Positions 1 to 16,207 of a stretch of 16,207 nucleotides of DNA are shown here, in pieces. Below the pieces are notes generated by a model. That model did no database searches. It was not told the DNA's origin and saw nothing but the letters and a program-made list of their open reading frames with translations. How positions within the stretch are numbered: the first letter of the stretch is position 1; each line of letters begins with the position of its first letter. The stretch is from the IMG/VR virus record IMGVR_UViG_643348545_000010, one strand, 5' to 3'. Both the position numbers and the translations under genes were made by a program. The DNA is from a virus. Its lineage: Duplodnaviria > Heunggongvirae > Uroviricota > Caudoviricetes.

Positions 1-165
1 ATGGCAAAGCCGATCATCACGCTCAATGGCCTAAAAATCGTCATTATGTTGGGAATGCTGGTCATTATTCTCTGCGGTATCCGTTTTGCCGCCGAGATCA
101 TCGTGCCGTTTATTCTCGCATTATTTATTGCTGTTATATATAACTTATTTCACATAACACGTTGA
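1..165 (+). pseudogene. tqsA: 5' fragment of tqsA (AI-2 exporter TqsA/YdgG), interrupted by the island
   Basis: ATG at 1; translation [45 protein letters not shown] matches my memory of the E. coli TqsA N-terminus. After about codon 45 (nt ~136) the sequence turns AT-rich, reads IYNLFHITR and stops at TGA 163-165. The native protein is about 344 aa. Confidence 0.5.
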
Positions 166-211
166 TTTAATTAAATAATTTTCACCGCAAAAAGTGCCAA
201 AAATCGCAAAA

Positions 212-233
212 TGACTACACCAGTGACTACACC
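212..233 (+). repeat. Tandem direct repeat TGACTACACC-AG-TGACTACACC near the left junction; possible integrase arm-type site
   Basis: Two exact 10-mers with 12-bp phasing, about 70-90 bp inside the point where the tqsA frame diverges. Confidence 0.4.
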
Positions 234-249
234 GTTCGGTGCACTGTAT

Positions 250-276
250 GAAACAACGTGGAACAAATAGACACAA
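250..276 (-). promoter_or_regulatory. Phased TTGTTC-type hexamer repeats (minus-strand orientation), left-end copy
   Basis: Plus strand reads GAAACAA-cgtg-GAACAA-atag-ACACAA. A 15-bp core AACAACGTGGAACAA is identical to the site at 7753-7778. Confidence 0.4.
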
Positions 277-344
277 GAAATATACAGGCGGATCATCTTT
301 CCAGGGGGAAGCGCACCAATTCATGAGGGGCGTTAATGTCGATA

Positions 345-747
345 TGGGGATCCCCACCTACCGGAATTTTTTTCCGGTTAAACGTTAATCAGGCTGGTGG
401 GCTTTACCTGTTCGGTAGGTGTTATGATTATCGTAATACCTTTCCCCCAATGGGGTAAAAGCATCAACCGTAACGAAAGTCGTTATGGTTGCCACTGATA
501 CCCCAAATTTGGGTATCACGAGTAAGACCCAAAATCTGGGTGTTACTCTTACTACCCAAACTACGGGTAGTTTCCGTAGTTTCATGGTCGAGTTGCAGAT
601 CTGCAACTCCCCCATTAACCACAGGCGAATTTCCGCCTTCGGTCATTCCTTAATCATCTGCGTAATCATAATGATTATTCAGCAAGCGCAATTTTGCACT
701 TTGCTTAAAGTTCAGCGAGTTACCGCGCCGACTTCCTCAAATTGAGG
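345..747. repeat. Palindrome-dense non-coding block at the distal end of the island
   Basis: TGGGGATCCCCA (345-356); CCGGAA-N5-TTCCGG (361-377) nested inside CACCTACCG...CGGTAGGTG (355-363 / 413-421); CCCCAATGGGG (445-455); three sites of form ACCC-A3-N-T3-GGGT spaced about 27 bp apart (499-516, 527-541, 553-570); direct repeat GTAGTTTC x2 (567-583); GTTGCAGATCTGCAAC (592-607); CCTCAAATTGAGG (735-747). ORFs here have implausible composition. Confidence 0.5.
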
Positions 748-902
748 TTTCCGAAAATATCAGCGGGTTAGCGATTAAGCTGATCATTAATTAAACTGCG
801 AAAATTTCGTAGTTTGTGACTGTCTTTCAGGCAGCTTGTTAACAGTCCTCAGAAGCGAGGGATGTAGCCACCCATTTTTGGTCCGTCGGGAATATCAACC
901 AG

Positions 903-1184
903 TTACCGCCGCAACCGCTCCGGCTTCTTCCAGTGGTACGTTATTTTCTCCTTCTCCCGATACATCTCCACGCGGCGACGGTAGGCCAGCAACTCAAGAA
1001 CTCTGGTTCGTATGTTGCGCATATCCACGCCATTAAGTTCTATACCATCACGGCGCATCACCTCAGCAACAACACGCGCATAGTTTTCGGCTGTCACGCT
1101 GTCCGGCTGCGTGGCCTGTTCGTCAGCCTGCTGGCTGATTCCGGCAACGCGGCGGATTAATCCCGTTATTTCGGCTTCTGTCAT
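903..1184 (-). CDS. Hypothetical protein (93 aa), last gene of the packaging operon
   Basis: ATG at 1184 with GAGGT 8 nt upstream; starts 14 nt after the terL stop. No recognisable motif. Confidence 0.55.
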   Translation of the reverse strand: MTEAEITGLIRRVAGISQQADEQATQPDSVTAENYARVVAEVMRRDGIELNGVDMRNIRTRVLELLAYRRRVEMYREKEKITYHWKKPERLRR

Positions 1185-1197
1185 GCTGCTGACCTCA

Positions 1198-2859
1198 TTA
1201 CACCCCGCTAAATTCTTCCAGTTTCTGGCGGTGGCTGTCGCTTATATCAAAAGCAAAATCCTCATGCTCTGCCTGGAATGTACCAAACGCCATCAGCGCC
1301 GCCACGCTCGGGTCTATCTTGTTCGGTGATTTTTTCTTGTTCGGCTTGATATTGGCGTTCGCGTCACTCTGCATCACGACGTTACTCATCGACCAGGACA
1401 ACACCGGATCGCCACGATGCACAATCACCCTGCGGTTAACAAAAACTTCGAACGATTTCGCCGCCGGACTGAATCTGAGGTAGGTTTGCGGGAACGGCTC
1501 CACCTCAAAACCTGCCCCCTGTAATTGCGTTCTGAGATGCGTGGCGTTCCACGTATCAAAGCCCACCAGCCTGATATTAAATTTCTCCGCGTCCTGCATG
1601 ATGTCATCTCTGATCCGGTCGTAATCAATGCAGTCGCCAGGCGTTGTGCGTATCCAGCCTGCTTTAGCCCACTGACGATAGATGGCGCGGTTTTTATTGG
1701 CGGGGTTCTGTAGCTGAAATTCCGGCAGATAGTGACGGGAAACCAGCATAATGGTTTTACCGACCGGAAAGGCATAGCACACGCTGGAAATATCGCTGGT
1801 TGATGATAAGTCCAGCCCCGCGTAACACTCCTGGCCGTGTAAATCTTCCTCCGTGAACGTTCCGGCACACTCAGCCCATGCGCCGTTACCCATCCACGGG
1901 GTAGCCCCCTGGCACCAGATATTAAATCGCTTTGTCATCATCTCCACCCACTGCGACGGAATACCCCGCGCTTTCTGGATGGTTGAGGCCAGTTTTTCAC
2001 GATCCACGGAAACATCAATATTAGGGTTCGCCTTTATCCACATCGCCGGATCATCAACCTCGTTTTCGTCGTCCAGTTCGTAAATCAGTACAAAAATTGA
2101 ATCGTTGACCTCTTCGCCGTCCAGGATCTGGCAGCAATAATCATAGTGCTGCTTACAGGCTGAAACGACGTTACTGCCTGATGTGGTAATAGCAAATAAC
2201 AGCCCTTCGGGACGTGCGCCCATCCCCAGCTCAAGCGCGGAATAAACGCCGTTATCGGGGTGCAAGTGGTATTCGTCCACGATGGAAAGGCTGGGGTTTG
2301 TTCCCTCGATGGTTGCCGCTTTTGCTGCCAGCGGCTTTAACAGGCTGTTGCTTTTCGGGTGTATCACCTTATGCGCCTGAATATTCACCCGCCTGCGTAA
2401 CGGTCGGGATAAAAGGCACATCTGACGCGCATCATCAAAGACGATCCGCGCCTGGTCACGGCTCACCGCTGCGGTGTAAATATCCTGCTGACCGTTCTCC
2501 ATAATCAGAAACCAGTTAGCCAGAATCGCGGCGGTCGTGGATTTCGCATTTTTGCGCGGCACTTCGATAAAGGCGCTCGTGTATTTGCGCCGTCCGGTGG
2601 CCTTAACCTTAAAGCCGAGGATGCACGCAAAGGCGAACTGCTGCCACGGCTCCAGCTCAATGGGTCTGCCACGCATCGGCCCTTTTACGTGCGGGCACAC
2701 CCTGGAAAAGGCAATAAACCGCTCCACAACCTCACGATCGAACGTGTAAAGGGGGCTTTCAAGGTCCGAAAAGTACCGTTTAACGGCCTGTTTCAGCCGT
2801 TTACAGGCCGGAATTTTGCCCGTTTTTACGTCTTCTGCGTACTTATTCCAGGCGGTCAA
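1198..2859 (-). CDS. terL: Terminase large subunit (Terminase_1 / HK97-like)
   Basis: 553-aa ORF with typical TerL ATPase and nuclease architecture. Apparent TTG start at 2859 with GAGGA 7 nt upstream, overlapping the terS 3' end by 17 nt. Confidence 0.88.
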   Translation of the reverse strand: MTAWNKYAEDVKTGKIPACKRLKQAVKRYFSDLESPLYTFDREVVERFIAFSRVCPHVKGPMRGRPIELEPWQQFAFACILGFKVKATGRRKYTSAFIEVPRKNAKSTTAAILANWFLIMENGQQDIYTAAVSRDQARIVFDDARQMCLLSRPLRRRVNIQAHKVIHPKSNSLLKPLAAKAATIEGTNPSLSIVDEYHLHPDNGVYSALELGMGARPEGLLFAITTSGSNVVSACKQHYDYCCQILDGEEVNDSIFVLIYELDDENEVDDPAMWIKANPNIDVSVDREKLASTIQKARGIPSQWVEMMTKRFNIWCQGATPWMGNGAWAECAGTFTEEDLHGQECYAGLDLSSTSDISSVCYAFPVGKTIMLVSRHYLPEFQLQNPANKNRAIYRQWAKAGWIRTTPGDCIDYDRIRDDIMQDAEKFNIRLVGFDTWNATHLRTQLQGAGFEVEPFPQTYLRFSPAAKSFEVFVNRRVIVHRGDPVLSWSMSNVVMQSDANANIKPNKKKSPNKIDPSVAALMAFGTFQAEHEDFAFDISDSHRQKLEEFSGV

Positions 2860-3199
2860 GCTCGTCCTCTTCTTCTGTTTCCGGTGGATTTTTACGGCGG
2901 CTTATCGGGTCAAAACCGAGCAAGGAGGCCATTTTTATCATCACCCTTTCAGCGTCGGATTTTGCGCTTAATGCGGGGTTTCTGCTCTCGCCGCCCTGAC
3001 TGTTAACAATGCTGAACCCGCGCGCCGCAAGGTCTGCAACGGCTTTCCGGTAAATGGAGTAGTTGACACAATACAGTTCCAGATTGCTCCAGTCGGCGGG
3101 GGTCAGGTCTCCCCGTTCCGCAAGCTGCCGCGATTTTTCCCGCCACTGCTTCACGGCGATGTCATCCAGGTAGGCGGGGGCTTTCGGTGGTCTTGCCAT
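2843..3199 (-). CDS. terS: Terminase small subunit (P27-family-like)
   Basis: 118 aa, MARPPKAPAYLDD...WSNLELYC...GFDPISRRK, typical of P27-family TerS; sits directly upstream of terL. No obvious SD. Confidence 0.75.
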   Translation of the reverse strand: MARPPKAPAYLDDIAVKQWREKSRQLAERGDLTPADWSNLELYCVNYSIYRKAVADLAARGFSIVNSQGGESRNPALSAKSDAERVMIKMASLLGFDPISRRKNPPETEEEDELDRLE

Positions 3200-3490
3200 A
3201 CTTATTTTTTCGCCAGATTATTTTTCAAAAAATTCCCGTGCATAAAAATTTGAGGAGGCGGTCGGTGCCCGGCGGGGTCGGGTTTGTCCTGAAAACGCCC
3301 CCACCCCGTCATACAGCCTCATCAGCGATTGCGAAAACATTCCATAACCTCGCGGTCACGGTCGGTTAATCGCTTCGCTGTGATGCGTTCTGCGCGTCCT
3401 GACGCTTTATCTTTATGCCCTGTTTCCTGTGTCTTCCATGCGTCACGCTGCCTTATCAGTCCACGGATAAGGCGGTTTTGTTCCCGCTCA

Positions 3491-3928
3491 TTAATCAGCG
3501 TCATACATCCAGTTATTGCGGTTAGCGGCCCGTTCTTCCTCTTCACGAAATCCACCTGCGGCACGCTTGCTTTTTGTTGCCGGATCAAGCCATTTCGTTT
3601 TCTGGTTATGGCACGCCTGACACAATGGCTGATGGTTCCATTCGGGCCAGAAGAGAACATCATCACCGCCATCGATGGGGATAATGTGATCCACCACCAC
3701 GGCGGGCGTATATATCCCCTTCTCAAGGCATCGCACGCATAACGGGTTTTTACTCAGATACATGGCGCGGTATTTGTCCCACTGTCTGGAATATCCACGC
3801 GCGCGGCGGTGTCCTCGTCTGGCATCCTCTGCACGCCATGCCGCCCGCCTGTGCTCCTCACACTTGCCGGATTTAACGCGCCTGTTACAGCCTGGTTCTG
3901 TGCATCGTCTTAATGGTTGCCACGGCAT
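3491..3928 (-). CDS. HNH endonuclease (packaging-associated)
   Basis: 145 aa with Cys/His-rich motifs (CxxC...HxxxH...CxxCH); GGGGG SD; position next to terS as in HK97-like cos phages. Confidence 0.8.
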   Translation of the reverse strand: MPWQPLRRCTEPGCNRRVKSGKCEEHRRAAWRAEDARRGHRRARGYSRQWDKYRAMYLSKNPLCVRCLEKGIYTPAVVVDHIIPIDGGDDVLFWPEWNHQPLCQACHNQKTKWLDPATKSKRAAGGFREEEERAANRNNWMYDAD

Positions 3929-4224
3929 CAGTACACCCCCACATCACGGTAAGCCGTCCAGAGTGCGCCTATCGTCATGGGTACGCGTGTTTTTGCGTTA
4001 TCCGCGACAATCTGGCGATTTTCATACAGGTGAGCGATAAACATCATGCAGCCAATCTTTATGGCTGGCGTGAACTCCAGCCCGTCATCAAAGCGCCTGC
4101 CTATGTGTATCTGGCACGCCTCAAGCGATGCGGCAATGTATCCGCTGATTAACTGGTCTTCATCGTCGCCATCGATGCGGCAATGGAGTTTCACTTCTTC
4201 CAGGGTGATAAGTTCTTCTGTCAT
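3928..4224 (-). CDS. Head-tail connector protein (gp6-like)
   Basis: 98 aa, MTEELITLEEVKLHCRID..., typical N-terminus of gp6-like connector proteins; stop overlaps the HNH start. Confidence 0.7.
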   Translation of the reverse strand: MTEELITLEEVKLHCRIDGDDEDQLISGYIAASLEACQIHIGRRFDDGLEFTPAIKIGCMMFIAHLYENRQIVADNAKTRVPMTIGALWTAYRDVGVY

Positions 4225-4559
4225 TTTTCCGCGCCCTCACGACAAAGAATTTCAAGGCGTGTCCTGGCGGCATCCGGCAGCGGCTGCCCGATGATATTCA
4301 GTACACGCCCCGCCAGCGGCCCCGTACTGACCTTTATCCGGCTGGTGGCGTTGATGTCCTTCCGGTACCGTATCCAGATCCTTACGGTACCAATCGCCAG
4401 CTCTGCGCCCGATGAAATGGCCTCCTTGCTGCTGACCATGTTCACGCTTGCCCAGAGTGTGTGACCGTCCTCCCACGTTTCGAGTATTTCGCCGGTTATA
4501 TCCCTGGTCTGTTTCAGGGTCTGAATCGTTATCCTGTCACGCAGTCGCCCTATGTTCAT
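4221..4559 (-). CDS. Head-tail adaptor / head closure protein
   Basis: Internal ATG at 4559 (MNIGRLRDRITIQ...) preceded by GGGAGAA; ATGA overlap with the portal stop and with the downstream connector start. Confidence 0.7.
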   Translation of the reverse strand: MNIGRLRDRITIQTLKQTRDITGEILETWEDGHTLWASVNMVSSKEAISSGAELAIGTVRIWIRYRKDINATSRIKVSTGPLAGRVLNIIGQPLPDAARTRLEILCREGAEK

Positions 4560-5767
4560 TCCGGTTTTTCTCCCTCGCTGATTTTTACTTCCTGTTTCCA
4601 TGCCTGGCTGAACTCATCACCACCATCACGCGGTGACAGACCTTCACGTTCGCGGGCTTCGTTCGGACACATAACGCCGGATTTGATGCCGCGCTCATAG
4701 GTGGCAAAGCGTTCGCCAGGTGTGGCCCGTAACAGGTCCGCGCTGTCAAACTCCACCTGATACCGGATACCAGGTACAGGCGAGGCCACCAGCAGGGCGT
4801 TTTTTATCTGCTGCTCAAAGTTCGCCAGCCACGGGCGCATCGTCATGGTGAGAAATGCGCGGCTTGCCTCGCTGAAATTGCTGTAGGTGCTGTTGCTGTA
4901 TTCCTGCAAAAAAATCGGCGAGACGTTGAACATTCGGGCGATGTCTTCAATGGTGAAGCGACGGGAGGCCAGCCATTCAGCATCCTGATTACTCATGCCC
5001 AGCTGCTGATAGCTCATACCCCCTTCAAGGATGGGCGTTTTTCCGGCATTTCTGGCCCCTTTGTAGCGTTCCAGTGCGGCTAATGCCTGTTTGCCCTTCA
5101 CGCCGTCCAGCCATTCGCCTGACGTGATAACCCCTGCCGCCATCATGCCATCACGCATCACGCTCGCGCCGTGGCGTTGTTGGGCCAGCCCAAGCCCCAG
5201 CGATTCGCGGCAGATGGTTACAGGTGAGCGCCCCATAAAACCGTCATCCGTGGAGTAACGAAGGTGGAGAACCTCCCACGGTAAATAGTTGCGGGTGTTT
5301 CCGGTGTAGGCGTCAGTGATGCAGTAGCGCCAGTTATGCTCACCTGTCTGCTCAACGTTCACCGACTGCGGCGGGTAAGGATGCAAAGCGACCGGAAAAC
5401 CATCACGCCCCCACTGAATCACCGCATAAGCATTACCGTTTAACAGGCAGTGGCGGATCATCATTCGCTTAAACTGGTAGGGGGTCTGCCATGCGTTCGG
5501 GCGCTCGTTGAGGATGTGATCGACCGGATGAGAATCAAGCCACTCTCGGGCCTCCTTCCCCTTCTCATTGCGTACCAGGTACAGGTAACACGGCATGGTA
5601 GCCACCGCCTCAGAGATGACCGTGACGGCGTTCATGACGGCGGGCAGTGATTCCGCTGTCCCCGATGATACGTACTCACCCGCCCCCGTGTTCGATGTGC
5701 CAGCCAGCGCCATAAACTCATCAAGCGTCATGCTGCGCTGCTCTTTTTTTCTTCTGAAAGGCCACAT
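4556..5767 (-). CDS. Portal protein, HK97 family
   Basis: 403 aa with characteristic portal length and composition; GGGGG SD 7 nt upstream; start 2 nt after the protease stop. Confidence 0.88.
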   Translation of the reverse strand: MWPFRRKKEQRSMTLDEFMALAGTSNTGAGEYVSSGTAESLPAVMNAVTVISEAVATMPCYLYLVRNEKGKEAREWLDSHPVDHILNERPNAWQTPYQFKRMMIRHCLLNGNAYAVIQWGRDGFPVALHPYPPQSVNVEQTGEHNWRYCITDAYTGNTRNYLPWEVLHLRYSTDDGFMGRSPVTICRESLGLGLAQQRHGASVMRDGMMAAGVITSGEWLDGVKGKQALAALERYKGARNAGKTPILEGGMSYQQLGMSNQDAEWLASRRFTIEDIARMFNVSPIFLQEYSNSTYSNFSEASRAFLTMTMRPWLANFEQQIKNALLVASPVPGIRYQVEFDSADLLRATPGERFATYERGIKSGVMCPNEAREREGLSPRDGGDEFSQAWKQEVKISEGEKPE

Positions 5768-5768
5768 A

Positions 5769-6341
5769 TCACACCCCCGCTAAATCCGCCCACCAGCGGC
5801 GATTATCCGCACGCGGCATTTTTTCGGGGTGCTGCTCATACAGGGAACGGCGGGCCAGCTCCACGCCGGAATCGGGGTAAGCCGGTACCGATGTAACGGT
5901 AATTTCGTACAGTTCCGCCACCAGCACGGTGCGCACGCATGGATCTGTTGTGGTATCCCATACATCCTTACGGGAGCGAAAGCCAAAGCTCATCCCCGAG
6001 ATGTCCCCACGCTTAACCAGTTCGATAACGTCGCGCCCTGTACTGGTATCCGGTGGGGTCAGTTCAAAGCGTAACCCTGTTTCGTCCTCTTCCAGTTTCA
6101 GCGTGCCGGAACGGGTGCGCCCCAGTAACATGCTGTGGTCATGCTCATACAGGCCGCGAACGTCATTACCCGCCGCAAGCCATTCAGTAAACGCCCCCCG
6201 CTGGAATTTTTCGTAAAACTCACCCCATAACAGTTCTGAAAGCTTATCCCAGCGAACAACGTAGCCCGTCAGCGTACCGGCTCCGCTGGTGGTGATTTCC
6301 GATGACCGGATTTCCATACTCTTCATAATTTTTTCACCCAT
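5769..6341 (-). CDS. Prohead maturation protease, HK97 family (S78-like)
   Basis: 190 aa, ...GYVVRWDKLSE...LYEHD...GDISGMSFGF... resembles HK97 prohead protease. The true start may be the internal ATG at 6326. Confidence 0.8.
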   Translation of the reverse strand: MGEKIMKSMEIRSSEITTSGAGTLTGYVVRWDKLSELLWGEFYEKFQRGAFTEWLAAGNDVRGLYEHDHSMLLGRTRSGTLKLEEDETGLRFELTPPDTSTGRDVIELVKRGDISGMSFGFRSRKDVWDTTTDPCVRTVLVAELYEITVTSVPAYPDSGVELARRSLYEQHPEKMPRADNRRWWADLAGV

Positions 6342-6351
6342 AAAACACTAA

Positions 6352-6369
6352 AGGGGCTTTTAAGCCCCT
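6352..6369 (-). terminator. Hairpin between capsid and protease genes; likely attenuator
   Basis: Perfect stem AGGGGCTT / AAGCCCCT followed on the minus strand by a U-rich tract (UUAGUGUUUUAU). Confidence 0.45.
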
Positions 6370-6380
6370 TCTGTATGCTG

Positions 6381-7538
6381 TTAATCGTCGTCCTGTGGCA
6401 GTTCCAGAATCTTGATCGCGTTCGAATCCACCACGCCACCGCCTAAATATTTCTGCGTGAAAATTTTGATGAAGCCCGGCTCTGTGAGGTTGTCCGGTCT
6501 GGTGCGAACACCTGTTTCGTGATCAACAATGTAGTAACCGCGTTTGAAGTCACCCAGGGCAATAACGTTATCAGGCATAAACTCCAGATATTCGACCGGA
6601 AGGCCCAGCAACGTATCAGGATCACCCGCCTGTAAACGGTCGCGCCAGATGTAATCACCGTTCGCGTTCTTCACCTTCTGAAGTTTTGCCGCCGTCGTGG
6701 AGTTAACCACCCAGACCGCGTTTTTGCGGTATTTTTTACGTAATGCAAATTTCAGGTCGATCAGCGGGTCCGCAGATGTCCACGCCAGAGATTCGGAAGG
6801 TTTAATTACCTGCAACGTACCAAAATCACGCTCTTTGTCGTTCTTCTCTGCACGGGGTACGGATAAAAAGCCTTTTGCTTTTTTGTCACCGTCGCCCACA
6901 ACCAGATCGCTTTCTTCGGTTTCCGTGAAGGTGTCGCCAATCTCGCCCGTCAGCCATGAAAGGATGTCCACATCGGAAAAATCCACGATTTCCTGTGTGG
7001 TGCGCGGGTACGCATAGACCGGATACAGCTTAATGCTCACCTCGTTAATCTGCGGGGTGCTGGTCTGTTCGCGTGCCTTACCCTCTTCACCGTGGTTAAC
7101 GGTCGCACCGCCAGCGGAAACAAGCTGCTTAAACTCGTTGCTGCTGATTTTCTTCACGGTACAGATGCGGCGCATGGTGGATTCATCCGCCAGCATTCGC
7201 ATGATTTCGGTGTTCAGTTCGGGGATAACGGTATAACCACCATCAGCGGGAACGCCTGTACTTAATGCGCGGGTTTCACCCGTCAGAATGTAGTTTCGTA
7301 GTTCTGCGGGGTCAGTGGTCTGACTGCTTTTACCTGGCTTGCTGCGCTCTTCGTCTGCAATGGCTTCAAGGCGGGAAATGTCTTTATCGAGGGATTCAGC
7401 TTTAGCGCGTAATTCGTCAAATTTTGCGCCCTCAGCATCGTTAAGACTGCGGTTTTCTTTTTCAGCGTTCTCCAGCATGTCGCGCATCTGATTTTTAATG
7501 GCGGTTTTCTGCTGGCGCAATTCGATTATTCTCGGCAT
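6381..7538 (-). CDS. Major capsid protein, HK97 fold
   Basis: Start taken at ATG 7538 (MPRIIELRQQ...), giving a coiled-coil N-terminal domain typical of HK97-family capsids. The ORF track extends to 7586, but that extension is the terminator hairpin. Confidence 0.88.
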   Translation of the reverse strand: MPRIIELRQQKTAIKNQMRDMLENAEKENRSLNDAEGAKFDELRAKAESLDKDISRLEAIADEERSKPGKSSQTTDPAELRNYILTGETRALSTGVPADGGYTVIPELNTEIMRMLADESTMRRICTVKKISSNEFKQLVSAGGATVNHGEEGKAREQTSTPQINEVSIKLYPVYAYPRTTQEIVDFSDVDILSWLTGEIGDTFTETEESDLVVGDGDKKAKGFLSVPRAEKNDKERDFGTLQVIKPSESLAWTSADPLIDLKFALRKKYRKNAVWVVNSTTAAKLQKVKNANGDYIWRDRLQAGDPDTLLGLPVEYLEFMPDNVIALGDFKRGYYIVDHETGVRTRPDNLTEPGFIKIFTQKYLGGGVVDSNAIKILELPQDDD

Positions 7539-7575
7539 AAAAAAAGTCCTGGGGTTAAGTAAGGAACTCCAGGAC
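7539..7575 (-). terminator. Intrinsic-terminator-like hairpin plus U7 immediately 5' of the capsid start codon
   Basis: Minus strand: GTCCTGG-(16-nt loop)-CCAGGAC-UUUUUUU-AUG. The 7-bp stem is perfect, 7 U follow, and there are 0 nt between the U-run and the ATG. No SD. Confidence 0.5.
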
Positions 7576-7627
7576 GCGGCAAACACTCAACCGTTTTTCA
7601 TAAGGAAATCAGCAATCGCACCGTTCG

Positions 7628-7675
7628 TTTTCCCGCCTGGTAATGAATATTGGCGAGCACATTAACAGGCGGGAA
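7628..7675. promoter_or_regulatory. 17-bp inverted repeat (16/17 match) with 14-bp spacer in the packaging-operon leader
   Basis: TTTCCCGCCTGTTAATG ... CATTACCAGGCGGGAAA on the minus strand, about 100 bp upstream of the capsid start. Confidence 0.45.
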
Positions 7676-7752
7676 AGTGGCCCCAGCGTCCTGGCACCAC
7701 GGGCGAGAATAATCATGATTCAGTTCGGGTAAAATATGCCGATCCGCTCAGT

Positions 7753-7778
7753 GAACAACGTGGAACAACCACGAACAA
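7753..7778 (-). promoter_or_regulatory. Three phased hexamers (GAACAA on plus = TTGTTC on minus) with 10-bp periodicity upstream of the packaging operon
   Basis: GAACAA-cgtg-GAACAA-ccac-GAACAA; same motif family as 250-276 and 14898-14943. Confidence 0.45.
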
Positions 7779-7795
7779 ATAATTTACAAAAAATA

Positions 7796-16207: not shown

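Follow-up and report, generated by a model that had tools for sequence, protein, structure and literature searches.

[quoted passage not shown] The satellite sits in tqsA by way of the 9-bp sequence TGCTGTTAT, and the doubled motifs of its attachment site are very probably arm-type sites of the integrase (Int). A P4-like integrase recombined the island into codons 43–46 of tqsA, within the 9 bp held by both island and gene. What is left of the gene is a 137-nt 5′ piece that runs on into eight foreign codons and a stop codon, and, past the island, a 3′ piece of 906 nt to which the island adds no start in frame. In the mechanism that we propose, four half-sites would be bound by the Arm-DNA-bind_3 domains of an integrase tetramer, and arm-bound Int would bridge the arms to the core during both integration and excision.

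The left end of the window is host DNA. Positions 1–137 correspond to E. coli tqsA 1–137 at 99–100% identity in all IMG/VR loci holding the junction, and the window start is matched in 5424 of 5426 complete E. coli genomes. This 5′ fragment (1..137, plus strand) contains codons 1–45 and two further nucleotides, with the native start codon, and in relatives it is labelled by PGAP as [quoted passage not shown]. An initial annotation of this DNA had placed a tqsA-like N-terminus at nt 1, a loss of similarity around nt 136–141 and a stop at 163–165. The exact match to tqsA 1–137 bears out the first point, the first departure from the intact gene is nt 138 (A for T, silent, in codon 46), and translation puts a TGA at 163–165. 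Compared with the rebuilt TqsA, the truncated ORF (1..165, plus strand) encodes 54 aa, 46 of them native and the last eight, YNLFHITR, encoded by the island. The attL core TGCTGTTAT (129..137, on neither strand in particular) is the longest block common to attL and attR and is found in attL, attR, attB and attP alike. On its island side lies the P′ arm (138..300, plus strand), which is contiguous with the P arm in two excised contigs described below and about 60 nt of which repeat the P arm.

Because the window ends at the start codon of int, the right junction was read in relatives, and the evidence on attR comes from those whose int region is 96–99.8% identical to that of the window. The attL of the O55:H7 strain USDA5905 (L001) shows 100% identity to that of the window along 1.2 kb, and strain 2013C-4991 (L026) agrees with the window at 99.8% in the int region. 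In both relatives about 190 nt of island DNA separate int from the remaining 906 nt of tqsA, so that the remainder of the gene sought beyond the window end is found past the integrase. TGCTGTTAT is the sole block common to the two junctions; a direct repeat matching nt ~125–150, as had been anticipated, does exist, but it is 9 bp long (129–137) and not about 25 bp. Joined together, window 1–137 and L001 34489–35386 give an exact, uninterrupted tqsA of 1035 nt and 344 aa, which upholds the initial claim of an insertion within this gene. That claim had been made to depend on comparison with an uninterrupted tqsA locus and on the N-terminal ORF being tqsA, which it is. A 200-nt probe over the rebuilt attB was intact in 5171 of the 5426 complete E. 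coli genomes and gave two half-matches in 252, and the attL of the window is common to 193 genomes over 1.2 kb. The break always falls at 1–137/129–1035 in the 18 IMG/VR loci. A tqsA that is merely short or variant in this lineage, with no island junction, is refuted by the exact rejoining, the 5171 intact sites and the constant break; with the remaining 906 nt lying directly past the integrase in every relative, its probability is next to nil.

The consequences for the gene follow from both junctions. At attL, the native promoter and 46 native codons lead into the eight codons of the island and the stop. At attR, TGA and TAA stand in frame just before the 3′ tqsA fragment, and a tblastn search of the window for TqsA-like sequence matched the 5′ fragment alone. 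The initial annotation had argued that integration would truncate tqsA unless the island supplied a replacement 3′ end at the other junction. The truncation is real, but there is no replacement, and what the other junction carries is the original 3′ part. A tqsA end or homologue supplied by the island is ruled out by the stop at 163–165, the in-frame stops at attR and the tblastn result. With no replacement end at either junction, tqsA is broken, and both pieces are pseudogenes according to PGAP in the relatives. The first in-frame starts in the 3′ fragment are Val51 and Met54; a product from either is possible, although it would be without the entire first hydrophobic stretch (hydropathy window centres, residues 12–47). 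Promoter scans found no consensus promoter upstream of the 3′ fragment and one weak match only in the P′ arm. We infer that cells with the integrated island lack TqsA function and that precise excision would restore the gene. TqsA is assigned the control of AI-2 efflux in a passage of PMC1899176 that cites Herzberg 2006.

Restoration upon excision raises the question of whether the insertion is a reversible switch (“regulated gene integrity”), with tqsA restored when a helper phage induces excision. The integrated satellite would then abolish TqsA-dependent AI-2 export, and spontaneous or helper-triggered excision at TGCTGTTAT would restore tqsA in the surviving cells, a switch that would alter biofilm and motility behaviour. 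The anatomy agrees with this: tqsA is split precisely and without any restoring sequence, exact joining rebuilds the gene, excised attP forms exist, and a sister integrase also splits a gene, yifB. Moreover, regulated gene integrity has been suggested for tqsA in PMC7192596, which lists the gene as a candidate. Against it, sister alleles use intergenic sites (upstream of roxA, and between abgR and smrA) equally well, and tqsA is intact in 95% of genomes. PICI excision also normally accompanies lytic growth of the helper, so that a cell regaining tqsA usually dies. We regard a switch as improbable, and the insertion of a satellite that simply interrupts tqsA is the reading retained here.

The integrated body occupies 138..16207 on the minus strand, as delimited by the junctions and by gene content in relatives. 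With the missing P arm of ~196 nt, taken from the closest relative (L026), the island amounts to ~16.3 kb. Nearly all of its genes are on the minus strand, including all those whose coordinates follow. The head and packaging module (1198..7586) contains, by Pfam, TerL (1198–2859), a P27-type TerS (2843–3199), an HNH protein (3491–3928), a gp6-like connector (3928–4224), a head completion protein (4221–4601), the portal (4556–5767), an S78 prohead protease (5769–6341) and an HK97-type major capsid protein (6381–7586), all eight above the curated Pfam cut-offs. The remaining assignments, also by Pfam, are a primase/replicase (9436..11184; D5_N, DUF5906, Pox_D5), an AlpA-family regulator (14427..14615; PF05930, E = 5e-18) and a P4-like tyrosine integrase of 405 aa (14990..16207), transcribed away from the att site located just past the window; an SSB is encoded as well. 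Among the Pfam and PHROGs matches of all larger ORFs there are no tail or lysis families, and no lambda cosN sequence occurs in the 16.2 kb. The placement within the cf-PICIs is based on this set of genes (int, AlpA and primase, a head and packaging set, neither tail nor lysis genes), together with a length within 10–18 kb. Islands of this type are induced by a helper phage and packaged in small capsids of their own that are joined to helper tails; the island of the window would be predicted to behave likewise, with the attP junctions in metagenome contigs of sister elements as indirect support. The best single genome among the 5,426 complete ones covers at most 88% of the window, the island being a mosaic of modules found in different relatives.

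An interrupted tqsA could also stem from a prophage remnant that has lost its mobility, is decaying and has become fixed in a small number of lineages. Some relatives carry small pseudogenes within the island, and we know of no helper phage for this variant. In the window, however, int is full-length and alpA, the primase and the head and packaging ORFs are intact. Furthermore, the int-attP module occurs with at least three cargoes in many serotypes and hosts, attP junctions are present in two metagenome contigs, and insertions at secondary sites are occasionally seen. A remnant is accordingly rated as very unlikely, and a satellite with an active integration module is preferred.

Several further features of the island were observed. 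Between the last island gene and attL, positions 440–625 form an unannotated stretch that is poor in ORFs and packed with hairpins. It holds three palindromes of 14–15 nt of the ACCCAAAtTTGGGT type, spaced 27 nt, with RNA-fold z-scores of −9.8 on the minus strand and −9.1 on the plus strand, and Rfam had nothing in window 1–1300 even at E ≤ 1. The core of this array (492–614) is found at 90–95% identity in ~400 other E. coli genomes. In four relatives, which are satellites with different terminases and att sites, the array adjoins an ORF of ~93 aa like the phrog_1561 ORF of the window. One of 37 pairs showed compensatory change, the variants being too similar to one another for covariation. 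A direct repeat of ~18 nt, AATATCAGCGGGTTAGCG-like, is present three times (708–725, 756–773 and 891–908), mostly with a small hairpin before it. In the satellites L041, L019 and L044, similar units border the hairpin array as well as an Abi-family gene; these repeats may mark module boundaries or terminators. The minus strand also carries a C4 antisense RNA (12309–12396; RF01695, 69 bits) and its a1/b1 target element (12464–12513; RF03163, 46.8 bits), which by their Rfam matches are a P1/P4-type RNA immunity module within the satellite; icd-like genes lie beside the equivalent C4 RNA region in relatives. Just downstream of the primase gene, 9194–9366 contains the short tandem repeats ACCTCCTCT, GGTAGAAGA and TAGCCCTCTACC, which are probably the iterons of the island replication origin. 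Finally, TTGTTGCACA is repeated 3.4 times in tandem at 14908–14941, within the AT-rich DNA (GC 0.38) that separates alpA from the stop codon of int, where it may be a regulatory site.

The interruption of tqsA is widespread. The gene is split in about 252 of the 5,426 complete E. coli genomes, belonging to many serotypes, and at least three different cargoes share the tqsA-type int-attP module. One integrase clade accounts for same-position insertions in 252 genomes with at least three cargoes, figures that are counts of genomes and cargoes rather than of events on a phylogeny. In EDL933 (L034, NZ_CP008957.1 2368175–2369209) tqsA is intact, and the island is found at tqsA in O55:H7 and in some O157:H7 strains, e.g. 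PV15-279. Occupancy of the site thus varies among members of the O157:H7/O55:H7 group. A conserved, quorum-sensing-related transporter is in this way knocked out in ~5% of sequenced E. coli by a mobile satellite and not by mutation, the affected strains including O55:H7, some O157:H7, O26 and O103. The split is relevant to the comparison of AI-2 and biofilm phenotypes between strains and to the annotation of pseudogenes.

Excised forms were detected with a 21-mer taken from the predicted attP junction, running from the last bases of the P arm through the core and into the P′ arm; it matched two metagenome contigs. The first (L002, IMGVR_UViG_3300045988_152974) has the order P arm, TGCTGTTAT, P′ arm, and is circular, given its 119-nt terminal overlap; in the second (L125, CYGL01000683.1), an independent contig, the attP junction is internal. 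Both have a cargo of ~11 kb with the tqsA-type int-attP module and without the HK97 head module, so that the evidence of excision is drawn from this ~11-kb cargo and not from the cf-type cargo of the window. The presence of excised attP on both contigs indicates that the int-attP module is active and shared among satellites. The first base of L002 coincides with the core; a branch of the assembly graph at that point, caused by integrated and excised forms side by side in the sample, would account for this.

The same int-attP module was also seen at places other than tqsA, in L003/L013 (one contig, IMGVR_UViG_2671180417_000010) and in L005. The core of L003/L013 is imperfect, TGCTGACAT at attL and TGCTGTTAT at attR, and in L005 the core is the same but its surroundings are different; these insertions are probably secondary sites or a tandem arrangement. 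The departure from the canonical core in L003/L013 is at positions 6–7 of the proposed 7-bp overlap, where attL has the bases of the host and attR those of the island, a mismatch that would fit a heteroduplex left in the overlap region.

The integrase contains an N-terminal Arm-DNA-bind_3 domain (PF13356, residues 4–91, E = 1.4e-18), a Phage_int_M region (PF22022, residues 127–196, 20.6 bits, below the 27-bit cut-off) and a Phage_integrase catalytic domain (PF00589, residues 210–371, E = 1.3e-16), an architecture that agrees with the P4-type integrase named in the initial annotation. The family, whose members are 75–100% identical, uses at least four attB sites: tqsA, roxA-upstream, yifB and abgR-smrA. 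Sister integrases of 80–92% nucleotide identity occur in L035 (O157:H7 JEONG-1266), L037 and L039 (strain 700481) and L038 and L040 (strain 357900), at sites that are, in this order, upstream of roxA (core AAATATGTCC), inside yifB and between abgR and smrA. Like tqsA, yifB is split into pseudogene pieces, in that case too by a cf-type island. The O157:H7 island beside roxA is not of the cf type but an ~11-kb element with a sister integrase. A natural chimeric integrase is found in L023 (IMGVR_UViG_2859821903_000003, int at 9208–10422), inserted upstream of roxA; its residues 1–50 and its arm motif are tqsA-type, and its residues 52–244 and its core are roxA-type.

The comparison with roxA-type elements also provides a register for the core. 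The roxA-type attP core, GATAAAA/TATGTCC/TTTTATC, is a perfect inverted repeat around 7 bp, and by alignment with it the 7-bp crossover of the tqsA type is probably TGCTGTT (129–135). Six integrases of the tqsA class and nine of the roxA class have no residue in common at positions 52, 53, 62, 80, 125 and 129, of which position 80 no longer discriminates once L001 is included. Along with the swapped core, such residues are candidates for what determines the choice of site. It is possible that E52G, T53A, S62N, I125A/D and R129K, combined with a swapped 7-bp overlap, would retarget the scaffold between roxA-upstream and tqsA.

The most distinctive feature of the attachment site is a doubled motif on each of its arms. 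In the P′ arm, TGACTACACC-AG-TGACTACACC (212..233, plus strand) consists of two exact copies, at 212–221 and 224–233, with a period of 12 nt, and is the presumed docking site of the Int N-terminus. Tandem 10-mers had been noticed at this position before, and the two copies with AG between them match that description. No other copy is present in the 16.2-kb window; with an expected recurrence at a fixed offset of ~16207/4^10 = 0.015, the doublet is not a chance occurrence. The invariant core of the motif is ACTACACC repeated twice with the 12-nt period. A second, co-oriented doublet lies on the P arm, 35–40 nt upstream of the int start, a distance kept in all 19 further loci and 6 genome loci, which represent at least four attB sites. 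The spacing from core to doublet is 74–76 nt on the P′ arm (74 in the window) and ~128 nt on the P arm, which places the doublets at ~79 and ~133 nt from the centre of attP. In all 25 readable loci, with Int identities as low as 75%, the two copies of ACTACACC are invariant, in contrast to the diverged arm sequence around them. A search with the 22-nt doubled motif gave no match in a one-genome-per-species collection, whose E. coli representative evidently lacks the island.

The variable bases of the motif, GTGAC..AG versus TTAAC..AT, follow the first ~40 residues of Int across the 25 loci. The form GTGACTACACC-AG-TGACTACACC is paired with the Int N-terminus LLRKLHGKPAEKNTFYS...KYLTSGKL and TTAACTACACC-AT-TAACTACACC with QLRKINGTPAQKTAFLN...RHSTSGLL, and a third N-terminus is paired with a third motif combination. 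The pairing is kept in the chimera L023, where N-terminus and motif are like those of the window and the remainder is roxA-type. Since no more than ~40 nt separate the P-arm motif from the codons for the Int N-terminus, linkage alone could give this covariation, and on the P′ arm the alleles are mixed, TGAC and TAAC occurring with both types of Int. A possible reading is a two-part int-attP code, in which the first ~50 residues of Int would read the arm-motif allele. The arm-type-site reading already offered for the 10-mers is strengthened by the presence of the motif on both arms, co-oriented, at fixed distances, conserved and tracking the N-terminal allele of Int. By analogy with P4, whose Int represses its own promoter, the int-proximal doublet probably lets Int repress its own promoter.

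A different binder would be AlpA or another accessory protein, the ACTACACC doublet being functional but not contacted by the Int arm domain. Tandem direct repeats are common targets of recombination directionality factors, the alpA gene is a neighbour of int, and binding by AlpA has been left open for the equivalent motif of HE-PICIs (PMC10111431). Yet L001 and L035 encode an identical AlpA (WP_000953272.1) despite having different motif alleles, and the allele tracks the first ~40 residues of Int, L023 included; these two facts favour Int over AlpA as the binder. Four half-sites on two arms also suit a tetramer with four arm domains, and a separate repeat is available for accessory factors. 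The latter is formed by three phased NNACAA units with a 10-nt period (251..276, plus strand; AAACAA 251–256, GAACAA 261–266, ACACAA 271–276), read from the sequence and aligned with the P arm, where the same pattern is found; the ~60-nt direct repeat of the two arms holds the doublet and then the NNACAA units. Our guess is that these units are bound by an accessory bending or excision factor. Altogether, AlpA or a similar protein is quite unlikely to be what binds the doublet, and the arm domain of Int is the binder that we favour. The 9-bp core, the doubled motifs and domain-swap chimeras make up a compact and testable model of PICI integrase retargeting.

Much of this picture is already known. 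Both the cf-PICIs and the several attB sites that they use have been described in the literature. Mageeney reported in 2020 that integrated elements disrupt tqsA (PMC7192596), and the gene was listed among the conserved E. coli genes disrupted by prophage integration by Bobay in 2013 (PMC3603311); the passages of these two papers that name tqsA say nothing of the core or the arm motifs, nor of the element being a cf-PICI. In the literature searched, we found no earlier description of the ACTACACC doublet and of its pairing with Int N-terminal alleles. The island type, the tqsA insertion site and the doubled-motif geometry of a sister clade have been described, and the anatomy of the att site is a modest new detail, the rest being ordinary and already explained. 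The current understanding of satellites and tyrosine recombinases is left unchanged by these findings.

Compared with known systems, the island shares with P4 the combination of Arm-DNA-bind_3 and catalytic domains and an int gene that adjoins attP and is transcribed away from it; in P4, Int-binding repeats overlap the int promoter region. P4, however, targets a tRNA-Leu gene at its 3′ end, which it reconstitutes on integration, whereas the island of the window interrupts a protein-coding gene internally and restores no part of it. The Int of lambda is heterobivalent, its N-terminal domain binding the arm repeats (P1, P2, P′1–3) and its C-terminal domains the core, and the binding of arm-type sites by an N-terminal domain is likewise what the proposed model would entail. 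In contrast to lambda, the N-terminal domain here is of family PF13356, and there are two identical, co-oriented doublets instead of the 2+3 layout.

The cf-PICI prototype EcCIEDL933 (10.1101/2022.09.08.507074) resembles the window in carrying int, alpA, primase/rep, its own HK97-type capsid, protease, portal, head–tail connectors, HNH, TerS and TerL, in having no tail or lysis genes, and in its length of ~15–16 kb. The two differ in that the island of the window is in tqsA, a gene that is intact in EDL933, which rules out that it is EcCIEDL933 itself. The closest parallel to the doubled motif is that of the HE-PICIs described by the Williams group (PMC10111431), whose attPs contain the doubled motif tgTGTATTGCantgTGTATTGCa at 81 ± 2 and 132 ± 2 bp from the centre. 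There, the integrase arm domains or AlpA were proposed as binder, and the motif was not found in other PICIs. Both systems have related PICI integrases, an 8-nt core repeated with a 12-nt period, two co-oriented copies at ~80 and ~132 nt, and the same arm-domain hypothesis. They differ in the sequence of the motif, ACTACACC in the window and TGTATTGC in HE-PICIs, and in their targets, which are chromosomal for the clade of the window (tqsA, roxA-upstream, yifB, abgR-smrA) and prophage late genes for HE-PICIs. In the clade of the window, unlike in HE-PICIs, the motif alleles can be paired with N-terminal alleles of Int.

Follow-up and report, generated by a model that had tools for sequence, protein, structure and literature searches.

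The closest described counterparts of the DNA analysed here are the BIME-1/RIB (or RIP) elements, reportedly found at the 3′ ends of transcription units and made up of REP palindromic units and an IHF site. These elements are dispersed over the E. coli chromosome in tens to hundreds of copies. The tail described below resembles them in being extragenic, in lying at the 3′ end of a transcription unit, and in being a mosaic of short imperfect palindromes and IHF-consensus sites, variable in copy number and arrangement, whose palindrome arms are kept complementary. It differs in several respects: the tail family was found, in the places inspected, exclusively in the tails of PICIs, at 1–4 places per genome and not hundreds, its stems are shorter (5–8 bp), and it adds Chi sites and an invariant module (module C). 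The REP/PU consensus has no match in the window, even with up to three mismatches allowed. The tail is a satellite-specific family separate from BIME-1/RIB.

PICIs and capsid-forming PICIs (cf-PICIs) are major gene-transfer vehicles in E. coli and, in the published studies that we found, att, ori and cos were the only features for which their non-coding DNA had been studied; a literature search returned nothing on the PICI tail, the position of the cf-PICI cos, or Chi and IHF in PICIs. The window (the whole stretch of 16,207 nucleotides that was analysed) is an EcCIEDL933-like cf-PICI sited in tqsA of E. coli, with all island genes on the − strand. Our subject is a palindrome-dense block at 345–747, which a preliminary description had left unexplained.

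Anatomy and folding of the tail

The block lies, as originally placed, 3′ of the last operon gene and inside the island/host junction: the gene ends at 903, and the junction, where homology with other islands begins, is at about 150–156. It is not one site but the central part of the satellite's non-coding tail (about 357–905), which sits between the late operon's last gene and the att arm, and is found directly 3′ of that gene in every island examined. The gene, which encodes a 93-aa protein, is the tail's constant neighbour across all PICI types examined; the AlphaFold model of the protein is all-helical and of low confidence (pLDDT 58.5), too poor for a fold search. Island comparisons covered the PICIs of E. 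coli. The features of the tail are as follows.

357–493: module B, with hairpins at 353–401 and 417–441 and part of a long hairpin at 451–505
393–400, + strand: Chi site GCTGGTGG, within module B, kept in nearly all variants
492–614: module C, a 123-bp cassette with hairpins H1 (496–518), H2 (520–548), H3 (551–571, alternative 558–582) and H4 (590–609)
500–514: ACCC-N7-GGGT site 1, ACCCCAAATTTGGGT
527–541: ACCC-N7-GGGT site 2, ACCCAAAATCTGGGT
554–568: ACCC-N7-GGGT site 3, ACCCAAACTACGGGT
618–643: module D hairpin, ACC..GGCGAATTTCCGCC..GGT
648–726: long repeat unit, made of TTAATCATCTGCG, a hairpin (663–677), TTCAG, a hairpin (686–699) and an IHF-like box
710–722: degenerate IHF-like box GTTCAGCGAGTTA, within the long repeat unit
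728–773: short repeat unit, made of CCGACTT, the hairpin CCTCA-AAT-TGAGG (735–747), TTTCCGAAAA and an IHF-consensus box
758–770: IHF-consensus box TATCAGCGGGTTA, within the short repeat unit
793–815: hairpin AAACTGCGAAA-A-TTTCGTAGTTT, outside the block, in the same tail
868–905: proximal unit, made of a weak hairpin ACCCATTTTTGG and an IHF-consensus box TATCAACCAGTTA (893–905), which overlaps the stop codon of the last gene
903–1184, − strand: late operon's last gene, coding for a 93-aa member of family phrog_1561
Perfect stems (≥6 bp): 360–378, 471–485, 496–518, 551–571, 558–582, 590–609, 663–677
Near-perfect hairpins: 353–401, 417–441, 451–505, 520–548, 624–637, 686–699, 735–747

The density of palindromes is real, and all the features named earlier are present, with slightly corrected coordinates. 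The spacing of the three ACCC-N7-GGGT sites, which had been given as roughly 27 bp, is exactly 27 bp, and the 16-bp palindrome GTTGCAGATCTGCAAC, found at 592–607, forms the middle of a longer perfect palindrome of 20 bp, GAGTTGCAGATCTGCAACTC (590–609). The block has a minimum free energy of −154.2 kcal/mol on the + strand and −162.1 kcal/mol on the − strand, compared with dinucleotide-shuffle means of −100.6 and −107.6 (z = −9.65 and −10.77), none of 100 shuffles folding as well as the native sequence. When the whole window was scanned in 200-nt slides, with z taken against mononucleotide shuffles, 401–600 ranked first and 501–700 third, and comparable folding was seen only at the replication origin (9201–9400), the window-wide median folding z being −1.7. 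Hairpin density is a general trait of PICI tails: the 300 nt that follow the 93-aa gene have a median z of −4.5 even where module C is missing, to be compared with the −1.7 of the window, and 28 of 34 lie below −3.

The ORFs over the block, previously judged to be non-protein-like, are indeed non-coding. The 86-aa ORF at 485–745 has no match in Pfam, PHROG or NCBIfam, synonymous changes are not in excess in any frame of module C, and relatives differ by a 7-nt indel in 355–360.

A structured RNA, which the preliminary description had entertained, is not favoured as the identity of the block. The block could specify one or several structured ncRNAs (an independent sRNA or a processed 3′-UTR fragment), with the chain of hairpins as the functional product, a proposal with which several observations agree: the extreme folding z on both strands, the better folding of the − (mRNA-sense) strand, by 4.5–21 kcal/mol (typically 9–17), in 300-nt tails that contain module C, and a core (about 445–735) that is nearly invariant (98–99% identical) between islands whose flanks have diverged by 15–25%. 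A promoter-like site is also present at 268–296 on the + strand, which is the better-folding strand in 301–600. Several findings nevertheless make such an RNA unlikely. The promoter-like site is partly deleted in two islands that keep the core (L026 and L070), the strand preference of individual hairpins is mixed, and covariation within module C is minimal. Rfam gave no match at the gathering threshold and, at E ≤10, only chance-level matches in 1–1300; no tRNA or tmRNA was found, no flanking promoter/terminator pair was found around the block, and no convincing intrinsic terminator is present on either strand of 1–1300, where the tail hairpins lack U-tracts and termination is therefore not predicted. 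Moreover, since the modules are reshuffled and flanked by unrelated sequence, there are no constant transcript boundaries. A CsrB-like sponge was considered and rejected, GGA motifs being absent from the loops.

Mosaic modules and repeat units

The preliminary description had made conservation among related islands the measure of its block, which is indeed conserved, as a mosaic whose modules assort independently and appear, from sequence comparison, to have been swapped by recombination among E. coli PICIs. Repeat units occur at 1–4 places per genome in 1025 of 5426 E. coli genomes (19%), and all the places inspected for their context are PICI tails (three places being checked against annotation). 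The phage database held no match to the block, and the plasmid database held six matching records, the three inspected being two misfiled chromosomal records (1.4 and 4.9 Mb) and an excised PICI (L179). Module B, whose first hairpin (353–401) encloses ACCGGAA-T5-TTCCGGT (360–378) and which holds the 5′ arm and the inner stem (466–490) of the long hairpin, is also present, there without module C, in a classical PICI adjoining phoQ (L003). Hairpins related to that of module D (CCGAAGGCGGAATTCCGCCCTCGG) lie upstream of module C in other islands, and the long unit is found elsewhere in tandem copies, with repeated matches in L010, L026, L054, L070 and L078.

A repeat unit consists of a hairpin, a spacer and WATCARNNNNTTR. 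Of the 67 distinct units, 57% form a perfect stem of 5 bp or more (13% of shuffles), and in the unit hairpin of the 735–747 type five of the six stem pairs show compensatory changes among paralogues, with a covariation score of 0.468 as compared with 0.133 in shuffles, none of which (0/500) reaches the native value. Covariation analysis, which had been proposed for the block, thus gave a divided answer: unit hairpins are strongly compensatory, and module C is minimally so, in H1 alone. The unit hairpins show no strand bias, either in wobble pairs (8 G·T, 10 A·C) or in E(+) minus E(−), which argues against a purely RNA-level role and fits palindromes at the DNA level, or quasi-palindrome correction without selection.

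The WATCARNNNNTTR boxes that are joined to the hairpin units are predicted IHF sites, defined as matches to a degenerate consensus, with an enrichment of about 60-fold in PICI tails. A set of 51 non-redundant tails (42.4 kb) contains 98 of them against about 2.6 expected (79 in the + orientation and 19 in the −, with 1.3 expected per strand), a number that overstates the independent evidence because the boxes are paralogous copies; the rest of the window (906–16207) holds 1 + 1 copies. Chi is enriched in the same tails (76 copies against 1.3 expected, with at least one in 47 of the 51) and in the whole window (14 against 0.47 expected). Its two orientations are both used (41 and 35), which implies no simple end-protection geometry, and an extended Chi-containing repeat, ATCAGGCTGGTGGGC, recurs at 1558–1575 and 14165–14179. 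Host-factor sites, one of the earlier suggestions for the block, are therefore partly borne out: a conserved Chi site and IHF boxes belong to the block or to units that start inside it, but the perfect IHF boxes (758–770 and 893–905) lie just outside, the only copy inside being the degenerate one at 710–722.

Module C stands apart from the other modules. It is nearly invariant (22 distinct variants, mean column identity 95%), whereas the adjacent 93-aa gene is only 77–85% identical in DNA between islands, and it has sharp borders and a fixed orientation relative to that gene. It contains the three ACCC-N7-GGGT sites, with seven occurrences of the ACCC/GGGT half-sites in alternating orientation, and H4, which is the 20-bp perfect palindrome. 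Most of its pairs are invariant, the stems of H2–H4 almost never varying, and the compensatory changes in H1 are symmetric (T-A to C-G, and GATCCCC/GGGGATC), while the centre of H1 varies freely (CAAATTT, TTTATTT, TATATTT). An H-type pseudoknot in H3/H3b (ACTACCC-AAACTAC-GGGTAGT-TTCC-GTAGTTT) was rejected as sterically implausible because its loops would have a length of zero, and the two were treated as alternative hairpins.

These properties could be those of a sequence-specific platform, in which three 15-bp operators and a 20-bp palindrome would be bound by a dimeric protein, from host, helper phage or satellite, that acts in a step which every type of E. coli PICI shares. The near-invariance beside a diverging gene, the alternating half-sites, the sharp borders and the fixed orientation are all in line with this, as is the similar folding z of the replication origin, which is a true array of protein sites. 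The platform is, however, rather doubtful, as islands can do without the cassette (it is missing from many that have the same packaging genes), the compensatory changes in H1 keep the pairing and not the half-site sequence, the centre of H1 changes freely, no candidate binding protein co-varies with module C, and no promoter is predicted next to it. A link between module C and a particular form of the 93-aa protein was likewise rejected, the identical protein being found both with and without the cassette. As for individual operators, the palindromes at 590–609 and 663–677 recall a CytR- or LacI-like operator and a Fur box, respectively, and both were rejected as resemblances only; the arms of 663–677 change by compensation in relatives, which makes a fixed operator unlikely.

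In all three representatives of the two-copy cluster that were inspected (L023, L038 and L060, with L011 set aside), a cassette that is origin-like, with iterons and AT-rich DNA, lies exactly between two direct copies of module C. This arrangement is what a structure-specific exchange-site version of module C would rest on. More generally, module C might be a portable and dedicated cis-element of all E. coli PICI lineages, however they are packaged, serving as a structure-specific recombination or recognition site for cassette exchange in the tail, or as a platform for a host or helper factor that the satellite needs in its life cycle; for this we see only a slim chance.

Integration, packaging, replication and partition

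Modules are present regardless of terminase, replicon or integration site, which we take to exclude a cos, a secondary origin and an att arm. The preliminary description had listed all of these. The features of the arm itself are the following.

155–167, − strand: IHF-consensus box AATCAACGTGTTA, a match to WATCARNNNNTTR, beside the island/host junction; part of the att arm and not of the block
199–356: att-arm module, ending with the palindrome GGGGATCCCC at 346–355
212–233: two direct arm-type repeats TGACTACACC, within the att-arm module

A lambda-type attP P′ arm comprises the core, the IHF H′ site and Int arm-type repeats, and 150–270 of the window has exactly the same layout, whereas the block starts about 80 bp past the arm's last feature, and the two are exchanged independently of each other. 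With the junction so close, and IHF boxes and arm-type repeats nearby, the block could be thought of as a distal attP arm with Int, excisionase/AlpA and IHF sites for excision and integration. This is hardly credible, since the arm ends near 356 and its features (the IHF box, the repeats, and a segment at 208–266 that is 81% similar to the same island's int-side arm in L001) are confined to 150–270. No arm-type repeats are found in 357–747, islands with the same arm carry unrelated sequence in place of 357–747 (L160–L162 match only 199–356, at 96–97%), and module C occurs with differing arm repeats and integration sites (in tqsA, downstream of fis, and in L023, where it adjoins a 178-aa ORF at the left end).

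Packaging signals (cos, pac or a TerS site), replication origins and partition sites typically have dense inverted repeats, and some relatives do carry a true iteron and AT-rich origin-like cassette in the tail, between two copies of module C. That the block itself is any of these is nevertheless very improbable. Terminase recognition, as previously suggested, is at odds with the distribution of module C, which is missing from islands whose HNH-TerS-TerL are 95–98% identical (L103–L112 and L121–L123) and present in classical PICIs, such as L179, that have no TerL. Helper-embedded relatives that share the TerL have no part of the tail and no 93-aa gene, and L141-type relatives are without the entire tail. 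The cos sites of classical E. coli PICIs have been described (PMC6092414, PMC6739421, PMC9026076). Like these and lambda cos (cosQ-cosN-cosB and an IHF site), the tail is non-coding, near packaging genes and possibly served by IHF, but the block has no cosN-like sequence and does not depend on the type of terminase: classical PICIs with a lambda-type cosN carry module C, no lambda cosN was found in the block, and in L003 cosN is on the other side of the 93-aa gene. The search for the cf-PICI cos is narrowed accordingly, the block being a very improbable place for it and the HNH-terS interval remaining the candidate by elimination.

A secondary origin fares no better. The block resembles iteron origins and P4 crr in its arrays of short inverted repeats and very low folding energy (as at 9190–9430), but it lacks the island's iterons (GGGTAGAGGGC), which occur only at 9190–9430, and co-occurs with different iteron families, module C being found in L002 together with P4-type TGTTCACC iterons; block and origin have no 10-mers in common. 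Partition was dropped for similar reasons of content. The F sopC centromere consists of tandem 43-bp repeats, each with one inverted repeat, with a ParB-type protein encoded nearby. The tail too has tandem units, each with a short inverted repeat, but its stems differ from unit to unit, whereas the inverted repeat of sopC is identical in every unit, and no par genes are annotated.

A possible extragenic array at the late operon's 3′ end

The reading that we prefer, albeit tentatively and with rather less than even confidence, is that the tail is an extragenic array, BIME/RIB-like but specific to satellites, at the late operon's 3′ end. This reading rests on three signals, i.e. hairpin units whose arms are kept complementary, IHF-consensus boxes on many units, and Chi sites. 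Because no intrinsic terminator is present, transcripts of the late (packaging) operon would run into the tail and have it as their untranslated 3′ end, where the hairpin chain may (i) protect the late mRNA from 3′ exonucleases and (ii) attenuate read-through toward att and int, or host genes. On the DNA side, IHF bound to its boxes would bend the tail, and Chi sites may halt RecBCD as it moves along linear or rolling-circle satellite DNA and bring about the loading of RecA, with a presumed benefit to fitness; the same action could also drive the module shuffling that is observed. What counts against this array, besides the missing U-tracts and strand bias, the two Chi orientations, and the paralogy of the IHF boxes and the position of the perfect ones outside the block, is module C, whose primary-sequence conservation is more than a generic hairpin role requires, and which the array does not account for beyond being another palindromic cassette.

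Alternatively, the block may have no function of its own. It would then consist of scars left by recombination (tandem duplications in which the 3′ end of the 93-aa gene was copied together with the hairpin downstream of it, att-arm fragments, and swapped satellite cassettes), in which palindromes are kept by template-switch (quasi-palindrome) correction and not by selection. There are traces of such a history: the gene's final codons are found again within units (GTTACCGCGCC and GTTACCGCCGC), the units are tandemly amplified in numbers that differ between islands, a box of the same IHF type adjoins a tRNA-type att core in other islands, and tails of the L061 type look as if they had arisen by deletion from the two-copy arrangement of L023. 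The lack of strand bias and the dispensability of modules also agree with it. However, neutral DNA is not expected to stay 98–99% identical beside flanks that have diverged by 15–25%, although a recent spread could mimic this, and almost every tail, unrelated variants included, is enriched in hairpins, IHF boxes and Chi alike, which points to selection on content. Scars alone are, for these reasons, an improbable explanation.

PICI tails thus form a distinct, satellite-specific class of extragenic repeat DNA that is rich in hairpins, IHF-consensus boxes and Chi. If the extragenic array does promote survival and recombination through RecBCD and Chi, the mosaic way in which these satellites evolve would be easier to understand, and the array could matter for engineering PICIs as delivery vehicles. 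Within this class, one cassette of 123 bp is almost unchanged across satellites that differ in their packaging, replication and integration modules.

The island end and its palindrome-dense block

The window opens with the 5' end of tqsA, which is followed by one cf-PICI (capsid-forming phage-inducible chromosomal island) with the organisation published for EcCIEDL933. Its genes are all on the - strand, except one short + strand ORF of the YlcI/YnfO family in the regulatory region. The island carries integrase, AlpA-like regulator, C4-type antisense RNA, Icd-like gene, primase, SSB, PerC, major capsid, protease, portal, head-tail adaptors, HNH, P27-type TerS, TerL and, last, a 93-aa gene. The C4-type RNA (12309-12396, - strand) and its a1/b1 target (12464-12513, - strand), which are assigned to Rfam RF01695 and RF03163 and adjoin the Icd-like gene, form with it a P1/P4-style immunity module. 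As the preliminary description had placed it, the block 345-747 has the last gene on one side and the island/host junction (~150-156) on the other, and the stretch 150-900 is a 99.9-100% match to islands of O157:H7, O55:H7, O26 and other strains.

Features of the island end, with the replication origin
150-356: att arm, with an IHF-consensus box at 155-167 and direct repeats TGACTACACC x2 at 212-233
357-493: module B, with a conserved Chi at 393-400 and three hairpins
492-614: module C, a 123-bp cassette with sharp borders
from ~648: repeat units, long (~80-85 bp) and short (~48 bp)
903-1184 (- strand): 93-aa last gene (phrog_1561), at the late-operon end
9190-9430: replication origin, with GGGTAGAGGGC iterons in direct and inverted copies (eight or more), immediately downstream of primase

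The palindrome density first noticed in the sequence is real. The block is packed with seven perfect stems of 6 bp or longer and six or more near-perfect hairpins, and its folding z against dinucleotide shuffles is -9.65 (+ strand) and -10.77 (- strand); when the whole window is scanned, it is the most structured stretch, with only the replication origin comparable. The three similar sites said to recur about every 27 bp are ACCC-N7-GGGT at 500-514, 527-541 and 554-568, spaced by exactly 27 bp, while the 16-bp palindrome was found at 592-607, within a perfect palindrome of 20 bp (590-609). The ORFs over the block had been judged non-protein-like, and it is indeed non-coding by three measures: ORF 485-745 has no match in protein-family searches, substitutions follow a coding pattern in none of the frames, and the indels of relatives have lengths that are not multiples of three.

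The 93-aa protein, which is 80-100% identical in aligned examples, marks the late-operon end in both capsid-forming and classical PICIs, and its AlphaFold model is all-helical, at low confidence. It may or may not correspond to '1792', a hypothetical packaging-module gene in the EcCIEDL933 paper, the loss of which severely lowers transfer.

Modules and repeat units in PICI tails

Searches of IMG/VR and of complete E. coli genomes (5,426) show the region, from the att arm through the non-coding tail, splitting into modules that are found separately. Some islands have only 199-356 of the att arm in common with the window and diverge beyond (within this arm, 208-266 is 81% similar to the int-side arm), and collinear relatives are 98-99% identical over a core at ~445-735 with flanks that are 15-25% different. 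Module C keeps a constant orientation relative to the 93-aa gene, which in other islands it usually adjoins immediately, and is sometimes duplicated, with two copies ~430 bp apart in one locus (L011). In all three cluster representatives with two direct copies (the contigs of L023, L038 and L060), the interval between these is exactly filled by an origin-like cassette, an arrangement that could reflect an exchange of cassettes via module C or simply unequal crossing-over. In this cassette (L023:1061-1380), an AT-rich stretch with an IHF box is flanked by six GCGGGTTAT iterons, three of them direct and three inverted; the cassette also occurs in the tails of L060 and L133, in L161 and L177, which are without module C, and at L141:5700-5900.

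Three signals are prominent across the DNA downstream of the 93-aa gene in all fetched loci (51 non-redundant tails, 42.4 kb): hairpins, a repeat unit and Chi. Tails without module C are also structured, the median folding z of their proximal 300 nt being -4.5 (below -3 in 28/34). In the repeat unit, a stem of 5-6 bp closing a 3-nt loop is followed by a TTTCCGAAAA-like spacer of ~10 nt and an IHF-consensus box WATCARNNNNTTR; the unit is tandemly amplified to varying copy number in other islands (L010, L122, L054). The 67 distinct units have varied stems (CCTCA, TCCCCC, TCCACAG, CAGCC, CCTGC, TTCGCC and others), with compensatory double changes in 5/6 pairs and a covariation score of 0.468 vs 0.133 in shuffles, 0/500 of which reach that value. 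In the 51 tails, IHF consensus matches split 79 to 19 by orientation, for 1.3 expected per strand; the rest of the window (15.3 kb) has 1 + 1. Since the units occupy 1-4 places per genome, in 19% of E. coli genomes, they are not a genome-wide repeat. The nearest counterpart is the E. coli chromosomal BIME-1/RIB class, in which palindromic units and an IHF site are found together at transcription-unit 3' ends; the PICI tail resembles this class but is not a member, because it has no REP consensus and its units are not dispersed genome-wide.

Packaging, replication and attachment roles

The preliminary description had proposed, among other options, terminase recognition, a secondary origin, a partition site or att-arm sites, all of which are excluded for 345-747; jointly, a role as att arm, cos, origin or partition site is at best very improbable. 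Islands with 95-98% identical HNH-TerS-TerL (L103-L112, L121-L123) are without module C, relatives that have the same TerL and apparently lie inside a prophage terL gene lack both the 93-aa gene and all of the tail, and module C is present in classical PICIs that have neither TerL nor HNH. In classical PICIs, a lambda-type cosN lies across the 93-aa gene from the tail side, and no such site was found in the block. A literature search found no mapped cf-PICI cos site and no account of the tail region. By elimination, 3200-3322 (- strand) is a candidate cf-PICI cos region: located between the small ORF after HNH and terS, it has a G-rich stretch followed by CCTCCTCAAATTTTTATGCACGGGAATTTTTTGAAAAATAATC and lies within continuous homology in every terminase-sharing relative.

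The GGGTAGAGGGC iterons are not repeated in the block, and an island with P4-type TGTTCACC iterons (L002:17780-18010) carries the same module C. Att-arm features stop before 270, and module C is found with differing arm repeats and differing insertion sites. Coupling of module C to a variant of the 93-aa protein was likewise rejected, the identical protein occurring with and without it. The suggestion of host-factor sites is partly borne out, by Chi within the block and by IHF boxes at its edge.

Among the loci compared, L179 (NZ_CP148328.1), deposited as a circular E. coli 'plasmid' of 10.79 kb, is really an excised classical PICI with module C, encoding integrase, AlpA, primase, a protease-capsid fusion, a DUF1441 protein and the 93-aa gene. 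In L141 (4001-9659), a satellite whose TerL is 93% identical precedes a C-terminal TerL nuclease fragment, a portal and a prohead protease, which suggests that the satellite inserted within a prophage terL gene, as in the helper-embedded configuration described in PMC10111431. Eleven entries (L144, L146, L149, L153, L163, L166, L168-L170, L172, L176) share its blast pattern and may be inserted likewise; all twelve are without the 93-aa gene and tail.

Hairpins, Chi sites and a tentative explanation

That the block is a structured RNA seems unlikely. Module C tails do fold somewhat better on the mRNA-sense strand, but these are non-independent observations because module C is common to all. Rfam and tRNA/tmRNA searches gave no match in the block, its hairpins taken singly show mixed strand preference, and unit hairpins are without strand bias (8 G.T vs 10 A.C pairs; mean E(+) minus E(-) of -0.3 +/- 2.1 kcal/mol). 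Intrinsic terminators were predicted on neither strand, and there is one weak promoter-like site only, part of which is missing from relatives with an intact core. Module C is conserved as primary sequence, most pairs being invariant and only hairpin H1 (496-518) covarying (2 pairs, 6 cells). Overall, the data support complementary arms being kept by selection or template-switch correction, with hairpins that may act as DNA or as RNA. Functionless recombination scars, with palindromes maintained by quasi-palindrome correction, are given the same low weight as a structured RNA. Slightly less improbable, although still unlikely, is that module C is a platform for a sequence-specific protein, as its regularly spaced sites might suggest.

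Chi is strongly enriched: the 51 tails have 76 sites for 1.3 expected, with at least one in 47/51, and the whole 16.2-kb window has 14 (GCTGGTGG) vs 0.47 expected from shuffles. The window density is ~1 per 1.2 kb, in both orientations, and the tails are denser (1 per 558 nt). No report of PICI Chi richness was found in a literature search.

Chi positions in the window
393, 1563, 4341, 4786, 5790, 5918, 6285, 8504, 8838, 10136, 10397, 13428, 14167, 15328

The explanation we tentatively prefer, which we hold to be possible rather than probable, is that the block forms the middle of an extragenic repeat region specific to satellites, in a tail that would be transcribed, IHF-bent and Chi-protected. 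The tail would be the untranslated end of the late operon, with hairpins that may shield the mRNA and lessen read-through in the direction of att and int; IHF would bend the DNA at its boxes, and Chi would guard linear or rolling-circle satellite DNA against RecBCD and might promote the recombination behind the observed mosaic. This explanation does not account for module C being nearly invariant yet dispensable, and the result is a descriptive advance with no new mechanism.

In most islands (L061-type tails, e.g. L002:9120-9135), CACCCACCAGCC, a gene-strand Chi, directly follows module C, which is therefore often Chi-bracketed; the window has CCCCCATTAACC in its place. An extended Chi-containing repeat of 15-18 nt, ATCAGGCTGGTGGGC(TTT), occurs at 388-405 (+), 1558-1575 (-) and 14165-14179 (-), once in the non-coding tail and twice within unrelated genes, with flanking identity beyond Chi's own requirement.

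Follow-up and report, generated by a model that had tools for sequence, protein, structure and literature searches.

A conserved leader RNA with a terminator-like hairpin at the head of the capsid and packaging operon of capsid-forming phage satellites

The window, that is, the whole stretch of 16,207 nucleotides that we analysed (IMG/VR record IMGVR_UViG_643348545_000010), is a capsid-forming PICI (cf-PICI) of the EcCIEDL933 type. Islands of this class are about 15 kb long and are defined by int, alpA and primase/rep genes together with a gene set running from an HK97-type capsid through TerL, with no tail or lysis genes. Pfam searches recovered int, alpA, primase/rep, the HK97-type capsid, protease, portal, connectors, HNH, TerS and TerL. 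The packaging operon reads capsid, protease, portal, head closure, connector, HNH, TerS and TerL in the PGAP annotation of a near-identical island, and in L001 the island is bordered by roxA and phoQ. Gene content, gene order and insertion between roxA and phoQ are those of EcCIEDL933 (CP-933C, Sp7 or O-island 51). The published descriptions of EcCIEDL933 that we consulted are silent on any promoter, terminator or leader ahead of the packaging operon, and we found no usable published transcript or small-RNA data for Sp7/CP-933C.

The original prediction drew attention to a hairpin and a run of Us directly before the capsid gene, and its letters are indeed found on the minus strand (Table 1). 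The capsid start codon that it assumed agrees both with PGAP, which places the start of the 385-aa protein at the same ATG in a 99.5% identical genome, and with relatives whose N-termini, MKKLLELRQQ, align with MPRIIELRQQ at this ATG. No homologue backs another codon, and an in-frame GTG at 7586 was ruled out as an alternative start by the same homologues and by PGAP. There is indeed no room for a promoter between U7 and the ATG. The hairpin, hereafter P3, was said to have a 16-nt loop; the span is correct, but it is not open, as RNAfold pairs GUU with AAC inside it and leaves a loop of 8 nt. P3 is thus folded as 7 bp (5 of them G-C), a 1x1 mismatch and 3 further bp.

Is P3 a terminator? A U7 tract abutting a G-C-closed stem is the textbook intrinsic-terminator signal. 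P3 is a G+C-rich stem with a short loop, and a U tract within the expected ~7-9 nt follows its closing G-C pair (U8 or C+U7 in some strains). Its stability, -12.7 kcal/mol, compares with -12.6 for each of the two canonical terminators upstream (8182-8165 and 7819-7802). Our terminator scan missed P3 in the window only because of the 1x1 mismatch; in a natural E. coli variant, L095, where CC is replaced by TT, the same scan calls an 11-bp stem with an 8-nt loop. We defined the motif by a perfect 7-bp stem (4 or more G-C pairs), a 3-20-nt loop and T7 immediately 3'. It occurs once in the window, and of 300 first-order Markov simulations 3 contained it, an average of 0.013 per window. By its sequence, P3 with U7 looks like a genuine intrinsic terminator, with termination predicted at U7.

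The capsid gene was also said to have no Shine-Dalgarno (SD) sequence. A strong SD is indeed absent, but a weak AGGA lies at 7550-7547, 8 nt from the ATG. Its pairing with the anti-SD (-4.0 kcal/mol) is weaker than that of most island genes (-6 to -10), and it is buried within the P3 3' arm. Relatives with a short unstructured leader likewise have no SD (...AAACACC-ATG), so that a weak SD characterises this capsid family. Because the terminator-like P3 also occludes the only SD-like element, it plausibly governs the packaging operon at the level of translation, as suggested earlier, as well as that of transcription.

Table 1. Features at the head of the packaging operon, in the order of transcription
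Feature	Position	Strand	Description and evidence
Terminator T2 (predicted)	7821-7792	minus	Stem AGCCGGA/TCCGGCT, GCAA loop, then TTTTTGTTATTTTTT; terminator scan; -12.6 kcal/mol
Upstream regulatory box (candidate)	7791-7782	minus	TTTTGTAAAT; 5' of the TTGTTC repeats
Three TTGTTC repeats	7778-7773, 7768-7763, 7758-7753	minus	10-bp phase; box and repeats together 7791-7753
Predicted sigma-70-type promoter of the packaging operon	7733-7706	minus	-35 TTTACC (7733-7728), N16, -10 TATTCT (7711-7706)
P1, first leader helix	7700-7677	minus	GUGGU-G-CCAG-GACG-CUGG-G-GCCAC; -15.6 kcal/mol
Y, apical part of P1	7694-7686	minus	CCAGGACGC; complementary to the P3 5' arm
P2, long hairpin abutting P1	7676-7629	minus	17-nt arms with 1 mismatch; inverted repeat I4; -22.6 kcal/mol
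Insert peculiar to the E. coli-type leader	7628-7578	minus	Between P2 and P3; alignments, folds
P3, whole hairpin	7577-7546	minus	Z = GCGUCCUGG (7577-7569) includes the 5' arm
P3 5' arm	7575-7569	minus	GTCCTGG; sequence check
P3 intervening segment	7568-7553	minus	16 nt; sequence check
P3 3' arm	7552-7546	minus	CCAGGAC; sequence check
T7/U7 tract	7545-7539	minus	3' of P3; abuts stem and AUG without a gap
Capsid ATG	7538-7536	minus	Immediately after T7
Major capsid protein gene, HK97 type	7538-6381	minus	385 aa; Pfam PF05065, E = 1.7e-61

P3 is the last helix of a leader of ~160 nt, P1-P2-P3, that starts at a predicted promoter. Upstream of this promoter, the terminator scan places T2 at the end of a 74-aa gene; T2 is a predicted strong terminator that would insulate the packaging module from upstream transcription. 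A 23-nt identical copy of a T2 segment is found at 8161-8183, at terminator T1 (8182-8165). The predicted transcription start, at about 7700 +/- 2, puts the box and TTGTTC repeats at about -91 to -53. The promoter scores 8/12, which is below the threshold of the scan and explains why it was not called. Its position is nevertheless kept in relatives, as TTTACN-N16-TAT(C/G/A)TT located 5-6 nt before P1 in ~60 unique sequences, and some 60 unique promoter regions also retain the box and TGTTY repeats. L095 carries TTGCGA-N16-TATAAT (10/12) at the same position and retains P3-U7; its homology begins exactly at P1, a boundary at which the promoter module was exchanged as a unit. E. coli genomes differ in the module upstream of T2 and agree at about 98% from T2 across the leader to the capsid gene.

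The phased repeats also occur at 251-276, 13404-13550 and 14898-14987 (10 matches vs 1.7 expected, a number attained by none of 200 shuffles), and in L001 they lie at both island ends. A DNA-binding protein of the island, with the Vis-like AlpA and the Int arm domain as candidates, probably binds the box and repeats. We also considered that the TTGTTC repeats could be iterons of the replication origin and rejected this: origin iterons, of the GGTAGAGG type, sit at ~9190-9440 by the primase gene.

To assess conservation of the leader we used 85 capsid-upstream regions (5 genomes and 80 IMG/VR contigs) and further IMG/VR contigs. The P1 motif is present in 70 of the 85 regions and in more than 120 of the further contigs. 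The 92 unique leaders that these yield together retain P1, a covarying P2 and a P3 that ends 3-6 nt before the AUG. Relatives with short unstructured leaders also exist among the capsid-upstream regions, which indicates that the operon can function without the P1-P2-P3 element. Hundreds of E. coli genomes, O157:H7 among them (97.7% identity), and over 100 IMG/VR contigs of related islands carry the leader.

Structural support was drawn from a sequence-only MAFFT alignment, direct pair counts and per-sequence folds. The nine pairs of P1 are 98.6% paired in 24 sequences, with 4 pairs changed on both sides and an invariant GACG loop. For P1 and P3 together, 96.3% of cells are paired and 5 pairs are changed on both sides, a result matched by 0 of 500 shuffles, while slid controls give 37-60% paired and no pair changed on both sides. 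P2 shows a different pattern: a helix is present at its position in 87 of 92 unique leaders but is built from 38 distinct complementary arm pairs, the first 9 positions each using 3-5 pair types, so that sequence varies and structure is retained. The insert that follows P2 in E. coli-type leaders holds a lineage-specific 4-codon mini-ORF without SD, AUG AAA AAC GGU UGA (7601-7587), and a GAAAAA tract that is able to pair with U7 in folds; most relatives have a C/U-rich linker of 13-18 nt instead. No Rfam 15 covariance model reached its gathering score over window positions 7480-7860 or in the L063 leader, the best matches (E 0.2 or worse) being to unrelated miRNA and snoRNA models. We found no description of the leader in the literature either; to that extent this conserved RNA is previously undescribed.

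The U tract has a far narrower distribution. It is confined to the E. coli/Shigella lineage, at 94% identity or more, so that its conservation there weighs little. At 115 related loci the hairpin adjoins the AUG with no U-run, and all 64 unique majority-type leader ends are devoid of a U-tract. The family-wide function of P3 is therefore not intrinsic termination; sequestration of the ribosome-binding region is more likely to be its conserved role.

The apical part of P1, Y (CCAGGACGC), can form a 9-bp duplex of -17.1 kcal/mol with Z (GCGUCCUGG), which contains the P3 5' arm. Two hallmarks of an attenuator are thus present: an upstream segment can pair with the 5' arm of the terminator, excluding the terminator hairpin, and a competing upstream helix, the P1 apical stem, in turn engages that antiterminator segment. 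Y/Z comes in three types, all in one register of the alignment: the window pair above, AGACGUGA/UCACGUCU in the majority type and GACGGGA/UCCCGUC in L066. The seven core Y:Z pairs are paired in 24 of 24 aligned sequences, with 5 pairs changed on both sides and compensatory changes in three lineages. The P1 apical stem covaries in parallel (CCAG/CUGG in the window; CUCA/UGAG and CUCC/GGAG in the majority and L066 types, respectively). The covariation of P1, P3 and Y:Z comes from few independent lineages, essentially three, most majority-type sequences being invariant there. Among 13 unique E. coli-type leaders, Y, Z and the P3 3' arm carry no substitution, while 27 of 171 columns vary.

Before the P3 3' arm exists, the two conformers are isoenergetic (-53.1 vs -52.6). 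Once it is made, the terminator conformer is ahead by about 10 kcal/mol (-63.4 vs -53.7) and has an equilibrium probability of 0.99, which implies that the ON state needs a factor or a kinetic route.

On balance, we favour the reading that P3 and U7 form the terminator/sequestor helix of a conserved cis-regulatory leader RNA heading the cf-PICI capsid and packaging operon. The leader probably keeps this operon off by default, with the terminator undone by the alternative pairing. Transcription would start at the dedicated promoter at ~7700, downstream of T2, probably aided by an island DNA-binding protein on the phased TTGTTC repeats. The nascent RNA would fold P1 and then P2, and Z would have two possible partners on emerging. 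Pairing of Z with CCAGGAC would create the intrinsic terminator and bury the weak SD, so that polymerase would stop at U7 before the AUG, the default OFF state. Pairing of Z with Y would block P3 and let polymerase enter the capsid gene, the ON state, in which AGGA, U7 and AUG would be single-stranded. Most relatives have the same three helices and alternative pairing and a P3 devoid of a U-tract; their P3 would act on translation initiation only, possibly with Rho polarity.

What could shift the leader to ON? The obvious candidate would be a helper- or island-encoded factor that opens P1. The leader has no conserved ORF and no Rfam aptamer that could select a conformer. The island C4 antisense RNA was tried as a trans partner of the leader and rejected, as 144 of 300 shuffles score equally well, and the other complementary partners found in the window are low-complexity or chance-level matches. 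An 11-nt complementarity between 7714-7704 and capsid codons 2-5 was discarded: chance alone would give ~0.5 matches of this kind, relatives do not conserve it, and its 7714-7704 part precedes the predicted transcription start. A more speculative and rather unlikely extension is that P1-P2-P3 is a new class of sensor RNA reading a signal of the helper phage or the host, for instance a protein, RNA or small molecule made at a late stage of the helper's infection. Opening of P1 by this signal would favour Y:Z, relieving termination and unmasking the ribosome-binding site at once.

How far can the same features be explained otherwise? P3 might act only after transcription, as a translational operator and mRNA-stabilising element, with U7 as an S1-binding enhancer of SD-independent initiation and no significant termination in vivo. 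We regard this as an unlikely but serious possibility: in its favour, a hairpin is kept 3-6 nt from the AUG, with no U-run, in 64 of 64 unique majority-type leader ends, this capsid family generally has A/U-rich leaders without SD, and the protease gene too starts directly after a hairpin and UUUAGUGUUUU, again with no SD. However, it leaves aside the combination of U7 with a G-C-closed stem of the same stability as T1 and T2, which is rare by chance, and L095, where the hairpin qualifies as a terminator behind a near-consensus promoter and silence would need a terminator. Features that serve as DNA signals or are due to chance, for instance protein-binding inverted repeats or leftovers of module recombination with no RNA role, are the least probable account. 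Y and Z repeat one motif (CACGTC type) in inverted orientation, so that a protein binding both DNA sites would produce this co-variation too, and several types of leader occur in this recombination hotspot; yet a sequence-specific DNA-binding protein does not explain a P2 helix kept through 38 arm sequences, the transcribed strand carries every helix, right between the promoter-like element and the AUG, and chance is estimated at 0.013 per window.

The original prediction suggested that the operon may be expressed only by read-through or antitermination from upstream. In a model of this kind, the operon has no promoter of its own: polymerase made terminator-resistant by an island factor or by helper factors of the N/Q type would pass T1, T2 and P3-U7, the leader being incidental. 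The location of every gene from int to terL on a single strand, the three tandem terminator-like hairpins (8182-8165, 7819-7802 and 7575-7546) and, as for the reading that we favour, a report that AlpA overexpression alone suffices to drive EcCIEDL933 reproduction would fit this model, which we nonetheless consider quite improbable. A conserved promoter-like element, preceded by regulator repeats, lies between T2 and the leader, ~160 nt upstream of the hairpin, and L095 has exchanged this promoter module exactly at P1. The model also leaves the conserved alternative pairing unexplained, and by folding the preference for the terminator conformer appears even greater in read-through transcripts. 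Pfam and PHROGs scans of the island ORFs revealed no Q-, N- or RfaH-like protein; in particular, they show no nearby gene for a Q-like protein (21Q, lambda Q or 82Q fold), as promoter-loaded antitermination would call for. The antiterminator AlpA of Pseudomonas was considered and rejected as a counterpart of the island AlpA: the former resembles 21Q and has at least 142 residues, and the latter is a 62-aa protein (PF05930) of the Vis/Xis (excisionase) type with no PDB match to the Pseudomonas AlpA complexes, so that the two share a name and are otherwise unrelated. More doubtful still is that the terminated leader of ~160 nt acts in trans as a small RNA, transcribed from a promoter that is always on. 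Lambda 6S RNA and StxS, products of early termination at tR', would be its counterparts, and Sy et al. 2020 (PMC7547250) reportedly give the precedent. A 3' end made of a hairpin and U7 is usual for Hfq-binding RNAs, and the near-consensus promoter of L095 would suit this role. However, an EHEC Hfq crosslinking study and its supplements list no Sp7/CP-933C small RNA, no target complementarity in the window exceeds chance, and majority-type leaders, having no terminator, would yield no discrete RNA by this route.

The cis-regulatory leader that we favour shares traits with several known systems. Classical attenuators (the 1:2, 2:3 and 3:4 pairings of the trp leader, or riboswitch platforms) likewise offer three mutually exclusive pairings within a 5' leader; here, the P1 apical stem would be the anti-antiterminator, Y:Z the antiterminator and P3 with U7 the terminator before the first gene. 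The output of homologous leaders appears to be either a terminator (E. coli type) or a helix sequestering the ribosome-binding site (majority type), as is known from riboswitch families. Unlike attenuators, however, this leader has no conserved leader peptide, no Rfam-matched aptamer and no known ligand, and instead of a metabolic operon it fronts the morphogenesis operon of a phage satellite. Lambda late control (PR', 6S, tR' and Q, with StxS in Stx phages) also places a promoter and then an intrinsic terminator within about 160-200 nt ahead of a structural operon, and the L095 promoter looks constitutive, as in lambda. In contrast to lambda, the island has no Q-like protein by Pfam and PHROGs and no recognisable Q-binding element or sigma-dependent pause signal, and its leader conserves an alternative RNA pairing, of which lambda uses none. 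The put RNAs of HK022 are cis-acting antiterminators formed by two adjacent stem-loops at the extreme 5' end of an operon, upstream of terminators. We take P1 and P2 to resemble them, being adjacent stem-loops 0-4 nt apart at the 5' end of a long phage-type operon. However, put acts on polymerase with no pairing to the terminator, whereas the satellite leader conserves direct complementarity to the terminator 5' arm.

Cf-PICIs assemble capsids of their own and depend on helper phages for tails alone, and we found no description in the literature of how their capsid and packaging operon is switched on in time. This question now has a concrete object, a predicted promoter with phased repeats followed by a conserved leader RNA. 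If the leader answers a helper signal, it would provide a regulatory link between the satellite and the late functions of its helper, besides adding an RNA family that is missing from Rfam, and, should the sensor reading be true, capsid production by the satellite would be timed to the availability of helper tails.

On the minus strand, which carries all genes of the window, the capsid start region reads GCG-GTCCTGG-AGTTCCTTACTTAACC-CCAGGAC-TTTTTTT-ATG, so that the hairpin, T7 tract and abutting start codon of the original prediction are present as described. Inner GUU/AAC segments extend this helix (P3) by three pairs across a 1x1 mismatch, leaving a loop of 8 nt (RNAfold). Its energy is -12.7 kcal/mol, versus -12.6 for each canonical terminator of the island (T1 and T2). 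One site in the window combines a perfect 7-bp stem (four or more G-C pairs), a 3-20-nt loop and an immediately following T7; this combination arose in 3 of 300 simulated windows. Our terminator scan passed P3 over solely owing to the 1x1 mismatch; a natural CC>TT variant, in the related locus L095, was scored as a terminator with an 11-bp stem and an 8-nt loop.

The ATG at 7538 is, judging from the identical 385-aa protein called by PGAP in a 99.5% identical genome and from the aligned N-termini of capsid relatives (66-75% identity), the true capsid start. The claim that it lacks a Shine-Dalgarno (SD) sequence holds in part: pairing with the anti-SD is weak (-4.0 kcal/mol; most island genes reach -6 to -10), but an AGGA (7550-7547) lies 8 nt upstream of the ATG, inside the 3' arm of P3. 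The mRNA of a 245-aa ORF (14273-14285, minus strand) contains GGCAUAAAAAAAG, perfectly complementary to CUUUUUUUAUGCC, which covers the end of P3, U7 and the capsid AUG; this low-complexity 13-nt match (blastn-short E = 0.034) is probably due to chance. A strong hairpin, GAAGGGGCTTAAAAGCCCCTT + UUUAGUGUUUU (6342-6371, minus strand), also adjoins the start of the protease gene (ATG 6341), whose SD is essentially absent (-0.1 kcal/mol). Terminator-like hairpins, each abutting the start codon that follows it, thus bracket the capsid gene, and may set the capsid-to-protease ratio.

We collected capsid-upstream regions from five genomes of other genera and 80 IMG/VR contigs, and more than 120 further contigs were added through a P1 sequence pattern. 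Four kinds of leader were found. The majority type begins with helix P1 (GUGGC-A-CUCA-GACG-UGAG-CC-GCCAC), directly followed by a long hairpin P2, a C/U-rich linker of 13-18 nt and a P3 (UGGUUUC-A-CGU...ACG-GAAACCA) ending 3-6 nt upstream of the AUG. The E. coli/Shigella type, that of the window, shares this layout with a different P1 (GUGGU-G-CCAG-GACG-CUGG-G-GCCAC); its P2 and P3 are set apart by about 50 additional nt, P3 is re-modelled, and U7 is present. A third type is short and unstructured, and rarer structured types occur in L046, L051 and Gilliamella loci. Such structured leaders of other kinds were seen in L046, L051/L052 and L006/L056 (in the roughly 300 nt ahead of the capsid start); in L046 pairing joins CAUGUAGGU, on the 5' side, to ACCUACAUG immediately before the AUG, and L051 uses TTG as its capsid start codon. 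This leader region appears to be a hotspot of structural innovation.

When 24 diverse leaders were aligned by sequence alone (MAFFT), pairing in P1 and P3 amounted to 96.3%, with five pairs changed on both sides, a count equalled by none of 500 shuffles; slid controls gave 37-60% pairing and no pair changed on both sides. The P2 helix is found in 87 of the 92 unique P1-P2-P3 leaders (79 majority type, 13 E. coli type), and its arms form 38 distinct pairs, UUUCCCGCCUG, GGCCGUUUAAUC, GUCCACCCGG, GCCGCCUGAC and GCCCGCCCC among them. Neither type matched any Rfam model. P3 is the final helix of this conserved leader RNA.

Complementarity links the apical P1 hairpin to the 5' half of P3. The apical segment (Y) and the segment containing the P3 5' arm (Z) form a 9-bp duplex of -17.1 kcal/mol in the window; in the majority type (AGACGUGA with UCACGUCU) the duplex reaches 12 bp with one bulge, spanning the entire 5' arm, and in L066/L084 GACGGGA faces UCCCGUC. 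All three versions share one register in the MAFFT alignment. Seven core pairs are kept in 24 of 24 sequences, and five pairs are changed on both sides. The changed Y positions are also compensated within P1 (CUCA/UGAG to CUCC/GGAG or CCAG/CUGG); the same nucleotides have thus been kept complementary to two partners. In the 13 unique E. coli-type leaders, the variable columns (27 of 171) all lie outside Y, its P1 partner, Z and the 3' arm. As the independent lineages are few and the sequences related, these figures are indicative and not proof. The P1, Y:Z and P3 helices follow the 1:2, 2:3, 3:4 logic of an attenuator. Before the P3 3' arm is transcribed, the P1 and Y:Z conformers of the window are isoenergetic (-52.6 versus -53.1); once it is made, the P1+P3 conformer is ahead by about 10 kcal/mol, with an equilibrium probability of 0.99.

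How would this leader act? E. coli-type P3 with U7 shows the full set of intrinsic-terminator sequence features, as originally proposed, and would stop transcripts at the AUG; this helix also conceals the one SD-like element, in line with the suggested translational control, and Y can draw its 5' arm away. The best-supported reading of these predicted structures is a transcription attenuator that would also control translation. It would be OFF by default, since P1 would fold first and P3 is thermodynamically favoured, and ON once P1 has been opened and Y has paired with Z. None of the 64 unique majority-type leader ends (115 loci) has a U-run, so the family-wide mechanism would have to be masking of the ribosome-binding region, possibly accompanied by Rho polarity; intrinsic termination would then be an addition in the E. 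coli lineage. As for what selects the ON conformer, we found no conserved leader peptide, no known aptamer, no complementarity of the leader to the island's C4 RNA beyond chance, and no island gene for a Q-, N- or RfaH-like factor. The Pseudomonas antiterminator AlpA was rejected as an analogue, being a 21Q-like protein whose residue numbering runs to 142 or more and whose sequence is unrelated to that of the island's 62-aa PF05930 AlpA. A four-codon mini-ORF (AUG AAA AAC GGU UGA; 7587-7601, minus strand) lies between P2 and P3, ending 10 nt before Z (9 nt separate its stop codon from Z, and 11 nt from the P3 5' arm). It has no SD, is missing in majority-type leaders, and reads AUG AAA AAG CGU UGA in L025 and L094.

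The proposal that the packaging operon depends on read-through from upstream sits poorly with the strong T2, with a conserved promoter-like module and with the exchange of that module at the P1 boundary. In relatives, the T2-P1 interval holds, in shared order, a TTTTGTAAAT box, three 10-bp-phased TGTTY repeats, a -35-like TTTACN and, after a 16-nt spacer, a -10-like TAT(C/G/A)TT 5-6 nt ahead of the first nucleotide of P1. The window's version falls below detection by a consensus scan, and this weak score would fit activator dependence. In L095 (NZ_AP045172.1, strain JNEC-KY176; 440-600), all sequence upstream of P1 is replaced by unrelated DNA carrying a near-consensus TTGCGA-N16-TATAAT (10 of 12) with the -10 position unchanged, and homology with the window starts exactly at the first nucleotide of P1; such a promoter would make the P3-U7 terminator necessary for silence. 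Short-leader relatives retain the promoter part and have the leader replaced. Both observations support the predicted packaging-operon promoter, and show promoter and leader acting as distinct modules that meet at its putative start. Folding predictions suggest that read-through transcripts would favour the terminator conformer even more, by an energy-model-dependent 4-10 kcal/mol, before the 3' arm appears.

The phased TTGTTC repeats found ahead of the window's capsid promoter also occur near the island end (251-276), at 13404-13550 and in the int-alpA region (14898-14987), with 10 matches versus 1.7 expected (equalled by none of 200 shuffles), and at both island ends in L001, a near-identical island (1756-1771, 16869-16894). 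Since Sp7 AlpA has been described as a P4 Vis-like excisionase, the repeats are probably sites for an attachment-arm binder (AlpA or the Int arm domain) that attachment site and promoters share, the capsid promoter included. This would agree with the reported ability of alpA overexpression to drive EcCIEDL933 reproduction by itself.

The window matches the capsid-forming PICI EcCIEDL933 (alias CP-933C, Sp7, O-island 51). The L001 island sits between roxA and phoQ; the region is found at 97.7% identity in O157:H7 genomes, and is at least 80% covered in 360 E. coli genomes. Ahead of an Icd-like gene and the primase module lie a C4-type antisense RNA and the a1/b1 element that it targets, which implies P1/P7/P4-style RNA immunity control in this satellite. 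The DUF4222 protein has the length reported for RgdR (99 aa). The primase gene is followed at once by densely packed GGTAGAGG/CCTCTACC iterons in direct and inverted orientation (9190-9440), likely the replication origin; TTTTTATAATTTTTTGTAAAA, which precedes this array, is similar to the TTTTTTGTAAAT box of the capsid promoter. Two identical 23-nt terminator copies, AGCCGGAGCAATCCGGCT + T-run (7798-7820, 8161-8183), flank the 74-aa ORF, which is missing or replaced in many E. coli islands and looks like a moron-type cassette. A 37-aa ORF labelled 'trigger factor' by RefSeq/PGAP (L001 9034-9147; window about 8217-8104) overlaps the end of the PerC-like gene, and the label is almost certainly an annotation artefact.

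Features of the island and of the capsid leader
Feature	Position	Strand	Remark
Integrase	16207-14990	minus	
AlpA	14615-14427	minus	62 aa, PF05930
a1/b1 target element of C4 RNA	12464-12513	minus	RF03163, 46.8 bits
C4-type antisense RNA	12396-12309	minus	Rfam RF01695, 69.1 bits
DUF4222 protein	11480-11181	minus	99 aa
D5-type primase	11184-9436	minus	
Origin iterons	about 9440-9190		
SSB	8874-8464	minus	
PerC-like protein	8573-8205	minus	
Terminator T1	8182-8165	minus	
74-aa ORF	8063-7839	minus	phrog_1957, function unassigned
Terminator T2	7819-7802	minus	
Predicted promoter	7733-7728, 7711-7706	minus	TTTACC + TATTCT, 8 of 12
Y	7694-7686		CCAGGACGC
Z	7577-7569		GCGUCCUGG
P3 arms	7575-7569, 7552-7546	minus	from sequence
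T7 tract	7545-7539	minus	from sequence
Capsid ATG	7538	minus	from sequence
Packaging module	7538-1198	minus	HK97-type capsid, protease, portal, head closure, connector, HNH, TerS, TerL
TTGTTC repeats	251-276, 13404-13419, 13535-13550, 14972-14987		
TTGTTC repeats	14898-14933	plus	

The capsid leader RNA finds no mention in the cf-PICI, PICI, CP-933C or EHEC small-RNA literature searched. Leaders with terminator/antiterminator or sequestor/anti-sequestor alternatives are a well-known kind of device; the P1-P2-P3 RNA family itself matches no Rfam model. This leader gives the regulation of capsid production in cf-PICIs a concrete handle.

Follow-up and report, generated by a model that had tools for sequence, protein, structure and literature searches.

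The DNA analysed here (hereafter the window; 16,207 nucleotides, IMG/VR record IMGVR_UViG_643348545_000010) is an E. coli capsid-forming PICI (cf-PICI), a phage satellite. Its layout is that of EcCIEDL933 (bioRxiv 10.1101/2022.09.08.507074), and its nearest annotated relative is an island lying between phoQ and roxA that carries the cf-PICI gene set, including head-tail connector and HNH genes. Islands of the window type were found in 425 of 5,426 complete E. coli genomes. The element under study is an inverted repeat, and the genes around it all lie on the minus strand. The landmarks of the island are the following.

14990-16207, minus strand: integrase.
14427-14615, minus strand: AlpA-family protein of 62 aa, made up of the PF05930 winged-helix domain alone.
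9436-11184, minus strand: D5-type primase.
Minus strand: SSB and PerC-like proteins.
7802-7819, minus strand: intrinsic terminator of the upstream accessory gene, which insulates the packaging promoter.
6381-7538, minus strand: HK97-type major capsid gene, the first gene of the operon behind the leader (ATG at 7538-7536).
Minus strand: prohead protease, portal, TerS and TerL.

A terminator-like hairpin follows the capsid gene (6371-6350). The HNH-terS segment occupies approximately 2843-3928, more than 3.7 kb from the hairpin described below; in HK97-type systems the cos or pac packaging signal is found beside terS, between HNH and terS.

The repeat sits in a 260-nt non-coding stretch extending from the accessory-gene terminator (7819-7802) to the capsid ATG (7538). 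Genes upstream of this stretch form a variable accessory region; homology between islands begins just downstream of the accessory-gene terminator, with many E. coli matches ending at window position 7824. Between the two boundaries, the minus strand carries the following elements.

7753-7791, minus strand: upstream control region, with a conserved box, TTTTGTAAATTATT (7791-7778), and three TTGTTC direct repeats.
7706-7733, minus strand: predicted sigma70-type promoter of the capsid/packaging operon, with -35 TTTACC (7733-7728), a 16-nt spacer containing a conserved TCATG, and -10 TATTCT (7711-7706).
7677-7700, minus strand: SL1, the predicted 5'-terminal stem-loop, GUGGUGCCAGGACGCUGGGGCCAC, with outer stem GUGG/CCAC, inner stem CCAG/CUGG and an invariant GACG loop.
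7629-7676, minus strand: SL2, the inverted repeat read as a 16/17-bp RNA helix, with 5' arm UUUCCCGCCUGUUAAUG (7676-7660), loop UGCUCGCCAAUAUU (7659-7646) and 3' arm CAUUACCAGGCGGGAAA (7645-7629).
7539-7575, minus strand: terminator/ribosome-site hairpin, composed of GUCCUGGAGUU (7575-7565), a loop (7564-7557), AACCCCAGGAC (7556-7546) and U7 (7545-7539).

A repeat search placed the two 17-nt arms, read on the plus strand, at 7629-7645 (TTTCCCGCCTGGTAATG) and 7660-7676 (CATTAACAGGCGGGAAA), with 16 of 17 positions complementary (94%) and a spacer of 14 nt. The initial annotation had set the repeat at 7628-7675, one nucleotide away from its true coordinates (7629-7676), and had given the minus-strand version of the arms; arm pairing and spacer length were as it described. 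It had correctly located the element between the TTGTTC repeats (7778-7753) and the leader terminator (hairpin plus U7, 7575-7539), and its estimate of about 100 bp to the capsid start compares with a measured 91 nt from the repeat to the ATG. The view that the repeat is too long and too perfect to be due to chance was also borne out. No other inverted repeat with 17-nt arms, at most one mismatch and a spacer of 3 to 60 nt exists in the 16.2-kb window, and only one of 200 dinucleotide-preserving shuffles yielded any under the same criteria (mean 0.035). Folded as RNA, the 56-nt SL2 segment reaches -23.5 kcal/mol, compared to -9.8 +/- 2.6 for shuffled versions (z = -5.3; 0 of 200 as good). The arm sequence is single-copy within the window (0.06 further copies expected), and complements of the SL2 loop occur elsewhere in the window only at chance level.

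The position of the promoter was examined by comparing 119 distinct upstream sequences anchored on the first G of SL1. In the -10 region, three positions never vary (T at -11, A at -10, T at -6) and a fourth, -9, is T in 112 of the 119 sequences, a pattern that corresponds to the sigma70 hexamer signature TATNYT. Further upstream, TTT at -33 to -31 (116-118 of 119) is followed by A/T and C to give TTTAC, separated from the -10 hexamer by a 16-nt spacer whose 3' half, TTTTYCATG, is unusually conserved. A promoter scan of relative L072, which called just two promoter-like sites over 6.2 kb, picked the homologous TTTACA-16-TATGTT arrangement as one of them; the window's own hexamers scored below the threshold of the scan. 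The promoter ends 6 nt before SL1. Transcription is thus predicted to start at about 7700 +/- 2, in the first nucleotides of SL1, which would place SL2 at about +25 to +72 of the transcript. Above the promoter, the box TTTTGTAAATTATT is conserved in most types examined. The TTGTTC repeats (7778-7773, 7768-7763 and 7758-7753) follow an exact 10-bp period, and the sequence repeated differs by type (TTGTTC vs TTACCC). This control region, which lies outside the RNA, is presumed to be an activator site. A scan of the plus strand across the leader for signs of an antisense RNA found no promoter-like or terminator-like site.

Conservation in related islands had been proposed as a check on the significance of the repeat. 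The first comparison set comprised capsid-upstream regions from Rosenbergiella, Citrobacter and Erwinia genomes together with IMG/VR contigs. A hairpin occupies the same position in all three types compared at first; its arms are unrelated in sequence, and the SL1 that precedes it is identical. Searching IMG/VR with the SL1 motif returned at least 120 contigs with 77 distinct downstream sequences, in nearly all of which a hairpin begins 0-4 nt after SL1 (in the window, the two stem-loops adjoin with a 0-nt linker). The leader family comprises well over 100 IMG/VR contigs and is also found in Shigella, Citrobacter, Erwinia and Rosenbergiella genomes. The variety of SL2 stems in relatives is illustrated by GGCCGUUUAA/UUAAACGGCC, GUCCACCUGG/CCAGGUGGAC, GCCGCCUGAC/GUCGGGCGGC, CCCGCCCCG/CGGGGGCGGG and GAUCCCCCGG/CCGGGGGAUC. 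The total span of SL2 ranges from 36 to 63 nt, often with one or two nested hairpins, and the distance between the arms from about 11 to about 45 nt. The uninterrupted helix measures only 9-12 bp in most relatives, where it opens into a multi-branch loop, as opposed to 17 bp with one mismatch in the window. A hairpin is found at the same place in more than 100 islands, and what is kept is the pairing, not the sequence.

The covariation is extensive. In an alignment of 26 diverse leaders made with MAFFT only, seven of the eight SL2 pairs have changed on both sides and 96% of the cells remain paired; sliding the partner by 1-3 columns lowers this figure to 37-51%. When 84 distinct leaders were aligned with a covariance model, all eight basal SL2 pairs showed compensatory changes, with 97.7% of cells paired and 29 stem haplotypes. 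The helix is recovered unaided by RNAalifold, and minimum free energy folds of 38 leader classes nearly all adopt an SL1-SL2-SL3 architecture, SL3 being the hairpin nearest the capsid gene. Each island has a single match to the covariance model, and the match always precedes the capsid gene. Among members of the E. coli clade, variation affects 2 of 34 SL2 arm columns and 3 of 14 loop columns. Wobble cells comprise 26 G.U/U.G and only 4 A.C/C.A, an excess that points to folding of the capsid-sense RNA but should be read as a tilt rather than a proof because alignment cells are not independent events. G.U is also used, in the same direction, by a variant of the downstream terminator hairpin. 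From these comparisons, we conclude that the cf-PICI capsid operon very probably has a strongly covarying leader RNA, hitherto undescribed, and that SL2 is one of its helices.

These data bear directly on the suggestion, made in the initial annotation, that the palindrome is an operator for a dimeric regulator. Binding of AlpA, a ribbon-helix-helix protein or another dimer to the DNA would repress or activate the packaging promoter, and a long, near-perfect palindrome close to a promoter is what one would look for. However, the arm sequences vary (the 29 haplotypes mentioned above) although those of the promoter, SL1 and the capsid gene are kept; half-site spacing is not fixed (about 11 to 45 nt, in a hairpin spanning 36-63 nt with a variable interior); the site occurs once in the window and lies inside the predicted transcript, 25-72 nt downstream of the start rather than over or just upstream of the promoter; and the G.U bias is towards one strand. 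The operator reading was therefore abandoned as highly improbable. Most likely, the repeat acts as RNA and not as protein-binding DNA.

SL2 was also considered as an intrinsic terminator and rejected. No U tract follows the stem on either strand, and a terminator scan called neither. Read on the minus strand, the last letters of the stem are themselves AAA (7631-7629), and the sequence beyond them is AACGAACGG; the plus-strand continuation is GTGGCCCC. In relatives, the sequence after SL2 is C-rich. A boxA-like reading of the SL2 loop (UGCUC...) was discarded as well, the positions concerned being variable within the clade.

Unlike SL2, SL1 is conserved in sequence. It occurs as three haplotypes, with compensatory changes in both stems: GUGGC/GCCAC vs GUGAC/GUCAC in the outer stem, and CUCA/UGAG, CUCC/GGAG or CCAG/CUGG in the inner stem. 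Nine sequences have a G.U pair at the base. A hunt for further haplotypes with a degenerate pattern returned only the L265 type and unrelated GC-rich chance matches. The combination of an SL1 and GACG loop that do not change with an SL2 that keeps only its shape could be taken to indicate a platform for a trans-acting protein, which would read the SL1 loop, with SL2 as a scaffold, and control translation, termination or stability. The protein may be encoded by the island, by a helper phage or by the host, for instance a chaperone of the ProQ/FinO type; a gene for a ProQ/FinO-family protein does stand two genes upstream of the leader in a related E. coli cf-PICI. Many SL2 variants have a UCAGACAG-like motif in their apical loops; the motif is also present in the hairpin of a different leader type and would suit such a function, but it is absent from the SL2 loop of the window, which varies within the clade. 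No candidate protein is conserved beside the leader, the upstream genes belonging to the variable accessory region. We consider a protein platform unlikely, while noting that it would be compatible with, and not exclusive of, the attenuator model developed below.

The placement of SL1 at the predicted 5' end raises the question of transcript stability. Hairpins at the 5' end are known to stabilise E. coli mRNAs such as ompA. In a similar manner, SL1 and the long SL2 might shield the operon mRNA from 5'-end-dependent decay; alternatively, SL2 might be a site at which RNase III remodels the leader, since in the window it forms a 17-bp near-perfect duplex, close to the length of an RNase III substrate, for which roughly two turns of nearly continuous duplex are expected. 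Against this stands the structure of most relatives, where 9-12 bp followed by a multi-branch loop would make an atypical RNase III substrate. Furthermore, simple protection leaves both the invariant SL1 sequence and its complementarity to downstream sequences (see below) unexplained. A role in stability or processing thus appears improbable.

About 50 nt separate SL2 from the downstream hairpin in the window. The latter consists of an 11-bp stem with one mismatch followed by U7, and is located directly before the capsid ATG, with an AGGA Shine-Dalgarno sequence (7550-7547) inside its 3' arm. It is kept across the window clade, is present in L060 with different upper-stem sequences, and occurs in several E. 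coli islands as a variant with G.U/A-U changes, AACUUCAGGAC. In the commoner leader type, the equivalent structure, SL3 (GGUUUCACGU...ACGGAAACC), lacks a U tract; 3-6 nt separate its end from the ATG, and the only purine-rich candidate for a ribosome site is inside it. A hairpin closing the capsid translation start thus appears to be the feature common to all SL1-SL2-SL3 leader types. Since SL3 of the commoner type has no U tract, the common denominator would be sequestration of the ribosome site, not intrinsic termination; judging from its sequence, the hairpin of the window clade is additionally a good intrinsic terminator. Departures from this organization exist. In some cf-PICIs the homologous promoter is followed by a short leader without structure, which implies that the leader element is not essential to the family; in the Gilliamella type, SL1 is missing and the large hairpin is a different one.

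The presence of a terminator next to two adjacent stem-loops brings to mind yet another possibility, namely that SL1 and SL2 bind the transcribing RNA polymerase in cis and render it resistant to leader and later terminators or to Rho, as HK022 putL does, with no need for alternative pairing. Antitermination by put RNAs is independent of proteins and works via the beta' zinc-binding domain. The two stem-loops, totalling about 72-90 nt, begin with the first nucleotides of the predicted transcript; the window type has an intrinsic terminator some 50 nt downstream and the terminator-like hairpin at 6371-6350; and the extreme conservation of SL1 would be expected of an RNA contacting polymerase or a protein. 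Yet islands with the commoner leader type lack an intrinsic terminator in the leader and show no obvious one in the operon, and in the window a terminator placed right behind a constitutive antiterminator would serve no purpose. Moreover, SL2, which would be half of the module, is free in sequence, unlike put stem II. Finally, the SL1+SL2 covariance model, run over the whole HK022 genome with filters off, found nothing at putL (28.2-28.3 kb) or at putR, in the region after cro, its best score of 9.7 bits falling at an unrelated place. On this evidence, a put-like module is a poor candidate.

A clue to function came from the relationship between SL1 and the downstream hairpin. Two segments are involved in the window.

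7686-7694, minus strand: segment a, CCAGGACGC, inside SL1 (apical half); partner of segment c.
7569-7577, minus strand: segment c, GCGUCCUGG, covering the 5' flank and part of the 5' arm of the terminator; perfect complement of segment a.

The two 9-nt segments are 100% complementary. In the two other haplotypes, SL1 and the downstream sequence are complementary over 8-9 bp with differing sequences: in the main leader type, AGACGUGAG of SL1 matches UUCACGUCU in the downstream 5' arm, and in the third leader type GACGGGAG matches UUCCCGUC. In this third haplotype, SL1 has G in place of U, and the nucleotide that is bulged in SL3, which is not constrained by SL3 itself, has changed correspondingly from A to C. 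Ninety-five distinct leaders have one of the combinations, 11 have the other and none is mixed. The SL1:SL3 covariation as a whole represents only three haplotypes and two evolutionary events. CACGUC in the 5' arm of SL3 is invariant, whereas the partner strand within SL3 varies (ACG, GCG or GAG). The duplex between SL1 and the leader tail scores better than shuffled sequences in four of five types (p = 0.002-0.036; p = 0.14 in the fifth), which is a modest effect. SL2 still folds when the alternative SL1:SL3 pairing is forced. Relative to the default, the alternative fold loses 7-10 kcal/mol of stability and, for this reason, would need a factor to form.

Altogether, these observations suggest a model in which the repeat encodes helix SL2 (P2), part of a conserved, structured 5' leader of about 160 nt in the minus-strand transcript, and the leader acts in cis as an attenuator of the capsid/packaging operon. 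By default, SL1, SL2 and the terminator/ribosome-site hairpin would all fold, and transcription would stop, or the ribosome site would be closed, before the capsid gene. In the alternative state, the apical half of SL1 would pair with the 5' arm of the downstream hairpin, blocking the hairpin and freeing the ribosome site. SL2, folded in both states and possibly stacked on SL1, would serve as a sequence-independent architectural helix stapling together the 45-65 nt between the competing partners. Such a role would explain why its pairing is preserved and its sequence is not. Candidates for the trigger include a protein of the helper phage or of the island, or the state of the RNA polymerase. 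We regard a conserved structured leader functioning as an attenuator, with SL2 as its architectural helix, as the best overall explanation, and one that is somewhat more probable than its negation. The architectural role taken as a mechanism in its own right is the best supported of those considered, but we propose it tentatively, at rather less than even odds. The initial annotation had offered, as its second suggestion, an RNA stem cooperating with the terminator: the conserved RNA helix in the leader was confirmed, while cooperation is only plausible, from the mutual complementarity of SL1 and the terminator hairpin on either side of SL2.

The complementarity could also have a different origin. 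SL1 and SL3 could contain two inverted copies of a protein-binding DNA motif: their GGACG core resembles the AlpA-binding element of P. aeruginosa, GGGACG (PMC9371919). That AlpA, however, greatly exceeds the 62-aa protein of the island in size, and its element sits between the -35 and -10 sequences.

As to what the putative attenuator might sense, neither a conserved leader ORF nor a match to a riboswitch or leader family of Rfam nor a regulator conserved in the neighbourhood was found. A 4-codon ORF, AUGAAAAACGGUUGA (7601-7587), was dismissed as a leader peptide, having no Shine-Dalgarno sequence and being absent from L060. The ops/RfaH system was likewise set aside, as GGCGGGAAAACG agrees with ops at only 7 of its 10 specified positions and does not have the critical T6; L227, a different leader type, is the only one with an exact GGCGGTAG. 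Pairing of the leader with the island's C4-like antisense RNA was no better than with shuffled sequences (p = 0.58).

The leader element appears to be uncatalogued, there being no Rfam family or paper found that covers it. Rfam 15 gave no match at the leader in the window or its relatives, even at E <= 10 on slices of 261-311 nt. A distant-mode blastn search of 50,697 phage records detected the leader only in PICI-like records, the window type being absent from them, and the cf-PICI papers, the EcCIMP1 paper and full-text searches for the sequences yielded no mention of the element. A bolder proposal, which we consider possible but doubtful, is that SL1-SL2-SL3 constitutes a new cis-regulatory RNA family gating cf-PICI capsid production, either through SL1 flipping across SL2 onto the terminator/ribosome-site hairpin in response to a helper or island signal, or through a put-like modification of RNA polymerase. 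If either version were true, it would be at the RNA level that the satellite decides to build capsids of its own. The question is of interest inasmuch as cf-PICIs produce small capsids themselves, with helper phages supplying only the tails; how the capsid/packaging operon is silenced before induction and very highly expressed afterwards is not described in the literature searched. A covarying leader at the first nucleotides of the operon offers a concrete and easily mutated handle on this control, and deleting or swapping it could change particle yield in the engineering of PICI delivery particles. For the repeat itself, follow-up work shifts from EMSA on a palindrome to RNA-level assays.

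Mutually exclusive hairpins in a leader are the hallmark of classical attenuators, including trp, pyrBI, the RAT-terminator leaders of the bgl/sac type and, in phage lambda, the alternative structures of cIII. The cf-PICI element shares with them a promoter-proximal leader, a terminator or ribosome-site hairpin before the first gene, and an upstream complement of the 5' arm of that hairpin. It differs in having no conserved leader peptide, known ligand or RAT-type protein, in that the competing segment is locked in a 5' hairpin of its own, and in the presence of the large, invariantly folded SL2 between the partners. Leaders of the FinP/traJ type, served by ProQ/FinO proteins, resemble it in having 5' UTR stem-loops that include the ribosome site, and a FinO-family gene is located near the leader in one relative; on the other hand, no opposite-strand promoter or terminator was found, and the window has no FinO gene.

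HK022 putL consists of two adjacent stem-loops, about 70 nt in all, that begin with the first nucleotides of a sigma70 transcript and act in cis on terminators located downstream (PMC9378689). The arrangement of SL1 (24-25 nt) and SL2 (36-63 nt) from the predicted +1 is similar, as far as prediction and covariation can tell. The differences are the absence of detectable homology, the variable sequence of SL2 and the lack of a leader terminator in most relatives.

Lastly, the locus can be compared with antitermination systems of the Q and AlpA type, such as lambda PR'-tR' and the AlpA-controlled operons of P. aeruginosa (PalpB-tB), in which the leader terminator is promoter-proximal and directly precedes the first ORF (PMC7969949). 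Both have a sigma70 promoter followed by a short untranslated leader that closes with an intrinsic terminator just before the first ORF, the operon being a late or lysis one (PMC7969949). The conserved part of the -35/-10 spacer (TTTTYCATG) is where QBE and ABE elements lie, and the island encodes an AlpA-family protein. This protein, however, has 62 aa and PF05930 only; the P. aeruginosa AlpA is far larger, with residue numbering reaching at least 142 and an N-terminal ring-forming segment (PMC9371919). Also, the initial transcribed region of the cf-PICI leader showed no pause element resembling a -10 sequence. Above all, systems of the Q and AlpA type need no conserved RNA structure in the leader, whereas in the cf-PICI leader the RNA structure is precisely what is conserved.

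The region upstream of the predicted packaging-operon promoter combines elements that are retained with others that are exchanged among capsid-forming phage-inducible islands (cf-PICIs). In the window it holds the following:

7753-7791, minus strand: three copies of TTGTTC, recurring exactly every 10 bp and adjoining the box TTTTGTAAATTATT

The box is kept in most of the cf-PICI types examined, only loosely so in the Gilliamella type, and a TTTTYCATG motif in the spacer between the -35 and -10 hexamers is likewise kept in most of them. In other leader types, TTACCC-type repeats stand in for the TTGTTC repeats. Judging from the sequences, the repeats are exchanged as if they co-varied with the specificity of an activator.

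The leader itself differs among these islands. In some cf-PICI capsid operons, the leader behind a homologous promoter region is short, at about 40 nt, and unstructured. Gilliamella-type leaders lack SL1, the sequence-conserved 5′ stem-loop, and carry a different, 13-bp hairpin (UUAGACUGC...GCAGUCUAA). The loci listed for these two kinds of leader are:

Short unstructured or Gilliamella-type leaders: L222, L223, L225, L228, L229, L231, L234; L237, L239, L242, L264, L268

Many variants of SL2, the inverted-repeat hairpin, share the motif UCAGAC(A/G)G in their apical loops (L097, L103, L136, L187 and others). The leader of locus L227, of a type without SL1, has the motif as well: there an unrelated hairpin, GGCGGUAGUUCUCAGACAGCUACCGC, carries it in its loop, and the 5′ arm of that hairpin matches the ops core exactly (GGCGGTAG).

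Another E. coli cf-PICI (L073), whose leader is of the same type as that of the window, carries a gene for a ProQ/FinO-family RNA chaperone (6320-6862) two genes upstream of the capsid leader. A cf-PICI leader also lies at 102124-102280 in the sparsely annotated, 106.5-kb record of Klebsiella phage P12620-1 (PQ569648.1). This record is labelled "phage", and the leader and the capsid-protease-portal module fall within its final 5 kb; it could be a co-assembly or contain an embedded satellite.

Within the operon, the gap separating the capsid and protease genes is 39 nt long and contains a hairpin:

6350-6371, minus strand: hairpin GAAGGGGCUUAAAAGCCCCUUU with a weak U tract after it, resembling a terminator

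Partial termination at this hairpin may set the capsid-to-protease ratio. Upstream of the leader, an exact 23-nt direct repeat, AAAAAGCCGGATTGCTCCGGCTG (7798-7820 and 8161-8183), consists of two copies of one and the same intrinsic terminator. The 363-bp cassette between them contains a 100-aa ORF (7839-8141) with no Pfam match; it resembles a moron-type accessory gene that was inserted along with a terminator copy of its own.

Finally, Rfam matches point to an RNA module upstream of the replication genes:

12309-12513, minus strand: Rfam matches to C4 antisense RNA and its a1/b1 target

Both the C4 match (12396-12309, 69.1 bits) and the a1/b1 match (12513-12464, 46.8 bits) exceed the gathering score; an isrK-like match is sub-threshold. 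The corresponding region of a relative (L001) has an annotated Icd-like protein and an ash-family gene. The island appears to carry a c4-icd-ant RNA immunity module of the P1/P7 type.

Follow-up and report, generated by a model that had tools for sequence, protein, structure and literature searches.

Ten-base-pair-phased TTGTTC arrays at the att arms, alpA region, and packaging operon of a capsid-forming PICI: candidate operators of the AlpA protein

Phage lambda Xis occupies X1, X1.5, and X2 as three head-to-tail protomers about 10 bp apart, beside an Int arm site, and bends the P arm. The 186 Apl protein is grouped with P2 Cox as a multifunctional binder of phased repeats. The structure of the Xis-DNA complex is available as PDB 1RH6 (cited in PMC11773190). 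P2 Cox forms a winged-helix filament on phased cox-boxes at attP, Pc, and P4 PLL, and where the boxes lie and which way they point decides whether it acts as an excision factor, a repressor, or an activator (PMC3936717). TorI binds the words GTTCG, GATCG, and GTCCG: three sites in attL, spaced by about 10 bp, form one block, and there is a second block; these sites adjoin the arm-type sites of Int, and TorI also represses intS (PMC2951348). The winged-helix RDF of ICEMlSym R7A, RdfS, forms oligomers on DNA and has attP as well as the promoter of its own gene as targets (PMC11963761).

In Gram-negative PICIs, AlpA is the master activator. The alpA gene is needed for induction of capsid-forming PICIs (PMC6092414; bioRxiv 10.1101/2022.09.08.507074). 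The AlpA protein of EcCICFT073 activates PalpA on a plasmid without Int and is therefore an autoactivator, its overexpression leads to Int-dependent excision and replication with no helper, and Pint is unaffected by it (PMC6092414). In PICMI, AlpA alone triggers excision and has been proposed to be the excisionase (PMC10803314). A search of the literature detected no defined AlpA operator in PICIs and no report linking AlpA to att arms or to a packaging promoter, and the papers searched gave no account of what directs excision or turns on the capsid/packaging operon of the satellite. The kind of mechanism considered below is ordinary, and the AlpA sites on these islands had apparently not been mapped.

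The DNA analysed here (the window, a stretch of 16,207 nucleotides) is a capsid-forming PICI of the EcCIEDL933 / O-island 51 / CP-933C type from E. coli, inserted in tqsA (bioRxiv 10.1101/2022.09.08.507074; PMC3378721). Positions 1-137 are the 5' end of tqsA, a gene that is uninterrupted in most E. coli genomes, and the island genes all lie on the minus strand. Genes were named by comparison with an annotated O55:H7 island of 95% identity and from Pfam scans, and the features discussed below are collected in Table 1. The int start annotated in homologs lies 12 nt past the window edge. In transcription order, int and alpA are followed by an Icd-like region, DUF4222, a D5/DUF5906 primase (11184-9436), SSB, PerC, a small ORF, and then a terminator. 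The packaging operon comprises, in order, the major capsid gene (7538-6381), protease, portal, connectors, HNH, TerS, TerL, and a 93-aa ORF.

Two components of the early operon were noted in more detail. Two tandem Icd-like ORFs (12087-12593 and 12544-12840) adjoin a C4 antisense RNA (12309-12396, minus strand, 69 bits) and an a1/b1 target element of C4 antisense RNA (12464-12513, minus strand), both detected with Rfam. The C4 RNA and the Icd-like ORFs form a P1/P4-type antisense-RNA immunity module within the PICI early operon, and this module could be the Gram-negative PICI repressor, the existence of which is left doubtful in PMC6092414. The DUF4222 protein (11181-11480, minus strand) is the RgdR homolog of O-island 51 and has C-G-D, not R-G-D, at residues 20 to 22. 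This is the ED1a-like RgdR variant, which reportedly does not activate type III secretion (PMC3378721).

Table 1. Positions of arrays, genes, and candidate control elements in the window
Feature	Position	Strand	Description
att core TGCTGTTAT	129..137		Identity to uninterrupted tqsA stops at 137; left tqsA/island junction
Doublet TGACTACACC x2	212..233	+	12-bp period; candidate Int arm-type sites, left arm
Left-arm array	251..276	-	3 units (TTGTGT, TTGTTC, TTGTTT on minus strand), 10-bp period; PWM 32.1
Terminator-like hairpin with U7	7539..7575	-	Abuts capsid ATG (7538); covers AGGA ribosome-binding site
Putative activator-dependent packaging promoter	7706..7733	-	-35 TTTACC (7733-7728), N16, -10 TATTCT (7711-7706)
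Packaging-operon array	7753..7778	-	3 exact TTGTTC units on gene strand; PWM 34.8
Intrinsic terminator of upstream (early) operon	7802..7819	-	Hairpin kept in related islands
alpA	14427..14615	-	62 aa; Pfam Phage_AlpA PF05930, E = 5e-18; proposed trans factor
Putative alpA promoter	14677..14705	-	TTGCCA-N17-CACAAT with TG
Conserved hairpin, bidirectional terminator-like	14775..14803		Between distal array and alpA; flanked by A-run and T-run
Distal alpA-upstream array	14898..14943	+	5 phased units, orientation opposite to other sites; PWM 30-33
int	14990..16207	-	P4-type tyrosine recombinase; Arm-DNA-bind_3 and Phage_integrase domains

An earlier note on this DNA had described TTGTTC repeats with 10-bp phasing at three sites, and analysis of the window detected all three as described, with the left-end site at 251-276. 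On the plus strand, the left-arm array reads AAACAA, GAACAA, and ACACAA (starts at 251, 261, and 271), and the packaging array, correctly labelled in the note as lying upstream of the packaging operon, consists of three exact GAACAA units (starts at 7753, 7763, and 7773). The array said to lie between int and alpA in opposite orientation was found there with five phased units (TTGTTC, TTGTTC, TTGTTG, TTGTTG, and TTGTAT on the plus strand, with starts at 14898, 14908, 14918, 14928, and 14938), and an out-of-phase CTGTTC is located just past it at 14944-14949. The period was exactly 10 bp at all three arrays, and sites contained three to six units. The 15-mer AACAACGTGGAACAA held to be common to the left-end and 7753 sites was an exact match, with only two copies in the window (252-266 and 7754-7768) against an expectation of 0. 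The pattern also proved stronger than described there. The number of sites, given as three, was revised to four: a further array (L001 17869-17894) is located beyond the window on the right, where the start of int faces the 3' part of tqsA. The left-end site has this array as its counterpart on the other att arm. In the O55:H7 homolog, this fourth array reads CTACAA-AAACAA-GAACAA and is contained in the 180 bp separating int from the 3' part of tqsA.

A search of the window for TTGTTC-N4-TTGTTC with up to 2 mismatches yielded 10 matches versus 1.74 expected, a number reached in 0 of 200 shuffles. The single hexamer TTGTTC was not enriched in the window (16 versus 10.4 expected), which indicated that the phased arrangement is the signal. 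A consensus was derived from 34 aligned units of four islands, and arrays were scored with a three-unit position weight matrix (PWM). The unit consensus, W-S-G-A-A-C-A-A, is longer than the hexamer, with nearly invariant last four bases and a G/C-rich spacer. Scores of the three-unit PWM were 30 to 35 at the three window sites versus a maximum of 21.9 in 200 shuffles. Array-like matches below threshold were observed at 8068-8103 (minus strand, PWM 16.6) and, as two-unit matches, at 13404-13419 and 13535-13550 (both minus strand); these three are probably due to chance.

In order to compare positions between islands, we used 81 loci (955 kb) that had been chosen by AlpA homology, independently of the motif. 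High-scoring arrays in these loci fell into only four positional classes: the two att arms (int side and int distal), directly after the int stop, and upstream of an HK97-type capsid gene. A script left 17 arrays unassigned; these are located at contig edges and belong to the four classes, and no array outside the four classes was detected in the 955 kb of AlpA-selected loci. Enrichment and positional conservation in related islands, on which the earlier note had staked the idea of a common binding site, both held clearly (four classes, 81 loci). The array directly after the int stop was present in 59 of 59 islands with a type-A AlpA (at least 85% identical) versus 0 of 12 islands with other AlpA types. 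An array 150 to 195 bp upstream of the HK97-type capsid gene, always in one orientation, was found in all 28 AlpA-selected loci with such a gene and in 47/47 when loci from a pattern scan were added; TTGTTC was always on the sense strand, and the capsid proteins were 62 to 100% identical. An array located upstream of int, no more than 220 bp from its start, was observed in 23 of 24 loci with an Int at least 60% identical and in neither of two AlpA-selected loci with an Int of ∼40% identity (0/3 when locus L023 was included). The int-distal arm array follows the 93-aa ORF.

The arm module was detected on both arms at four integration sites, tqsA, clpS/cspD, phoQ/roxA, and smrA/abgR. EcCICFT073, at phoQ/roxA, encodes a type-A AlpA (94% identical over 62 aa, counted from the translation) and contains a 6- to 7-unit array 25 bp after the int stop as well as both arm arrays; it thus has every array class expected for a non-capsid-forming island. 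Alignments of the capsid-upstream and alpA-upstream arrays demonstrated invariant ACAA cores with drifting spacers and flanks. Arrays were present in islands with the DUF5906 primase, another primase, or a RepA helicase, and none was located beside the replicase gene. Arm arrays persisted whichever packaging module was present. Islands with other capsid modules lacked the packaging array. The motif was unchanged across AlpA types that are only 53 to 67% identical. In L023, which has an Int of 40% identity and two AlpA paralogs, the capsid array was kept and the only visible arm lacked an array. A search of genome contigs for AlpA gave 3 loci, and the two distant ones were without GAACAA arrays; no arrays were found in the small amount of flanking host or prophage DNA that was sampled.

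Several array-bearing or AlpA-bearing loci were of a different character. Locus L063 has a three-unit array (1455-1480) directly downstream of alpA, in the orientation of the packaging array, and encodes a type-B-like AlpA. In L023 (6640-7215) and L195, two AlpA paralogs directly follow the 40%-identical Int, and relatives of this type, which are inserted beside a terminase-like gene, may be helper-embedded PICIs. Three unrelated metagenomic phage contigs contain four to five GGAACAA units with a 10-bp period (L012 4328-4373, L027 2949-2984, and L072 10132-10177). The units of L072 are inside a long ORF, the product of which was replisome-organizer-like as judged by eye. The L072 units are therefore probably origin iterons, and unrelated phages have apparently come to use this word on their own.

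Analysis of the att arms detected a second repeat. The att core 9-mer TGCTGTTAT recurs at the right junction in L001, and the doublet of TGACTACACC occurs in the window as two exact copies with no further exact copy. On the right arm of the O55:H7 homolog, GTGACTACACC-A-GTGACTACACC precedes the array, and both arms therefore have the doublet followed by the array in equal order and orientation, forming a module of ∼65 bp in which the two elements are 17 bp apart. The doublet was found on both arms of every related island and only at the arms. Its sequence changed with the class of Int, being (A/T)(G/T)T(G/A)ACTACAC for Ints 75 to 100% identical, AACTGACCACA for an Int of 67% identity, and TGCAATACACA for Ints of 40 to 41% identity. 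A Geobacter element with an Int of only 22% identity has a doublet of AGGTTGCATGA, also with a 12-bp period and likewise beside int, such that the words across Int classes are ACTACAC, TGACCACA, TGCAATACACA, and, in Geobacter, AGGTTGCATGA. The array word, unlike the doublet, was constant across Int classes that are 66 to 100% identical. Variation with Int class and confinement to the arms led us to assign the doublet provisionally to Int and the arrays to another factor. The stepwise change of the doublet with Int class favours it over the array as the candidate Int arm-type site, and the Int arm-binding domain would then have four doublet sites in attP, one per protomer of the tetramer.

The surroundings of the packaging array were examined for signals of transcription. 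On the 3' side of the early-operon terminator, a conserved TTTTGTAAATTAT is followed by the three TTGTTC units, and this array is the most conserved block of its region across two capsid classes. A sigma-70 consensus scan detected no promoter near the packaging array, with TTTACC-N16-TATTCT below its threshold. This weaker match, read by eye, may nevertheless be the packaging promoter; it begins nineteen bases past the array and aligns with TTTACA-N16-TATGTT in the divergent capsid class. Relative to this candidate, the array units are centred at about -56, -66, and -76 (span of -54 to -79). If the promoter is right, the array would be at a class-I activator distance, where activators that touch the upstream side of RNA polymerase are commonly located. 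The packaging leader (7539-7700, 160 nt) is strongly structured (z = -4.1), and its hairpin was not conserved in the other capsid class. The hairpin is terminator- or attenuator-like and is a possible second level of control.

The arrangement upstream of alpA was less direct. The best promoter candidate has a TTGCCA that is invariant in 5 divergent islands, and the distal array is located ∼230 to 270 bp upstream of it with the 14775-14803 hairpin in between. Base substitutions in L004, CFT073, and L193 leave the stem of this hairpin intact. No promoter was identified downstream of the distal array. The distance, the intervening hairpin, and the inverted orientation make a part of the distal array in autoactivation less certain. 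A weak proximal ACACAA-like run with a 10-bp period (∼14640-14684, minus strand) overlaps the putative alpA -10 element and transcript start, with the candidate -10 falling in the first unit of the run; this run scored below the PWM threshold in the window and was borderline (16.2) in L193 (1527-1552). A perfect 16-bp palindrome, CAGTATGCGCATACTG, was also observed between the int stop and the distal array (14957-14972). It is kept in several type-A islands, not in L004 or CFT073, and was rejected as a LexA box as it reads CAGT...ACTG and not CTGT...ACAG.

Recurrence, helical phasing, and strict positional conservation in related islands argue for one sequence-specific DNA-binding factor, as the earlier note had suggested. 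That note had listed AlpA, Int, and a helper-encoded factor as the candidates. AlpA emerged as the best of these; Int lost ground because it is the doublet that tracks Int class; and a helper was set aside for excision because AlpA alone suffices in EcCICFT073 (PMC6092414), although a helper-encoded factor may act at the packaging promoter. We therefore prefer the reading in which the arrays serve as an operator for AlpA, the 62-aa winged-helix protein of excisionase (RDF) type encoded by the island, and assign this reading a probability of about 55%. A single-sequence AF2 model of AlpA was confident (pLDDT of 87), and its best match in the PDB was the GIsul2 excisionase 8C3T (39% identity, TM of 0.79 to 0.86), on which no literature was found; the next matches of the predicted fold were RdfS, Pukovnik Xis, and TorI.

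The mechanism that we envisage for AlpA has three to six protomers arranged head to tail, one per helical turn, each of which would contact a (S)GAACAA core. At the att arms, an AlpA filament 17 bp from the candidate Int doublet would bend the DNA, enabling Int to assemble the excisive complex. In capsid-forming islands, AlpA bound at -54 to -79 of a weak promoter, past the early-operon terminator, would turn on the capsid/packaging operon. In islands with a type-A AlpA, the array of five to seven units after int would contribute to positive autoregulation of alpA.

Several lines of evidence point to AlpA as the reader of the arrays. The arrays are enriched and phased, occur on both arms at four att sites, and are limited to four positional classes, and the distal array tracks the AlpA type. 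EcCICFT073, the source of the AlpA data, has matching arrays, and the closest solved structure is an excisionase. The doublet and not the array varies with Int class, and the arrays occur regardless of replicase type or PerC. The TorI, P2 Cox, and RdfS architectures are precedents, and the packaging array is at a class-I distance from a promoter-like element that is conserved in two capsid classes. The traits of an RDF operator are also present, namely, about one head-to-tail repeat per turn, candidate Int arm-type sites alongside, and a small RDF-type gene near int. Other observations count against this reading. It is unusual for an RDF to have sites on both arms, the distal array is missing with other AlpA types, and the visible arm of L023 has no array. 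The array upstream of EcCICFT073 int, when set beside a Pint that is unresponsive to AlpA, also appears to speak against AlpA. The constancy of the motif with AlpA types that are 53 to 67% identical gives no tie by covariation and reflects either shared specificity or another binder.

The integrase itself could be that other binder. The arrays would then be arm-type sites of its N-terminal (Arm-DNA-bind_3) domain, similar to lambda P'1-P'2-P'3, and it would be through the internal copies that Int regulates alpA and the packaging operon or tethers them. Three or four adjacent array sites are found on each att arm, as arm-type sites would be, and all closely related Ints are accompanied by an unchanged motif. 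The before-int counts (no array at ∼40% Int identity) are as consistent with Int as with AlpA. However, a separate 12-bp doublet changes with Int class while the array does not, and it is unlikely that one arm-binding domain reads two unrelated words. The arrays are not confined to att, with those at 7753-7778 and 14898-14943 being far from the att core, and the capsid-upstream array is present in L023 despite its divergent Int. Furthermore, activation of PalpA by AlpA occurs in the absence of Int (PMC6092414). We consider Int a rather improbable reader of the arrays.

A trans factor other than AlpA or Int, such as a host OmpR-family response regulator, a helper-phage protein, or another conserved island protein (e.g., DUF4222/RgdR), is unlikely to be the reader. 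OmpR-family regulators bind 10-bp direct repeats, and the tor box of TorR, CTGTTCATAT, shares TGTTC and the 10-bp period with the arrays (PMC9239176), although the spacer of the arrays is G/C-rich and not ATAT as in the tor box. The motif is invariant across AlpA types and moves with the packaging module into islands of different AlpA and Int; set against a host or prophage origin is the lack of arrays in the little flanking DNA sampled. A helper factor does turn on alpA transcription, yet AlpA alone is enough for excision and replication without a helper (both PMC6092414). DUF4222 was present in all islands examined, but DNA binding by RgdR is non-specific (PMC3378721), and DUF4222 identity drops to ∼30% with the motif unchanged. 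A further and quite doubtful proposal is that the arrays, rather than being a simple AlpA operator, act as a common docking code by which recombination is physically linked to gene expression. In one version, AlpA or an Int-AlpA filament could bridge the att arms with the arrays at alpA and the packaging promoter, and late capsid expression would then be licensed only in an excising or excised island. In another version, a host or helper winged-helix regulator could read the arrays, and this would be the long-sought helper signal of Gram-negative PICI induction.

Replication-origin iterons or packaging (cos/pac, TerS) recognition repeats are very improbable. Phased direct repeats are typical of iterons and of cosB, and the gut phage contigs described above have GGAACAA arrays with the same period, one of them in the gene judged by eye to be replisome-organizer-like. 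Against this, identical arrays accompany three unrelated replicase types and are located away from replication genes, and independence from replicase type led us to rule out replicase iterons. TerS/cos repeats were ruled out because arm and alpA arrays are also found in islands that lack this TerS/TerL/HNH module; where the capsid module differs, the packaging array is missing. Other candidates were rejected individually. PerC was rejected because L002, L004, and L005 have the arrays but no PerC. A lambda CII site (TTGC-N6-TTGC) does not match, as nearly all units have T at their fourth base; in the window, this pattern occurs only at 14921-14934, an incidental match that is absent in L004 and CFT073. 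The Pseudomonas aeruginosa AlpA, a Q-like antiterminator with the site GGGACG between -35 and -10, shares the name but is a different protein, and the analogy was dropped because it contacts DNA through residues at positions 128-142, in the helix-turn-helix at the C terminus of its Q-like fold, and the protein encoded here is only 62 residues long.

These findings are useful to the PICI field and unsurprising to specialists in site-specific recombination. Gram-negative and capsid-forming PICIs depend on AlpA, and the arrays are an easily mutated candidate cis-element for the switch to excision and to capsid/packaging expression. Together with a separate candidate Int arm site, they make a dual role of AlpA as excision factor and late activator testable. 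They likewise make it testable why islands can exchange packaging modules, given that the candidate operator moves with the module. The arrays also bear on how control of alpA differs between type-A islands and others, and the motif could be used as a marker in annotating where islands of this family end.

Comparison with the systems described at the outset suggested both a shared architecture and distinct features. TorI, an RDF of the KplE1 / HK620 family, is a small winged-helix excisionase, as the model of AlpA appears to be, with no detectable sequence similarity between the two proteins. TorI has sites on one arm and is repressing, whereas the arrays here occupy both arms and two internal regions and are predicted to be activating. 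RdfS has no consensus motif and uses indirect readout, in contrast to the very sharply defined core word of the arrays. The sites of lambda Xis are likewise confined to one arm, and Xis is not known to activate transcription. P2 Cox belongs to another protein family and recognises a 9-bp box, TTAAAG/CNCA, with at least six boxes per site; in the P2 system, moreover, it is the helper's own protein that activates the satellite, unlike AlpA here. The AlpA of EcCICFT073 and EcCIEDL933, the master activator of Gram-negative PICIs, is of the same protein type and is encoded in the same island architecture as that of the window. Overall, to judge from the sequence comparisons, the arrays look like members of the TorI, Cox, RdfS, and Xis class, in which multifunctional winged-helix RDFs act on phased repeats at att sites and promoters.
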